From IMG/VR virus record IMGVR_UViG_3300045988_151594: a stretch of 52,993 bases of DNA. One strand, 5' to 3'. The notes beneath the pieces were generated by a model. That model searched no databases and had not been told where the DNA came from. It worked only from the letters and a program-made list of their open reading frames with translations. The DNA comes from a virus. Shown piece after piece: positions 1 to 52,993 of the stretch. The position numbers and the translations under genes were made by a program. Numbering within the stretch: position 1 is the first letter of the stretch; the number at the start of each line of letters is the position of its first letter.

Positions 1-119
1 AGTGATGCTACTAATAAGCATGATCATGATAAAGACAAGCCTAGTCAATCACCGGATATATGGAATAATAGTAAATTATCAGAAAAACAAATAAGCAGAT
101 TATATGCAATAGCTTATAG
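1..119. repeat. Terminal direct repeat, 119 nt identical to 52875..52993 (circular or permuted molecule, or assembly overlap)
   Basis: Read directly: 'agtgatgctactaataagcatgatcatgat...tatgcaatagcttatag' is present at both window ends, in the same codon phase. Confidence 0.95.
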
Positions 120-252
120 TAAAGGGATAGATAAGGATACGGTTAAAAAGCATGTATTTAAAAAATTTACTAAAGATGTAGTTAATATGACTAAAGACGA
201 GTATGATTTCATGTGTTCTGGATATGAAAATATGCAACAAGTTGCAAACTAG
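1..252 (+). CDS. erf: ERF-family single-strand annealing recombinase, C-terminal part (continues 52503..52993 across the junction)
   Basis: Frame 1 is open from base 1 ('SDATNKHDHDKDKPSQSP...ENMQQVAN') to TAG 250-252. It is in phase with the ORF that runs off the window end. Confidence 0.85.
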   Translation, partial: SDATNKHDHDKDKPSQSPDIWNNSKLSEKQISRLYAIAYSKGIDKDTVKKHVFKKFTKDVVNMTKDEYDFMCSGYENMQQVAN

Positions 253-303
253 GAGGGATTAATTTCCCTTCTGCTATCAAAAGAGAAATGAGGTGGGTAT
301 TAA

Positions 304-1281
304 GTGGCAAAAAGAAAAGGAATATCTAAATCAACTAGATTTGAAGTATTTAAAAGAGATAGTTTTACTTGTCAATATTGTGGGAAAAGTGCACCAGATG
401 TTGTATTAGAAGTGGACCATATAAATCCAGTTTCAAAAGGTGGAGATGATGATATATCTAATTTAATCACAGCTTGCTTTGATTGTAATAGAGGTAAAAG
501 TGATAAAAAACTTACTGAAAATCAAGTCATAAAAAAGCAAAAGGAAGAATTAGACAAGTTAAATCAAAGAAGAGAACAATTAGAAATGATTGCTCAATGG
601 AGAACAGAATTATTGGATTTGGAAAATAAAGAAGCTGATAAAATTATGGAATTAGTTAGTGACTCTTTAGGATTAAATTCAAGATTAACAGACTATGGAA
701 GAACTAAAATGAAAAAACTTATTAAAAAATATGGATTTGATGAAGTGCTGGAAAGTTCAATTATAGCCTATGAACAATATGATATTAACACGGCTTTTAA
801 TAAAATAGAGCCTATTATAAAAAACAAGAAAATGCAACAAGAGCATCCGGAAATGAAAGATTTGTTTTATATAAGAGCAATAGTTAAAAATAAATTTTCT
901 TACTATGACTTAAATACAGCAATTATGTTATTAAAAAAATGCTATAAATTAGGGGCAACAATAGACTCATTAAAAGATTTTACAAAGAGATGTGAAAACT
1001 GGACCCAATGGAAAGATGGACTCAATCAATTTATAGAAGAAAGTGAAGACAGTGGAGTTGACATTATTTCAATATGCAAAAGAAACAATATAAATCCTAA
1101 TGATATAGAAGATATTATCGAAAAAGTGGGCGAATTATATTATGCGTTAATGGATGAATTGATAGAAAAATCAGATTTTTTAGGAGAACGCGAATACAGT
1201 AAAATAGCAAAATATATACAAGAAAATATTAATGGTTATATACAAGTAGATACAGATTTTAATAGCAAAATGAAGGAGTGA
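304..1281 (+). CDS. HNH endonuclease-domain protein with a long C-terminal extension
   Basis: N-terminus 'CQYCGKSAPDVVLEVDHINPVSKGGDDDISNLITACFDCNRGKSDK' is a classical HNH/HNHc motif. GTG start 8 nt after 'gaggtgg'. Confidence 0.85.
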   Translation: MAKRKGISKSTRFEVFKRDSFTCQYCGKSAPDVVLEVDHINPVSKGGDDDISNLITACFDCNRGKSDKKLTENQVIKKQKEELDKLNQRREQLEMIAQWRTELLDLENKEADKIMELVSDSLGLNSRLTDYGRTKMKKLIKKYGFDEVLESSIIAYEQYDINTAFNKIEPIIKNKKMQQEHPEMKDLFYIRAIVKNKFSYYDLNTAIMLLKKCYKLGATIDSLKDFTKRCENWTQWKDGLNQFIEESEDSGVDIISICKRNNINPNDIEDIIEKVGELYYALMDELIEKSDFLGEREYSKIAKYIQENINGYIQVDTDFNSKMKE

Positions 1282-1285
1282 TAAT

Positions 1286-2089
1286 ATGGCTAAATATAGA
1301 GCAATACAAACAGATTTCTGGGAAGATGGATTTGTATTAGACTTAACTCCGGAAGAAAAATATTTTTATCTTTATATATTAAGCAATCCTAGAACTACTC
1401 AATGTGGATGTCATGAGTTACCTTATAAAGTTATAGAAATGCAAACTGGATATAACAGAGAAACAGTTGAAAAGCTATTACAAAGATTTGTTGACTATGG
1501 AAAAATTGAATATTCACCTGATACAAAAGAAATTCTCATAAAGAATTGGCATAAATTTAATTTTACTAAATCTCCAAAGGTTATGAACTGCATACTAAAA
1601 GAAATTTCAGAAATTAAAAATCCAGACTTTAAAAAATATATGATAGATGTTTGTATAGGGTATGGATACCCTATGGATAGTCTATATATAGACTTGGGGG
1701 AAAAAGAAAAACAAAAAGAAAAACAAAAAGAAAAACAACAACAACAAGCAAAAAATACCGTATCACCTGTTGTTGTTGATAAAATAAAGTCTTATTTCGA
1801 TTTGAAAAATGAAGATATACAAACTATATATGAAGCTCTTATAAGTGCAGATAAAGATGTTTCATATTTAGATGAAAAACTTCAAATTACTAAAAGTTCA
1901 AATGTAAAAAATGTTACTGGTTTTATTATTAAAGCAATTAAGGATAATTATACATTAAACAATAAAACTAACAATATTCAATTTAAACCGACTAAATTTC
2001 ATTATAATGCTGGGAATGAAAACTTTAGACAATATGATCCTGACGAACTAGAAACACTTCTAAAAGAAAGTCAAAAGGGAAAATTTTAA
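1286..2089 (+). CDS. Phage replisome organiser (DnaD-like N-terminal domain)
   Basis: 'MAKYRAIQTDFWEDGFVLDLTPEEKYFYLYILSNPRTTQCGCHELPYKVIEMQTGYNRETVEKLL' matches the replisome-organiser N-terminal signature. It follows the recombinase. Confidence 0.75.
   Translation: MAKYRAIQTDFWEDGFVLDLTPEEKYFYLYILSNPRTTQCGCHELPYKVIEMQTGYNRETVEKLLQRFVDYGKIEYSPDTKEILIKNWHKFNFTKSPKVMNCILKEISEIKNPDFKKYMIDVCIGYGYPMDSLYIDLGEKEKQKEKQKEKQQQQAKNTVSPVVVDKIKSYFDLKNEDIQTIYEALISADKDVSYLDEKLQITKSSNVKNVTGFIIKAIKDNYTLNNKTNNIQFKPTKFHYNAGNENFRQYDPDELETLLKESQKGKF
1706..1741 (+). repeat. 3 x 12-nt tandem repeat 'gaaaaacaaaaa' inside the replisome-organiser gene, coding (EKQK)n
   Basis: Read directly. It encodes the 'EKEKQKEKQKEKQQQQ' linker between the two domains. 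Confidence 0.9.
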
Positions 2090-2126
2090 TCCAGGGGATT
2101 TCCCCTGGTCCATAGGGGGAGTAATT

Positions 2127-2624
2127 ATGAAATATAAATATATGCCAGTAAAGAAATACCATTCTAAATATACAGATCCAAACGATAATACATCACTTAA
2201 CTATTTAGCACTTGCAGCAGCAATACTAGACCCAAACCCAAAGAAAGACTCAAGAAATTACATGCTACCAGAGTTATTTAATCCGGATGAAGCAGAAGAA
2301 AGAATAAGAGAAATTGACAATATAAGAGCAACTGGAGGAATAACAGAAGCAGAAATGATTGCCATTAATGAAGAAAATGCTAATTATGATATAAAAGTCA
2401 GAAAAGAATTAGAGGCAATTAAAAAAAGAAGAGTTTTCAAGAGAAGACAAATTAGAGTAATTAACAAGTATGCAGGAGAAGAGAGAATATTTTCTTCTAT
2501 GAAGGAAGCTTGTGAAGAATACGATTTAAATTACAACAGTGTACAAAATACGTATAAATATTATCAAAAGAGATACGGAGCAAACAAAATTAAATATCAT
2601 GGATTAATCATAGAGAAGATGTAG
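2127..2624 (+). CDS. Hypothetical early protein with a C-terminal NUMOD1/IENR1-like DNA-binding motif
   Basis: 165-aa ORF with RBS 'aggggga'. The C-terminus 'IRVINKYAGEERIFSSMKEACEEYDLNYNSVQN' resembles homing-endonuclease-associated HTH modules. Confidence 0.5.
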   Translation: MKYKYMPVKKYHSKYTDPNDNTSLNYLALAAAILDPNPKKDSRNYMLPELFNPDEAEERIREIDNIRATGGITEAEMIAINEENANYDIKVRKELEAIKKRRVFKRRQIRVINKYAGEERIFSSMKEACEEYDLNYNSVQNTYKYYQKRYGANKIKYHGLIIEKM

Positions 2625-2637
2625 AGGGGGAACAAAT

Positions 2638-3612
2638 ATGATTATCGATAAAAATATTGTTAAATTGTTTGAAAAGGCTCAAAAGGGAGATAGAGGGGCT
2701 GTAACAAGCATTGTTGAGGATAATATAGGGCTTGTATATAAGCAAGCAAAGAAATTCAAAGGTAAAGCAATAAGTTACGATGATGCAATTCAAGTTGGAA
2801 GTCTAGAATTATTATATTCCATACAAAATTATGACCCAGAACTAGGAATAAAATTTTCAACTTATGCAACAAGCAATATAATAGGTAAAATAATGCATAC
2901 TATAAGAGATCATAGAGAAGATGTACCATTCAGAATTCCAAGAAAAAATTTTAACGAATATAGACAAATCAAGCAAATTAGAAAAGAATTCGAAAAAATG
3001 CAAAGGGAACCTACTCTAAAAGAACTATCAGAAATTATGGGAATAACAATTGAAGAAGTTGTCAAGACATTACATCTTATGGAGGGTAAACTTCCCATGG
3101 ACAGCACAATGAAAGCATCTAAACATAAAACAAAGGCTGTAAAATTTTCAGAAACATTAGAAAGCAACAACATATCAGAGGACCAAATAATTTTCAAAAT
3201 AGACATCCTTAATGCTATTAAGAAGCTACCAGAAAGGGAAAAATTAGTAATAATAAAAAGATTCTACGAAGAAAAAAGTCAGTCAGAGATTGGAAAAGAA
3301 TTACAAACAAGTCAAGCACAAATTCACAGAATAGAAAAAATAGCACTGAAAAATCTAAAAGATATTTTGAACGGAAAGAATATAGAAATATTGGACTTGG
3401 ACAAGCCAGTAGCTAGAAAATACAAATATATAGATATGGCTACAACAGATTTAAGTTGTCTTACGGAGCGACAAAAGAAGTGTGTTGACTTAGTATTTGG
3501 TGAAGGACTAACACAAGCTGAGGCAGGCAAAATATTAGGTGTGAGTAAACACAATGTATATGCAGCAATAACAGAAGTAATGAAGAAGTTAGAGAAAAAG
3601 AAAATTAGTTAA
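2638..3612 (+). CDS. Sigma-70 family sigma factor (sporulation SigF/SigG-like) with an extra C-terminal region-4-like HTH
   Basis: Region 2 'FSTYATSNIIGKIMHTIRDH'. Region 4 'LPEREKLVIIKRFYEEKSQSEIGKELQTSQAQIHRIEKIALKNLK'. Second HTH 'LTERQKKCVDLVFGEGLTQAEAGKILGVSKHNVYAAI'. Confidence 0.85.
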   Translation: MIIDKNIVKLFEKAQKGDRGAVTSIVEDNIGLVYKQAKKFKGKAISYDDAIQVGSLELLYSIQNYDPELGIKFSTYATSNIIGKIMHTIRDHREDVPFRIPRKNFNEYRQIKQIRKEFEKMQREPTLKELSEIMGITIEEVVKTLHLMEGKLPMDSTMKASKHKTKAVKFSETLESNNISEDQIIFKIDILNAIKKLPEREKLVIIKRFYEEKSQSEIGKELQTSQAQIHRIEKIALKNLKDILNGKNIEILDLDKPVARKYKYIDMATTDLSCLTERQKKCVDLVFGEGLTQAEAGKILGVSKHNVYAAITEVMKKLEKKKIS

Positions 3613-3626
3613 GGGGATGAAAACTA

Positions 3627-3809
3627 ATGAAAAATGTTGTTGGTGCTAAAGAAAATGTGTGCCCTCATTGCCAAGGCACAATGCTATACATAAAAATCAA
3701 TAAAACTAAGGTTATTAGCCAATGTAAATGTGGATGCACTATAGATGGAAGAGCAAAAGATGAAGTTAGAGTATGGAGTTATGATCCAATAACAGAAGAG
3801 GTGAAGTAA
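3627..3809 (+). CDS. Small Cys-rich (zinc-ribbon-like) protein
   Basis: 60 aa with 'CPHCQG' and 'CKCGC'. RBS 'aagggga'. Tightly packed after the sigma gene. Confidence 0.55.
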   Translation: MKNVVGAKENVCPHCQGTMLYIKINKTKVISQCKCGCTIDGRAKDEVRVWSYDPITEEVK

Positions 3810-3973
3810 TGAAATTAACAGGATTACAAATAAGAAATATGCAAATGCTACAGGACCTAGAAAAAATGATAAAAGAACTTGAGATAAAAAGGATAGAGCA
3901 TGATTTATTAAATAAAAACAAATATGCTGAACTATATAAGGTTTATCATAGATTGTTAGAGGGGATTAGATGA
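3809..3973 (+). CDS. Hypothetical small protein (54 aa)
   Basis: The ATG overlaps the upstream stop (taATG). 'MKLTGLQIRNMQMLQDLEKMIKELEIKRIEHD...'. Below the ORF-track size cutoff. Confidence 0.4.
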   Translation: MKLTGLQIRNMQMLQDLEKMIKELEIKRIEHDLLNKNKYAELYKVYHRLLEGIR

Positions 3974-4089
3974 AAGAGGTTATAAAGTTTGCTAAATTCT
4001 ACTATGAGCTAGGCTATAGCTTAAATGAAGCGATAACTATGGCTATTAATATAGCTAGAGAAGTGGAGATGAGTAAATATGAAAGGTGA
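3970..4089 (+). CDS. Hypothetical small protein (39 aa)
   Basis: ATGA overlap with the previous ORF. 'MKEVIKFAKFYYELGYSLNEAITMAINIAREVEMSKYER'. Confidence 0.35.
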   Translation: MKEVIKFAKFYYELGYSLNEAITMAINIAREVEMSKYER

Positions 4090-4435
4090 AGATTTAGAAC
4101 AAGCAACTTTAATACAATGGTGCAATTTACAGTCTTGTAAATATGAAGAATTAAAATGGATTTATGCAATTCCTAATGGTGGTTATAGAAATAAAGCAGA
4201 AGCAAAAAAATTAAAAGCTACCGGAACAAAACGTGGATGCCCAGACCTTTGCTTACCAGTTGCTAAAAATGGAAAACATGGCTTGTATATTGAGATGAAA
4301 TATGGAAAGAATAAATGCACTATAGAACAAGTTAAATGGCTAGATTGGTTATATAAGCAGGGATATATGTGTAAGGTTTGCTGGAGTGCAGATGAAGCAA
4401 TAGCAGTAATAAAAGAGTACTTGGGGATTAAATAA
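4079..4435 (+). CDS. VRR-NUC domain nuclease (PD-(D/E)xK)
   Basis: 'GCPDLCLPVAKNGKHGLYIEMKYGKNKCTIEQVKWLDWL' gives D...E-x-K catalytic spacing typical of VRR-NUC. Confidence 0.75.
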   Translation: MKGEDLEQATLIQWCNLQSCKYEELKWIYAIPNGGYRNKAEAKKLKATGTKRGCPDLCLPVAKNGKHGLYIEMKYGKNKCTIEQVKWLDWLYKQGYMCKVCWSADEAIAVIKEYLGIK

Positions 4436-4448
4436 TAGGGGTGATGTG

Positions 4449-5231
4449 ATGTTATATTTATATGATCCAAGATATAACTTAAAAACTGAAACCACTTATG
4501 AAAAAATGTGCCGATTATTTGTCAAAACAAAAGGAACATTACAAAGCTACAAATCAAAGAATAGAAAAGTTAACAAGAGATATTACATCATAGATGAAAA
4601 TACAAGTAAAAAACAACTTAAAGAATTTTATTCAAAAGAGATTTTCAAAGATGAGATATGGAAGACAATAGAAGGTTCAGAAGGACAATTCATAATAAGC
4701 AACTATGGAAGATTTAAAAAAATATATAAAAGCATACCAGAAGGTAAGTTTTTATTACCATACTTTGTACATAAAAGAAGATGCAATAAGGACAAACAAT
4801 TCATAAAAGTTAAATTTCAAGGCGAATACAAGGAATACAATGTAGCAAGGTTAGTAGCATATCACTTTGTTGATATATATTACACAAACGATAAAGTTAT
4901 AAGAAAATCAAAAGATAGAAAATATAAAGCTTATACCTATGATGATGTAATGGCTTTTCACAAAAATGGATTAGTTTATGATAATTATGCTGGTAATTTA
5001 GAATGGTTAGACAGATATGATTTAGCAGCCAAGATAGCTCATAAGAGTAAAACAAAAGGAACTATAGTAGCCAAAGATGCAATTACTGGAGAAGTTATAG
5101 GATTCTTTAGAAGCACAAGAGATGCAGAAAAACATTTATATGTAAGTAGACAAGCAGTATCAGATAGTCTTAACAAGAAATGGAAAACAAATATAGTAGC
5201 GGGAACATATATATTTGAGTATGATGAATAA
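4449..5231 (+). CDS. Free-standing HNH_3/NUMOD4-type homing endonuclease-like protein
   Basis: 'EIWKTIEGSEGQFIISNYGRFKK' (NUMOD4-like). 'FHKNGLVYDNYAGNLEWLD' (HNH_3-like). C-terminal 'IVAKDAITGEVIGFFRSTRDAEKHLYVSRQAVSDSL' (IENR1-like). The track start at 4446 is a GTG. Confidence 0.7.
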   Translation: MLYLYDPRYNLKTETTYEKMCRLFVKTKGTLQSYKSKNRKVNKRYYIIDENTSKKQLKEFYSKEIFKDEIWKTIEGSEGQFIISNYGRFKKIYKSIPEGKFLLPYFVHKRRCNKDKQFIKVKFQGEYKEYNVARLVAYHFVDIYYTNDKVIRKSKDRKYKAYTYDDVMAFHKNGLVYDNYAGNLEWLDRYDLAAKIAHKSKTKGTIVAKDAITGEVIGFFRSTRDAEKHLYVSRQAVSDSLNKKWKTNIVAGTYIFEYDE

Positions 5232-5312
5232 CAATTAAATAGGGGATTATGCAATACCAGTGTAGTTCCCTATTCTTATTTGACTATCAAATGAAAATAG
5301 GGAGGTGATATT

Positions 5313-5429
5313 ATGCTAGACGAGTTAAAAGAAATACTTAGTAGTTTATATTGCCAACTAGGATTGACCAGTGAAGTAGTAAGACTGTCACAAGTAATAG
5401 ATGAACTAATTATGAAGGAATACAAATAG
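5313..5429 (+). CDS. Spo0E-like aspartyl-phosphate phosphatase family peptide (38 aa)
   Basis: RBS 'gggaggtga' then ATG. 'MLDELKEILSSLYCQLGLTSEVVRLSQVIDELIMKEYK' carries the Spo0E-family 'SQxxDxLI' signature. Not in the ORF track (under 60 aa). Confidence 0.6.
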   Translation: MLDELKEILSSLYCQLGLTSEVVRLSQVIDELIMKEYK

Positions 5430-5441
5430 GAGGCCTTAGAA

Positions 5442-5663
5442 TTGAATATAGGGGATAGAGTAGAAGTAATAACAGTTAAAAATTTATATAATGAACATAT
5501 CCAAGTTGGGGACACAGGTACAATTATAAAATTCAAAGATATGTTAGGTACTACTTTTATAGGAGTGGAATTTGATAGAGATATCATGGGACATAATTGT
5601 GATGGAGTAGGAGCAAATGGGAGATGTGCAATACTAAAGAAAAACCATATAAGAAAAATATAA
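5442..5663 (+). CDS. Hypothetical protein (73 aa)
   Basis: TTG start 8 nt after 'aggagg'. No motif recognised. Confidence 0.5.
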   Translation: MNIGDRVEVITVKNLYNEHIQVGDTGTIIKFKDMLGTTFIGVEFDRDIMGHNCDGVGANGRCAILKKNHIRKI

Positions 5664-5676
5664 GGGGGAAATTTAG

Positions 5677-6042
5677 ATGCTATTAAATAGAAAATATATA
5701 AATGACCTTACAAGAGAATTAGAGAGAGCACAAGGCGTAAATGAACATTTACACAAAATGATTGATTTCTTAAAGAACAGAAATAGTAAGTTAAAAGAGG
5801 ATATAGAAGTTAAAGAGGACTCAATAGAAAATTTACTAGATGCTAATAAGGAACTAAGCCTAGCAAATACTTATTTAGAAAAACAAAATAGATTGTTTAC
5901 AAATGAAAATGCAAAGTTGGAAAGGGAATTGAACCAGTTAAAAACTAAACACAGTAGAGTCGCTGGACAATTGGACAAGTTAAGAAATTACTGCAGACAG
6001 TTAACAGGCATAGATATATTAGGAACAGGGGAGGATGAATAA
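5677..6042 (+). CDS. Hypothetical coiled-coil protein
   Basis: 121 aa, heptad-rich (LKEDIEVKEDSIENLLDANKELSLANTYLEKQNRL). RBS 'aaggggga'. Confidence 0.6.
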   Translation: MLLNRKYINDLTRELERAQGVNEHLHKMIDFLKNRNSKLKEDIEVKEDSIENLLDANKELSLANTYLEKQNRLFTNENAKLERELNQLKTKHSRVAGQLDKLRNYCRQLTGIDILGTGEDE

Positions 6043-6805
6043 TATGTTAAAAGTTGAAAATGTAGAAGTGTATGGATTTGAGGCAGCAATAAGAGGAGCA
6101 AGAAATCCTATGAATAGTTGGAATAGAATGGATAGTGAGTTTTATATAACGAAATTAAGAAATAATTGTAAAATAGGACCAAATGATTATAAAATGCTTA
6201 AAAATTTAACATTAGCTGGTCCAGAGCATAGAAAGTGGAATAGAATGGTGACAGTAACAATGGATATAACAGCGCCAATGTATTGGTTTAGTGAATATGA
6301 CACATACAAAATAGCAACTACAGCTAACTCTACATCAAAAATGCATAAGATGTTAGCAAAACCTTTTGAAATGTCAGATTTTAGCTTTGACCGTTTAATA
6401 GGATATAATGAAAGCAATATAAGTATGAGAGAATTAGGCAGAAAATATGGTGTATCACATACATGTATTAGTGGAATAGTTAACGACAAATATAAATATG
6501 CTGACAAAGTAAATATATATAAAGAGGTAGCAAGACCGATAGTTGATACACTGAATGAATTGAGAGATATGTGGTTTAATTGTGATGATGAAGTAATTAA
6601 AAAACAAATATGGTACAATATACTGCAATTATTACCTGACAGCTACAATCAAAAAAGAACAGTACACCTTAACTATGAGACTTTAGGGACTATGTACAGA
6701 CAAAGAAGACACCATAAGTTAGATGAATGGCACGTATTTTGTGACACTTTAGAAAAATTACCTTATTCAGAATTTATAACTATGAAATTTGAGGAGGTAG
6801 AATAA
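6035..6805 (+). CDS. ThyX-fold-like (thymidylate-synthase-complementing-like) protein with an embedded HTH-like segment
   Basis: 'AAIRGARNPMNSWNRMDS' and 'APMYWFSEYDTYK' resemble phage ThyX-like proteins, but no RHRxxS motif was seen. The central 'ISMRELGRKYGVSHTCISGIV' looks like an HTH. Confidence 0.4.
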   Translation: MNNMLKVENVEVYGFEAAIRGARNPMNSWNRMDSEFYITKLRNNCKIGPNDYKMLKNLTLAGPEHRKWNRMVTVTMDITAPMYWFSEYDTYKIATTANSTSKMHKMLAKPFEMSDFSFDRLIGYNESNISMRELGRKYGVSHTCISGIVNDKYKYADKVNIYKEVARPIVDTLNELRDMWFNCDDEVIKKQIWYNILQLLPDSYNQKRTVHLNYETLGTMYRQRRHHKLDEWHVFCDTLEKLPYSEFITMKFEEVE

Positions 6806-6993
6806 TGAGAGCAAAAAGAAAGACTTGTAAAGAGAGAGAACTAGTCAACATGATAAACAAGAGATTTAAAGTGTTTTGTAATGAGTCTTATGATCTAGAT
6901 GGAACAGGTTGCATGAATTGTGATTTAGATTTTGCTTCAGAGGAAAGTTGTGAAATACAATATATAAAAATGCTAATGGGGAAGGATGAATAG
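6805..6993 (+). CDS. Hypothetical small Cys-containing protein
   Basis: 62-aa ORF whose start overlaps the upstream stop. Confidence 0.5.
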   Translation: MRAKRKTCKERELVNMINKRFKVFCNESYDLDGTGCMNCDLDFASEESCEIQYIKMLMGKDE

Positions 6994-7293
6994 ATGAATA
7001 TAGAAGAAATTAATGGAGCAATAAGAACAATAGCAGATAATTTTAAGAATCCATCGCAACAACTTAAGTTAATTGAAGAACTGGGAGAATTATCAAGAGA
7101 ATTATCTAAAGATATAGCAGTAGGTAGAAATATATCTACTGCTACAATATCAGAGATAGTTGATGTAGTTATACTAATTGAACAAATATTATATTTAGCG
7201 GAAGAAGAAGCAGCAGAATTAGCAAGAGAACAACTAGAATATAAACTTCAAAGAACATTAAGAAGAATTGAGAAGGGATATTATGAAAAATAA
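6994..7293 (+). CDS. MazG-like nucleotide pyrophosphohydrolase
   Basis: 'LIEELGELSRELSKD...SEIVDVVILIEQILYL' gives the EExxE...ExxD pattern of all-alpha NTP-PPases. Confidence 0.55.
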   Translation: MNIEEINGAIRTIADNFKNPSQQLKLIEELGELSRELSKDIAVGRNISTATISEIVDVVILIEQILYLAEEEAAELAREQLEYKLQRTLRRIEKGYYEK

Positions 7294-7486
7294 AGTTGAA
7301 ACAATAAATATTAATTTAAGAACAGATTACGCTTATGCACTAGCGTCATTTCTAGGTGTGCAAGGTATAGAAGATACAAAATATATTATCGACAAGTACA
7401 ATTTAAATATGAATAAAAATGAAATGGAAGATGTATTACAACATTTATTTAACCAATTATGCTGTGAATTAGAATTAGAAATGTAA
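7283..7486 (+). CDS. Hypothetical protein
   Basis: ATG after 'gagaaggga'. The track start at 7268 is a TTG. Confidence 0.5.
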   Translation: MKNKVETININLRTDYAYALASFLGVQGIEDTKYIIDKYNLNMNKNEMEDVLQHLFNQLCCELELEM

Positions 7487-7521
7487 ATAAAATTTTAGTT
7501 TTATTAGGAGGGATATAATTT

Positions 7522-8178
7522 ATGAATATGAGTGATTGGGCTAAGAAAGAAGTTGAAATATTTACTGAGAAAAACGAAGATGAATGTGGATTTAACTACG
7601 TTGGCGAGTGTGCCAAAAGTGCATTAAAGGCTTTTGAAAGTTTAATGAATGATGGTCATAGCGGAATGTCCATAGGAATAACAAAAAATATACTCAATAA
7701 ATTAATTGACGGCATAGCATTAACTCCTATAGAAGATACACCTGATGTTTGGGGGATGCCAAGTAAACTAAATGATGACAATAAAATAATATATCAATGC
7801 AAAAGGATGTCGTCTTTATTCAAAAAAATTTATGATGATGGAACTGTTAAATATTCAGATGTTGGAAGATGTGTAGGTATACCACTAAATAATCCAGTGT
7901 GCGCCTATACAAGTGGCAGAATATATGAGATAGTTGATGAATTTTTTCCAATAACAATGCCATACTCACCTAAAGGAAAAAGATATGAAGTTTACACAGA
8001 TGATTTTTTATATGACCAAGATAATGGCGACTTCGATTGTGAAGCATTCTACTATATGATAACACCTGAAGGTGACAAGGTTGAATTGAATAGATTTTAT
8101 CATTACCCAAAGCATGGTAATACAATTAAATTAACAAAAGAAGAATATGAAAATATGAAAGCCAAACAAGTAAAATAA
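7522..8178 (+). CDS. Hypothetical protein (218 aa)
   Basis: Long ORF with RBS 'aggaggga'. No motif recognised. Confidence 0.6.
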   Translation: MNMSDWAKKEVEIFTEKNEDECGFNYVGECAKSALKAFESLMNDGHSGMSIGITKNILNKLIDGIALTPIEDTPDVWGMPSKLNDDNKIIYQCKRMSSLFKKIYDDGTVKYSDVGRCVGIPLNNPVCAYTSGRIYEIVDEFFPITMPYSPKGKRYEVYTDDFLYDQDNGDFDCEAFYYMITPEGDKVELNRFYHYPKHGNTIKLTKEEYENMKAKQVK

Positions 8179-8192
8179 GGAGTTGAGGGAGT

Positions 8193-8687
8193 ATGAAGAA
8201 AGAGGAATTTGACAAGCTATACAAAAGAGTTGAAGGCAAGTTATTTTCCTACAATAAAATAAAAGATGACATAGAGATAATAGACTTAGAAATAGCAAAA
8301 GTAAATAATGATTATGTAGGATGTAGTGGAATAAATTATGACTCAGAGAAAACAGGCAAAACATATAATATTTCAAATACAGTAGAACAGGAAGTAATAA
8401 GAAAAGAAGAAAGAATTAATTATTTACAATACAGAAAAAAAGAATTAGAGATAGAAAAAAACAGAATAGATATCGCAATTAAGAATTTTACATTACAACA
8501 AAAGGAGTTGTTTGAAATATTATATTGTAGTAGAAGAGTTAGAGCAAGCAGAAGAGAAATATTAGAAAAAATGCATATAAGTAAAAGTACATATTACCAA
8601 TTAAGAAGAGATACAGTAATAAGTGCATTAAATAGTATGTATCCAAGAGTGCTTATAGATGAAATATATACAAAGCTAGCAAATTAA
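8193..8687 (+). CDS. RinA/ArpU-family late-gene transcriptional activator (sigma region-4-like)
   Basis: It is the last early gene before the packaging module. The C-terminus 'LTLQQKELFEILYCSRRVRASRREILEKMHISKSTYYQLRRDTVISAL' is typical of RinA/ArpU activators. Confidence 0.7.
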   Translation: MKKEEFDKLYKRVEGKLFSYNKIKDDIEIIDLEIAKVNNDYVGCSGINYDSEKTGKTYNISNTVEQEVIRKEERINYLQYRKKELEIEKNRIDIAIKNFTLQQKELFEILYCSRRVRASRREILEKMHISKSTYYQLRRDTVISALNSMYPRVLIDEIYTKLAN

Positions 8688-8706
8688 GATATAGACTTGA
8701 TTAGAG

Positions 8707-8744
8707 GGACACTTTTAGGACAAAATACGGACAAACTCCGGACT
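8707..8744 (+). promoter_or_regulatory. Four GGAC(A/T) boxes phased exactly 11 bp apart (candidate activator or TerS binding array)
   Basis: GGACA at 8707, 8718 and 8729; GGACT at 8740. The array is followed about 30 nt downstream by 'tataat' (8770-8775) with no good -35. Confidence 0.55.
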
Positions 8745-8779
8745 AAAAGTATAGAAAGTCATGGTACTATAATAGTATA

Positions 8780-9342
8780 AGAATAGCAGAAATGCTAACG
8801 TATCCTAAATTTGTATTTTTTTTAGAGCATACCACACTATGCTGGAGAAATGAGAACTTAATTCCACTCAAATTAAGTTTCTGTTCGAGGGATAAGAGTA
8901 GAGGTACTCTTCCCTCAATATGTTGCTATAGGTTTATATATGGATTGAGTGTTAAATTGTCGACTATACATGATTGAAATATATTCGTGGTTCAAATCCA
9001 TGAGGCAGCTAATATATATATTAAAACATAGTAGTAGAAGTGAGACAGCCACTTTAAAACCAATAAGAGGCCTATTGTAAAAAACCTCCGGAGTAAACCG
9101 TGATAAAATCAAAATATTCATATATATTGTGTGTTAAAAAATCTATATATATTAGTATTATTAATTACTTATTGTTTTACATTATATTTAAACTATATCT
9201 TTAATTTTAATTTTAAACTTTTTAAAACTTTATATTCCATTTTAATGCGCCCATTGATTTGGGTGCAATATGAAGGTATGAGTATTATCCAGTGCAACTC
9301 TGGAAACCTTCTAATGATTGTTTTTATTCATTACTCCCACAA
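8780..9342 (+). ncRNA. Candidate long structured 5' leader or non-coding RNA of the late operon
   Basis: No credible ORF or RBS. Perfect hairpins at 8784-8797 (GAAA loop), 8826-8843, 8855-8879 (9 bp), 8887-8916 (5+7 bp), 9247-9266 and 9272-9311 (nested). Confidence 0.35.
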
Positions 9343-9376
9343 AGAGCACTAATAATTTAGTGTTCTTTTTTTATTT
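9343..9376 (+). terminator. Intrinsic terminator immediately upstream of the first late ORF
   Basis: 9-bp stem 'agagcacta'/'tagtgttct' (one G.U) with a 6-nt loop, followed by 'ttttttatttt'. Confidence 0.7.
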
Positions 9377-9396
9377 TGTTAAAAGGTGTGATTGGT

Positions 9397-9771
9397 ATGA
9401 AATGGATTGATGCAGGAACTATAGCAGATAGAGATGAAGTTCCAAAGAAATTATGGAAGTATGAAAATATTATGAAACAAATACCAAAGTATAATAAGAA
9501 AGCAGGAAGTAGAAAGATATTTCAACGCAAGGAATATAGCATATACAAAGCTAGTGATGGATATATTGTACATAATACTAATAAACCATTTGAGAAAGGC
9601 CATACTCATGTACATTCATTTAATAAGGCTAAGAGTATAGTGGACTTATGTATTAGAAAGAAACTTCCGAATACGCCAAGAGCATGGGAGATAGAAAGTT
9701 TAATGAGATTAACAAGAAATAATGCTTATTATAATAAGTTAAGGGATTTATTGGAAGGGCTAGGTGAATAA
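9397..9771 (+). CDS. Hypothetical protein preceding terS
   Basis: ATG 7 nt after 'aaggtg' ('MKWIDAGTIADRDE...'). The track start at 9376 is a TTG inside the terminator T-run. Confidence 0.6.
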   Translation: MKWIDAGTIADRDEVPKKLWKYENIMKQIPKYNKKAGSRKIFQRKEYSIYKASDGYIVHNTNKPFEKGHTHVHSFNKAKSIVDLCIRKKLPNTPRAWEIESLMRLTRNNAYYNKLRDLLEGLGE

Positions 9772-9964
9772 ATGTTTAGATGTATAGCAATTACTTATTT
9801 TACTTTTGTAATAGCATCTTATAAGCTTATCGTATTGCTTTATACCTTTATACAATGTGTACTTTAGCTATATTACTTATAGATATGCAGTAGTTGCAAA
9901 TGATAAAGAGTTTGAAGAATTTATTAATGGAGAATATTAATAAAAATAATAAGGAGGTGGCATT

Positions 9965-10414
9965 ATGAGTTTGACAGTTAAACAAGAAAAATTTGTACAA
10001 GCATTAATAAGTGGCAAAAGTCAAAGAATTGCATATAAAGAGGCTTATAATGCTACTAAAATGAAAGATGAAGTAATAGATGTTAGAGCTTCAGAATTGC
10101 TTAAAAAGAGTAAGGTAAAGGTAAGGTATGAGGAATTATTAGAAGAACACAAGGAAAAAGCTTTATACACAAGAGAAGAAATGGTAAACGACTTAATTTG
10201 GGTAAAGGAAAAAGCTAAAGAGGATATAAATAATCCTAAAAAAGGACTAAGACAGGCGAATGGAACTATATTCATAAATGCAATAAAGGAATTGGGTGAA
10301 CTTAATGAATTATATCCAGTAAAAAAACAAGATGTAAGTTTAAATGGTGAAATAAGTAATCCATATGCAAACTTCACTTATGAAGAATTAAAGAAAATGA
10401 TAGACGAAGATTAA
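9965..10414 (+). CDS. terS: Terminase small subunit (Terminase_2/XtmA-like)
   Basis: 'LTVKQEKFVQALISGKSQRIAYKEAYNATKMKDEVIDVRASELLKKSKV' is the typical N-terminal HTH of Terminase_2. It sits directly upstream of terL. Confidence 0.85.
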   Translation: MSLTVKQEKFVQALISGKSQRIAYKEAYNATKMKDEVIDVRASELLKKSKVKVRYEELLEEHKEKALYTREEMVNDLIWVKEKAKEDINNPKKGLRQANGTIFINAIKELGELNELYPVKKQDVSLNGEISNPYANFTYEELKKMIDED

Positions 10415-10429
10415 GGGGGTGACGATGGG

Positions 10430-11855
10430 ATGGCAAATGAGAAATTAAAGAAATTAGGTGCAAGATGTGAATTAGCTCGCAGAAGCTTCTTTTGGTATTG
10501 CAATTTAAAAGCACCAGACTTTTATAAAACTAGCAGGGATTATTTAGTTAAATTATGCAATACATTTCAAGCGTTTTATGAAAGCAATGACGAAGTTATG
10601 ATTATTAATATGCCTCCTCGTCACCGGCAAAAGTAGAACAGCATCTTTATTTGTAGAATGGATATTAGGACAAAATAAACAAGAAAAAGTAATGACTGGA
10701 AGCTATAACGAGACATTATCAACTACATTTTCTAAAAACGTAAGAAATGATATACAAGAGGCAAAAGCAGATATATATAAGCCTGTATATAGTGATGTTT
10801 TCCCGGGCGTAAAAATAAAACGTGGTGATGGGTCCATGAACTTATGGAGCTTAGAAGGTGGATATAATAATTATTTAGCGACTTCACCAACAGGAACTGC
10901 AACTGGTTTTGGAGCTTCTATACTTGTTATAGATGATTTAATTAAAAATGCTGAAGAAGCACATAATGAAAATATAAAAGAAAAACATTGGGAATGGTTT
11001 ACTAATACAATGTTATCAAGATTAGAAGAAGGCGGAAAAATAATAATTATTATGACTAGATGGGCAAGTAATGATCTAGCAGGAAAAGCATTAGAATTTT
11101 ATAAAGAAGAAGGTAAAGAAGTAAATCATATCAATATGAAAGCATTACAAGATGATGGAACTATGTTATGCGATGAAGTCTTATCATTAAGAAGCTATGA
11201 ATCTAAAATAAAAGCTATGGGTGAAGATATAGCTTCAGCTAACTATCAACAAATACCAATAGATTTAAAAGGATGCTTATACGGAGAATTTAAAACATAT
11301 ACAGAATTGCCAGTAAATGATAAAGGGGATAGTTTGATTAATAAAATCATGGCCTATTGTGATACAGCAGATACAGGTGATGATTATTTATGTTGTATAA
11401 TATTTGGAGTATATGACAAAGAAGCCTATGTTTTAGATGTAATTTATACTAAAGCTAGTATGGAAATAACCGAGCCAATGACAGCAAAAGTATTATATGA
11501 TAATAAAGTTAATTTAGCATATATAGAATCTAATAATGGAGGTAGAGGTTTTGCTAGAAATGTAGGGAATATATTAAGAAATCAATACAATAGTAATAGA
11601 TGCATAATAAATTGGTTTCATCAATCACAAAATAAACAAGCTAGAATTTTATCAAATAGTACATGGGTGACCCAACATATATATTTCCCTTATAACTGGA
11701 AAAATAGATTTCCTGAATATTATAAAGATATGTTTAAATATCAAAAGGAAGGTAAAAATAAACATGATGATGCACCTGATGCAACTACTGGAGTAGCTGA
11801 AATTATAATAGAAAAAACAGGTAAGGCAATAGATAGAAGAAAATTAGGCATTTAG
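10430..11855 (+). CDS. terL: Terminase large subunit (PBSX/XtmB-like), frame broken once (+1) at the Walker A region
   Basis: 10430..10636 ends 'INMPPRHRQK*'. The +1 frame is open from 10602 and reads 'GKSRTASLFVEWILGQNKQEKVMTGSYNE...', continuing as ORF 10692..11855 (nuclease end 'NKHDDAPDA'). Confidence 0.85.
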
Positions 11856-11866
11856 GAGGTGATGTA

Positions 11867-13261
11867 TTGATTAATAGAAGAATTAAAATTCCAAGAGATG
11901 CTGAATTAAATAAAGAAACAATTGATTACATATTAGATGAACACAGATTTGAAAAGGCTAGAATTGATAAACTAGAAAAATACTACAATAATCATGCAGA
12001 CATATTTAATAGAGAATATGAAAATGATGGAAAACCTCATAACTATTTAGCAACTCCATATGCAAACTATATAACAACTATGGCAGTAGGTTATTTTTTA
12101 GGAAAACAAGTGACATATAAAAGTGAAGATGAACAATTACTAGAAAAATTAAACGATATATTAAAATACAGTGATGAGCATGATCATAATACTACTTTAG
12201 CTAAAAGAGCATCTATTGGAGGATATGCAGTCGAACTATTATATATAGATGAAGACATGCAACCAAGATTTAAGGCATTTGGAGGAAACGAAGTAGCGAT
12301 AGTATATGATGATACAATAGAAGACAATATACTTTATGCTATAAGGTATTGGGAAGAAAAAATAGTTAATACAAATGAGATAATAACAAAATGTGAAATA
12401 TATACAGGCCCTATTTTAAATGATAAAGATGAAATAATTGAAACTGGTAAAATAATGTATGGAACTATTAAACAATACAGCTTTGTTATAGATGAAAGTA
12501 AAACAAGAGAACATTTTTTTAAAGATGTACCAGTAGTAGTTTATATTAACAATGATGAATTATTTGGAGATTTTGAAAAGGTAATGACATTGATAGATGA
12601 ATATAACAAAGTTCAGTCCGACACAGCTAATGACTTTGAATATTTCACGAATGCGATGTTAGTTATAAGTGGCTATGTTGTAGATGATGAAGCATCTAAA
12701 ACATTAAAAGATATGCATATAATAAATTTTCAAGATAATACTGGAGATGCAAAATATTTAATAAAAGATATTCAAGATACAGCTTTAGAAAATTATAAAA
12801 ATAGATTAGATAATGATATTCATAAATTTTCATTAGTTCCAAATTTAACAGATGAATCATTTAGCGGGAACATAAGTGGAGAAGCAATGAAATATAAGCT
12901 TATGGGAATTGATAATCTAACTTCGGTAAAAGAAGCTAAGTTTAGAAAAGGATTAATGAGAAGAATAGAATTGATATGTAACTATTTAAGAACTAAGGAT
13001 AGTAGTTTACAATTTGATTTTATAGATATAGAGCCAGTATTTACTAGAAATAGACCAGTAAATGAATTAGAAATTGCACAAATGATGCAAACATTAACAG
13101 GAATATTGAGCAAAGAAACTGTAATAGGAATGTTCCCATCTATAAGCGATCCACAAGCAGAATTAAAGAAAAAAGAAGATGAAGAAGAATCAGTATATGA
13201 GCAACCTTATGAAGTGCAACAAGAAAAACCTGCTGAGATAGGTGAGGAAGATAATGAATAA
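11867..13261 (+). CDS. Portal protein (SPP1 gp6-like)
   Basis: 464 aa directly after terL. 'GKPHNYLATPYANYITTMAVGYFLGKQVTY' and an acidic C-terminus. TTG start after 'aggaggtga'. Confidence 0.85.
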   Translation: MINRRIKIPRDAELNKETIDYILDEHRFEKARIDKLEKYYNNHADIFNREYENDGKPHNYLATPYANYITTMAVGYFLGKQVTYKSEDEQLLEKLNDILKYSDEHDHNTTLAKRASIGGYAVELLYIDEDMQPRFKAFGGNEVAIVYDDTIEDNILYAIRYWEEKIVNTNEIITKCEIYTGPILNDKDEIIETGKIMYGTIKQYSFVIDESKTREHFFKDVPVVVYINNDELFGDFEKVMTLIDEYNKVQSDTANDFEYFTNAMLVISGYVVDDEASKTLKDMHIINFQDNTGDAKYLIKDIQDTALENYKNRLDNDIHKFSLVPNLTDESFSGNISGEAMKYKLMGIDNLTSVKEAKFRKGLMRRIELICNYLRTKDSSLQFDFIDIEPVFTRNRPVNELEIAQMMQTLTGILSKETVIGMFPSISDPQAELKKKEDEEESVYEQPYEVQQEKPAEIGEEDNE

Positions 13262-14275
13262 CAAACAGTACTGGATAGATAGAGAAAATCAGAAGCTAAA
13301 TAAAGGCATCAAGGATTGTAACAAGTTAGCTAAGGAATTAGAACATCATTATAAACTAGCAAATAAAGAAATAGAAAAAGAAATTAATAATCTATTTGAA
13401 AAATACGCAAAAGACAATCAATTAACTTATGCAGAAGCAACTAAATATTTAACAGGAAATGAGTTTAAAATATGGAGAACTGACATAAAAGGATATCTTA
13501 AAATGATTGAAGATAATCCGGAGTTATTATTAGAGCTTAATACTTTAGCTATGAAAAGTAGAATTACACGTTGGGAATCATTGCAGTATGAAATTGATAA
13601 ACAACTTAATAAATTAGCTATAACAACTGAGAAAGAAACCAAGGAGCTCCTAACGGATACATTGAAAGACAATTATAACAGAAATGTATTTAATATATCT
13701 AAAAAAGCTGGATTTGTAGCAAATTTCAGTGGAATAAATAATAAGACCGTTGAAAGAGTGTTGTCTTATCCATGGAGTGGTAGCAATTATTCGGACAGAA
13801 TATGGGAAAACAAAAGATTACTTAGTAAAACTATTAAAAACGAAATGACACAAATGATAATTAGAGGTGAATCAAGCAAGAAAGTAGCTGCAAGAGTATC
13901 AGAAAAGATGAATACAAGCTATAAAAATGCAGTTAGATTAGTACAGACAGAACATAGTTATGTGATGAATGAGGCATCCAAATATACTTATGAAGATTTA
14001 AATATAGAACAATATGAATTTCTAGCCACATTAGATAGTAGGACTTGTAGTGTATGTGGAAAATTAGATGGAAAAGTATTTAAATTAACGGAGGCTAAGG
14101 TGGGTATTAATTACCCACCTCTTTGAATCTGCATCCTAATGATAGATGTACAACAGTACCATATTATGAAGATGACGAAGATAGCATGAGATTTGCTAGG
14201 AATAAAGAAGGTAAAAGAATAGAAGTCCCAGCAAGTATGAAATATGAAGAATTTAAAAAGAAATATATTGATTAG
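13254..14275 (+). CDS. Head morphogenesis protein (SPP1 gp7 / Mu F-like), frame broken near the conserved C-terminal motif
   Basis: The frame ends 'GINYPPL*' at 14124-14126. The adjacent frame, open only from 14111, reads 'SLNLHPNDRCTTVPYYEDDED...KKYID*' and holds the family hallmark 'HPNxRCT'. Confidence 0.8.
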
Positions 14276-14285
14276 GAGTATAATA

Positions 14286-14387
14286 ATGAAATTAAACGAA
14301 ACTATAGAAATGATGAATAGTAAAGATTTTGAAGAAAGATTTAAAGCAGAATATTATCAATTAGAAATAAGGGGTATGAAACTATAA
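14286..14387 (+). pseudogene. Apparently truncated small phage gene (33 aa)
   Basis: 'MKLNETIEMMNSKDFEERFKAEYYQLEIRGMKL*' looks like the N-terminus of a roughly 90-100-aa phage family ('...ERFKAEYxQLxIRxxKL...'). That assignment is from memory, not from a search. Confidence 0.35.
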
Positions 14388-14427
14388 CTGTGGATTAGTA
14401 AGAAAACAAATGTTAGGAGATAATGTA

Positions 14428-14703
14428 ATGGATAAAAAAGAAATAAAAAGATTAGTAAATAAAAGCATAAAAACAGAATTTATAAAGCAAATAATATTTA
14501 CAATTATAAAAGAGTTATTTCTATCATTTGCACTTTATGAAACAATAAGTTTTATTTGGTACAGTTTTGAGATTATGGCTTATGGAATACACAACAGTCA
14601 AGCATCAATAACAATCATAACAGTATTATTTTATTTTATATATACATATATATATAATTTAAGAACAATAAAAAAATTAAGACATGAGAAAAACGAGAAA
14701 TAA
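14428..14703 (+). CDS. Small membrane protein (moron inside the head module)
   Basis: RBS 'aggaga' then ATG 14428. Two hydrophobic helices ('IIFTIIKELFLSFALYETISFIWY', 'ASITIITVLFYFIYTYIY'). It has its own terminator. Confidence 0.6.
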   Translation: MDKKEIKRLVNKSIKTEFIKQIIFTIIKELFLSFALYETISFIWYSFEIMAYGIHNSQASITIITVLFYFIYTYIYNLRTIKKLRHEKNEK

Positions 14704-14749
14704 AGAGGCAATAGATAGACATGAATATACTAACTTTAAATAGTTTATA

Positions 14750-14775
14750 AAGTCCTTATAGGACTTATTTTTATT
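14750..14775 (+). terminator. Intrinsic terminator after the membrane-protein moron
   Basis: 'aagtcc-ttata-ggactt' followed by 'atttttatt'. Confidence 0.6.
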
Positions 14776-14859
14776 GTCTTTTTCTATGGGATAGACATTA
14801 AAGAAAACATTGCAGAATGGTTACTAGCCCATAAAACTAGGTGGAAAGGAATTGTTATT

Positions 14860-15567
14860 ATGAAAAAATCAAACAAAGTTAACGTTAACGATACAAAATT
14901 AAATATGAATTTACAGCTATTAGCTGATGAAGGAGAGCAAGAACCGCCTCAAGATACAAATAATGAAACAGGAGGACCAGCGCAACAACCTCCAATGAGT
15001 CAAGATGAACTTAATAAGTTAGTTGAAGAAAAAGCTAAGGAAATGGCAAAAGATATAGCCTCAAGAAACATAGTAAAAGAGAAGAGAAAATATAAAGAAA
15101 TGCTTGAATCTTTGCAAAACGATAAAGCTCAACTTGAATCAGAAAAATTAGCTAAAATGAGCGAAGCAGATAAAACAGCTTATCAAATAAGCGAATTAAA
15201 TAAAAAACTGGAAGAAATGCAAAAGCAATCCAGTGAAAAAGAAAAAGCTTTTGAATTTGAAAGATTAACTAATCAAACTAAAGACTTATTAGTTGAAAAA
15301 GGCTTACCAGGAGCTTTAGCAAATATGGTTATGGCTGGAGCAGATGGAGAAGCAGAAGCAATACAAAAGAATATTGCATCATTACAAGAATATGTAAATC
15401 AAGCTATAGATGCTGGAGTAGAAGCTAGAATAAAGGCTTCATCAGGAACACCAAGAGCAGTAAAAACTAGCAAAGGCGGGTTTACATTAGAAGATATTAA
15501 AAAGATGTCACCATCTGAAATAAATGCACATTGGGATGAAATATCCAAGCAAGGAATATTAAAATAA
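14860..15567 (+). CDS. Capsid scaffolding protein
   Basis: Charged coiled-coil protein between the head-morphogenesis and capsid genes ('LQLLADEGEQEPPQ...'). Confidence 0.75.
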   Translation: MKKSNKVNVNDTKLNMNLQLLADEGEQEPPQDTNNETGGPAQQPPMSQDELNKLVEEKAKEMAKDIASRNIVKEKRKYKEMLESLQNDKAQLESEKLAKMSEADKTAYQISELNKKLEEMQKQSSEKEKAFEFERLTNQTKDLLVEKGLPGALANMVMAGADGEAEAIQKNIASLQEYVNQAIDAGVEARIKASSGTPRAVKTSKGGFTLEDIKKMSPSEINAHWDEISKQGILK

Positions 15568-15582
15568 AAGGAGATGTTATAA

Positions 15583-17374
15583 ATGGCTTACGGAACTAAA
15601 AACTTTGATAAATTTATACCAGAATTATGGTCAGCACGTTTACTTCAAAACTTAGATAATACTCATGTATTTGCAAATTGTGTCAATAGAGATTATGAGG
15701 GTAGATAATTTTGCCCTCTTTAAACCCCGTTAATTGCTGGAAGGCTAAGTCGAAAGATATGCTAATCAGCAGCCAAGCCTTTATAGAAATATAGAGGAAA
15801 GGTTCAACGACTAATGGTGATTCTAACCTTGATTATATATTAGAAATAAGATATGATGGAGATAGAAAATAATACCAACACGAAAGCGGGGATTATAAAT
15901 GATTAAAGGTTATAAAGATAAAGAAATCTTAGCTAAAAAATATGAAGAATTAGGTTCATTACAAAAGGTTGCAGATTATTTTGGAGTATCTAAAAAATTA
16001 ATATTAAATTATATGAAAAGATTTGATATTCAAAGAAATCAAAGAAAACCAAAACAAGAAAAGCCTAAAAAGATAGATACTTTTCATAAAGGATATACAA
16101 TCTCATGGAATGGATACAAGATGATATATCTTCCTATTCATCCACATTGTGATGGTAAAGGATATATAAGAGAACATATATTAGTCATGGAAAAATATTT
16201 AGGAAGATACTTAACAGAAGATGAGATAGTTCACCATATAGACGAAAATAAATTAAATAATGATATAAATAATCTTAAATTAATGACTAAGTATGAACAT
16301 AAATGTTATCATTCATCTAAACCAAGAAAACATGTAGATTTAGAAAAAGCTAAAGATTTACTTTTAAAAGGATATACAATGCCTCAAGTAGCAAAACATT
16401 TTAATATGTCAGAATCTGGATTAAGAAAAAAATTAAAAGCTAATGGAATAGAACTTAATTTAAAAAGAGGCGGGGCAAGAAGAAAACACTTTAATGATTT
16501 ATAATAAGATATAGTCTGAGCTGGGGCGGAATAGACCGTCAGTAGCAAATATAGCCTAAGATATTTGTATGAGGGAAACCTCCAGAAGTAGAGGATAAAG
16601 AGCCTTTACGATAACAAAATGGAAATAAAAAATATAGGTGATACAGTTCATATCCAAAAATTTGGAGATATAACTGTATCTGATTATACTAAAGCATCTG
16701 GAGTAGGAACTCCTGCAGATCCAGGTGGAGGAAGCACAGTATCATTAGTAATAGACCAAGCTAAATACTTTAACTTTAAAGTAGAAGATATTGAAGCTGT
16801 ACAAGCTAATGTAAACTTAATGGAAAAAGCAATGCAAAGGGCAGCATATGCAGTTGGTGAAGTGACTGATAAATATATAGCAGCTATGGTAGATGATGAA
16901 GCAGTTACTTTTGAATTCGGTACTGAATCTGCACCAAAAGCATTAAGTGCTTCAAATGCATATGATACTTTAGTAGATTTAAAAGTTCAATTCAATAAAA
17001 AGAATATACCATCTATCGGTAGATTTGTAGTAGTTCCACCTGAATTTTTAGGGCTATTAGAAAAAGATGATAGATATACTAAATATACTCAAAACCAAGA
17101 TGTAAAAGCTAATGGAATAAAAGGTAAGGTTGCTGGATTTGATATATACGAATCTAATAATGTAGTAACTAAAGAAGTTGGGTCATCTCCAAAAGTATTA
17201 CATTATCACATAATGGCTGGTACTGATATGGCTATATCTTATGCAGGACAAATATCTAAAATAGAAGCATATAGACCAGAAGCATCATTCTCAGATGCTT
17301 GTAAAGGATTATATGTATTTGGAGCTAAAATAGTAGAACCAAGTGCAATATGCAGAATGGACTGTACCTTTTAA
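15583..17374 (+). CDS. Major capsid protein, split: join(15583..15702,16622..17374)
   Basis: Exon 1 has RBS 'aaaggaga' and is exactly 40 codons ('[40 protein letters not shown]'). Exon 2 is in phase ('[22 protein letters not shown]...'). The junction gives a continuous 'NRDYEG|EIKNIGDTV'. Confidence 0.8.
15703..16621 (+). mobile_element. Group I intron (919 nt) carrying an HNH homing endonuclease gene
   Basis: P1: exon 'gagggT' (15697-15702) pairs with 'Gccctc' (15713-15718), with U.G at the splice site. The intron ends in G16621. There is a stop 2 codons into the intron. It shares blocks with the second intron. Confidence 0.75.
15899..16504 (+). CDS. Intron-encoded HNH homing endonuclease with flanking HTH modules
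   Basis: '[29 protein letters not shown]' is an HNH motif. N-terminal '[20 protein letters not shown]' and C-terminal '[20 protein letters not shown]' are HTHs. Confidence 0.85.
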   Translation: MIKGYKDKEILAKKYEELGSLQKVADYFGVSKKLILNYMKRFDIQRNQRKPKQEKPKKIDTFHKGYTISWNGYKMIYLPIHPHCDGKGYIREHILVMEKYLGRYLTEDEIVHHIDENKLNNDINNLKLMTKYEHKCYHSSKPRKHVDLEKAKDLLLKGYTMPQVAKHFNMSESGLRKKLKANGIELNLKRGGARRKHFNDL

Positions 17375-17396
17375 TACTACAAACTCAGTTCAATCG

Positions 17397-17534
17397 ATGA
17401 AAGCGGAAAAAACTATTGATTATGAATCAATGACATTAGCTCAATTAAAAGAGTTAGCTAAAGAAAGAGGATTGACTGGATATTCTTCATTGAATAAAGC
17501 TGATTTAATAGAATTATTAAAAGATAATGAATAA
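17397..17534 (+). CDS. Rho-N/SAP-like domain small protein
   Basis: '[31 protein letters not shown]' is the Rho N-terminal/SAP motif. The track start at 17343 lies inside the capsid gene. Confidence 0.55.
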
Positions 17535-17561
17535 GAGGGTATTTTCGCCCTCTATTTTTAT
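17534..17561 (+). terminator. Intrinsic terminator after the capsid gene block
   Basis: 'agaggg-tattttcg-ccctct' followed by 'atttttat'. Confidence 0.6.
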
Positions 17562-17575
17562 AAGAGGGTGATAAT

Positions 17576-17992
17576 TTGCTTGAAAATATAAAACTAATCT
17601 TAGGATTAAAAAAAAATGACTATGATAATATAATTACTTTATATATAAATAAAGTCACTAAAAGAGTAAAAGGATATTGCAATATAGAAAATTTAGATGA
17701 AATAGAAGAAAAGGAAAAAGATGCATTAAATGAATTTATAGAAGATAAAGTATCAAATATAATGGCTTATAAACTTTCGCAATTAGGAGAGAATGTGGAT
17801 GACTCTTCAACAGTGACCCCAGCAAACCAAGGCGCCATAAAATCTATTACAAGAGGCAGTGTAAGAATAGAATATAACTATGATAGTGTCTCAACTGACT
17901 CTGGAGGAGCATCTGTAACTAAAAGCTCTCCAGAATTAACAGATGATGAAAAAGAATATTTAAACCAATTTAGAAGATGCAGATTTTATTAG
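17576..17992 (+). CDS. Head-tail connector (gp6-like / DNA-packaging) protein
   Basis: 'LENIKLILGLKKNDYDNIITLYINKVTKRVKGYCN' is the typical N-terminus of Phage_connect_1 proteins. TTG start after 'gagggtga'. Confidence 0.65.
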   Translation: MLENIKLILGLKKNDYDNIITLYINKVTKRVKGYCNIENLDEIEEKEKDALNEFIEDKVSNIMAYKLSQLGENVDDSSTVTPANQGAIKSITRGSVRIEYNYDSVSTDSGGASVTKSSPELTDDEKEYLNQFRRCRFY

Positions 17993-18003
17993 GAGGTGTT
18001 ATT

Positions 18004-18357
18004 ATGGCAAGTGAAGCGGATATAATAGCAACTCTGTATTTTGATAGCATGGATATATATAGAAAAGAAAAAGTTAAAAACCCTAATACTGGGATTACAA
18101 CTATGCAAGAAATATTAAAATATTCTAACCTTCAATGTTCCCTAGATAAAAAGGATGAAGTACAAACAGGTGGAGAAGTAGGGTCAGCTTATATTTCAGC
18201 TGCTTATAAGCTATTCTGTAGGCCTACAGTAGATATTAAAGTTGGAGATAAATTGATTATAACTTACAATGGAATAACTGGAGAATTTGAAGCTGGTGAA
18301 CCCTATCCATATAAATCTCATATAGAAACCCCATTAACTAAGAAGGAAAGAGTATAA
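18004..18357 (+). CDS. Head-tail adaptor / head closure protein
   Basis: ATG 7 nt after 'aggaggtg'. The call rests on position and size (117 aa). Confidence 0.5.
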   Translation: MASEADIIATLYFDSMDIYRKEKVKNPNTGITTMQEILKYSNLQCSLDKKDEVQTGGEVGSAYISAAYKLFCRPTVDIKVGDKLIITYNGITGEFEAGEPYPYKSHIETPLTKKERV

Positions 18358-19765
18358 TGAGTGGATACAACTTTGAAATAAGTGGAATAGATGATTTTTT
18401 AAAAAATATAAATGATATCCAAAACAATTTCTATGAAGATTTAGAAAATTTAATTAAAAAATATGGAGTTTATTTATTTATAAATACTAAAAAACGTACT
18501 CCGGTTGATAAAGGACAATTAAGAAGAAGCTGGAAATTAAAATATAAAAAAGGAAATTTATATATTCAATTATATAATAATACAGAGTATGGGTTAAGCA
18601 TATAGCCCATGTAAAACTCGGTAAATACGAAGAAGGCTAAGTATAATTATATTTCTAAAAATAACCCATTGAATATGGGCATGCACTACTATTTATGATA
18701 TAATATAAATATAATAAATAAGGTGGTGTTCATATGGCTAAATTTTTAGATTTAACAGGTCAACGTTTTGGAAAATTGACAGTAATAAAATTTTCAAAAG
18801 ATGTTCAAAGTGGCAAAAGAAAAAGAAAATATTGGTTATGTCAATGTGACTGTGGAAATTTAAAAGAAGTCAGAACAGATAGTCTTACTAGTGGGAATGT
18901 AAAATCATGTGGATGTTTGCATATTGAAAAAAGCTATAAAAATTTAACTAGCAAATATGGGTTTAAACCTAAATATGAAATTCAAAACAAAAGATTATAT
19001 CATATATGGAATGGTATGAAACACCGATGTTATAATTTGGAAGATAAAAAATATCATAGATATGGTGGAAGAGGAATAAGTATTTGTGATGAATGGTTAA
19101 ATTTTGATAACTTTGCAAAATGGGCATTAAATAATGGATATGCAGATAATTTAAGTATAGACAGAATAAATAACGATGGAAACTATAAACCTTCTAATTG
19201 TAGATGGACAAATAATAAGCAACAATGCAGAAATAGAAGAACAAATATAAAAACGCAATATAATGGGAAAGAAATGACTTTGATTGAAATATCTGAAATA
19301 ACTAGTATTCCTTATGTAACTTTGAATGACAGATATCACAGAGGAGATAGAGGAGATAGACTTATACGACCTGTAAGAAAAATTAAATAATTATATATGC
19401 TAACATCGTGCTAAGACATTAGATTACGAAAAGGCTAGTGTCCAGCGTAGAGCGTAGCAAGTGAATAAATATAATCTTGCCAAGAGTGCCGAGCAATCCA
19501 ATAAGGATTGCTTTTTTATTGGGTTGAAAATGTACGCCAAACTGGGTTAGATAAACTAACCGATGAAAATGAGGGAAACCTCCAGAGCAGTAGATAAAAA
19601 ACTACTGGTTAATAACAATTTGTATATGTTGAGTATGGCCACAGAACCAGAGGTGGCAAATCATACATTGAAGGAGCTTATATGTTGAAAAAAACTTTTG
19701 AAAAAACTGAAGAAAAATTTATGAAAGATTTGGAGAATGTATTAAAAAAATACGGATTTAAATAG
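18357..19765 (+). CDS. HK97 gp10-like head-tail joining protein, split: join(18357..18594,19623..19765)
   Basis: Exon 1 ends '...LYNNTEYG' plus 1 nt. Exon 2 restores the phase: 't|ta tat gtt gag tat ggc' gives 'LYVEYGHRTRGGKSYIEGAYML...'. 'YVEYG' is the gp10-family hallmark. Confidence 0.75.
18595..19622 (+). mobile_element. Group I intron (1028 nt) carrying an HNH-type endonuclease gene
   Basis: P1: exon 'atgggT' (18589-18594) pairs with 'Gcccat' (18605-18610). The intron ends in G19622. It shares 'gaaggctaagt' (18632-18642 = 15740-15750) and 'atgagggaaacctccaga' (19569-19586 = 16569-16586) with the first intron. Confidence 0.75.
18734..19390 (+). CDS. Intron-encoded HNH-type homing endonuclease
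   Basis: 'YWLCQCDCGNLKEVRTDSLTSGNVKSCGC' and 'LSIDRINNDGNYKPSNCRWTNNKQQCRNRRTN' are typical of phage HNH homing endonucleases. It has its own extended -10 'tgatataat'. Confidence 0.75.
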   Translation: MAKFLDLTGQRFGKLTVIKFSKDVQSGKRKRKYWLCQCDCGNLKEVRTDSLTSGNVKSCGCLHIEKSYKNLTSKYGFKPKYEIQNKRLYHIWNGMKHRCYNLEDKKYHRYGGRGISICDEWLNFDNFAKWALNNGYADNLSIDRINNDGNYKPSNCRWTNNKQQCRNRRTNIKTQYNGKEMTLIEISEITSIPYVTLNDRYHRGDRGDRLIRPVRKIK

Positions 19766-19782
19766 AAATAGGAGGTGATTAA

Positions 19783-20346
19783 ATGATACCTCTAAAAAGT
19801 ATATTATTCGCTACTACGAAAGCAGTAGCAGAAAATTTTCCGCAAGATGTATATATAGAAGATGACAATACGCAAGGCTTTGATAAGTCTTGTTTTTTTG
19901 TGCAAATATTGCCTATTTCAAGTTCAGCTATAACTAGAATATCTAACCTAAGAACTATATCAGTATCAATAAAGTATCTACAACAAGCAGGAGAAAGTAT
20001 AACAAATATATATGATGCCAGTGATAGACTTGAAAAAATATTTGGAAGGACTTTATTTGTAGATGATACTTATCTGACAGTAGATGATATAGAAAGCAAT
20101 ATATATTCAGATGAAGTAGGTAGAATACTTGATTTCATGATACATCTTGATTTTGATGATATTAAATATTCACAATATACTGGTCCGTTGGATAATCCGG
20201 ATAGCGAACCAACAGAATATGAATTAATGAAAGAATTACATTTACAACTTAATGAATTAAGAAATATAACAATAGAAGCTGATGATCCTACTTTGCCAAT
20301 AGTGGACAAAGCTATTGTAGATATTTCAAAATTATTAGAGAATTAA
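19783..20346 (+). CDS. Tail completion/terminator-position protein (precedes sheath)
   Basis: 187-aa ORF with RBS 'aggaggtga'. The functional call rests on synteny only. Confidence 0.45.
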   Translation: MIPLKSILFATTKAVAENFPQDVYIEDDNTQGFDKSCFFVQILPISSSAITRISNLRTISVSIKYLQQAGESITNIYDASDRLEKIFGRTLFVDDTYLTVDDIESNIYSDEVGRILDFMIHLDFDDIKYSQYTGPLDNPDSEPTEYELMKELHLQLNELRNITIEADDPTLPIVDKAIVDISKLLEN

Positions 20347-20362
20347 AAGGAGAGTGAAATAA

Positions 20363-21448
20363 ATGGCTTTAGGATTACCAAGTATAAGTATTAAATTTAT
20401 ACAAGAAGGTATTACTGCTATAAGCAGAGGATCCAGAGGTATAGTTGCAATGATAATAAAGGAAGAAAAAGCTATATCTCCTGCAACTATAGTTGATGTA
20501 ACTGATATACCTAGTGATGTTACAGATAATAATAAGCAACTTATAACGAATGCTTTAATAGGAAATACAAGCGCACCACTAAGATTAGAACTATACATTA
20601 TAAGTGGAGAATTAACTTTGCAGAATGCTTTAAGTCATTTTGAAAATACACAATTTGACTATTTATGCTACCCATCAGCTGTAGATGAAGATAAAACAGC
20701 AATAGTAACATGGGTTAAATCTCAAAGAAATTTAGGGAATATGGTTAAGGCAGTATTAGCTAATGAAACAGCTGATTATGAAGGAATAATAAATGTAACT
20801 CAAAGTGAAGTAGTTGTAGGAGAAAAAACTTATACTGCTGCTGAATTTACTGCAAGAGTTGCAGGATTAATAGCTGGAACAGATTTAAGAATGTCAACCA
20901 CTTATACTTCTGTACCAGAAGTTGATTTGATACCTTATGAATCAAGAGCTGAAACAACTGAAAAAGTAGGAAAAGGCGAATTTATTCTTTATAAGGAATC
21001 AGGAAGAATAAAAGTGGCAAGAGGGGTAAACAGCTTAACTACTGTATCTGATACAACTGTAACAGATATTCAAAGTAAAGGTGATTTATTTCAAAAAATT
21101 AAGACTGTTGACATAATGGACTTAATAGCAAATGACATAAGAAAAACTGCAAGAGATGCATATATTGGAAAATTAAGTAACAGTTATGATAATAAAGTAT
21201 TACTAATTACAGCTATCCATGGTTATTTTGATGGATTGATTAATGATGGACTAGTTGAAAAAAATACAGTAACAGTTGATATAGATATGGAAGAACAAAA
21301 GAAATACTTAAAATCAAATGGAGTTAGTATATCTAATATGAGCGATCAACAAATCAAAGAAGCTAACACAGGCGATCAGGTATTTATAGCGGTAAAATGT
21401 AAAATTCTTGATGCGATCGAAAGCATTTCGATTAGGGTATTCATATAG
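20363..21448 (+). CDS. Contractile tail sheath protein (XkdK-like)
   Basis: 361 aa directly upstream of the tube gene. 'MALGLPSISIKFIQEGITAISRGSRGIVAMIIKE' is typical of PBSX-type sheaths. Confidence 0.85.
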   Translation: MALGLPSISIKFIQEGITAISRGSRGIVAMIIKEEKAISPATIVDVTDIPSDVTDNNKQLITNALIGNTSAPLRLELYIISGELTLQNALSHFENTQFDYLCYPSAVDEDKTAIVTWVKSQRNLGNMVKAVLANETADYEGIINVTQSEVVVGEKTYTAAEFTARVAGLIAGTDLRMSTTYTSVPEVDLIPYESRAETTEKVGKGEFILYKESGRIKVARGVNSLTTVSDTTVTDIQSKGDLFQKIKTVDIMDLIANDIRKTARDAYIGKLSNSYDNKVLLITAIHGYFDGLINDGLVEKNTVTVDIDMEEQKKYLKSNGVSISNMSDQQIKEANTGDQVFIAVKCKILDAIESISIRVFI

Positions 21449-21461
21449 GAGGTGTTTTTAG

Positions 21462-21881
21462 TTGAAAGCTAACAAAGTAATAAATGGTACTTGGGCTGAA
21501 GTTTGGATAAACGATGCATTAGTTGATGAAATATCGGCTTTCCAAGCTAAAATAGAATTTGACAAAGAAGATATAGATATCTGCGGTGAAATGATGACTC
21601 AACATAAAATAACAGGATATAGCGGAACTGGCTCTATGACACTTAAGAAAACAAACTCTAGAATGATAAAATTGTTAGCTAATTTTATGAAAGATGGTCT
21701 AGAACCAGATGTAACAATAGTTGGAAAATTAGCTGACCCAGGTAATGGAGGAAGTGAAAGAATAAGTATATCAGGAGTATCTTTTGATGATTTAACTTTA
21801 TTTGATTTTGAAGTTAAAACATTAGGAGAAGTGGAATGCCCATTCACTTTTACAAAATATAAATTTATAGATTTAATATAA
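21462..21881 (+). CDS. Tail tube protein (XkdM-like)
   Basis: 139 aa. 'NGTWAEVWINDALVDEISAFQAKIEFDKEDID' is typical of XkdM-type tubes. Synteny supports it. Confidence 0.8.
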   Translation: MKANKVINGTWAEVWINDALVDEISAFQAKIEFDKEDIDICGEMMTQHKITGYSGTGSMTLKKTNSRMIKLLANFMKDGLEPDVTIVGKLADPGNGGSERISISGVSFDDLTLFDFEVKTLGEVECPFTFTKYKFIDLI

Positions 21882-21947
21882 AAAATAATATCATAAAGGC
21901 TTTGGTGTTTCTAACTAAAGCCTATTTTTATTTTAGGAGGAAATCAA

Positions 21948-22346
21948 ATGAATATAATAGATAAATTAATGAAAATAGACGCAGGGACATTAGAAACACC
22001 AACTGCTATACATAAAATGTATGTAAAAAAAATAGGTGAAGAACTAGAATTTGAAATACAAGCTATAAATGCAGAAAAAGCTACAGAAATACAACAGAAA
22101 GCTATAAAAATTGAAGATGGAAACGTATCAGACATAGATGTATATAAAACAAAAGTATTAACTATAATGGAAGGTTGTCCAATATTCAAGGATAAGGCAC
22201 TTAGAGAACATTTTGATTGCGCTACTCCAAAAGAACTTATAAATAAATTGCTTCTTAAAGGAGAAGTAGAGGACTTAGTAAATGCAATAAATAATTTATC
22301 AGACTTAAAGAAAATAGAAAAAGTAGATGAAGAAATAAAAAACTAA
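21948..22346 (+). CDS. Tail assembly chaperone, short form (XkdN / gpG-like)
   Basis: It lies between the tube and tape-measure genes and ends at TAA directly after a slippery heptamer. Confidence 0.8.
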   Translation: MNIIDKLMKIDAGTLETPTAIHKMYVKKIGEELEFEIQAINAEKATEIQQKAIKIEDGNVSDIDVYKTKVLTIMEGCPIFKDKALREHFDCATPKELINKLLLKGEVEDLVNAINNLSDLKKIEKVDEEIKN

Positions 22347-22534
22347 TTGAAACAGATAGTGAAATAGCAACAATGTACTATCTGTTTAAATATAAAAATA
22401 TAATGCCATCTCAATATTATAATATGAAATTTGGAGAAAAAACTGTAATAAAAAGCTTTATAAGAAAAGAGTCAGAGGAATTTTATAAAATCTCAAAAAA
22501 TAAAAATATTTTCCCTACTATAAATATTAAATAA
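21948..22534 (+). CDS. Tail assembly chaperone, -1 frameshift fusion form: join(21948..22343,22343..22534)
   Basis: The -1 frame is open from 22331 to TAA 22532-22534 ('LIETDSEIATMYYLFKYKNIMPSQYYNMKFGEK...') and has no start codon of its own. Confidence 0.7.
22337..22343 (+). promoter_or_regulatory. Programmed -1 ribosomal frameshift site A_AAA_AAC
   Basis: The heptamer is in the correct phase (ata aaa aac taa), one codon before the zero-frame stop. Confidence 0.75.
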
Positions 22535-22548
22535 GAGGAGGTGAGGCA

Positions 22549-24601
22549 ATGGCAAATGATAAAACATTAGAGGCAATCATTCGCCTTCGAAGGTGACGAA
22601 GTTTCAAAACCTTTAAATGAAATACAAAATGAAATGAAAGACTTAAATAAAACATCTAGTGATGTAAATAGTGCTATGAAAAATGTACAAAAGGCAACTG
22701 GGGACACAGCTAATTCAATGAATGATTTAACAAGCACAATAAAAGATACTAATGGATCATTACAAGATACCAATAGTGCTGCAAATGAAGCTGCAAGAGG
22801 GATAAACTCTCTAGGAGTTATGGAAGCTGGACAAAAGATGATGGAATTTGGAGGAAAAATTATTGATGTAGTTAAAAACTTAATGGATTTAACAGAAGCT
22901 ACTAAAGAATTTAATTCTCTACAAAGTAAATTACAAGGATCAACTAAACAAAATGGATATAAACAGAAAGATGCTAATAAAAATGCTGGACAAGTATATG
23001 GATATACTGGCGATGATATGATGGCAGTCAATGTTGTTTCCAATTTACAAAAGATGGGGCTATCTCAAAGCGAATTAGATAAAACTATCAATGCTTCGCT
23101 AGCAGTATGGAGTGCATATGGCGATAGTATTCCAATAGAAGGACTTACTGAATCGATTACTGAAACAGCACAAGTTAGTAAAGTTACAGGAAACTTAGCA
23201 GATGCTTTGAACTGGGCTGGAATAAGTGAAGATAGTTTTAATAAGAAATTAGAGGCATGTAAAACTGTATCTGAAAAAAATAAACTTATAACAGATACAT
23301 TAAATCAAGCATACGGAAAAAGTAAAGAAACGTATGATAAAACTAATAAATCCATGATTGATTATAATAAATCTTTATGGGAATCACAAAAGGCACAAGC
23401 AGAATTAGGTTCAGCATTAGCACCTTTAAATTCAGCAATTAATGGAATTAAATCGGCTTTTGCAGAAGCATTAGCACCAGCTATAAAACAAATTGCAGAT
23501 GCTATACAACCAGTAATTCAAAAGTTCCAAGAATTTATAAAGGAACATCCTCAATTAGTATCAGGCATAACAATGGTAGTAGCAGCTATAACAACTCTAA
23601 TAGGAATTATAGGAACTATAATAGTTGTAGTAACAACAGTAAAATTAGCATTTACTGGCATAAGTACTGTTATAGGAGTTGTATCAGGAGGATTTGCAGC
23701 CTTAAGTGCCCCAGTTCTAATAGTTATAGGCGTAATAGGAGCACTTATAGCCATAGGAGTTGCATTGTATAAAAACTGGGACACAGTTTGTGCAAAAGCT
23801 ACTGAACTAAAGAATTGGGTAGTAAGTAAATGGAATGAGTTAAAAGAAGCTTTAGCACCAATTATTAATTTTATTAAAACATTAATTCAAAATAAATGGA
23901 ACGAGATAAAAACAACTGTAACTGTTATATCAACTGCAATAAAAACAGTAGTAACTGCAATATGGAATGGAATAAAAACTGTAATAGGCACAATTGTAAG
24001 TATTATAAAAATGTTAGTTGAAAATAAATGGAATGAAATAAAAACAGTTGTATCAGTGGTAGGAAATGCAATCAAGACAGTAGTTACGAATGTATGGAAT
24101 GCTATAAAAACTGCCATATCAACTATTGTATCAGCAATTAAATCTGTAGTAGTAGAAAAATGGAATGCTATTAAATATGCTGTAAAAAGTGTAATGGATG
24201 CTATTAAAAATACTGCTATAAATGCTTTTAATAATGTAAAAGAAAAAATATCAGGTGTAATTAGTGATATAAAAAGTGCATGGCAAGGATTAAAAGATAA
24301 AATCACAAATAATCCTATAGTTGCTACAGTTAGAAAGGTTACAGAGTCATTAACTGGAGCAGAAGATGGAAACCATGCAGCAGGACTTCGAAGAGTTCCT
24401 TATAATAATTATTTAGCAAATCTGCATCAAGGAGAAGCAATTTTACCGAGAAGAGATGCTGATAAATGGAGACAAGGCAAAGGTAATACTCCTCAAATAG
24501 TAAATAATTTCTATGGAATGACTTTTAGAGAAGAAGCTGATTTAGATAGATTTACAGAAAAATTAGTTAGAAAATTAAATGAACAAAAAATAATAACTTA
24601 G
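22549..24601 (+). CDS. Tail tape measure protein, N-terminus broken by a +1 frame change
   Basis: A strong RBS 'aagaggaggtga' precedes ATG 22549, which reads 'MANDKTLEAIIRLRR*'. The main frame is open from 22571 ('FAFEGDEVSKPLNEIQNEMKDL...'). Central TM-like block and WN(E/A)IKT repeats. Confidence 0.8.
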
Positions 24602-24622
24602 TAAGGGAGGTAATATTGCATT

Positions 24623-25291
24623 ATGGAGATGTATTTAAAAAATGATAAACATATATTTAGATTTCCAATATTGCCTTCTACTATAAATGTACAAGATTAT
24701 GCAATAATAAATGACAGCAATATAACAGGATTAGGAGATGTTGCAATATTTGGAGGTAAAGGATTAAGAACAATAGAGATATCATCATTTTTCCCAAATC
24801 CAAAAAGAAAATATAAATTTGTAAATTATTCTAATTATCCAAAACAATGGGATTGTGTTTCTAAAATAAGAAGTTATATGAATAATGGTGAAGTAATGAG
24901 ATTTATAGTAACTGGCACAGAAATAAACTTCCAAGCAAGAATAACTGATTTTACCTTTTCCCAACAAGATGGCACAGGAGATGTATATTATACTATCAAT
25001 CTAAAGGAATATAGAGAAATTAAAATATCATCAACAACTCCAGCTAAAAAGAAAACTGATAACAAAAATAGGACATCTTCAAAAGATAAAAACAATAATA
25101 AAAATAAAACTTCAACCAAAAGTAAACAAACAATTCATACAGTAAAAAAGGGAGATACACTATATGATATAGCAAAGAAATATTATGGAAAAGGATCAAG
25201 CTATAAAAAAATAATAGAAAAAAATAAATCTAAATATCCTTCATTGACTAAAAATACAATAATTAAAGCTGGATGGAAGCTGGTGATATAA
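24623..25291 (+). CDS. LysM-domain tail protein (XkdP-like)
   Basis: C-terminal 'HTVKKGDTLYDIAKKYYGKGSSYKKIIEKNK...IIKAGWKLVI' is a LysM domain. Confidence 0.8.
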   Translation: MEMYLKNDKHIFRFPILPSTINVQDYAIINDSNITGLGDVAIFGGKGLRTIEISSFFPNPKRKYKFVNYSNYPKQWDCVSKIRSYMNNGEVMRFIVTGTEINFQARITDFTFSQQDGTGDVYYTINLKEYREIKISSTTPAKKKTDNKNRTSSKDKNNNKNKTSTKSKQTIHTVKKGDTLYDIAKKYYGKGSSYKKIIEKNKSKYPSLTKNTIIKAGWKLVI

Positions 25292-27705
25292 TGATAACAC
25301 TAAAAATAGTTGATAGAAATAATAAAAAAACAGATATAACACAGTTAGTAGAAAAAGTTACTTGGAGTGGAGATTATAAACAAGCATCAAGAAAGCTAGA
25401 ATTTTCAATAATTTCAAATAAATACGATAAAAAAATACCAATAGTCGACATTAAAGAAGGCTACATGGTATTTTTTTATGAGAATAAAAAAGAATTGTTC
25501 AGAGGATTTATATACAGTATAGAAAAAACTACTGATACTACAAGCTACATGGCTTATGACCATGCACAAAAACTAGTTAATATTAAAGTTAATTACAACT
25601 TCAAGAACAAGACTGCTAGTCAAATAACTACTCAAATGCTAGATGATTATTCAAAATATGGACTTAAAAAAGGAAGCATTGTAAGTGATGGTGTTTCATG
25701 GAGCAAAGTATTTATAGGAGTAAGCATGTATGACACTATAATGAGTGCTTATACAAATTCTCATGCTAGTAATGGCAAAGAATATATGTGCTATGCTAAG
25801 GAAGGTGAGATATGCACAGCCCTAAAAGGAGATATAAAGTTAGATGTTCAATTCAAAGAAAAAGAAAATATAATATCAACAACTTATAAATCTAGTATAG
25901 AGAATGTAGTAAATAGAGTAATTATAGTAGATGACTCAGGAAATAAAATAGGAGAAGAAAAGAATAGTAATTCAATAGATTTGTATGGATTATTTCAAGA
26001 AGTTGTAAAAGCTGAAAGCCAAACATCAGAAACTACACAATCAGCAACATCTGAAATATCAACAATGACAGTTTCCGCTTCTACATCTTCAACTACTAAA
26101 AACAACTCTTTTTCATTAAATACTACTAATTCAATAGCAAAATCTATATTTGATTTCTGTATAGGCAAAGGTTGCACTCCACAGGTTGCAGCTGCAATAG
26201 TAGCTAATGCAGAATGTGAAAGCTCATTCAATACAAGTTCTGTTAATAGTATAGGAGCTAGTGGATTATTGCAATGGCTGGGAGGAAGATTAACAAGTCT
26301 TAAAAGAAAAGCTTCTAAAAAGGGAGTAAGTTGGACTAATCTTAACCTTCAATTAGAGCATATGTGGGATGAACTTAGTGGCGAAGAAAGTACTACTGTA
26401 GCTTTACTTAATAGTAGAGTTGGTGGATTAAGTAAATTTATGAAATTAACAGATCCATACAAAGCAGGCTATGAATTCGGTAAATGTTTTGAACGTGGTG
26501 GATATAATGAAAAAAGAGGTAATACAGCTAAGAATTGGTACTCAAAGGTTGTTGTTGGAGGTAAAAAAATATCAAATTCAAATACATCAACAGATGTAAC
26601 CGACAATAACCAAACAACAACTACTACAGTTATAGATTTAGAAAGTGCTAGAAAAGAAGCAAAGAAAAAATTAAACGATAGAGAAAGAAGTGCATCTTTG
26701 GATGGATATGGAGATACCACTTGTATTACTGGATATGGTGTGACTGTTACAGACTCATCAACAGGATTAAAAGGACTATTTTATATAGATACAGACTCTC
26801 ATACTTGGGAAAATGGAGAATATAAAATAGCGCTTAATCTTAATTATAAAAACTTAATGAACGAAGTTGAAGCAGGAGAAGATGAAGAAAAACAAGAAAC
26901 AACATACAATGATAATAATTACAATGATGGAGAAAAAGTATTAAATGGCAAGAAAGTAAAAGCTATTTTTACTGCATATTGGCCAGGACCTGGAATAGAA
27001 GGTGGAATATATCAAAGCATGGGTGGAAAATTAGACCCTAGCAAACGTACATGCGCTGCACCTAAGAGTATTCCATTCAGAACAAAAATACAACCAAGTG
27101 GTACGGGAAGTTTTATAGATGGTAAAACTTATACTGTAACCGACAGAGGTGGGAAAATCGTAGTTAAAAATGGTGTATATCACATAGATATATTAATGAG
27201 AACTGACAAAGAATGTAGAGCCTTTGGCATTAAACATGGATATATCATAATAGGAGATGGAACTGGGTACAAAGAAGTCCCAGCTACTTCAAATTTACCT
27301 TTAAATAAAAAACAGGAAAAATTAATTTCTGTTGCAAAAGCTAAACTTGGAACACCTTATGTATGGGGTGCTCCAATAAATTCTACGACATCATTTGACT
27401 GTTCATCATTTACTCGCTATGTGTATAAAACGGCATTAGGAATAACATTGCAAAGAACTTCTAATGTACAAGGCGAACAAGGTAAAAAGATAACAAGCAC
27501 ATCACAATTACAAGCTGGAGATTTAATTTACTTTAATACTTATTCAACAGATAGAGCAAATGGAATAACTCATGTTGGTATGTATATAGGAAATGGGCAA
27601 ATGATACATGCTTCATATAGTTACAAGAAAGTCATGATAGTTAATTTGAAATCATACTTATCTTACAGAGGAACAAAATTTATATGGGCAAGAAGACATA
27701 TATAA
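25291..27705 (+). CDS. Baseplate hub / tail-associated lysin (XkdQ-like N-terminus + tail lysozyme + 3D domain + NlpC/P60)
   Basis: 'AAAIVANAECESSFNTSSVNSIGASGLLQW' (phage tail lysozyme). 'YTVTDRGGKIV...HIDILM' (3D/DPBB). 'GTPYVWGAPINSTTSFDCSSFTRYVY...HVGMYIGNGQMIHAS' (NlpC/P60). Confidence 0.8.
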   Translation: MITLKIVDRNNKKTDITQLVEKVTWSGDYKQASRKLEFSIISNKYDKKIPIVDIKEGYMVFFYENKKELFRGFIYSIEKTTDTTSYMAYDHAQKLVNIKVNYNFKNKTASQITTQMLDDYSKYGLKKGSIVSDGVSWSKVFIGVSMYDTIMSAYTNSHASNGKEYMCYAKEGEICTALKGDIKLDVQFKEKENIISTTYKSSIENVVNRVIIVDDSGNKIGEEKNSNSIDLYGLFQEVVKAESQTSETTQSATSEISTMTVSASTSSTTKNNSFSLNTTNSIAKSIFDFCIGKGCTPQVAAAIVANAECESSFNTSSVNSIGASGLLQWLGGRLTSLKRKASKKGVSWTNLNLQLEHMWDELSGEESTTVALLNSRVGGLSKFMKLTDPYKAGYEFGKCFERGGYNEKRGNTAKNWYSKVVVGGKKISNSNTSTDVTDNNQTTTTTVIDLESARKEAKKKLNDRERSASLDGYGDTTCITGYGVTVTDSSTGLKGLFYIDTDSHTWENGEYKIALNLNYKNLMNEVEAGEDEEKQETTYNDNNYNDGEKVLNGKKVKAIFTAYWPGPGIEGGIYQSMGGKLDPSKRTCAAPKSIPFRTKIQPSGTGSFIDGKTYTVTDRGGKIVVKNGVYHIDILMRTDKECRAFGIKHGYIIIGDGTGYKEVPATSNLPLNKKQEKLISVAKAKLGTPYVWGAPINSTTSFDCSSFTRYVYKTALGITLQRTSNVQGEQGKKITSTSQLQAGDLIYFNTYSTDRANGITHVGMYIGNGQMIHASYSYKKVMIVNLKSYLSYRGTKFIWARRHI

Positions 27706-27717
27706 GGTGGTGATCTA

Positions 27718-28128
27718 ATGGAAAAAAATCCTTACAATGAATTTCTATCTATAATTAAAGAAACTTCTAAAAGTAATATAACAGAAAATAAATTATTGAA
27801 TATAGGAATTGTTGTATCACCTCTTCCAGATTTAATAATTAAAACATCTGAAATAGAATTAGATAAAGATAATCTCATGATAGATAAATGGCTCTTAGAT
27901 AGACATAAGGAAACACAAACATATACAAAAGGAGAACATACTCATAGTGGGGGAGGCCATGCAACAGGAGAAGGTGGAGGAGATGGAACGCATACTCATA
28001 CAGGAGGAGGACACTCTCATAAATCTAAAGATTATGTAAACAAGCTGAATATTGGTGATAAAGTTGTAATGCTTAGAGAAGATGATATTTTTTATATTAT
28101 ATCAAAGGTGGTGAGCATAGATGGATGA
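27718..28128 (+). CDS. XkdR-like small baseplate/spike protein with a His/Gly-rich insert
   Basis: Synteny plus the segment 'HTHSGGGHATGEGGGDGTHTHTGGGHSH' (27937-28020). Confidence 0.6.
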   Translation: MEKNPYNEFLSIIKETSKSNITENKLLNIGIVVSPLPDLIIKTSEIELDKDNLMIDKWLLDRHKETQTYTKGEHTHSGGGHATGEGGGDGTHTHTGGGHSHKSKDYVNKLNIGDKVVMLREDDIFYIISKVVSIDG

Positions 28129-28582
28129 AGAATACAATGATAGTTTTTATCCCTTTATTGACTACATTACTGAAAGTGTATCAGACATAGAATTAGAAGA
28201 AGATGACACATTGCCTTTGTATAGAGAAATAGCATGGGATTTCAAGAATGAACATCCTCTTGTTGTTAACAATGAATTTAAGATAGTAGAGGAAAATGAA
28301 GCTATATGTGTATGGATATGGCACGCTATAAAAACATTTAGATATTATTTTTCAATATATTCATGGGATTTTGGATGTGAAATAGATACATTGCTAGGAC
28401 AAAATTATACTCCTGAACTTACTAAAATGGAGGTTACTAGATATATAGAAGAAGCATTATTGATAAATCCTTATATATTAGAAATAAATAAACTTGAAGT
28501 AGATTTTGATGGAGATACATTACAAGTAGATATGAGAGCAATAACAATTTATGAAGAATTGGAGGTGAATTTTGTTGTTTAG
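28121..28582 (+). CDS. XkdS-like (gp25/W-like) baseplate protein
   Basis: 153 aa, overlapping both neighbours. The call rests on synteny with the PBSX baseplate. Confidence 0.6.
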   Translation: MDEEYNDSFYPFIDYITESVSDIELEEDDTLPLYREIAWDFKNEHPLVVNNEFKIVEENEAICVWIWHAIKTFRYYFSIYSWDFGCEIDTLLGQNYTPELTKMEVTRYIEEALLINPYILEINKLEVDFDGDTLQVDMRAITIYEELEVNFVV

Positions 28583-29627
28583 CGAGCAAACATATGAAGC
28601 CTTAATTGAAAGAATTTTGGAAAATACAAGTGCTAATAATTTAGATACTAGAGAAGGTTCAGTATCATTTAACTTATTAGCACCATTAGCTGAGGAATTA
28701 GCGAAAGCTTATATTTCTATGGGCGATATACTTAATTTAGCATTTATAGAAGATACTTTTGACGACTATTTGGATAAAAGAGTTAATGAATTTGGGGTAT
28801 ACAGAAAAGACGGAGAAAAAGCAACTGGAGCTATAAAGGTTACTGGATTAGATGATACTTTTATAGGTAACAGTACAATAATTACATCTAATGGATTAGA
28901 ATATATAGTATTAAACGATATACTTTTACCAAATGAAGATACTCTATACGTAGAAGCGACAGAAATAGGATATAAATATAATTTACCAGCTGGGTCCACT
29001 TTTGAATTTGCAGAGCATATAGGTGGAGTTACTTCATTAACTAATGAAACTGCATTTGAAAATGGCGTAGATACTGAAACAGACGAAGAACTTAAGGAAA
29101 GATTTAAATATATAATTCAAAATCCAAGGACATCAGGAAATGTTAATGATTATAAAGCATGGGCATTAGAGTGTGACGGAGTAGGAAGAGTAAAAGTATA
29201 TCCTCTTTGGAATGGCAATGGAACAGTAAAAGTGCTTATTATAGGTAATGACAATCTTCCATGTAGCGAAGAAACTGTAAATACAGTTATATCATATATA
29301 GAAGAAAAAAGACCAATAGGAGCAACTGTAACAGTTGATACTCCACAGTTATTAAAATTAACATTTGATATTAAAATAAAACTAGATAGTGCTTATTCGT
29401 TAGATGATACAAAGGAACAAATATCAACAGTCTTATCAGATTATGTGAATAATTTGGAAGATGAAGATATTATATATTATAAAGCATTATCAGTAGTTGG
29501 TGATTTAGAGGCTGTAGATGATATAGTAGCATATACAATAAATAGCAAGCAAGAAAATATACCTGTCGGAGATTATTATATTCCTGTTATAGATACAATT
29601 ACAATTTCGGTGAGCGAGGTGGTTTAG
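28572..29627 (+). CDS. Baseplate J-like protein (XkdT-like)
   Basis: 351 aa. 'YEALIERILENTSANNLDTREGSVSFNLLAPLAEELA' is typical of the Baseplate_J N-terminus. Confidence 0.8.
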   Translation: MLFSEQTYEALIERILENTSANNLDTREGSVSFNLLAPLAEELAKAYISMGDILNLAFIEDTFDDYLDKRVNEFGVYRKDGEKATGAIKVTGLDDTFIGNSTIITSNGLEYIVLNDILLPNEDTLYVEATEIGYKYNLPAGSTFEFAEHIGGVTSLTNETAFENGVDTETDEELKERFKYIIQNPRTSGNVNDYKAWALECDGVGRVKVYPLWNGNGTVKVLIIGNDNLPCSEETVNTVISYIEEKRPIGATVTVDTPQLLKLTFDIKIKLDSAYSLDDTKEQISTVLSDYVNNLEDEDIIYYKALSVVGDLEAVDDIVAYTINSKQENIPVGDYYIPVIDTITISVSEVV

Positions 29628-30422
29628 TTGGATTTAATTGATAAACTACCTTATTTTTATGACAATGGATATACTAGGCCTATTATAGAAGCTGAACAAA
29701 AAGAAAGAGATATATTAGTTGAAGAAATAGAAGATGTATTAAGACAAATGTATGTTTTAACTGCAACTTGGGGATTAGATTATTGGGAAAATATGCTATA
29801 TTTACCACGAGGCATAGGAAAAACATATGAAGAAAGAAGAAGTATAATTTTAACTAAAATGAGGGGTAGCAAAACAACTACTATCGAAGTAGTAAAGCAA
29901 CTTGCATACTCCTTTTTTGATGTTGAAAATGTAACAGTTGAAGAAGATAATGCACATTACATTTTTAATATTACTTTAGAAAATGCAAAATTTGAAAGTA
30001 GTAATTTTTCAGACCTTATTAATGCAATTGAACTATATAAACCAGCTCACCTTAATTACTCATTTACTTTTGCTTCAAAGGGAACTGTAGTAATTAATAG
30101 TAGCCAGAGAATAGCATTATCTAAGTTGCCAGAGTGCAATACATTTAGAGTAGGTACTTGGTGGAAATCTTATTCAGACGGATATGGCAATATAGGAAAA
30201 GTAATACAAGCAAGAACTTATGATGGATATAGCAATTTACCTATTTGTGGATTATATAAAAATATAATAAAAATGTCAAAAGAGGAATTTGAATTAATAC
30301 ATAATCCAAGTAAAAATAATATTGTTGATTATGCTTTTGTTGATTATGCTATTGTAACAGAAACAGAAAGTATAAGTTCTAAAATAGGCGAATTAAAGAT
30401 AGGATATAGCAAAATTTTATAA
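29628..30422 (+). CDS. XkdU-like (gpI-like) baseplate/tail-fibre adaptor protein
   Basis: 'LIDKLPYFYDNGYTRPIIEAEQKERD...TATWGLDYWENML' is typical of the DUF2313/XkdU family. Confidence 0.7.
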   Translation: MDLIDKLPYFYDNGYTRPIIEAEQKERDILVEEIEDVLRQMYVLTATWGLDYWENMLYLPRGIGKTYEERRSIILTKMRGSKTTTIEVVKQLAYSFFDVENVTVEEDNAHYIFNITLENAKFESSNFSDLINAIELYKPAHLNYSFTFASKGTVVINSSQRIALSKLPECNTFRVGTWWKSYSDGYGNIGKVIQARTYDGYSNLPICGLYKNIIKMSKEEFELIHNPSKNNIVDYAFVDYAIVTETESISSKIGELKIGYSKIL

Positions 30423-30440
30423 CTGAAAGAAGGTGAATAT

Positions 30441-33400
30441 ATGGCATATAAAAAGAAAGTATGGAAAACCGGCGATATTATGAAACAAGAAGATATTAAT
30501 AATATTGAAAATGGAATATATGAAGCACATCAAGAATTGCAGAATCTGCATAATTATGATGACACAGAGATAAAAAATATAATAGGATCTGGAACATTAT
30601 CTACATTAGCAAAAGATTTAAAAGGTGCAATAAATGAGGTTTTTCAATCTGCCAGTAATGGTAAAACTTTAATTGCTCAAGCTATTACTGGCAAAGGAGT
30701 AACAACAAGTAATACAGATACGTTTCAAACGATGGCTACTAATATAAGCTTGATAAGTGGAAAGATTACTGGAAAAATATTAACACTTGATAATAAAAAA
30801 TATACATTATCTGAGGATGATAATGGGAATATAACTGCTACAATAATCAAATTTAGTATAACTAATAAATTAACTAATGTAAGTAATAATAACTCTGCAA
30901 TACAAGTAGATTATGGGAACAGTTACTCTGCTACTATAACTGCTAATAGTGGGTATGAAATAAATTCATTAAGCATAACTATGGGTGGGGTTGATATAAC
31001 TTCTACCGCATATTCAAATGGGCAAATTAATATAAATTCTGTCACTGGAAATATAATTATTACAGTAACAGCTAGTGTAACTATTGATATATCAGGAAGT
31101 TTTGGATATATACTTGGTGCTATAACAGAATGGGAAGTAATTGGAGATAGTATAACAGATGAAGGTATGCTACCATTGACTAAATATCCAACAATCTTAA
31201 AAAATCAATATACTAATATATCAACTGTAAACAATTGCGCTAAAAGTGGAGCACATATAACTAATAAAACAACAGGATATAAAACATTTTCAACATTAAT
31301 AGATGAAGGGTTAAGTGGGGCTTCTGCTAATGCAGGTCTAGTGACTATATTTGGTGGTGTCAATGATTATTTGCAAAATTGTGATATAGGTACAACTAAT
31401 GATACAGAAGATACTACATTTTATGGGGCATGCAAAAAACTTATAGAAAAAATCAAAAATAAATTTGCACAAGCTGAAATCATATGGATAATACCACTTA
31501 ACATGACAAACGGTACATTTAACACTAACTCAAATGGAATTAATAATGCTGGTAACACATTGGACGATTATAGAACTGCTATTAAAAATGTATGTACTAC
31601 TAACAATATTAAAATAATAGATGTACATGAAGATAGCGACTTGCAACCAAGTACATTAAGCAGTGACGGTCTACATCCAACAGCTGACGGACAAGGATTA
31701 CTAGCAAGTAAGTTTAGAAAATATATTCCATACATTCCAGCACAACCAACTACAGAATTAACAGTAAGTAATATTGCAGATATAACAACAGTAGAAAAAA
31801 TCACTTTTAACATAGTTTATTCAACATCAAAATCAGTTATAAAACATGAAGTATCTTGGGATGGTGGAAATACATATTATGATAAAACAAGTGATGTAAC
31901 ATCCAACAATTTAACTTATACGTTTACACATGACGCCAATGCAAGTGCAGGAACTTATAATATGGCTATAAGAGTAACTACAAGTGACGGTGAAATAGCT
32001 ACAAGTAATATATTTACATTAACGGTAATAGCAAGTCCTACACAAGATACTTATACTAATGCGGTAATATCAGATTTCAAAACAGTAGGTAAAGTGGATG
32101 ATTTAATCATAGACAGTAATTCCAATTTAACTGCATCATCTGTTGGACAGTGGGGTATGTGTTATTTAAATAAAAATATATCTAAATTAAAATTCACATT
32201 AAGACCAAATGTTGCAGACTATGCGTGTTTATGCTGGTATATATATAATGATAACGGCGATGGTACTTATAATATGATAGCATTAGGAATAGGAAGTGAC
32301 CATGGACAAGAATTCAAAATGACAATACCAGGAACAGGCGTTTCAAAAATAGCAAAATTAACATTACCTGATATAAATAAAAATGACATATTAATCGTAG
32401 AATATAATGGAACTTCACAAAAAATTACAAAAGAAGATGGAACAGTTTTAATTACATTAGAAGGTAATATGAGCGGTTGGTGTGGACAATCTTCTAGTTC
32501 AATACCATTTTGCTCTAATGTAAAATATATTGAAAAAGAAAATACTGATACGGTTTTATTAGATTCTAATGGTGCATATATTGTAGATGATTTTTCAAGC
32601 AATATAGTAGATCCGAGTAAATGGTCTTATGAACTAGGATATGTTAGGAATAGTGAAACACAAAATTATGTAAATACTAATGCAATAATTAATGATGGTA
32701 TTTTAGAATTAAGAGGTTTGAAGGATAGTAGTGGGAATTGGACTTCATCTTCTATTATATCAAAAGGTCATTTTGCATTTATGTATGGAAAAATAGAGGC
32801 ACGTGTTAAATTATGTAACTTAAATGGAGCATTTGGAGCGTTTTGGACTTTAGGAGATAGTTTCGAATTTGGTTATAAAGAAAATGCTAGCCCGGATACT
32901 TTGGGTGAATGGTGGGCTTACTGTGGTGAATTTGACATAGTTGAATTTTATAATAAAAAATTAACTTGTGGTGTATTCTTTAATCAAAAGGAAGAAAGTG
33001 GCCGTGTATGGTATGACAATTATGCTACGGGTGATTGGCATATATTTGCAATGGAATGGGCAACAGATGGTAGCTTGAAATTTACTATTGACGGTAATGT
33101 GCTATCTACAACTAGTGCTACTGATAACAGAGCATTCCATATACCACACTTCATTTTACTTAATCAAGCAATTGGTGCTAGTGGTGGTACTCCTGATAGT
33201 AGTACAACTGAAATAACTCAATATGTTGATTGGGTTAAATATTATCCTTTAAGTACAGAAAATGTAGTACTTAATAGTAGTGATTTCACAATTCAAGCAA
33301 CAGATTTTAATGAAAATAATTGTGTAGTTAGAGCAACGTTTAATGACAACTGTATCAACAAAGCTTTAAGCTGGGAATCAAATAATGAAAGTGTTATTAC

Positions 33401-33524
33401 TGTTCATAGTGGATTTTGTGTTGCAGCTAGTTCAAGTGGTTCAGCTACTATCACAGCAACTTCTAAGAGCGGTGTTTCAAAGAGTATAACATTAAATGTC
33501 AGCAATAACGCTATATCACATTAG
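30441..33524 (+). CDS. Tail fibre / receptor-binding protein 1 with SGNH hydrolase, GH16-like and Big_2-like domains
   Basis: N-terminus 'MAYKKKVWKTGDIMKQEDINNIENGI' (XkdV-like). SGNH blocks 'VIGDSITDEG', 'GGVNDY', 'DGLHPT'. GH16 'GEFDIVEF' (ExDxxE). C-terminal 'SGSATITATSKSGVSKSITLNV'. Confidence 0.8.
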   Translation: MAYKKKVWKTGDIMKQEDINNIENGIYEAHQELQNLHNYDDTEIKNIIGSGTLSTLAKDLKGAINEVFQSASNGKTLIAQAITGKGVTTSNTDTFQTMATNISLISGKITGKILTLDNKKYTLSEDDNGNITATIIKFSITNKLTNVSNNNSAIQVDYGNSYSATITANSGYEINSLSITMGGVDITSTAYSNGQININSVTGNIIITVTASVTIDISGSFGYILGAITEWEVIGDSITDEGMLPLTKYPTILKNQYTNISTVNNCAKSGAHITNKTTGYKTFSTLIDEGLSGASANAGLVTIFGGVNDYLQNCDIGTTNDTEDTTFYGACKKLIEKIKNKFAQAEIIWIIPLNMTNGTFNTNSNGINNAGNTLDDYRTAIKNVCTTNNIKIIDVHEDSDLQPSTLSSDGLHPTADGQGLLASKFRKYIPYIPAQPTTELTVSNIADITTVEKITFNIVYSTSKSVIKHEVSWDGGNTYYDKTSDVTSNNLTYTFTHDANASAGTYNMAIRVTTSDGEIATSNIFTLTVIASPTQDTYTNAVISDFKTVGKVDDLIIDSNSNLTASSVGQWGMCYLNKNISKLKFTLRPNVADYACLCWYIYNDNGDGTYNMIALGIGSDHGQEFKMTIPGTGVSKIAKLTLPDINKNDILIVEYNGTSQKITKEDGTVLITLEGNMSGWCGQSSSSIPFCSNVKYIEKENTDTVLLDSNGAYIVDDFSSNIVDPSKWSYELGYVRNSETQNYVNTNAIINDGILELRGLKDSSGNWTSSSIISKGHFAFMYGKIEARVKLCNLNGAFGAFWTLGDSFEFGYKENASPDTLGEWWAYCGEFDIVEFYNKKLTCGVFFNQKEESGRVWYDNYATGDWHIFAMEWATDGSLKFTIDGNVLSTTSATDNRAFHIPHFILLNQAIGASGGTPDSSTTEITQYVDWVKYYPLSTENVVLNSSDFTIQATDFNENNCVVRATFNDNCINKALSWESNNESVITVHSGFCVAASSSGSATITATSKSGVSKSITLNVSNNAISH

Positions 33525-33536
33525 GAGGTGATAAAC

Positions 33537-33836
33537 TTGAGAACTCTTACAGATAAGGCGCTTAATAAATTAGCAAATTATTATATTAGCAAACTGAAAA
33601 ATGTTAAATATACACTTGATGGAGAAGAAAAAGAAATAGATTTTTTTTCTAAAAAAGTAATAGGAAATACTGCTTGTGCTTATGTATTCTTTGATGAGAA
33701 TTACAAAGGAAAAATTACAAATATAAGAGTAATAGATAAAGATGGGGATATAGTAGCACAAGACAAGAAAGTCTATGAAAGAACTACTGATAAGGCATTG
33801 TATATAGCATTTAAGCATGAATTTACGGAGGTGTAA
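33537..33836 (+). CDS. Hypothetical tail-fibre-associated protein
   Basis: TTG 8 nt after 'aggagg'. The track start at 33528 is a GTG inside the RBS. Confidence 0.5.
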   Translation: MRTLTDKALNKLANYYISKLKNVKYTLDGEEKEIDFFSKKVIGNTACAYVFFDENYKGKITNIRVIDKDGDIVAQDKKVYERTTDKALYIAFKHEFTEV

Positions 33837-33839
33837 AAA

Positions 33840-34151
33840 ATGAGTATATATACAAAGAATGAATGGATAGACCATATAGAAGATGTTGATACAGGAGAAG
33901 TATTACAAGTTGGTACTTTGTATTGTGCTAGACTTATGAATCATATGGAAGATGGCATAGAATCAGCACATAGTGAAATGATTGTAATGGAGACAGCTGT
34001 AAAAAATATGCAAACAAAAGTAAAAGTATTAGAAGACAATCTTATAAATAATATGCCACATAACAATTTCTTAGAAGATTTAACTACTCTAGATGATATT
34101 AATATTGTTGATGGGATTTATAGTCCAATTTTAGGTAAGGTTTATTATTAG
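33840..34151 (+). CDS. Hypothetical tail-fibre-associated protein
   Basis: 103-aa ORF packed between tail genes. Confidence 0.5.
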   Translation: MSIYTKNEWIDHIEDVDTGEVLQVGTLYCARLMNHMEDGIESAHSEMIVMETAVKNMQTKVKVLEDNLINNMPHNNFLEDLTTLDDINIVDGIYSPILGKVYY

Positions 34152-34166
34152 AAAGGAAGTGATTGG

Positions 34167-35612
34167 ATGGCAGTAGGTGATATAGTAACTATAGGAGCAT
34201 TACAAGGAACTGATAAATACGGAAATAGCAAAAAATTACAACAAGTTCCAAGTCAAAGTGCGCCCAATTTTCAGGATTATGCATTATACACATTTGTTGG
34301 TAATACAGATAGTAAATATGGTTTTAAATGGATAGAAAGTAAAATTGATGGTAAAACAGTATATATATCTCAAACTTTTGTACTTAAAGATGTATCTTAT
34401 AATGAAGTAATCGAAAGAGCTAATATAAATAAAACTTTAAATATAAATGGTTCATTATATAATTTAAGGCTATTATCAAAGGATGAATTCCAAAATAAAC
34501 TAAGCAGTACTGTATTAGACCAATTGGATTTTTCAATAACGTCTTCTAATCCTCTATATACATTAACATCTACAATATTAAATGGAACTAACGTTATCAA
34601 TATTATATATAATAAAGATAATTATATTCCTTATATAAAAAGTTTATGGGGTGAAAATGATTTTGATCTGTATACCTCTTCAACTGCTAACGGATGTATA
34701 CTTGCATTGGAATTATTAAATAATCCACCTACTATAAGTGGAGAAGATGAAAATTTAGGAAACAAAACAAGTTCATTTAGTATAACTTATTCTATATCAG
34801 ATGAAGATAGTGACCAAGAATTAACAGTAAAAGAAAAATTAAATGGAAGTATCATAAGAACATTAAAAAATCCAACTCAAAATTCAACTTTAACATTTAC
34901 AATAACAGATGAATTATTTGTTTCTCTTAGCATGAATACTACCAATACCATAGAAATAGAAGTTACTGACGGAAGTGCTACTACATATAGAAGATATACA
35001 TTTGTAAAGACTAATTCAGCACCATTTATAACTTATACAGGGCAAGCAGACTTAGGAGAGTTAACAACTAAACCTAGTATTACTTATTCAGTTAAAGATA
35101 ATGAAGGAGATGCAATAACTGTAACTGAAAAATTGAATGGTGAAGTAATAAACCAATTTAGTGCAACTACAAATACAAACTATACAGTAGGAATAACTGA
35201 TACGTTCTGGCTTACTTGTGGATCTAATACAAATACAGTAGAAATAATAGCAAGTGATGCTCTTGGTGGAAGTAGTTCAAAGACTATTACATTTTCCAGA
35301 AAAATAACAAAACTACAAATAGTTATGAAAAATGCAATAGAAACAGATGCAAAAGCAACAAAGATATTAGTATCCCCTCAATGGACCACAACTGGAGGAG
35401 TTGGAAAAGTAGAAGTATGTAACAATGGATTTGACTCTGATCCTACATGGGAAGATGCAACTACTATGGTAGTACTTAATAGACCTCATTTATTTACTAA
35501 TACAAGCAAAACTGCTTCCAAATGGGGAATAAAAATAAGAATAACAGTTACAAAGAATCAAGGATATGATGGAGAAGTTGCAATATTTGGATTTGGAGGT
35601 GCCTATGAGTAA
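34167..35612 (+). CDS. Tail-associated protein with two internal Ig-like repeats of about 100 aa
   Basis: Repeat 1 is 'PPTISGEDENLGNKTSSFSITYSISDEDSDQELTVKEKLNGSIIRTL...'. Repeat 2 is 'APFITYTGQADLGELTTKPSITYSVKDNEGDAITVTEKLNGEVINQF...'. Confidence 0.65.
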   Translation: MAVGDIVTIGALQGTDKYGNSKKLQQVPSQSAPNFQDYALYTFVGNTDSKYGFKWIESKIDGKTVYISQTFVLKDVSYNEVIERANINKTLNINGSLYNLRLLSKDEFQNKLSSTVLDQLDFSITSSNPLYTLTSTILNGTNVINIIYNKDNYIPYIKSLWGENDFDLYTSSTANGCILALELLNNPPTISGEDENLGNKTSSFSITYSISDEDSDQELTVKEKLNGSIIRTLKNPTQNSTLTFTITDELFVSLSMNTTNTIEIEVTDGSATTYRRYTFVKTNSAPFITYTGQADLGELTTKPSITYSVKDNEGDAITVTEKLNGEVINQFSATTNTNYTVGITDTFWLTCGSNTNTVEIIASDALGGSSSKTITFSRKITKLQIVMKNAIETDAKATKILVSPQWTTTGGVGKVEVCNNGFDSDPTWEDATTMVVLNRPHLFTNTSKTASKWGIKIRITVTKNQGYDGEVAIFGFGGAYE

Positions 35613-35767
35613 TGAAAGTATTTCATGAAAAATCATTGATAGAAATAAATAAGGAAAAAGAAGAAAATGGAAAACTAAAAAAGGAAGTTGAAGAATTAAA
35701 ATCAGAATTAGAACTAACTCAAACTGCATTGAATGTTTTATTATTTGGAGAAGAAGGAGGTGAATAA
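35612..35767 (+). CDS. Small coiled-coil protein (51 aa)
   Basis: The ATG overlaps the upstream stop by 1 nt. 'MKVFHEKSLIEINKEKEENGKLKKEVEELKSELELTQTALNVLLFGEEGGE'. Confidence 0.45.
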   Translation: MKVFHEKSLIEINKEKEENGKLKKEVEELKSELELTQTALNVLLFGEEGGE

Positions 35768-35769
35768 GA

Positions 35770-35907
35770 ATGGCTGGATATTTAGCATTACAAATAATGA
35801 AAGGTAACCTTAGTTATGCAAAGGTTATGAGTAAGTTTAGCAAATATAAAGAACGAATAGACATTATATTAGTAGCAGAAGGCAGAGAAGATTTAATAGA
35901 AAATTAA
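35770..35907 (+). CDS. XkdX-position small protein (45 aa)
   Basis: RBS 'aggaggtga' then ATG. 'MAGYLALQIMKGNLSYAKVMSKFSKYKERIDIILVAEGREDLIEN'. It is followed by terminators. Confidence 0.5.
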   Translation: MAGYLALQIMKGNLSYAKVMSKFSKYKERIDIILVAEGREDLIEN

Positions 35908-35930
35908 TCTTCTCTTTTTTATTATCATTT

Positions 35931-35958
35931 AAGAGGATCTTCATAGGTCCTCTTTTTA
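35931..35958 (+). terminator. Intrinsic terminator (second of a tandem pair; the first stem is 35884-35918)
   Basis: 'aagagga-tcttcatagg-tcctctt' followed by 'ttta'. The upstream hairpin 'agagaaga...tcttctct' is followed by 'tttttt'. Confidence 0.65.
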
Positions 35959-35972
35959 TAAGGAGGGATAAA

Positions 35973-38177
35973 ATGTCTTATAATAAAAAAGTATGGAAAA
36001 GTGGAGACAGAATTACAAAAGAAGCGTTAAACAATATGGAAAATGGTATAGAGGCAGCACATCAAAATTCAGGTGGAGGTGGTACATCGTATGATGATAC
36101 TGAAATAAAAACTGATATAAATAATATTAAAACTGATTTAGGTACTGCACAACTAACTACAACTGCTAAAGATGTTAAAGGGGCAGTAAATGAAGTTAAT
36201 GCACAATATAAAGATATTGCGAACTACGGATTGACTATAGGTGAAGATGGAAAAGCATATTTGATGAATGAAAAAGGAGTTAAATTTGGAACTGGAATAG
36301 AATTTCCTTCTGATGTAGATTTAACAACATTAAAGCTTACTGTAGATGGTCAAACTCTTAAATTGATGAATGGTAGTACAGAATTAGCAAATGTGACTTT
36401 ACCAAGCACAACAGTTACAGATAAACAGTTATCTACTGTGATACAATCTAAGATAGACGATGGGACACTTACAAGTCTTGTATTAGGAGACAATAGTGTT
36501 TCATCATCTAATATACAAGACGGAGCAATAACTTTTACAAAGCTAAACGGAGTATCAGTAGAGAAATTTGATTATATAGAATACCAAAATTGCAAAATTA
36601 CAAATACAACTGGAGAAATAGTATCAAGTACAGGAAAACATGTTACAAGAGCATATCCTGTAAGTCCAGGAAATTTTATATATATGTATGGGTATTTTTG
36701 GAATTATAATGATTGCCAAGGTGCTTACTATGATAAAGATAATAAGTTCTTAAGCACTTTTCAAGGTGGTATAGTTTCTCATAAGCACTATTATGGTAAA
36801 GCTCCTGAAAATGCGTATTTCGTAAGATTTACAATATTAGACGAAAATAAAGATATAATATGTTTTGGGAATCCATTAAAAAATTATCCTAAAAATTTAT
36901 GCCTTAATTCAGAATTAAATAAAGCAATAAGTAGCATGATAGGTGAAATTGGATTACCTTCTAAATCGGTAGATGCGAAAGCTTTAAATATAATTAGAAA
37001 AAAAAGCTATAATAAAATTGATTATTCAACTTTAGTGAACTTTTATCCTTTAGCCAATAATGTATATAAAGGCAAATGGAAAGGTTCAGCAAAATGTTAT
37101 CTAGAAAAAGGAGTATCTTATAAAACAATAACAAATATTACAGATTTATGGTATTTTGTTTTTTTTAAAGATAATAAAATAGTTGGTTCAAGCAAAGGAA
37201 ATAGTGATATATTTGGTTCTTATACAGACGACATTGTTAATTATATTCATCACTATACTTTTACTCTTCCTAACAATTTAGATTTTGATGATTTTATATT
37301 TGTTCTTGCTCCTACTCAAGCAATTAGTGATATAAAAGTTGTTATATCAGAAGAAAGCGAATTTGGATTATATGATGATGATTATGCTGAATATTCTTTT
37401 ACCGATGATGATTTGACAAACACTATAAAATATATAATGAATAAAAAAGAAGTTAATGGATTAGATGGGAATATATGTATAGCTATGGGTGATAGTTATA
37501 CAGTACAAATGGCTACTCCGTTAAAAAATATGATAAAAAAATATGGAATGACTATTGATAATAGAGGAATTGTATCAAGTTCAATTTGTGGCGATGAGGC
37601 AGGGAATAAAGGATATCAACCAATGTGGAAACGAACTAAAAATATTTGTGAAGAATATACTACAAATGGAACAGCTGATAATGTAAAATTAATATTATTT
37701 ATGGGTGGAGCAAATGATGGATTTGGTATAAATACTTGGATAGGGACAGGAATAAATGACACAAATAATGAGCATATTTATGGTGCTATGCACACTATAC
37801 TTAATTCTTTCAGAAAAACTTTTAAAAATGCAAAAATAATAGTTGTTTTACAACCATCAAGTTATAATAGAACTGTTTCAAGTATTACGGATGATTCAAC
37901 AGCCAAACTATTAGGTTTTTCAGGTTTGACAGAATTACAACTATTAGATGATTATCAATTTTCAAATTATAGTATGTTTGTAAAAGAAAAAGCAGTAAAA
38001 GAAGTCGCAGAGTTTTATAACTGCAAGATAGTTGATTGTTGCTTTGATTGGCATAGTGTTTTAAACGAAAATGATAGAGTGAATTACTGGAAGAGCGATA
38101 AATTACATCTTACAAATTTAGGATACCAAGATGTTGTTAATGCTGAAGAAAAGGCAATAATAGAGATATTTGGATAG
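35973..38177 (+). CDS. Tail fibre / receptor-binding protein 2 with a C-terminal SGNH hydrolase domain
   Basis: The N-terminus 'MSYNKKVWKSGDRITKEALNNMENGIEAAHQ...YDDTEIK' is paralogous to that of 30441..33524. SGNH blocks 'IAMGDSYT', 'MGGANDG', 'DKLHLT'. Confidence 0.8.
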   Translation: MSYNKKVWKSGDRITKEALNNMENGIEAAHQNSGGGGTSYDDTEIKTDINNIKTDLGTAQLTTTAKDVKGAVNEVNAQYKDIANYGLTIGEDGKAYLMNEKGVKFGTGIEFPSDVDLTTLKLTVDGQTLKLMNGSTELANVTLPSTTVTDKQLSTVIQSKIDDGTLTSLVLGDNSVSSSNIQDGAITFTKLNGVSVEKFDYIEYQNCKITNTTGEIVSSTGKHVTRAYPVSPGNFIYMYGYFWNYNDCQGAYYDKDNKFLSTFQGGIVSHKHYYGKAPENAYFVRFTILDENKDIICFGNPLKNYPKNLCLNSELNKAISSMIGEIGLPSKSVDAKALNIIRKKSYNKIDYSTLVNFYPLANNVYKGKWKGSAKCYLEKGVSYKTITNITDLWYFVFFKDNKIVGSSKGNSDIFGSYTDDIVNYIHHYTFTLPNNLDFDDFIFVLAPTQAISDIKVVISEESEFGLYDDDYAEYSFTDDDLTNTIKYIMNKKEVNGLDGNICIAMGDSYTVQMATPLKNMIKKYGMTIDNRGIVSSSICGDEAGNKGYQPMWKRTKNICEEYTTNGTADNVKLILFMGGANDGFGINTWIGTGINDTNNEHIYGAMHTILNSFRKTFKNAKIIVVLQPSSYNRTVSSITDDSTAKLLGFSGLTELQLLDDYQFSNYSMFVKEKAVKEVAEFYNCKIVDCCFDWHSVLNENDRVNYWKSDKLHLTNLGYQDVVNAEEKAIIEIFG

Positions 38178-38284
38178 AATTTTAGGAGTTAAATAACGAA
38201 CTACATAATTTGAATCTATTGCGTAAGAAAAATGTTTATAAAAATGAAGTCATGTTAATACTCTAAATAAAAAGGAGTGTTGGC

Positions 38285-38383
38285 ATGGCTTTATTATATA
38301 TAGCATTAGTATTATGTTTAATAGGTATATTAATAGGTATTCTGTCTATAATAGGGATAATTGTACTTTATAAATCAATATAG
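38285..38383 (+). CDS. 32-aa single-TM hydrophobic peptide
   Basis: RBS 'aaggag' 8 nt upstream. 'MALLYIALVLCLIGILIGILSIIGIIVLYKSI'. Its own terminator follows. Confidence 0.5.
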   Translation: MALLYIALVLCLIGILIGILSIIGIIVLYKSI

Positions 38384-38389
38384 AAAGTT

Positions 38390-38420
38390 AAAGGACTTAA
38401 TTAATTTTAGGTCCTTTTTT
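38390..38420 (+). terminator. Intrinsic terminator
   Basis: 'aaaggac...gtccttt' stem followed by a 'tttttt' run. Confidence 0.65.
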
Positions 38421-38442
38421 AATGTAAAAAAGGGGTGATATT

Positions 38443-38718
38443 ATGGATTTTCATTGCTGGAATGAAGAAGGGTGTACAGTAGAATTAGATGAAAGAGAGA
38501 GACAAGCATATATAGATTATGTTCAAAAGAAAAATCCGGGGCAACAAATTAAATATATTACAGTAAAATTAGATGGAGATTATGTTGATTTGAAATATGA
38601 AGTAGTTCCAATTCCATTTAAAAGGATCCGCAGAATTACAGGCTATTTGGTGGGCGATACAACGACTTGGAATGATGCAAAGTTAGATGAGTTAAAAGAT
38701 AGAGTTAAACATGAATAG
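38443..38718 (+). CDS. Stand-alone protein with an NrdD-type C-terminal glycyl-radical motif
   Basis: RBS 'aaggggtga'. The C-terminus 'RIRRITGYLVGDTTTWNDAKLDELKDRVKHE' matches the class III RNR C-terminal pattern RRxxGYL...N.xK..E...RVKH. Confidence 0.6.
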   Translation: MDFHCWNEEGCTVELDERERQAYIDYVQKKNPGQQIKYITVKLDGDYVDLKYEVVPIPFKRIRRITGYLVGDTTTWNDAKLDELKDRVKHE

Positions 38719-38729
38719 AGGTGTTGTCT

Positions 38730-38963
38730 ATGAGTACAGAAGTAATTGTTGCAATATTAGCATTAATAGGAACATTAGCTGGTTCGTATTTTAGTAACAA
38801 TAAACATACCGCTGTCATGGACGAAAAAATTAAAGATTTAAAGAAAGACATAGAAACCTTATCAGATAGAGTAAATCGCCATAATAACCTTGTAAGTAGG
38901 ATGAGTGTTGTTGAAGAACATATTAAAATGTTAGATGAAATAAATAAAAAAAGAGAAGATTAA
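38730..38963 (+). CDS. N-terminally membrane-anchored coiled-coil protein (possible lysis accessory)
   Basis: ATG 6 nt after 'gaggtg'. TM 'VIVAILALIGTLAGSYF' followed by a coiled coil. It lies upstream of the holin. Confidence 0.5.
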   Translation: MSTEVIVAILALIGTLAGSYFSNNKHTAVMDEKIKDLKKDIETLSDRVNRHNNLVSRMSVVEEHIKMLDEINKKRED

Positions 38964-39106
38964 TTTCCTCTCTTTTTTAATAAATCTTCAATCGCTTCAT
39001 CTAATAGTTTGCTAAGTGGTATTTTACTTTCCTTAGAGTATTCTCTTAGTTTTTTAAGTAATTCTTTATCAATAGCACTACCTATACGTTCTCTATTTTT
39101 TAACAT
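38960..39106 (-). CDS. Ribbon-helix-helix (CopG/Arc-like) protein, 48 aa
   Basis: Minus strand: RBS 'gaggtga' then ATG at 39106. 'MLKNRERIGSAIDKELLKKLREYSKESKIPLSKLLDEAIEDLLKKRGN' has an RHH pattern. The track ORF is N-terminally over-extended. Confidence 0.6.
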   Translation of the reverse strand: MLKNRERIGSAIDKELLKKLREYSKESKIPLSKLLDEAIEDLLKKRGN

Positions 39107-39147
39107 TATAATCACCTCAATATAATTATATAAGTTATGTAACGTTA

Positions 39148-39176
39148 TTGCAAGTGGTATCACTTTATGATATAAT
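39148..39176 (+). promoter_or_regulatory. Sigma-A-type promoter TTGCAA-17-TATAAT (with TG extension) for the HNH-AP2 gene
   Basis: Read directly: 'ttgcaa' at 39148-53, a 17-nt spacer ending 'tga', then 'tataat' at 39171-76. Confidence 0.65.
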
Positions 39177-39208
39177 ATAATTAGAAAACTAATAAAAGAG
39201 GTGGTTTT

Positions 39209-39805
39209 ATGAAAATATGTAAAGTTTGTGGAAATGAATTTGAAAAACTACACTCAAAAGAAATGTGTAAAAAATGTTATAATAGAGAATGGTATAAACA
39301 AAAGCATAATATAAAAAGAACTAAAAAGGATGGAAACAAAATAATAGAATATGAAGATTGTGCAGAAATGATACTTTATAATAATCAATGCAAAGAAGTA
39401 ACAAGAACAATAATAGATTTGGATGATATAAACAAAGTTAAAGTTTTTAAATGGTGTTTAGATGGCAGAGGATATGTTATAAATAGAACTGTAGGTAAAT
39501 TACATAGATTTATTATGGATTGTCCAGATGATAAAGTTGTGGACCATATTAATCATGATAAGTTAAATAATAGAAAATCCAATTTAAGGATATGTACTAA
39601 ACAACAAAATAACATGAATAAAGGTAAAACATCAACTAAAGCTACTGGAGTTTATTGGGATAAATCTGTAAATAAATGGACAGCTCAAATAACAATAAAT
39701 TACAAACATAAGACTTTAGGCAGATTTAATACAAAAGAAGAAGCAGTAAAGGCTAGACAAGAAGCTGAAATCAGATATTTCGGTGAATATAGAAATCAAG
39801 GCTAG
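39209..39805 (+). CDS. Free-standing HNH endonuclease with a C-terminal AP2 DNA-binding domain
   Basis: 'VVDHINHDKLNNRKSNLRICTKQQNNMNK' (HNH). 'TGVYWDKSVNKWTAQITINYKHKTLGRFNTKEEAVKARQEAEIRYFGEY' (AP2). Confidence 0.85.
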   Translation: MKICKVCGNEFEKLHSKEMCKKCYNREWYKQKHNIKRTKKDGNKIIEYEDCAEMILYNNQCKEVTRTIIDLDDINKVKVFKWCLDGRGYVINRTVGKLHRFIMDCPDDKVVDHINHDKLNNRKSNLRICTKQQNNMNKGKTSTKATGVYWDKSVNKWTAQITINYKHKTLGRFNTKEEAVKARQEAEIRYFGEYRNQG

Positions 39806-39844
39806 GGTAAACCTAGTCTTTTTTATTTGAAAGGAGAGAGATAA

Positions 39845-40117
39845 ATGTTAGATTTAAGTGTTATAAGTAATTATTTAGTAGTTGCAGTAATATTAGTATG
39901 TTGTTGTATTGGATATGTAATAAAAACAAGTTTAGATTTTATACCTAATAAATATATACCATTAATCATGGCCTGCATAGGAGTGGTTTTAAACTACTTT
40001 ATAGCAGGCTATTTTAATGTAAATGTATTACTAGGAGGGATGTTGAGTGGTTTAAGTTCTGTAGGACTTCATCAAGCTTTTAAAAATTTAATTGAAAACA
40101 AAGAAGGTGATAAATAA
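39845..40117 (+). CDS. Holin (multi-TM, phi-LC3-like class)
   Basis: 90 aa with three hydrophobic segments and a charged C-terminus 'ENKEGDK'. Its stop overlaps the endolysin start. Confidence 0.8.
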   Translation: MLDLSVISNYLVVAVILVCCCIGYVIKTSLDFIPNKYIPLIMACIGVVLNYFIAGYFNVNVLLGGMLSGLSSVGLHQAFKNLIENKEGDK

Positions 40118-40992
40118 TGAAGACTAAAAATGGTTTTACATTATTAGAAAATGAAAAAGATGTAAAGGAATGGTTATCTAAGCAAAAAGTAACAAGAAAA
40201 ATAACTAGACTTCAGGTGCATATGATGGACTTACCAAATTATAGTACTTGGGAAAAGACTGATAAAAAAGTATTTTCTGAACCTCATTTTGGAAGAACTC
40301 AATCTTTAGATTCTTATGGAAAAAGTAAATGGGGATGCAGTGATGGTCATGGACATTACATAGCCCAACATTTAAATATTTTTCCTGATGGTAAAATAAC
40401 AACTGGTAGAAATCTTAATTCTACTCCAATAGGAATTAGAGGTTGGAATACAAATGCTATCTGTATAGAAATATATGGATGCTTTAACAAGGGCAAAGAT
40501 AAGATGACTGAAGCACAAAAGAAAGCAGTAATATATCTTTATGGATTACTTTGCAAAAGATTTAACATACCTGTAGATATAAGTCATATAAGACCTCATT
40601 GTTGGTTCACTGCTGGAGGAACTTATTTAGGAAAATATATTCCTTCAAGAAGTGCTAAAAAATGTCCCGGTACTAACTTTTGGGGATATGGATGTTCACC
40701 TGAAGGATTTGCTCACTTCATAAAGGATGTAAAAAACTATGTAGATGGTAAAAAAGCAGAACCTAAGAAGAAAGAACAAACTAAGGCAACAAAATTTGAA
40801 ATAGTAACACTTGATAAACTTAATATAAGAAAAGTAGCAGATTGGGATGCAGATCCAGTTACAACAGTTAAGAAGGGGCAACATCTACAAGTAATAGATA
40901 CAGTAGATGCTAAAAATGGAAGTACTTCTATGTATCGCTTAGAATCAGGTTTATACATAACTGCATCTGATAAATATGTAAAGAAAGTATAA
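40117..40992 (+). CDS. Endolysin: N-acetylmuramoyl-L-alanine amidase (Amidase_2-like) + SH3b-like cell-wall-binding domain
   Basis: 'ICIEIYG', 'HIRPHCWF' and 'KKCPGTNFWG' are amidase_2-like blocks. C-terminal 'LNIRKVADWDADPVTTVKKGQHLQVIDTVDAKNGSTSMYRLESGLYI' is SH3-like. Confidence 0.8.
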   Translation: MKTKNGFTLLENEKDVKEWLSKQKVTRKITRLQVHMMDLPNYSTWEKTDKKVFSEPHFGRTQSLDSYGKSKWGCSDGHGHYIAQHLNIFPDGKITTGRNLNSTPIGIRGWNTNAICIEIYGCFNKGKDKMTEAQKKAVIYLYGLLCKRFNIPVDISHIRPHCWFTAGGTYLGKYIPSRSAKKCPGTNFWGYGCSPEGFAHFIKDVKNYVDGKKAEPKKKEQTKATKFEIVTLDKLNIRKVADWDADPVTTVKKGQHLQVIDTVDAKNGSTSMYRLESGLYITASDKYVKKV

Positions 40993-41034
40993 TAAAAAGG
41001 CTGGTAGGGATTAATTTCCTTACCAGCTTTATTT
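40993..41034. terminator. Bidirectional intrinsic terminator between the endolysin (+) and lipoprotein (-) genes
   Basis: 11-bp stem 'gctggtaggga/tccttaccagc' flanked by an A-run upstream and a T-run downstream. Confidence 0.75.
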
Positions 41035-41697
41035 TTATTTATCTAATTTGTACCACATACCAGGTATACATCCATCATATATTTCAGATGTATTATTTGT
41101 TGGTACATGGTATATTTTAACTCCTGTTATCTCTATTCTTTCCGTACTTTTTTCTTTTAAGTACAATGTTATTTTTCTAGTTTCTCCAGCTGATATATTT
41201 TGCTCAACACCATTCCATGGTATACAAGTATTGTTTTTATCATACTCTTTAAAATCTATTTCTAAATAATTTATATCATTTCCTGTATTATTAGTCCATG
41301 TAAATTCAAAACTTGGAGAAATTTCATCATCTAGATAAGTTTTTTCTATACTATCAAGTTGTTTAGCTATATATTTTTCAGCTTCTACTTCATTTCCACT
41401 ATAATTTTCAGGTATTTTTAAATTTACACCATCTTGATAATATTTAGCTTCTTCTTCTATTTTCCAGTCGTGGTTATTTAAAAAATTAATCTCATCTTCT
41501 GTTAATAACTTTCTATATGCTTCTGTTAATTCATTTCCTTCTAATCCTTTTAAAGTGGCAATTCTATCTTTTTCAGTCATATGTTTTTCTTCTTTTATAG
41601 AGCTTTCAGCTTTATTCTTATTTATATTATTACTACAACCTACCATACTTACTGCTAATATACATGATGTTAAAATGCTTATTAATTTTTTATTCAT
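41035..41697 (-). CDS. Secreted lipoprotein (candidate superinfection-exclusion or lysogenic-conversion factor)
   Basis: 'MNKKLISILTSCILAVSMVGC|SNN' is a signal peptide plus lipobox. RBS 'aaggggga'. No family recognised for the mature part. Confidence 0.7.
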   Translation of the reverse strand: MNKKLISILTSCILAVSMVGCSNNINKNKAESSIKEEKHMTEKDRIATLKGLEGNELTEAYRKLLTEDEINFLNNHDWKIEEEAKYYQDGVNLKIPENYSGNEVEAEKYIAKQLDSIEKTYLDDEISPSFEFTWTNNTGNDINYLEIDFKEYDKNNTCIPWNGVEQNISAGETRKITLYLKEKSTERIEITGVKIYHVPTNNTSEIYDGCIPGMWYKLDK

Positions 41698-41761
41698 AAA
41701 TAACATCCCCCTTAATAATTTATATTTTAGAATTCTATTTGATTATACAATTTCCTCTTTG

Positions 41762-42505
41762 TTATTCATATCCATTCTCTCGTGCAAACTTATGAAATTT
41801 ATCATACGATACTTCAAACACTTTTTTCTCATGCGATATTTCAAACACTTTTTTCTCTTTTCTTAGTTTTTTAGATTTTTTATATTTATCCCTTAAAAGT
41901 TCCATAAAATCGTATTTTGAAAATGGAATACCTATAAAATACTTAAATCCTTTATTGTATTTATTCCTCATATGAGCTATTATTGTATTTTCTCCAATTT
42001 GGAAAAATAAATCGACATTTGAAGGGATATGAAGGTTACCAAACTTATAAGCCCATTTCCACTCATATAGTCTTTCATATGGATTTTTAGGATATTTAGT
42101 TATATCTCCTATCGATTTATCCATAACATTAAATACCCAAACTAAATTATTATTTTTACCATAAAACATACTTCTTTTACGAAAATCTTGACATTTTAAT
42201 GGTGATTTTTGAAATTCTATAACTAAATTCCCTACTTTTATATCAGCCCTATGCTTTTCCCCATCTTCAGCTAAAACAACCTCTCTAAATTGTTCAGGAA
42301 ATTGTTCCTGCCAACGTTTATGCCATTCACTCATTTCATACCAATCATCACAATGAACTTTTGTTTTATGAGCAAAATGCCATTGATTTACTAAGCCTTT
42401 CTTCAGTATTAATTTCCCATGACAGCAGGGGCAATAATAGTCATTTCCTTCAATAGCATCATTTATATTAACTCTATTTCGAAAATTATCATGAGCATAA
42501 AACAT
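41762..42505 (-). CDS. CoiA-like (competence protein CoiA family) putative nuclease
   Basis: 'YYCPCCHGKLILKKGLVNQWHFAHK' zinc finger, plus 'GEKHRADIKVGNLVIEFQKSPL' (D...E-x-K core), as in the CoiA family. Confidence 0.65.
   Translation of the reverse strand: MFYAHDNFRNRVNINDAIEGNDYYCPCCHGKLILKKGLVNQWHFAHKTKVHCDDWYEMSEWHKRWQEQFPEQFREVVLAEDGEKHRADIKVGNLVIEFQKSPLKCQDFRKRSMFYGKNNNLVWVFNVMDKSIGDITKYPKNPYERLYEWKWAYKFGNLHIPSNVDLFFQIGENTIIAHMRNKYNKGFKYFIGIPFSKYDFMELLRDKYKKSKKLRKEKKVFEISHEKKVFEVSYDKFHKFARENGYE
41807..41857. repeat. Tandem duplication, 27-nt period, in the 3' end of the CoiA-like gene
   Basis: 'cgatacttcaaacacttttttctc' (41807-41830) and 'cgatatttcaaacacttttttctc' (41834-41857). They encode 'EKKVFEISHEKKVFEVSY'. 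Confidence 0.85.
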
Positions 42506-42568
42506 TTACTTATCATCCTCCCCATAGACTACTCAAAAGAGTAGCCTACTTTATTATATTAATCCTAT

Positions 42569-43381
42569 TTATCTTATTAAGTCTAAGTCCTTTTCTATTA
42601 TAGGTAAAATATCTTTTTCTTTTAAAAACTCATACAAGAATAATCTTCCCTTTTGAGTCCATTTAGTAATAATACTCACATCATCTCTTCCGTCTTTATG
42701 TTTGTAATTTACTGTTTCAGAATGAGTATATCCCTTATTTTGATATTTTTTATATAAAAACCATTGATTACCTAATCTATATTGTATTTTAAAATCACAA
42801 AGTAATTTATTAAATTCTTGTGCACTCATTCCATAATCTTTTGCTATTGATGTTACTTTGATTAATCCTTTATTTTGTAAAATTATATCTGTATAATGTG
42901 CTTTAGGTTTTAATACTTTTATTTCATCTTGTAGTGGTTCAGTTACTACTTTTTCAAAATCTTTGATTGCTAGTGCTTTTTCTAGGTCTGTTCTTGAATT
43001 GATTATATTCAATATTGCTTGGTCGTGTTTTGTTAATTGTGGTTTATTTTCTTTGAGTTGTCTTTCACATTCTATAAAGTACTTTCTGACTTGTTTACTT
43101 AATTTTTTAGTTTCTTCATTAGTTCTTGGAGCTACTCCAACTACCATGCATATTTCTTTGGCTATATCTATTTTTAGCGCATAATCAATACTTGGTCTTC
43201 CTCCTGTACTTTCTTCCTTTAAAGGAAAAAAGTCTTTATTTTCGATAGCGTCTACATTTTCAAGCTGTGATTGTATCCATGTGCTAAATGCTTTTTCAAC
43301 TTTTAATATTTTGTGTAAATCTTTTGCTGATACTAATAGTTCTCCATTTTCATTTTGTGTTACAGGTATTAAATCTTTCAT
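42569..43381 (-). CDS. Antirepressor (AntA-like N-terminal domain + KilAC C-terminal domain)
   Basis: 'LLVSAKDLHKILKVEKAFSTWIQSQL...NKDFF' (AntA/ORF6N-like). 'HYTDIILQNKGLIKVTSIAKDYGMSAQEFNKLL' (KilAC). Confidence 0.8.
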   Translation of the reverse strand: MKDLIPVTQNENGELLVSAKDLHKILKVEKAFSTWIQSQLENVDAIENKDFFPLKEESTGGRPSIDYALKIDIAKEICMVVGVAPRTNEETKKLSKQVRKYFIECERQLKENKPQLTKHDQAILNIINSRTDLEKALAIKDFEKVVTEPLQDEIKVLKPKAHYTDIILQNKGLIKVTSIAKDYGMSAQEFNKLLCDFKIQYRLGNQWFLYKKYQNKGYTHSETVNYKHKDGRDDVSIITKWTQKGRLFLYEFLKEKDILPIIEKDLDLIR

Positions 43382-43499
43382 ACTCTAATCCTCCTCTTGA
43401 TTTTTATCTTTAGAGAATTTATAATATGATAGAGAAGTTTTTATAAGTTCTCTATGTGTAAAGATATCCTGTTACTTTGGACGGTAGGGGATATCTTTT

Positions 43500-43652
43500 T
43501 TATTTGTCTTTATCGCTATTTAGATATTCATGTATAGCCTTTTCTAAAACTTCCTGAATAGATGTATTTTCTTGCAAAACTTTAATTTTTAATTTAGTTC
43601 TAGTGTTTTCATCTACTCTAACCATTATTTGTTTTTGGTCATTCCTTTTCAT
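43500..43652 (-). CDS. Arc/CopG-like ribbon-helix-helix protein (50 aa) upstream of the antirepressor
   Basis: Minus strand: 'MKRNDQKQIMVRVDENTRTKLKIKVLQENTSIQEVLEKAIHEYLNSDKDK' (beta-strand 'IMVRVD' plus two helices). RBS 'aaaggag'. Not in the ORF track. Confidence 0.6.
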   Translation of the reverse strand: MKRNDQKQIMVRVDENTRTKLKIKVLQENTSIQEVLEKAIHEYLNSDKDK

Positions 43653-43786
43653 TTAATTACTCCTTTCTCTCTATCTAATTATATGTTAGCATGATAGCTT
43701 ATTAACATCGACTATATTTTAAAAAATATTCCAATAATCGTTCGACATAAAAAGACTAGAGAAGTCAATCCCTAGCCTTTCCTTTA

Positions 43787-44014
43787 TTAACAACTATAAT
43801 ATTTATTTTCTATATTGTCATATCCCATTAGAACCTTTCCAGAGGCATCAGAATATAACTCACATCTTACTTGAGAAGGGTCTACTTTGTTTTCATCCCC
43901 ACCACTTATTTCTATAAATAATTTTTTAGCCTCTGCAAATTTACACCAGTCACTCAACCATTCATTTCCTTCTCTATCAAACCAACTAACAATATAATTT
44001 TTATTCATTTTCAT
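43787..44014 (-). CDS. Hypothetical small acidic protein (75 aa)
   Basis: ORF with RBS 'aaggggga'. No motif recognised. Confidence 0.5.
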   Translation of the reverse strand: MKMNKNYIVSWFDREGNEWLSDWCKFAEAKKLFIEISGGDENKVDPSQVRCELYSDASGKVLMGYDNIENKYYSC

Positions 44015-44241
44015 ATCCCCCTTAATTTTTTATTTACTTATATATATGCAAGAGTTATATAAAAATTGCATAAATTTATATAAATTTTAAATAATTTTTT
44101 ATTAATTTTATGTAACACTTATAGAAGAATTACATATATTTATACAAAGAAAATAAATAGAGGATTTCAAGAAAAAATAAATAATATAATTATTATACAT
44201 TTTTTAGGTAATAATTGAATAAAAATTAGTGAGGTGAGATT

Positions 44242-44412
44242 ATGGCAAAAGAAAAACCAACTATAATCAATATAAGCTTCAAAACACAAACACTAGATGA
44301 TAAGATGCTCTTAGATTGGCTAGAAGTCAAATTTAAAGAATATGGGAAATCAAATTATATAAAGAATGTGCTTAGAGAAAAGATGTATAAAGAAATAAAT
44401 AAAGAAGAGTAA
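44242..44412 (+). CDS. Mnt/CopG-like ribbon-helix-helix protein (56 aa), divergent from the leftward block
   Basis: RBS 'gaggtga' then ATG. 'MAKEKPTIINISFKTQTLDDKMLLDWLEVKFKEYGKSNYIKNVLREKMYKEINKEE'. A terminator follows. Confidence 0.5.
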   Translation: MAKEKPTIINISFKTQTLDDKMLLDWLEVKFKEYGKSNYIKNVLREKMYKEINKEE

Positions 44413-44421
44413 ACAAAAGAA

Positions 44422-44455
44422 AAAGCCGAGAACGAATATCTCAGGCTTTTTTATT
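44422..44455. terminator. Intrinsic (bidirectional) terminator
   Basis: 'aagccgaga-acgaata-tctcaggctt' followed by 'ttttatt', with an A-run upstream. Confidence 0.7.
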
Positions 44456-44589
44456 ATGTTAAAATAGAATTTTTTCTATTATATCTAGAGCAATAGCACA
44501 CCCAAACCAAAATATAGCTTCACTCATTATAATTCACCTACTTGCGATTTTGTGTAATCTTATTATTTACAATTTAAGGAGGTTTATGT

Positions 44590-44964
44590 ATGGAAACTTA
44601 TACTATAAGTGAATTTTTACACAAAGATAAATATGATTTAAATGCCATAGATAAATTTATAGGAAATTTAAAGAAGAATAAAAAAGAGTATGCTAGATTA
44701 GTATTTTTATTGGCTATTTCTATTCCAAAGCCTATATTCGCTCAAAATAATGATATGGGATTAGGAGATGTAGCCTATGAAATAATTCACATGGTCCTTG
44801 TATTCGCTAAATATGGATGCCTAGGCAAAGGCATACTATGTATGACAAATGAAATGTTAGCAGGGGCTAATTTAAAACAGGCATTTGGAGAAGGAATACA
44901 ATATTTTGTTTTTTATATTGTATTAAACATTTATCCAAGATTATTTAGTATGGTTAAATTTTAA
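44590..44964 (+). CDS. Small polytopic membrane protein (VirB2/TrbC- or PrgI/VirB3-like architecture)
   Basis: RBS 'aaggagg'. Hydrophilic N-terminus, a hydrophobic segment ending 'PIFAQNN', then two hydrophobic helices. First gene of a 3-gene operon. Confidence 0.5.
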   Translation: METYTISEFLHKDKYDLNAIDKFIGNLKKNKKEYARLVFLLAISIPKPIFAQNNDMGLGDVAYEIIHMVLVFAKYGCLGKGILCMTNEMLAGANLKQAFGEGIQYFVFYIVLNIYPRLFSMVKF

Positions 44965-44976
44965 GGAGGTATTTAT

Positions 44977-45186
44977 ATGGATAAATTAAATGCTTTTTTA
45001 GGCAAATTTACAGTTGAGTGCTTAGAAACTTTAAGTATCGTTTGCTATGATTGGCTAGTAGTAGCCGGATTGATAGCTTTAGTTTTATATATATTCGGTT
45101 GGGAAAAAGGAAAGAAAGTAGGATTAATGTGTCCTGCTATATATATCATAATTAACATATTAAGTAAGGTGTTATGCCATGCTTAA
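44977..45186 (+). CDS. Small two-TM membrane protein
   Basis: RBS 'aaggagg'. 'WLVVAGLIALVLYIFGW' and 'VGLMCPAIYIIINILSKVL'. It overlaps the ATPase start by 8 nt. Confidence 0.6.
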   Translation: MDKLNAFLGKFTVECLETLSIVCYDWLVVAGLIALVLYIFGWEKGKKVGLMCPAIYIIINILSKVLCHA

Positions 45187-47461
45187 TATAATTCCTAGTA
45201 AACCTAAAAGTATGAAATTAAGTGATTATTACGAATATAGAAAATGCGAATATTCAATTATCAGATTAGTTCCTACAAAGAGCAACAAAAATAATAATAC
45301 TGAACAAATAGCATCTCTAATTAATAAAATGTTTAAGCAGTCTAATAAATATATAAATCAAGCTAGTAAAAAGTTAATTATCGTTCAAAAGCCCAAAGTA
45401 TCCTTTTATATTCATATTACAAAAGGAAAGGTCCAATTTTATTTTATAATTCCTAAATCATATCTAAATCAATTTAAAATAAAATTTCAAGAGGTTTGGA
45501 AAAATATAGAGATTGAAGAAGTGGATAATATTCCAATGGATATTAATAGCTGCAGTAAATTTGATTTGCATTATAAATATGATGAGTCATTATCTCTTGC
45601 GGTTGATAAAAGAAATAATGACTTACTCAATAGCAACATGACGATTACATCTATATTGGAAGAAAATGAAATGGTGGGAATATTATATAATTTTATACCG
45701 ACTAGTGAAAAAGAATCTAACTATTTTAGATCTAATACCTATCCAAGAGCAATTCAAAGATACAAAAATGGAGAAAATCTAAAAAAGTCAAAAAATATTA
45801 AAGATTTATCTGTAATAGCATTAAAAAATTTTATCTCACTCATAAACGACCTCTTAAATTGTATTTTAAACGTACCACAAAATAATCAGCTTATACTTAA
45901 TCCTTTACAGTGTGAAATCTCTCATAGCACCAAAAGAAAAGGCGAGAAGGCAATTTGTAAAAATCAGAGTATAATTTTAACCAAATCTAGTGAGAAATCA
46001 AGAGAAATTGAACTTTCTAACGCTTTTTCTAATACTTTCAAGATAATTTCAGATGATAATGAGTTAATCATTAATGAAATTACTAAAAACATTGATATAA
46101 AAAAGACAATCATAAACCATGTGAATATTAATAAGACAACAATTGAAGAAAGCAGTAATTTTATAAGTATGCCGTCTTTAGAGGTTATAAATCAGTTTAA
46201 GATGATAGAACATAATAAGTGCCTAGAGTTGAAAGCCCCTAAGTGTTTAGAAGATGGAGAAATAAGGATTGGAACTGTAAAGAATAAAGAAAATAAACAA
46301 GAGGTATATTACTCCATGGATGAGCAAATGAAAAGACTAGGAAGAGTATTACTTGGAAGTATGGGTAGTGGTAAATCTTATTATATGCAAAATATGGCAA
46401 GTGATATTATAAAAGCTGGTAGAGGATTAGTAGTAATAGATTATATAGATAAATGTCAGCTATCAGATAATATAAAGAAAATAACTTCAAAGGATAAATT
46501 AGTAGAAATTAATTTCAATGATCCTAAGCAAGTTCAATCATTTAACTTCAATGAGTTAATATTTAATGAAGATGATGACATATACTATAAGGTTAATATA
46601 GCTATGCAGAAAGCTGAACAAATGCAATTATTATTAGACAGTATAAATGATGACAATAGTAAACTTACACCCAGAATGCTTAGATATTTTTATGCAGCTG
46701 CTACAGTAGTTTATTATAAGAATGTAAATGCTAGTTTTAAAGACATTATTAATATGTTGAAATATCCAGATAAAAGATTTGAGTTAATAAAGAATGTACC
46801 AGATATTTTAATAGAAGAAATAGAAGATTTAAAAGATCTAGATAAAATAGATAGCAAAGGTAGAGTAGAGAATTATGATAGTAAGATAGATGGAATTCTG
46901 GACCGTGTTAGCTGGTTAAAAACTAATTTATATACAAAACTAGCATTTAATAAAGAAGCTGATAATAATATTAATTTTGTAGAAGCTATGAAGCAGAATA
47001 AAGTAATTCTGATAAAAATACCCGAACAGTATTTTAAAAGCAGAATGATTAGAAATGTAATTGCCACATACTTTTTAAATAAAATTTGGATTAGTAAGCA
47101 AATAGATTGTAGTACACATACAGAATTATTCTTTGATGAGATACATCAATGTTACAACTGCCAACTACTTATGCAAAACATATTGGTAGAATGTAGAAAA
47201 TTTCAATTAACTCCTACTTTAGCTTTGCATTATTTAGACCAATTAACTCCTAAATGTAAAAATAGTGTATTAGCATCTGGGTCTAGTTATTTATTATTGC
47301 AAGGATGTGATGTAAAAGCATTTAAAGAATTATCTACTTACTTCGAGAAAGATGGATATAGCGAAATAGATTTAGCTGAATTAGATAGATATAATGCTTT
47401 ATGCCTAATAAAGAATGAAGAACAAGGATATAGCTCGTTTATATGTAAGCTGCCTAGTTAG
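45179..47461 (+). CDS. 760-aa P-loop NTPase of the VirB4/TraG/HerA/FtsK clade (T4SS-type ATPase-like)
   Basis: Walker A 'LLGSMGSGKSYY' (about 46349-46384). Walker B 'ELFFDEIHQ' (about 47124-47150). 'VECRKFQLTPTLALHYLDQL' block. About 250 aa separate Walker A and B. The roughly 380-aa N-terminal region is unassigned. Confidence 0.65.
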   Translation: MLNIIPSKPKSMKLSDYYEYRKCEYSIIRLVPTKSNKNNNTEQIASLINKMFKQSNKYINQASKKLIIVQKPKVSFYIHITKGKVQFYFIIPKSYLNQFKIKFQEVWKNIEIEEVDNIPMDINSCSKFDLHYKYDESLSLAVDKRNNDLLNSNMTITSILEENEMVGILYNFIPTSEKESNYFRSNTYPRAIQRYKNGENLKKSKNIKDLSVIALKNFISLINDLLNCILNVPQNNQLILNPLQCEISHSTKRKGEKAICKNQSIILTKSSEKSREIELSNAFSNTFKIISDDNELIINEITKNIDIKKTIINHVNINKTTIEESSNFISMPSLEVINQFKMIEHNKCLELKAPKCLEDGEIRIGTVKNKENKQEVYYSMDEQMKRLGRVLLGSMGSGKSYYMQNMASDIIKAGRGLVVIDYIDKCQLSDNIKKITSKDKLVEINFNDPKQVQSFNFNELIFNEDDDIYYKVNIAMQKAEQMQLLLDSINDDNSKLTPRMLRYFYAAATVVYYKNVNASFKDIINMLKYPDKRFELIKNVPDILIEEIEDLKDLDKIDSKGRVENYDSKIDGILDRVSWLKTNLYTKLAFNKEADNNINFVEAMKQNKVILIKIPEQYFKSRMIRNVIATYFLNKIWISKQIDCSTHTELFFDEIHQCYNCQLLMQNILVECRKFQLTPTLALHYLDQLTPKCKNSVLASGSSYLLLQGCDVKAFKELSTYFEKDGYSEIDLAELDRYNALCLIKNEEQGYSSFICKLPS

Positions 47462-47722
47462 GTAGCTTATTTTTATGTAAATTTGTATTAAAAAAGGAGC
47501 ACATGCATAAGCACGCACTCCCCTATGGACACTAACCATATCATAAACCGTGTATTAAATATCTAAACAAGTTTAGAACGTTTCACTTATCAAATACACT
47601 TGATATAGTGTATGCGAAACACTGGTTAAAAATTGCATGTCCTTTCATATTTAACACATATTTAACATTTAATTCCTAACTGCTATAATTATCTGTGAAT
47701 AAAATTGTGGATAAAATATAAT

Positions 47723-47955
47723 AGCTGACTTTTCAGCTGACATTTTAAATATATTCATGGTTGTGTTGTTGTAGATAGCTTTATTTGATAAGTATAGTCA
47801 ATCACACGTACAGTGTGCCAAAGAGCATTGTAAACTTTGGAATTGAATGGCAAGTGTAAGTATTTTCAGTACTTACACTTGTAACTAATGGTAATTTTTA
47901 CTATATTTTAGACTGTCAATACACTGACAACTGACAATCAAACTGACAACTGACA
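47723..47955. other. Candidate attP region with CTGACA-type arm repeats
   Basis: 'agctgac' at 47723 and 47735. 'tgtcag'-type inverted copy at 47911-47920. 'actgacaactgaca' at 47923 and 47942, abutting the int stop codon. Confidence 0.45.
47851..47881. repeat. Perfect 12-bp-stem hairpin / inverted repeat inside the candidate attP
   Basis: 'caagtgtaagta-ttttcag-tacttacacttg' read directly. Confidence 0.85.
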
Positions 47956-49077
47956 TTACTTTTTAAATAGCATATCTTCCAAATTATCACTTGCTTTTTT
48001 ATCCATTTCATCAAGTGTATGAGTGTATATATTTAATGTAGTCCTTATATCTGAATGCCCTAACCTAGTTGATACTGTCTTTATATCTGTGCCAGCTGCA
48101 ATTGATAGAGTAGCAGATGAATGCCTTAAATCATACATTCTAATCCTTCTTAAATCGTATCTATCACAAAATCTAACAAATTGGTGGAATAATGTATTCA
48201 TCTTCCACATTTCCAATCTCGTATTTAGGCATACTAGATTATATTGATTAAATAGAACACCATCATTTATTAGTCTGTTTTGTCTTTCCTTCTCTTTTAT
48301 CAATTTTTCAATCAAATAATTAGGTACAGTTATTATTCTTTTAGAATTTTCTGTTTTAGGATCTTTAAAATAAGAATTACCTTCAATCTCATAAATACTT
48401 TTATTAACAAAAATAGTATTCTTTTCAAAATTGACATCGTCCCAGCTTAAAGCCATAGCTTCACCTTTTCTAAGTCCAGCAAGTAACATTAATAATAAAG
48501 GTAGTTCTAATGCCTTATTTTCTACACATTTAATAGCTTTTAAGGCTTCTTCTTTGGTCCAGCTGGTGGCCTTAACCTTAATATTTTTTTTAGGAACTTT
48601 TATAAAATCTGTTATATTTTCACTTGTTTCTCTAAAACGATAAGCATCTCTTAAAACTACTCTAAGGGAAGCATATCTAGCTTCTGCACTACTTCCACCA
48701 TGTTCTTTATATATTTTATTTGCCCACTGTTGCAATTGGTATACAGTTACTTCACTTAATTTAGTATCTTTAAAAAAGGGCTCTATTGATGCTTTTATGA
48801 TGCTTCTTCTCTTTTTTATAGTATATGGAGATAAATTATTAGTATTATCTTCTAAAAATTTATAACATCTATCTACTAATGTTATATCTTTACTTATTAC
48901 AAACTTGTTTTTATTAATAGAACTTTTTAGATCAATAAGATGTTTATCTGCTTCCTTTTTAGAATCATATTTGCCAACACTTTTTTGTTTTAGTTTCCCT
49001 TTTTCATCATAGTATTCAACTATAACATTATAATTATTGCCTCTCTTACGAATAAATGTGCTTTTTATATTATCCAA
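47956..49077 (-). CDS. int: Tyrosine integrase
   Basis: C-terminal catalytic region 'MYDLRHSSATLSIAAGTDIKTVSTRLGHSDIRTTLNIYTH' (R...HxxR...Y) and an N-terminal SAM-like/arm-binding region. Confidence 0.9.
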   Translation of the reverse strand: MDNIKSTFIRKRGNNYNVIVEYYDEKGKLKQKSVGKYDSKKEADKHLIDLKSSINKNKFVISKDITLVDRCYKFLEDNTNNLSPYTIKKRRSIIKASIEPFFKDTKLSEVTVYQLQQWANKIYKEHGGSSAEARYASLRVVLRDAYRFRETSENITDFIKVPKKNIKVKATSWTKEEALKAIKCVENKALELPLLLMLLAGLRKGEAMALSWDDVNFEKNTIFVNKSIYEIEGNSYFKDPKTENSKRIITVPNYLIEKLIKEKERQNRLINDGVLFNQYNLVCLNTRLEMWKMNTLFHQFVRFCDRYDLRRIRMYDLRHSSATLSIAAGTDIKTVSTRLGHSDIRTTLNIYTHTLDEMDKKASDNLEDMLFKK

Positions 49078-49318
49078 TCTTGAACACTCCTAGTTCTTCT
49101 GAAAATTCAACTTTATTCAATTCTTTATCTATAAGCCAGTCGCTAAGTTCATAAGGACTTATTTTCAATTTTTTTGAAATATTTATTATCTGCTTAATTG
49201 TTACATTCTTTTTTTTATGCTTGCTTTCTAATTCACTCAAAAAACTCTGAGATAAATTGCATTTTATAGCTAATTCCTTTTGTGTTAATCTTTGTTTTTT
49301 TCTTGCTTCTTTTATCAT
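49070..49318 (-). CDS. XRE-family HTH protein overlapping the integrase start
   Basis: 'RLTQKELAIKCNLSQSFLSELES' is an HTH_3 motif. ATG 49318 follows 'gagagga'. The track start is a TTG. Confidence 0.7.
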   Translation of the reverse strand: MIKEARKKQRLTQKELAIKCNLSQSFLSELESKHKKKNVTIKQIINISKKLKISPYELSDWLIDKELNKVEFSEELGVFKIG

Positions 49319-49374
49319 TATTTTTCCTCTCAAATGTCATTTATATTTACACTTAAAATGTCAAATTAGGTCGC

Positions 49375-49397
49375 AAATATCGCTGTCAGCGATATTT
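49375..49397. promoter_or_regulatory. Perfect 23-nt palindrome (11-bp arms)
   Basis: 'aaatatcgctg-t-cagcgatattt', followed by a T-run on the + strand. It contains the TGTCAG motif also seen around int. Confidence 0.6.
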
Positions 49398-49541
49398 TTT
49401 CTGCTACAATTTTATTAGAAAGGGGAGAGACAATGAAAAAAGAAGAGTTTATTGAAAAAGTATTGAAGATAAAAAAGGAAAACAAAGATGATTATAAAAA
49501 AATAATTGATAAAATTAATGAACTAAGACAAGTAAAGTAAT

Positions 49542-49871
49542 TTATTTGTCTTTTCTTTTTTTTATCATAGTTTGAATCATAGTATCAATTAATTCTTTAT
49601 TGTCTTCACTTAAATCTGAATACTTTTTATATAAACTACTTATTTCATCATATTCTTTATTTAAATATTCATCAGCCCCTCTTAGCAGAAAATCTATTGT
49701 TACATGAAAGTAGTCAGCTATTTTTATTAATGTCTCGGCATCAGGAAACCTCCTATTTGTTACCCAGTTTGAAACAGATCCACGCTTTACATTTAACGTA
49801 TCAGCTAAGTCTTTTTGAGTAATACCATTACTTTTTATTAAAAATTGAAGCCTATCACCAAAGCTAGTCAT
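49542..49871 (-). CDS. CI-like lysogeny repressor (XRE HTH)
   Basis: 'ITQKDLADTLNVKRGSVSNWVTNRRFPDAETLIKIADYFHVTIDFLL'. ATG 49871 follows 'gggaggtg'. It is divergent from the cro-like gene. Confidence 0.8.
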   Translation of the reverse strand: MTSFGDRLQFLIKSNGITQKDLADTLNVKRGSVSNWVTNRRFPDAETLIKIADYFHVTIDFLLRGADEYLNKEYDEISSLYKKYSDLSEDNKELIDTMIQTMIKKRKDK

Positions 49872-49929
49872 ATCAACACCTCCCATTACTTCAAATATAC
49901 CATAATTAATAATTATATGAAAGTTATAG

Positions 49930-50023
49930 CTTCAATATGAATATTTTTTCGAAAAAAATTAAAAATAATATTGACAACTTCAATATGAAGCATTAATATA
50001 TAAGTATAAACTTCAATATGAAG
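49930..50023. promoter_or_regulatory. Three operator copies CTTCA-ATA-TGAA(G/T) in the cI/cro intergenic region
   Basis: 49930-49942 ('cttcaatatgaat'), 49978-49990 and 50011-50023 ('cttcaatatgaag', palindromic 5+3+5). Confidence 0.75.
49971..49999 (+). promoter_or_regulatory. Rightward early promoter TTGACA-17-TAATAT, overlapped by the middle operator
   Basis: 'ttgaca' at 49971-76, a 17-nt spacer containing the operator, then 'taatat' at 49994-99. Confidence 0.7.
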
Positions 50024-50051
50024 CTAGAACAAATTAAAGGAGGTTGTATAA

Positions 50052-50282
50052 ATGCCAAACAATGTTGCTGGATTTAGAGCAAAATACAAAATACCTCAAA
50101 GGGTATTAGCTGATTTATTAAAAATAAAATTGCCAACATATTGCAATAAAGAAAATAATGTCAGAGCTGAATTCACAAGAAGCGAAATGGTTTCAATAAC
50201 AATATTTTTCAAGCAATATGAACCACAAATAACAATGGATGACTTATTTTTTTATCCAAAAGTGCTTCATAAAGAAGCATAA
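50052..50282 (+). CDS. Cro-like HTH regulator
   Basis: First gene of the rightward operon. 'IPQRVLADLLKIKLPTYCNKEN' is HTH-like. Confidence 0.65.
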   Translation: MPNNVAGFRAKYKIPQRVLADLLKIKLPTYCNKENNVRAEFTRSEMVSITIFFKQYEPQITMDDLFFYPKVLHKEA

Positions 50283-50321
50283 CATATTAAGTTAACAAAA
50301 ACATTAGGGGGATGATGGAAT

Positions 50322-50501
50322 ATGAAGAAAGTTTTAACAGTCAATGATGTGCAAGAAATACTACAAATATCTCAAAAAACAGCTTACAACTTAGTAAGAC
50401 AAGCTTTAACAACAGGAGATATGTTCAAAGTAATAAAAATAGGCGGAGTTTATAGAATTCCAACAGAATCATTTTTGAATTGGCTAGACCAAATAGATTA
50501 A
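50322..50501 (+). CDS. xis: Excisionase-family (MerR-like) DNA-binding protein
   Basis: 'LTVNDVQEILQISQKTAYNLVRQALTTGDMFKVIKIGGVYRIPTESFLNWL' is the classical excisionase-family HTH pattern. Not in the ORF track (59 aa). Confidence 0.7.
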   Translation: MKKVLTVNDVQEILQISQKTAYNLVRQALTTGDMFKVIKIGGVYRIPTESFLNWLDQID

Positions 50502-50518
50502 AAGGAGGGGAGTAATAA

Positions 50519-50644
50519 ATGTCAGTAACTTGGATACTTAAGATTTATTGTAATCTTATAAGAACAGGTGAGGCAGAAAATGACTGGGGAGAATATTTTA
50601 AATTTCAAGATATGGTATTAAGAAAAATAAATAAGGGGGAATAG
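50519..50644 (+). CDS. Hypothetical small protein (41 aa)
   Basis: RBS 'aaggagggg' then ATG. 'MSVTWILKIYCNLIRTGEAENDWGEYFKFQDMVLRKINKGE'. Confidence 0.4.
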   Translation: MSVTWILKIYCNLIRTGEAENDWGEYFKFQDMVLRKINKGE

Positions 50645-50647
50645 TAA

Positions 50648-51385
50648 ATGTCAGATTTATATAACAGTTACAAAGTTTTAAAAAATAATGAAGGACAAGC
50701 AGTACAAACAATACCTAGTTATGAAGTAGCAGAAATGATGGAAGTTGAGCATGCTAAAGTTTTAAGAATGATAGAAGGAGATAAAACTCATATAGGAATT
50801 ATACCTACGTTAAGAAAAGCCCAATTGGGTGTTTCAGAATATTTTATAGAAAGCACTTACAAAGTAGAAAACAATAACAAAATTTATAAATGCTATGAAT
50901 GTACTAAATTAGGCTGCGATATGTTAGCTAATAAAATAACTGGAGAAAAAGGAATATTATTCACGGCAAAATACGTTAAAAGATTTAATGAAATGATAGA
51001 AAATCCGTTTGCAGGTATATCAACTGAATTAAGAGCAATATTGATGCTAGACAAAAAGCAGCAAGAACTTGATAAAAGAGTAACTGGTATAGAAAATAAG
51101 ATGACAATAGACTATGAGTTAGCAGAAAATCTAAGAAATGCAATAAGTACAAGAGCTGTATATTTACTAGGTGGAAAACATACAGGAGCATACAAGAAAC
51201 TAAGCAAAAAACTATTTGCAGAATTTTATAGAGATTTAAAAACTTCATTCAAGGTTAACAGTTATAAAAATATTGCCCAAAAAAATTATGATGATGCACT
51301 TAAATATATAGAAAATTGGAAACCTAGTGAGATGTTAGTGTATGCGATACAAGGATTGAATGGTCAATTAAGTTTTGAATATTAA
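50648..51385 (+). CDS. Rha-family phage regulatory protein (with an ORF6C-like C-terminus)
   Basis: 'IPSYEVAEMMEVEHAKVLRMIEG...CYECTKLGCDMLANKITGEKGILFTAKYVKRFNEM' is the Rha pattern. Confidence 0.75.
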   Translation: MSDLYNSYKVLKNNEGQAVQTIPSYEVAEMMEVEHAKVLRMIEGDKTHIGIIPTLRKAQLGVSEYFIESTYKVENNNKIYKCYECTKLGCDMLANKITGEKGILFTAKYVKRFNEMIENPFAGISTELRAILMLDKKQQELDKRVTGIENKMTIDYELAENLRNAISTRAVYLLGGKHTGAYKKLSKKLFAEFYRDLKTSFKVNSYKNIAQKNYDDALKYIENWKPSEMLVYAIQGLNGQLSFEY

Positions 51386-51398
51386 AGGGGGATTTGAA

Positions 51399-51557
51399 AT
51401 GAAGAAAGAAAAAACTGCATACGAAAAATTTTTAGAATCTCAATTTTCTTACTGGAAAATGATAAGTGCAGCAGAAAGAGAAAAGAACATTAAATTAGAA
51501 GAAATCATTAAGAAAATTGAAGAAAAGATATACAACTTAGATGATAAGGAGGATTAA
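51399..51557 (+). CDS. Hypothetical small protein
   Basis: ATG after 'aaggggga'. The track start is at 51375. Confidence 0.45.
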   Translation: MKKEKTAYEKFLESQFSYWKMISAAEREKNIKLEEIIKKIEEKIYNLDDKED

Positions 51558-51560
51558 TAA

Positions 51561-51884
51561 ATGAAAAATATATGCAATACTTGTAAATATGAAATATATG
51601 AATTTTGCAAAAAAGTAGGGTTGGAAAGTATAGATAAAAATGGAAAATGTTTTATTTATAAAGAAGATGTCTATAAAGAACATGGACTAAGAAAAGTTGA
51701 AGTAATAGAAATAAATCGTTATAGAGAGCTTGATAGCGATACGCCTAATAATAAAAGTTTCATAGCTTATTTTCATAAGTGGTTTGAATCTGAAAATGAA
51801 TTATATGCAATTGTAGAAGACACGAAAGGGAATGTTGAAAAATTAAATGCATTTGATTTTAACTTTAAATTTATAAATATCTAA
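51561..51884 (+). CDS. Hypothetical protein
   Basis: 107-aa ORF with RBS 'aaggagg'. Confidence 0.55.
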   Translation: MKNICNTCKYEIYEFCKKVGLESIDKNGKCFIYKEDVYKEHGLRKVEVIEINRYRELDSDTPNNKSFIAYFHKWFESENELYAIVEDTKGNVEKLNAFDFNFKFINI

Positions 51885-51905
51885 TAATTAAAGGAGGATA
51901 AATAA

Positions 51906-52145
51906 ATGAATTGGATATTAGATGAAACTATATATAATTTAAAATCTAGAATTTCAGCTTTAGAAAAAGTTATAAATAACGAAGAAGTAAATCGTATTTA
52001 TAAAATGTCAAAGGTTGAAGAAATTAAATTCCTAAAAGAAATACTACAAGAAATTGATGAAATGATGCAAGAAGAAGTAAGGGACCTTGAGAAAGCAGAT
52101 GAAGATGAAAGAGAAAATAGAGCAGATGCTTACATGGGAATATAA
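51906..52145 (+). CDS. Hypothetical coiled-coil acidic protein
   Basis: 79-aa ORF with RBS 'aaggagg'. Confidence 0.55.
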   Translation: MNWILDETIYNLKSRISALEKVINNEEVNRIYKMSKVEEIKFLKEILQEIDEMMQEEVRDLEKADEDERENRADAYMGI

Positions 52146-52222
52146 AAAAGGCCCTATAAAATAGGACCCAATGGAAATTGATACTAAGTTAATTATACCA
52201 CAATAACAAAAGAGGTGTAAAT

Positions 52223-52516
52223 ATGAGAATTAGAGATAGTTATTTAAATCAAGAGCCGACTTTTGAGAATAGACTACTTTATGCAATGTACACCAATAAA
52301 TACGATGATAATGCAGAGGAAGCATGGGGTTTTATTGATGGAGCAAGGGAATGTTTAGAAGGATATAAACCTATTGAAGAACTTGAAGAATATATACAAA
52401 AGTATGAAATAGATAACAGCCCTTTGACAATATATGACAGGGGATATTTGCAAGCATATAGGGATTTTGTAAAACAAGAAAAGACTAAGGAGTGTGAAAC
52501 TAATGAATCTATATGA
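52223..52516 (+). CDS. Hypothetical protein
   Basis: 97-aa ORF with RBS 'agaggtg'. It overlaps the ERF start by 14 nt. Confidence 0.55.
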   Translation: MRIRDSYLNQEPTFENRLLYAMYTNKYDDNAEEAWGFIDGARECLEGYKPIEELEEYIQKYEIDNSPLTIYDRGYLQAYRDFVKQEKTKECETNESI

Positions 52517-52993
52517 AAAGTTATCGGCAATACAAAGTAAATTAAAAGCACCTAAAAATCAATATAACAACTTTGGGAAATACAACTACAGAAGTTGTGA
52601 AGATATATTAGAAGGATTAAAACCTTTATTACTGGAGTATAAAGCTACAGTTACTTTATCAGATGAAATAAAACAGATAGGCGATAGATATTATTTAGAA
52701 GCTACGGCAACTTTTGTAGACACCGAAAAAGGAGATAAGATAGAAGTTAAGGCATTAGCTAGAGAAGATGAAACTAAGAAAGGAATGGATTTGGCTCAGG
52801 TTACTGGTTCGGTTAGTTCATATGCTAGAAAATATGCTTTAAACGGGCTATTTGCAATAGATGATACAAAAGATAGTGATGCTACTAATAAGCATGATCA
52901 TGATAAAGACAAGCCTAGTCAATCACCGGATATATGGAATAATAGTAAATTATCAGAAAAACAAATAAGCAGATTATATGCAATAGCTTATAG
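52503..52993 (+). CDS. erf: ERF-family single-strand annealing recombinase, N-terminal part (runs off the window, continues at 120..252)
   Basis: 'MNLYEKLSAIQSKLKAPKNQYNNFGKYNYRSCEDILEGLKPLLLEYKATV...SVSSYARKYALNGLFAIDD' is the ERF signature. There is no stop before the window end. Confidence 0.85.
   Translation, partial: MNLYEKLSAIQSKLKAPKNQYNNFGKYNYRSCEDILEGLKPLLLEYKATVTLSDEIKQIGDRYYLEATATFVDTEKGDKIEVKALAREDETKKGMDLAQVTGSVSSYARKYALNGLFAIDDTKDSDATNKHDHDKDKPSQSPDIWNNSKLSEKQISRLYAIAY
52875..52993. repeat. Terminal direct repeat, copy 2 (identical to 1..119)
   Basis: Read directly. Confidence 0.95.

Follow-up and report, generated by a model that had tools for sequence, protein, structure and literature searches.

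The locus described here raises the question of why a phage would encode, as a separate small protein, the glycyl-radical end of an enzyme that is otherwise missing from its DNA. Glycyl radical enzymes (GREs) are irreversibly cleaved by oxygen. Within the 52,993 nucleotide viral stretch that we analysed (IMG/VR record IMGVR_UViG_3300045988_151594; 'the window' below), a protein of 91 amino acids, here called the mini, ends like the anaerobic or class III ribonucleotide reductase (RNR), NrdD. The only validated glycyl-radical spare parts are YfiD (GrcA) and Y06I of phage T4 (PMC8683613), which rescue oxygen-cleaved pyruvate formate-lyase (PFL) (PMC8683613; PMC13450708); spare parts for GREs other than PFL were described in June 2026 as 'yet to be determined' (PMC13450708). 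The first-pass annotation of the window had suggested that the mini could be a GrcA-like protein for the host NrdD or, alternatively, a decoy that titrates the host activase; comparative genomics strongly supports the GrcA-like core of this idea, and places the mini in a large, mainly chromosomal family.

The mini gene occupies 38443..38718 on the plus strand, stop included, and has an ATG start and 91 codons, the coding part ending at 38715. A ribosome-binding site, AAGGGGTGA, can be read from the sequence at 38430..38438 on the same strand, 4 nt before the ATG, and is invariant in five related phages. The stand-alone ORF with an NrdD-type glycyl-radical C-terminus had been placed exactly by the first-pass annotation, which also noted a ribosome-binding site of its own, although the C-terminal string that it quoted as 35 residues counts 31. 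The N-terminal domain (residues 1–58; 38443..38616, plus strand) is family-specific, with no counterpart in Pfam, the PDB or NrdD; the glycyl-radical loop and C-terminal helix (residues 59–91; 38617..38715, plus strand) give the Pfam, NCBIfam, PHROG and PDB matches. By homology to the extreme C-terminus of NrdD, the putative radical-site glycine is G67 in RITG67YL (codon 38641–38643, plus strand), 24 residues from the C-terminus of the mini.

The Pfam NRDD profile (PF13597) aligns residues 59–90 with its last 30 positions (533–562 of 562) at 29.2 bits (E 5e-7), the gathering cut-off being 26.2, so that the profile check proposed in the first-pass annotation is significant for NRDD; its second profile, Gly_radical (PF01228), had no match, the Pfam scan at E ≤ 10 returning only NRDD and two chance matches. 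Three NCBIfam NrdD equivalogs match the mini with their C-terminal ends (E 7.5e-10 to 7.6e-7), at scores of 28–38 bits against cut-offs of 326–764, which is no full-length equivalog match; NrdD models were the only NCBIfam models to match. PHROG 487 also matches, as do residues 708–738 of the solved anaerobic ribonucleoside-triphosphate reductase in PDB 8p23 (E 2.2e-5). Judged by these comparisons, the homology of the mini to the NrdD C-terminus is well beyond chance. None of the Pfam, NCBIfam or PHROG models matched is dedicated to the mini family, relatives are labelled 'hypothetical' or 'anaerobic ribonucleoside-triphosphate reductase' in the databases, and a PADLOC scan for defence systems gave no match for the mini.

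The mini is nevertheless no NrdD. It shares with NrdD catalytic subunits (PF13597; TIGR02487) the C-terminal loop RxxGY...N.[AG]K..E...R..H, and residues 59–91 align to the last ~30 residues of the T4, P. copri (8p23) and phiCD211 enzymes along RITGYL...WN.AK..E..DRV.H; but at 91 amino acids it lacks the ten-stranded barrel with its finger-loop catalytic cysteine, the ATP-cone and the Cys4 Zn-ribbon that precedes the glycine loop, there being no family-wide conserved cysteines, and it is a separate gene with an N-terminal domain of its own.

In the AF2 model the N-terminal domain is predicted to fold as beta-alpha-beta-beta, with a strand at residues 2–6, a helix at 17–30 and a hairpin at 34–44 and 47–56 (pLDDT 74–87), and the glycine loop, modelled with low confidence (pLDDT 48–72), is predicted to be flexible. 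A Foldseek search of this model against the PDB found no analogue at E ≤ 0.001. In the family alignment E19 and Y23 of the N-terminal domain, and R63, R64, T66, G67, Y68, L69, N77, K80, E83, R87 and H90 of the loop and helix, are invariant; N31, D44, G45, L50, Y52, P56 and F59 are nearly so. Conservation of the glycine in homologues, on which the first-pass annotation had made its proposal depend, is complete at 120/120.

Two N-terminal cysteines, Cys5 (37/120 aligned sequences, window protein counted) and Cys11 (34/120), are found in the phage sub-clade only, to which the His/Cys N-terminus HCWNEEGC (residues 4–11; 38452–38475) is confined; the chromosomal minis have a shorter N-terminus without cysteine. 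A zinc-binding role for Cys5 and Cys11 was set aside because neither residue is conserved beyond the phage sub-clade. Many minis and associated NrdDs also bear short cysteine-rich ends (L065 4669/4983; L185 5285; L091 4948; viral loci L140 and L149), for example ECSCAEF, ECGCCDF, GVCC and SCGEC, and ...ECNCD, ...NCCD and ...ICCS in NrdD; such ends recall the cysteine tails that act as redox shuttles in class I and class II RNRs.

Relatives of the mini are numerous. The best 120 database matches include 118 proteins of 86–104 amino acids, the other two being fragments, and full-length relatives match the window protein at 46–98% identity. An exhaustive profile search over 1.84 billion representatives, clustered at 50% identity, returned 2,680 clusters at E ≤ 1e-3, of which 1,604 remain at E ≤ 1e-10, a score out of reach for the 30-residue NrdD tail by itself; nearly all of the best-scoring 150 listed of these 1,604 clusters are of 83–140 amino acids. 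The window protein has both the size (~83–140 amino acids) and the predicted N-terminal beta-alpha-beta-beta domain of this stand-alone NrdD-type family, which is defined by E19, Y23, D44-G45, L50, Y52 and F59 followed by the invariant stretch RIRRITGYL...WN.AK..E..DRVKH. An in-frame stop lies close upstream of the mini ORF in 90/90 loci. Among 12 distinct phage alleles dN/dS is 0.12 (0.17 for the N-terminal domain and 0.06 for the loop), and the phage minis are thus under purifying selection in both domains. The family occurs in Bacillota, in phages of Bacillota and in other mobile elements: among the 600 matches listed in species-representative genomes there are 570 relatives, the majority from Oscillospiraceae, Ruminococcus and other Clostridia and a smaller number from Erysipelotrichaceae, Negativicutes and Coriobacteriia, and most chromosomal copies are monocistronic and in housekeeping neighbourhoods. 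The phage survey that had been proposed for homologous mini-ORFs yielded at least 534 IMG/VR stretches encoding a relative. The family is mainly chromosomal in Bacillota and is not a phage invention; going by its sequences, it is a large family of candidate autonomous glycyl-radical modules of NrdD type, hitherto undescribed in the literature searched, the coverage of which was incomplete.

The complete module is also fused to the C-terminal end of three longer proteins, P0391 (535 amino acids), P0270 (236) and P0371 (206), whose N-terminal parts look like proteins of conjugative elements; P0270 has a weak, sub-threshold match to DUF3849 (E 0.0046). These fusions suggest that mobile elements other than phages carry the module.

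A connection with class III RNR is apparent from the chromosomal members. Selenomonadaceae have the operon nrdD-mini-nrdG (P0164, in 712 index blocks), and a large group of low-GC Bacillota has nrdD-mini-nrdG-nrdR (P0424, in 329 index blocks on contigs of up to 1.4 Mb). For minis elsewhere in the chromosome we turned to the operator of NrdR, which consists of 16-bp boxes with conserved C4, A6, A8, T9, T11 and G13, separated by a linker of 15–16 bp (PMC13584703). With box definition and spacing taken from that source, we scanned 200 nt upstream of 79 non-redundant chromosomal minis without an adjacent nrdD (one of which, L096, adjoins nrdG). A box of at least 13/16 precedes 32 of the 79, with 0.2–0.7 expected, and tandem boxes 30–33 bp apart precede 22 of the 79, with 0.02–0.13 expected; as a positive control, tandem boxes were found before seven of eight nrdD operons. 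As far as gene order and operator matches indicate, the minis on chromosomes belong to the NrdR/nrdDG regulon.

This genomic linkage does not extend to the window gene and its phage relatives. A tandem pair occurs in just two of the 67 distinct upstream regions from viruses; upstream of the window mini there is no NrdR operator, the 11/16 AT-rich matches found there being rejected because they form no proper pair. Neither nrdD nor nrdG lies within 6 kb of the mini in any of the 80 best IMG/VR loci. In the window itself, tblastn with residues 1–690 of phiCD211 NrdD and with NrdG (E ≤ 1e-3) found no NrdD core and no NrdG, as the first-pass annotation had reported. Because no nrdD, nrdG or NrdR box is nearby, the link between the phage mini and RNR is drawn from its homology with the chromosomal members and should be read as putative.

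In one Selenomonas sp. (locus L096, 4603–5788 on a 457-kb contig) tandem NrdR boxes precede a mini-nrdG pair, and the stretch from the MS-channel gene to the mini contains no nrdD, whereas the sister genomes (L091 and L094) have at that place an nrdD lacking the radical glycine.

The NrdDs that lie beside a mini were informative. In L065 and L183 the NrdD glycine loop is intact and the 30 loop codons of the mini encode an identical peptide, with eight (L065) and two (L183) synonymous differences and no non-synonymous ones; in L065 the similarity of the mini to NrdD starts at FERIRR, after the Zn-ribbon. Loops that are identical with synonymous changes only point to selection on both peptides to fit the same site or partners, rather than to a fresh duplication. 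Elsewhere the radical glycine of NrdD is gone, by three independent routes: the tail has decayed in L181 and L182 (...SERLKRFVTHGECASLESFE), the radical glycine is replaced by asparagine in L185 and L186 (...ERIKRIRNYTY...), and in Selenomonadaceae the protein is truncated after the Zn-ribbon (...HHQRIIIPRMNCCD). These Gly-less NrdDs retain the motifs TCCQIDL, MGCRTRV and SS[IV]NYG and are 59–84% identical to the intact NrdD of L065, which indicates that they are working cores and not pseudogenes, and every mini adjoining one of them has a perfect loop. In at least three lineages the mini is, then, evidently the only carrier of a radical glycine in the operon, and the simplest reading is that it would supply that glycine in trans, repeatedly making the in-cis loop dispensable.

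The NrdDs of L065, L181, L183 and L185 have a single cysteine in the first Zn-knuckle (DPICGY) where phiCD211 has CxxC (CMNCG), so that the Zn-ribbon may already be degenerate in NrdDs that co-occur with a mini.

Given these observations we consider it probable that the window mini is a trans-acting glycyl-radical module for class III RNR, activated by the NrdG of the host. A narrower version of this explanation is a strict repair part in the manner of GrcA, which would act only after oxygen has cleaved the host NrdD at its radical glycine, and would replace the lost C-terminal peptide and protect phage replication or the lysogen during exposure to oxygen. The architecture is like that of GrcA, an unrelated N-terminal half joined to a copy of the enzyme's glycine domain; L065 and L183 have an intact NrdD alongside a mini loop of identical protein sequence; and the hosts are gut anaerobes exposed to transient oxygen. 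However, the NrdD lineages without any glycine loop show that the role of the family would not be limited to repair, and the operators in front of chromosomal minis are those of NrdR, which senses dNTPs; we therefore regard repair as the whole of its function as unlikely. Because the mini is the sole glycine carrier in several lineages, 'detachable radical subunit' would be no worse a name for the family than 'oxygen-damage repair part'.

The setting of the gene in the phage bears on what a trans-acting module could be doing there. The window has a G+C content of 26–33% (2-kb windows) and encodes an integrase (47956–49077, minus strand), an antirepressor and Rha; it is a temperate gut phage. 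Its portal protein is at most 36% identical to that of any cultured phage, a megablast of 5 kb against cultured phages gave a single 124-bp match, and the label 'Clostridium sp.' is attached to one RefSeq copy of a cluster member. An ORF of 760 amino acids without a Pfam domain (45179–47461, plus strand) occupies the same place in L097–L100 (760–765 amino acids) and has weak PADLOC similarity to mad8 (E 6e-5) and HerA-like (E 0.0095) models.

The first-pass annotation had the mini sitting alone between a tail-fibre gene and the lysis genes; the place is right, but the gene has close neighbours on both sides. Downstream of the GDSL tail-fibre gene (35973–38177) is a conserved ORF for a very hydrophobic protein of 32 amino acids, MALLYIALVLCLIGILIGILSIIGIIVLYKSI, with its own ribosome-binding site (38285..38383, plus strand). 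L097–L099 have this ORF, whereas L008 does not: there the conserved sequence of the left boundary, ACAATTTGAATCAATTGCGTAAGAAA, runs straight into the hairpin that follows. This hairpin, found in a terminator scan at 38390..38417 (plus strand), has an 11-bp stem and then a T run, parts the mini from the tail-fibre genes and the 32 amino acid ORF, and is kept in L008 and L097–L099. On the other side, 12 nt separate the mini stop from the start of a gene for a 77 amino acid TM/coiled-coil protein (38730..38963, plus strand; sub-threshold coiled-coil matches only in Pfam), which heads the lysis cassette and adjoins the mini in relatives; a holin (Phage_holin_5_2; 39845–40117) and an amidase endolysin (40117–40992), both assigned by Pfam and on the plus strand, complete the cassette, which comes after the mini throughout the related low-GC phages. 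Between the 77 amino acid protein and the holin the window has an insert, an RHH_3 gene (38960–39163, minus strand) and an HNH_3/AP2 homing-endonuclease-like gene (39209–39805), each with terminator-like hairpins (38960–39805). Most relatives are without it, the 77 amino acid gene being followed by holin and amidase so that mini and holin are ~245 nt apart. Near the mini, sigma-70-like sites are no more numerous than in shuffled sequence and none is well placed as a promoter, and an Rfam scan of 37900–39300 found no riboswitch or known RNA. Its position just after a terminator and 12 nt before the lysis cassette suggests that the mini is co-expressed late with holin and endolysin.

In 50 of the 80 best IMG/VR loci the mini lies upstream of a Phage_holin_5_2 holin by ~250 nt or more; this synteny holds from 98% down to 46% mini identity, and the order mini, small TM protein, holin, amidase is kept despite different tail-fibre genes and even different tail modules. 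So tight a linkage to lysis fits poorly with an early role in dNTP supply, and could be taken to mean that the phage protein is a decoy or inhibitor, mimicking the substrate of NrdG or the host's own mini so as to titrate NrdG or block the NrdD barrel, and thereby lowering host dNTP synthesis late in infection or serving as a device for superinfection or host control. Besides a gene placed with lysis rather than replication functions, this would suit the want of NrdR control and the distinctive HCWNEEGC N-terminus of the phage sub-clade. Yet the phage minis keep every residue that is invariant in the chromosomal ones, G67 and the post-glycine helix included, with a loop dN/dS of 0.06; the barrel-contacting helix would be superfluous in a decoy, dNTP supply is normally to a phage's advantage, and the fusion proteins of conjugative elements likewise carry the complete module. 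We hold a decoy to be quite improbable.

The stability of the mini-TM protein-holin-amidase block, together with the L096 pair of mini and nrdG that has no adjacent nrdD, might also hint that the phage protein serves some partner other than NrdD, for instance by acting as an oxygen-sensitive component in the timing of lysis. Such a role has no precedent; the loop is NrdD-specific, no other GRE profile having matched, the chromosomal relatives are wired to nrdD, nrdG and NrdR, and the lysis linkage may be mere modular inheritance, which leaves this reading with very little likelihood. That the mini is a non-functional 3' remnant of a deleted phage nrdD, as might be imagined from large Clostridioides phages such as phiCD211 that carry a full nrdD-nrdG and an NrdD C-terminus 76% identical to that of the mini, is refuted almost beyond doubt by an N-terminal domain (residues 1–58) without similarity to NrdD, a length of 86–104 amino acids in 118/120 homologues, the ribosome-binding site, the dN/dS of 0.12, different tail-fibre neighbours in different phages, and the finding that the nrdD-derived flanking DNA which the first-pass annotation had named as the mark of a remnant is present neither in the window nor in the 80 viral loci.

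The trans-acting module that we favour has its nearest parallel in GrcA/YfiD (IPR011140; PF01228). Like the mini, GrcA is a small stand-alone protein with a glycyl-radical motif near its C-terminus, where it copies the domain of the large enzyme, and with an unrelated N-terminus; for both, activation is attributed to the activase of the copied enzyme, and action in trans is presumed (PMC8683613; PMC13450708). The copied enzyme differs, however, GrcA taking after PFL (PF01228) and the mini after NrdD (PF13597) with no PF01228 homology; the N-terminus of GrcA is disordered whereas that of the mini is predicted to fold; and GrcA only supplements an intact PFL gene, whereas several lineages of the mini family have lost the glycine loop of NrdD itself. 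By analogy the mini would work like GrcA yet stand outside the GrcA family, its expected partners being NrdG and NrdD in place of PFL-AE and PFL. T4 Y06I resembles the mini in that it, too, is an autonomous glycyl-radical protein of a phage and relies on the machinery of the host, but Y06I is a spare part of PFL type, with demonstrated rescue of PFL, and the mini is an NrdD-type module. The T4 genome also has complete nrdD and nrdG genes, unlike the window phage, which has neither. Among RNRs there are conceptual parallels in the split class II enzyme NrdJa/NrdJb and the class I beta subunit, in which a C-terminal part or the radical store is on a separate polypeptide, although their chemistry and folds differ from those of the mini system (PMC9669993). 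We found no description of a split, two-component or trans class III RNR in the literature searched, which was incompletely covered.

If the mini acts as proposed, the NrdG of the host, a radical-SAM activase, would abstract a hydrogen from G67, and the C-terminal 33 residues (59–91) would enter the barrel of a host NrdD that has no loop of its own, or one that has decayed or been cleaved by oxygen, and there the radical of the module would generate the catalytic thiyl radical. The N-terminal domain would stand in for the Zn-ribbon found ahead of the loop in NrdD, and probably docks the module to NrdG, to the NrdD surface or to both. The phage copy would have lost NrdR control and be expressed from the phage programme; since phage minis are without NrdR operators, dATP/NrdR repression would not stop production of the module, and the phage would benefit from an infected or lysogenised anaerobe with extra radical-carrying modules that escape this repression. 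Whether the phage mini would then serve as a spare part after oxygen, or as an extra or even obligatory subunit, depends on the NrdD of the host. In a broader form, to which we would give about an even chance, class III RNR is widely two-component in gut Bacillota, with its glycyl radical on a dissociable subunit of ~10 kDa, and phages and conjugative elements bring in NrdR-free copies that take over or sustain host dNTP synthesis.

The mini family offers a concrete, testable answer to the question of spare parts for the enzyme by which anaerobes make DNA precursors, and the NrdDs that lack their own radical glycine beside a retained mini are natural 'experiments' on it. If true, this would be the first 'spare-part' system outside PFL and the first split class III RNR, with a radical store apart from the catalytic barrel, an arrangement also seen in class I RNR. 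The annotation of class III RNRs would change, in that Gly-less NrdDs would not be pseudogenes and 'NrdD fragments' of ~90 amino acids would not be junk, and the NrdR regulon would gain a component. Host nucleotide metabolism would prove to be the target of an auxiliary gene of only 276 bp that is common in gut phages and mobile elements.

Follow-up and report, generated by a model that had tools for sequence, protein, structure and literature searches.

Sequence comparison places a T4SS-like cassette of a temperate phage with genes 31 to 32 of SPP1

What is a type IV secretion system (T4SS)-like ATPase gene doing at the integrase end of a contractile-tailed phage? We examined a 52,993-nucleotide stretch of viral DNA (IMG/VR record IMGVR_UViG_3300045988_151594; hereafter the window), in which a first-pass annotation, made from the sequence alone, had seen three co-directional, tightly packed genes encoding two small membrane proteins and a translocase-type ATPase. 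The element is a temperate Clostridium-type phage, a myovirus, with genes for a contractile tail sheath (phrog_1480, 1.5e-119), a portal and an endolysin. Searches of the whole window found no VirB6-like protein (at least four transmembrane (TM) segments) and no relaxase, VirD4, VirB8, dedicated hydrolase or other conjugation gene, in agreement with the earlier reading; the cassette is therefore not a conjugation system.

Layout of the locus and its boundaries

The three genes lie on the plus strand as described: ORF1 (44590-44964, 124 aa) encodes a candidate VirB2/TrbC-like prepilin, ORF2 (44977-45186, 69 aa) a two-TM hairpin in the position of virB3, and ORF3 (45179-47461, 760 aa) a VirB4-like two-domain ATPase, with an 8-nt overlap between ORF2 and ORF3 (45179-45186). 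All three are real, densely arranged genes under purifying selection; against diverged relatives, dN/dS is 0.06-0.55 for these and a fourth gene upstream. The sequence AAGGAGG, which had been taken as the ribosome-binding site of every gene in the trio, is found 7 nt 5' of ORF1 (44576-44582) and 7 nt 5' of ORF2 (44963-44969, overlapping the ORF1 stop codon), but ORF3 has AAGGTG instead (45166-45171).

The fourth gene (44242-44412, plus strand, 56 aa) is a small conserved one that belongs to the module, and the first-pass annotation overlooked it, together with the kinship of the cassette to gp31.1, gp31.2 and gp32 of phage SPP1 (PHROG 5156). It is found in 17 of the 17 IMG/VR relatives that span its position and has a dN/dS of 0.07-0.15. 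Chains of pairwise similarity join its product to same-position genes in C. botulinum and C. tetani plasmids, in phage TPDSL_ph2 and in locus L011, and also to 031MP004 gp49, SPP1 gp31 and pBC07-3. We regard it as a putative ribbon-helix-helix (RHH)-type DNA-binding protein because of a strand-helix-helix sequence pattern, the sole basis for this fold; searches of Pfam and of PDB sequences gave no match. The counterpart gp49 of 031MP004 is annotated as a 'DNA binding protein'.

Between this gene and ORF1, an intrinsic-terminator-like hairpin followed by a T-run, previously placed at 44422-44455, is present at ~44424-44453 (plus strand); the terminator scan flagged this hairpin on the minus strand. 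A scan of the 134-nt spacer preceding ORF1 detected no sigma-70-like promoter. At the other end, a second terminator-like hairpin (47445-47470, plus strand) overlaps the ORF3 stop codon and is followed by a non-coding region (47462-47955) that contains two copies of the repeat ACTGACAACTGACA at 47923-47955. This region is expected to contain attP. In an integrated relative (L039), the module forms the last prophage genes before the host genes, and in the alignment with this prophage/host junction the similarity to the window fades at ~47610-47650. The candidate attP that had been proposed beyond ORF3 is thereby backed indirectly, and we place it between ORF3 and the integrase gene, with an estimated crossover at ~47610-47650. 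The putative integrase is encoded by an ORF on the minus strand (47956-49077), in the same position as the annotated integrase of Terrisporobacter phage TPDSL_ph2.

The ATPase and its two small partners

The protein that ORF3 resembles most is VirB4, a signature ATPase common to all type IV secretion systems. The sequence landmarks reported earlier were all located: Walker A (GSMGSGKS) at residues 393-400 (nt 46355-46378), Walker B (LFFDEIH) 257 aa further on at residues 650-656 (nt 47126-47146), ECRKFQL at residue 671 and LHYLDQL at residue 683. Residues G398, K399, D653, E654, R533 and R576 are invariant across 61 diverse homologues. An AlphaFold2 (AF2) model of the whole protein (pLDDT 90.8) finds full-length TrwK/VirB4 of the R388 T4SS as its best PDB matches (E 2e-13), in line with the proposed translocase-type ATPase. 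The C-terminal RecA-like ATPase domain (46229-47461, plus strand), which has an all-alpha insertion between Walker A and Walker B, matches the folds of VirB4 (4ag5, TMt 0.66; 8rtd; 7o42), TrwB (TMt ~0.6) and HerA.

The N-terminal half had been described as carrying no recognisable motif. The structure points to an N-terminal domain (NTD) of VirB4 type. In Pfam, the VirB4 models CagE_TrbE_VirB (PF03135) and AAA_10 (PF12846) gave no significant match to ORF3 and are absent among the 25 families listed of the 29 matched by 61 relatives. Residues 1-350 (45179-46228, plus strand) modelled alone with a pLDDT of 93.7 and a pTM of 0.89, and the top eight PDB matches of this model are all R388 TrwK/VirB4 (E 3.4e-4 to 1.4e-2, probability up to 0.99), with a modest TM-score of only 0.32-0.38; matches beyond VirB4 are unrelated (E>0.02). 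The domain is kept across the entire family, and ORF3 matches phrog_5156 over residues 6-758 (2.1e-80). We found no TM segment in ORF3, where the peak 19-aa hydropathy (1.56) falls within an amphipathic helix. Together, the models support a soluble ATPase of the VirB4/VirD4/HerA superfamily that appears VirB4-like in both domains.

Hydropathy and alignments agree with the earlier description of ORF1 as propilin-like. The ORF1 leader (51 aa) bears a conserved T-I-S-E-F motif. A hydrophobic segment ends in PIFA|QNN, where a signal peptidase I site is predicted at A51|Q52 (nt 44742/44743), and the predicted mature part of 73 aa has two hydrophobic helices. A51 is almost invariant in the ORF1 alignments (A4 and A7), and nearly all of ~120 homologues keep the -1 Ala. 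Pfam gave no match for ORF1 itself, but its positional homologues in pCLK, 031MP004 and CP-51 match the TrbC (PF04956) and T4SS_pilin (PF18895) models: the pCLK protein reaches 28.5 bits for TrbC (gathering cut-off 27.9), 031MP004 gp50 scores 26.7 bits (TrbC) and 24.4 bits, and CP-51 gp97 scores 19.3 bits. Aligned with the TrbC/T4SS_pilin-positive proteins by hhalign, ORF1 reaches a probability of 85-89% (E 3-6e-6), to be read against TM-hairpin controls that already give 40-50%. Profile comparison and shared gene position thus point, with moderate strength, to a prepilin-like protein of TrbC/VirB2 type.

The proposed two-TM hairpin of ORF2 is borne out by two strong TM segments (residues 21-39 and 48-66), and the protein has a short basic loop, GWEKGKK. 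A homologous hairpin gene adjoins the ATPase gene in most relatives and is missing in pCLK and 031MP004. Neither ORF2 nor four homologues matched VirB3 (PF05101) or a PrgI-type family in Pfam at E<=1. ORF2 sits where virB3 sits, and is its counterpart by gene position, with no sequence link; it is translationally coupled to ORF3.

Distribution and possible roles of the module

ORF3 homologues found by tblastn occur in 96 phage records, from cultured virulent and temperate phages of Bacillus and Clostridium, and in 44 plasmid records; at 50% identity the family falls into 590 clusters, nearly all of full length. The ORF3 clade is known from SPP1, CP-51, phage G, Wbeta-like phages, clostridial phage-plasmids and toxin plasmids. 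One or more small genes followed by an overlapping ATPase gene are seen in SPP1, phiCp-D, TPDSL_ph2, FADO, CP-51 and metagenomic phages, as well as on C. botulinum, C. tetani and B. cereus plasmids, and phage-plasmids and toxin plasmids also bear the module. Whether the trio is conserved as a unit away from conjugation genes had been raised at the outset, and it is: all 17 related IMG/VR loci that extend over the upstream genes show the same gene order (with ORF2 below the detection threshold in one, L023), and none of ~25 related contexts that we inspected has VirB6, VirB8, VirD4 or relaxase genes beside the module. Lack of other T4SS genes is therefore the norm for this module, which is an accessory, four-gene set of Firmicutes phages and, in this phage, belongs to a family already known from SPP1.

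SPP1 expresses genes 31.2 and 32 early and can do without them; it stays viable after an inversion that breaks up gene 31.2 and deprives gene 32 of a promoter (PMC6316719). The first-pass annotation had viewed the cassette as prophage cargo. This fits its place at the prophage end here, but since the module also occurs in early operons of strictly virulent phages, cargo or moron status describes one setting only. A decaying ICE fragment is refuted by the dN/dS values and the wide conservation: a module that is under purifying selection and kept in virulent phages is not decaying. The earlier interpretation is thus partly supported as a whole; its molecular reading holds, and the T4SS-like identity of the cassette is supported.

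Our best explanation, which we consider probable though by no means secure, is an SPP1-type module in which a VirB4-type motor, a VirB3-like dock and a pilin-like substrate make up a self-standing, dispensable envelope device with a conditional advantage. Homology and fold, the conserved catalytic residues, synteny, distribution and purifying selection underlie it. In VirB4, the NTD binds VirB3, and VirB4 has also been implicated in dislocating pilin from the membrane. By analogy, ORF3 would be a soluble VirB4-type ATPase, presumably hexameric, that docks on the cytoplasmic membrane via the co-translated ORF2 hairpin and spends ATP to act on ORF1. The latter may be a signal-peptidase-processed two-helix membrane protein that is extracted or polymerised by ORF3, as a pilin is by VirB4, and the 56-aa protein probably serves as a regulator or adaptor that binds DNA. 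Leading candidates for the advantage would be exclusion of incoming DNA and membrane-associated handling of phage DNA.

Superinfection exclusion or defence, in which a membrane complex made from the prophage or in the early lytic phase blocks or expels incoming phage or conjugative DNA, is possible as the dedicated role, though we think it unlikely. Temperate relatives carry the module between lysis and integrase genes, at the prophage end typical of conversion and exclusion genes, and the pCLK copy lies among a methylase gene, a Septu-like AAA_21+HNH pair and type I-B cas genes, a defence neighbourhood that is nevertheless that of one plasmid. A PADLOC search, suggested in the first-pass annotation, gave no significant defence-system match for the three proteins: in PADLOC-DB v2, the ATPase core has only weak, generic matches (mad8, 6e-5, 20.7 bits; HerA, 0.0095) and the small proteins have none. 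Known exclusion proteins are small and work without ATP, which counts against this role, and the promoter scan lends no support to expression in lysogens. In its favour, the same slot in Wbeta-like phages holds a lipoprotein, or a membrane protein plus a TrwB-like ATPase, while J5a lacks the ATPase (PMC8878798), and the SPP1 module is non-essential; its early expression in a virulent phage (PMC6316719) also suits known exclusion genes. We find it improbable that the module anchors, positions or translocates the phage's own DNA, with the small protein marking the DNA and the ATPase holding or moving it alongside actin-like segregation proteins. A conserved putative DNA-binding gene does lie 5' of the module, phage-plasmids often carry the module, and conjugation knows RHH accessory proteins that stimulate coupling ATPases (TrwA-TrwB). 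Actin-like ALP/ParM genes adjoin it in CP-51, FADO, L034, L038, phiCp-D and pCQ92, and a Replic_Relax protein follows it in CP-51 and FADO, but the window has neither ALP nor Replic_Relax genes. Moreover, the RHH fold is read from a sequence pattern alone, a terminator separates the 56-aa gene from the trio, no task is left for the pilin-like protein, and SPP1 replicates without genes 31.2 and 32 (PMC6316719).

Several databases label ORF3 homologues as coupling proteins or TrwB-like, and ORF3 might accordingly be a VirD4/TrwB coupling protein or a HerA/FtsK translocase rather than a VirB4, with the small proteins merely as anchors. The Pfam model TrwB_AAD_bind matches 21 of the 61 relatives (all below threshold), the C-terminal domain superposes on TrwB and HerA, and the all-alpha insertion between the Walker motifs also fits; yet ORF3 lacks an N-terminal TM anchor, its top whole-protein matches are full-length VirB4, its 350-aa NTD matches VirB4 only, and the pilin-hairpin-ATPase order parallels virB2-virB3-virB4, which together make this assignment quite improbable. 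Least probable is a conjugation-like remnant or working core, either a domesticated ICE fragment or a plug-in to a resident T4SS (VirB6, VirD4) that moves or blocks DNA. Its parts are T4SS-like, phage G has a second, TraD-like ATPase beside the ORF3 homologue, and the copy-bearing pCLK/pCLJ plasmids are experimentally conjugative (PMC5814558). On pCLK, however, no type IV secretion gene is annotated within ±12 kb of the copy or in the next 49 kb, the secretion-component region being given without coordinates (PMC5814558), and against this reading stand the purifying selection on all genes, the conservation in virulent phages, and the lack of relaxase, VirD4, VirB6 and VirB8 both here and in the inspected contexts.

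As a speculation that is unlikely to be right, tailed phages of Bacillota might carry a self-sufficient, minimal VirB2/VirB3/VirB4 nanomachine with a DNA-binding partner. In an infected or lysogenic cell, this machine would give the envelope a short conduit or a plug, through which it could keep out or expel incoming DNA, or else export phage DNA or proteins without virions, and it might co-opt the VirB6 of a resident conjugative element. If true, T4SS-derived machines would gain a new functional class, and phage biology a direct molecular link to conjugation biology. Returning to the SPP1-type module itself, a distinct phage-borne VirB4-like clade travels with pilin-like and VirB3-like partners alone and is selected even in virulent phages. 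Its role would explain SPP1 genes flagged in 2018 and may bring to light a new mechanism of exclusion or DNA handling among gut and pathogenic clostridia. With Gram-positive T4SSs recently claimed to depend on VirB2-like pilins, the module could also test what the smallest working T4SS is. SPP1 in B. subtilis offers a directly tractable system for this role.

Comparison with known systems

With TrwB/VirD4 and HerA/FtsK, ORF3 shares the RecA-like hexameric-ATPase fold of its C-terminal half, but unlike VirD4 it has no TM anchor, and unlike HerA/FtsK it shows no HAS-barrel or FtsK-gamma features. The likeness to VirB4/TrwK of R388 (PDB 7o42, 8rtd) extends to the two-domain build, the folds of NTD and C-terminal domain and the conserved Walker motifs, whereas ORF3 lacks membership at the level of Pfam sequence models. 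As in T4SSs, where VirB4 goes with VirB3/TrwM and VirB2/TrwL, the gene for the soluble ATPase directly follows those for a TM hairpin and a propilin-like protein; unlike in T4SSs, VirB1, B5, B6, B7-B11, VirD4 and relaxase are lacking and the carriers are tailed phages. ORF1 is also similar to Gram-positive VirB2-like pilins such as PrgF of pCF10, being small with two TM helices and a short charged loop. PrgF has been modelled as polymerising on a VirB6 pentamer (bioRxiv 10.64898/2025.12.18.695078), whereas VirB6 is absent in the window.

Among the closest known systems is that of SPP1, for which a gp31.1/31.2/32 translocon was proposed in 2018, when HHpred linked the gp32 C-terminus to TrwB, VirB4 and FtsK (PMC6316719). 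By sequence comparison, the cassette is a homologue of SPP1 genes 31/31.1/31.2/32, the ATPase being PHROG 5156. The two agree in gene order and in sizes: a small soluble protein, a membrane protein of ~120 aa with three segments, a two-TM protein of ~70-105 aa and an overlapping gene for a TM-less ATPase of ~760-840 aa. An alignment with gp32 spans 99% of ORF3 (tblastn, E 5e-11), although identity between the ATPases is just ~20%, and ORF1 is 30% identical to gp31.1 over 80 aa, with the leader motif and cleavage site in common. The links of ORF2 and of the 56-aa protein to their SPP1 counterparts are weak, drawn from similarity chains and architecture (66% probability for ORF2 and gp31.2). Unlike in virulent SPP1, where the genes are early ones, the module here lies at the genome end of a temperate myovirus, adjoining attP and the integrase gene.

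Organisation of the module and its position in the phage

The window has a low GC content (~29%), encodes a tail sheath, portal, holin/endolysin and anti-repressor, and is a temperate contractile-tailed phage. Three ORFs lie on its plus strand just as the first-pass annotation had described them: ORF1 (44590-44964, 124 aa), ORF2 (44977-45186, 69 aa) and ORF3 (45179-47461, 760 aa), the last two overlapping by 8 nt. That annotation had assigned an AAGGAGG ribosome-binding site to each; the motif lies 7 nt ahead of the ATG in both ORF1 and ORF2, but ORF3 has AAGGTG instead. The bounding terminator it had placed upstream is present as a hairpin with a T-run (~44424-44453), another hairpin resembling a terminator overlaps the stop codon of ORF3, and a fourth, 56-aa ORF (44242-44412) lies on the far side of the upstream terminator from ORF1.

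Downstream, a probable attP region (47462-47955) separates ORF3 from a putative integrase ORF (47956-49077, minus strand), named as such from the call of the first-pass annotation and from where it lies. The region contains ACTGACAACTGACA twice at 47923-47955, adjoining the integrase gene, together with several short tandem and inverted repeats, and its resemblance to the boundary between prophage and host DNA in an integrated relative (L039) stops at ~47610-47650. Between the lysis genes and the module, on the opposite strand, lies a gene for a CoiA-like protein (41762-42505, minus strand; Pfam CoiA_N, 3e-14, plus a CoiA nuclease-like domain), beside a 223-aa ORF (41035-41706) that matches no family. 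An HNH endonuclease gene (39209-39805, plus strand; phrog_99, 8e-40) is located directly upstream of the holin (39845-40117) and endolysin (40117-40992) genes.

A divergent VirB4-like ATPase and its small companions

ORF3 has its Walker A and Walker B motifs where the first-pass annotation located them (residues 393-400 and 650-656), and sequence comparison places it in a family that reference libraries hardly cover. By sequence it has no match in the PDB and no significant match in NCBIfam; Pfam returned noise only, PADLOC gave weak matches limited to the ATPase core, and a PDB profile search yielded P-loop-level matches only. The sole strong library match is PHROG 5156 (“unknown function”), over the full length at 2e-80, and a scan of genome contigs found no relative. 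An exhaustive search gathered 590 clusters at 50% identity. Nearly all members are 720-930 aa long and align across their whole length, and the N-terminal half of ORF3 is therefore part of the family. The residues G398, K399, D653, E654, R533 and R576 are invariant in 61 diverse members, which indicates that ORF3 is a predicted active ATPase.

An AlphaFold2 model of ORF3 built from the family alignment (pLDDT 90.8, pTM 0.76) has as its best PDB matches full-length TrwK/VirB4 of the R388 T4SS (E 2e-13, ~870 aligned columns), followed by HerA, TrwB and a VirB4 C-terminal domain. Since the ATPase core might by itself account for this order of matches, we modelled residues 1-350 separately (pLDDT 93.7, pTM 0.89); the eight best PDB matches of that N-terminal model all belong to TrwK/VirB4 (best E 3.4e-4), and later ones are unrelated. 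We found no TM segment in ORF3. Because the full and the N-terminal models both match VirB4 and a TM segment is lacking, we set aside a VirD4-type coupling protein as its identity; on these models, ORF3 is predicted to be a divergent two-domain VirB4-like ATPase that falls outside VirB4 at the Pfam level. The family may already fall under a DUF entry, as two distant members, P0245 (locus L034) and P0216 (locus L036), carry a precomputed Pfam match to PF26449 (DUF8128).

ORF1 consists of a 51-residue leader followed by a 73-residue part with two hydrophobic helices. Within the leader, a T-I-S-E-F-type motif is conserved and a run of hydrophobic residues leads up to a signal-peptidase-type site between A51 and Q52; nearly all of ~120 close homologues retain the alanine at -1, and so do distant ones. 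ORF1 itself has no Pfam match, and a homologue search returned close relatives only, none with Pfam labels. Among proteins encoded in the same position beside homologous ATPases, pCLK WP_012301007 is Pfam-positive (TrbC, 28.5 bits; cut-off 27.9), phage 031MP004 gp50 scores 26.7 bits for TrbC and 24.4 bits for T4SS_pilin, CP-51 gp97 scores 19.3 bits for T4SS_pilin, and SPP1-type proteins score weakly against these models. Compared profile against profile, the clostridial ORF1 family and the Pfam-positive counterparts gave 85-89% probability over 79-90 columns, whereas control comparisons among unrelated TM-hairpin families reached 40-50%. The link to TrbC/VirB2 pilins appears real but moderate.

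ORF2 forms a hairpin of two TM segments and a short basic loop. It shares the place and shape of VirB3; we found no sequence evidence tying it to VirB3, and its link to SPP1 gp31.2 is weak (66% probability). Such a hairpin gene almost always abuts or overlaps the ATPase gene and is missing from some relatives. In one phage (L031, 5110-5965), the homologues of ORF2 and ORF3 are split apart by an inserted gene for a free-standing homing endonuclease of the HNH type (197 aa) and a small ORF in reverse orientation, at the junction (~45186 in the window) where the two genes normally overlap; that phage can therefore do without translational coupling. Counterparts of the 56-aa gene occupy the equivalent place in SPP1 (gp31), 031MP004 (where the annotation is DNA-binding), pBC07-3, TPDSL_ph2, clostridial plasmids and metagenomic phages, and each of the 17 IMG/VR relatives spanning its position retains it. 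Its strand-helix-helix pattern suggests a putative ribbon-helix-helix protein; for its family, Pfam gave no support for that fold and a PDB profile search no significant match.

Genomic contexts and selection

By tblastn, the ATPase occurs in 96 phage records (91 Bacillus, the rest Clostridium, Terrisporobacter, Lysinibacillus and Alicyclobacillus) and in 44 plasmid records. We inspected the module in SPP1 (genes 31-32), in the phage-plasmids phiCp-D, pCQ92 and C. botulinum p1_CFSAN034202, in Terrisporobacter phage TPDSL_ph2 (same lysis-module-integrase layout as the window), in B. cereus pBC07-3, a C. tetani plasmid, the virulent phages CP-51, FADO and 031MP004, metagenomic phages, and an integrated prophage relative where it forms the final gene set before host genes. 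The first-pass annotation had asked whether the trio is conserved as a unit in other prophages without conjugation genes. The module recurs across these contexts, with no VirB6, VirB8, VirD4 or relaxase beside it in any of them. The ~55-kb C. perfringens plasmid matches were considered as conjugative pCP13 and rejected, as these are phage-plasmids. In Wbeta-like phages the module is variably present downstream of the endolysin gene (PMC8878798), and in phage G the annotations of gp155 and gp156 describe TraC- and TraD-like T4SS homologues.

On pCLK (L003/L041, 96.8-171 kb), a TrbC/VirB2-annotated protein and the ATPase sit between an N6-methylase and a Septu-like AAA_21/AAA_15 plus HNH pair, with IS200 and type I-B cas genes further along. 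These surroundings resemble a defence island; the ~75 kb inspected around the copy contain no annotated T4SS gene, and a reading of the copy as part of a T4SS operon found no support there.

All four genes are under purifying selection (dN/dS 0.06-0.55 against relatives at 63-98% identity). A reading as a decaying ICE fragment was rejected on these ratios and on the conservation of the gene set: the cassette is maintained. Among relatives L016-L032 the module (window 44242-47461) is mosaic, ORF1/ORF2 and ORF3 diverging independently. In L028 and L032, ORF1/ORF2 are 84-100% identical and ORF3 only 63%; in L023, ORF3 is 94% and ORF1 41% identical, with ORF2 undetectable. These identities imply probable recombination between the small genes and the ATPase gene.

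Possible roles and relation to known systems

We propose that the ORF2 hairpin would tether the VirB4-type ATPase to the membrane, probably as part of an oligomer, where ORF3 would act on processed, pilin-like ORF1; the 56-aa protein would be a DNA-binding regulator or adaptor, and the whole module a dispensable envelope device. What such a device might do can be weighed from its setting. True conjugation is unlikely, because VirB6, VirD4 and a relaxase are all missing; VirB6 encoded elsewhere in the phage was ruled out as well, since no protein in the window has at least four TM segments and there is thus no VirB6-like candidate. Gram-positive T4SSs require VirB2-like pilins, modelled on a VirB6 pentamer (December 2025 preprint, bioRxiv 10.64898/2025.12.18.695078).

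A role in excluding incoming DNA would agree with the genomic slot, with dispensability and with early expression. Anchoring or handling of DNA would agree with the DNA-binding partner and the ALP/ParM and Replic_Relax neighbours. In CP-51 (L006, 2575-8550), FADO (L008, 2113-8317), L034 and L038, the module is flanked by an actin-like ALP gene and a small protein gene; in CP-51 and FADO the ALP gene lies upstream and a Replic_Relax (PF13814) gene downstream, and ALP or ParM genes are near the module in several further contexts. In these large virulent Bacillus phages and metagenomic elements, such neighbours suggest that the module is connected with plasmid-like segregation or replication of DNA.

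The cassette belongs to an already known but uncharacterised phage family. For VirB4-like/gp32 homologues of the phage module we found annotation-level remarks and no functional study (PMC6316719, PMC8878798, bioRxiv 2024.12.16.628780). For SPP1, Godinho et al. 2018 (PMC6316719) reported that the phage can dispense with genes 31.2 and 32 and that gp31.1 and gp31.2 reside in the membrane; they tied the gp32 C-terminus by HHpred to TrwB, VirB4 and FtsK, and suggested a trans-membrane translocon. New here are the predicted VirB4 assignment of the ORF3 N-terminal domain, the propilin features and moderate TrbC link of gp31.1-like proteins, a fourth conserved gene of the module, and evidence that its “orphan” state and purifying selection are general.
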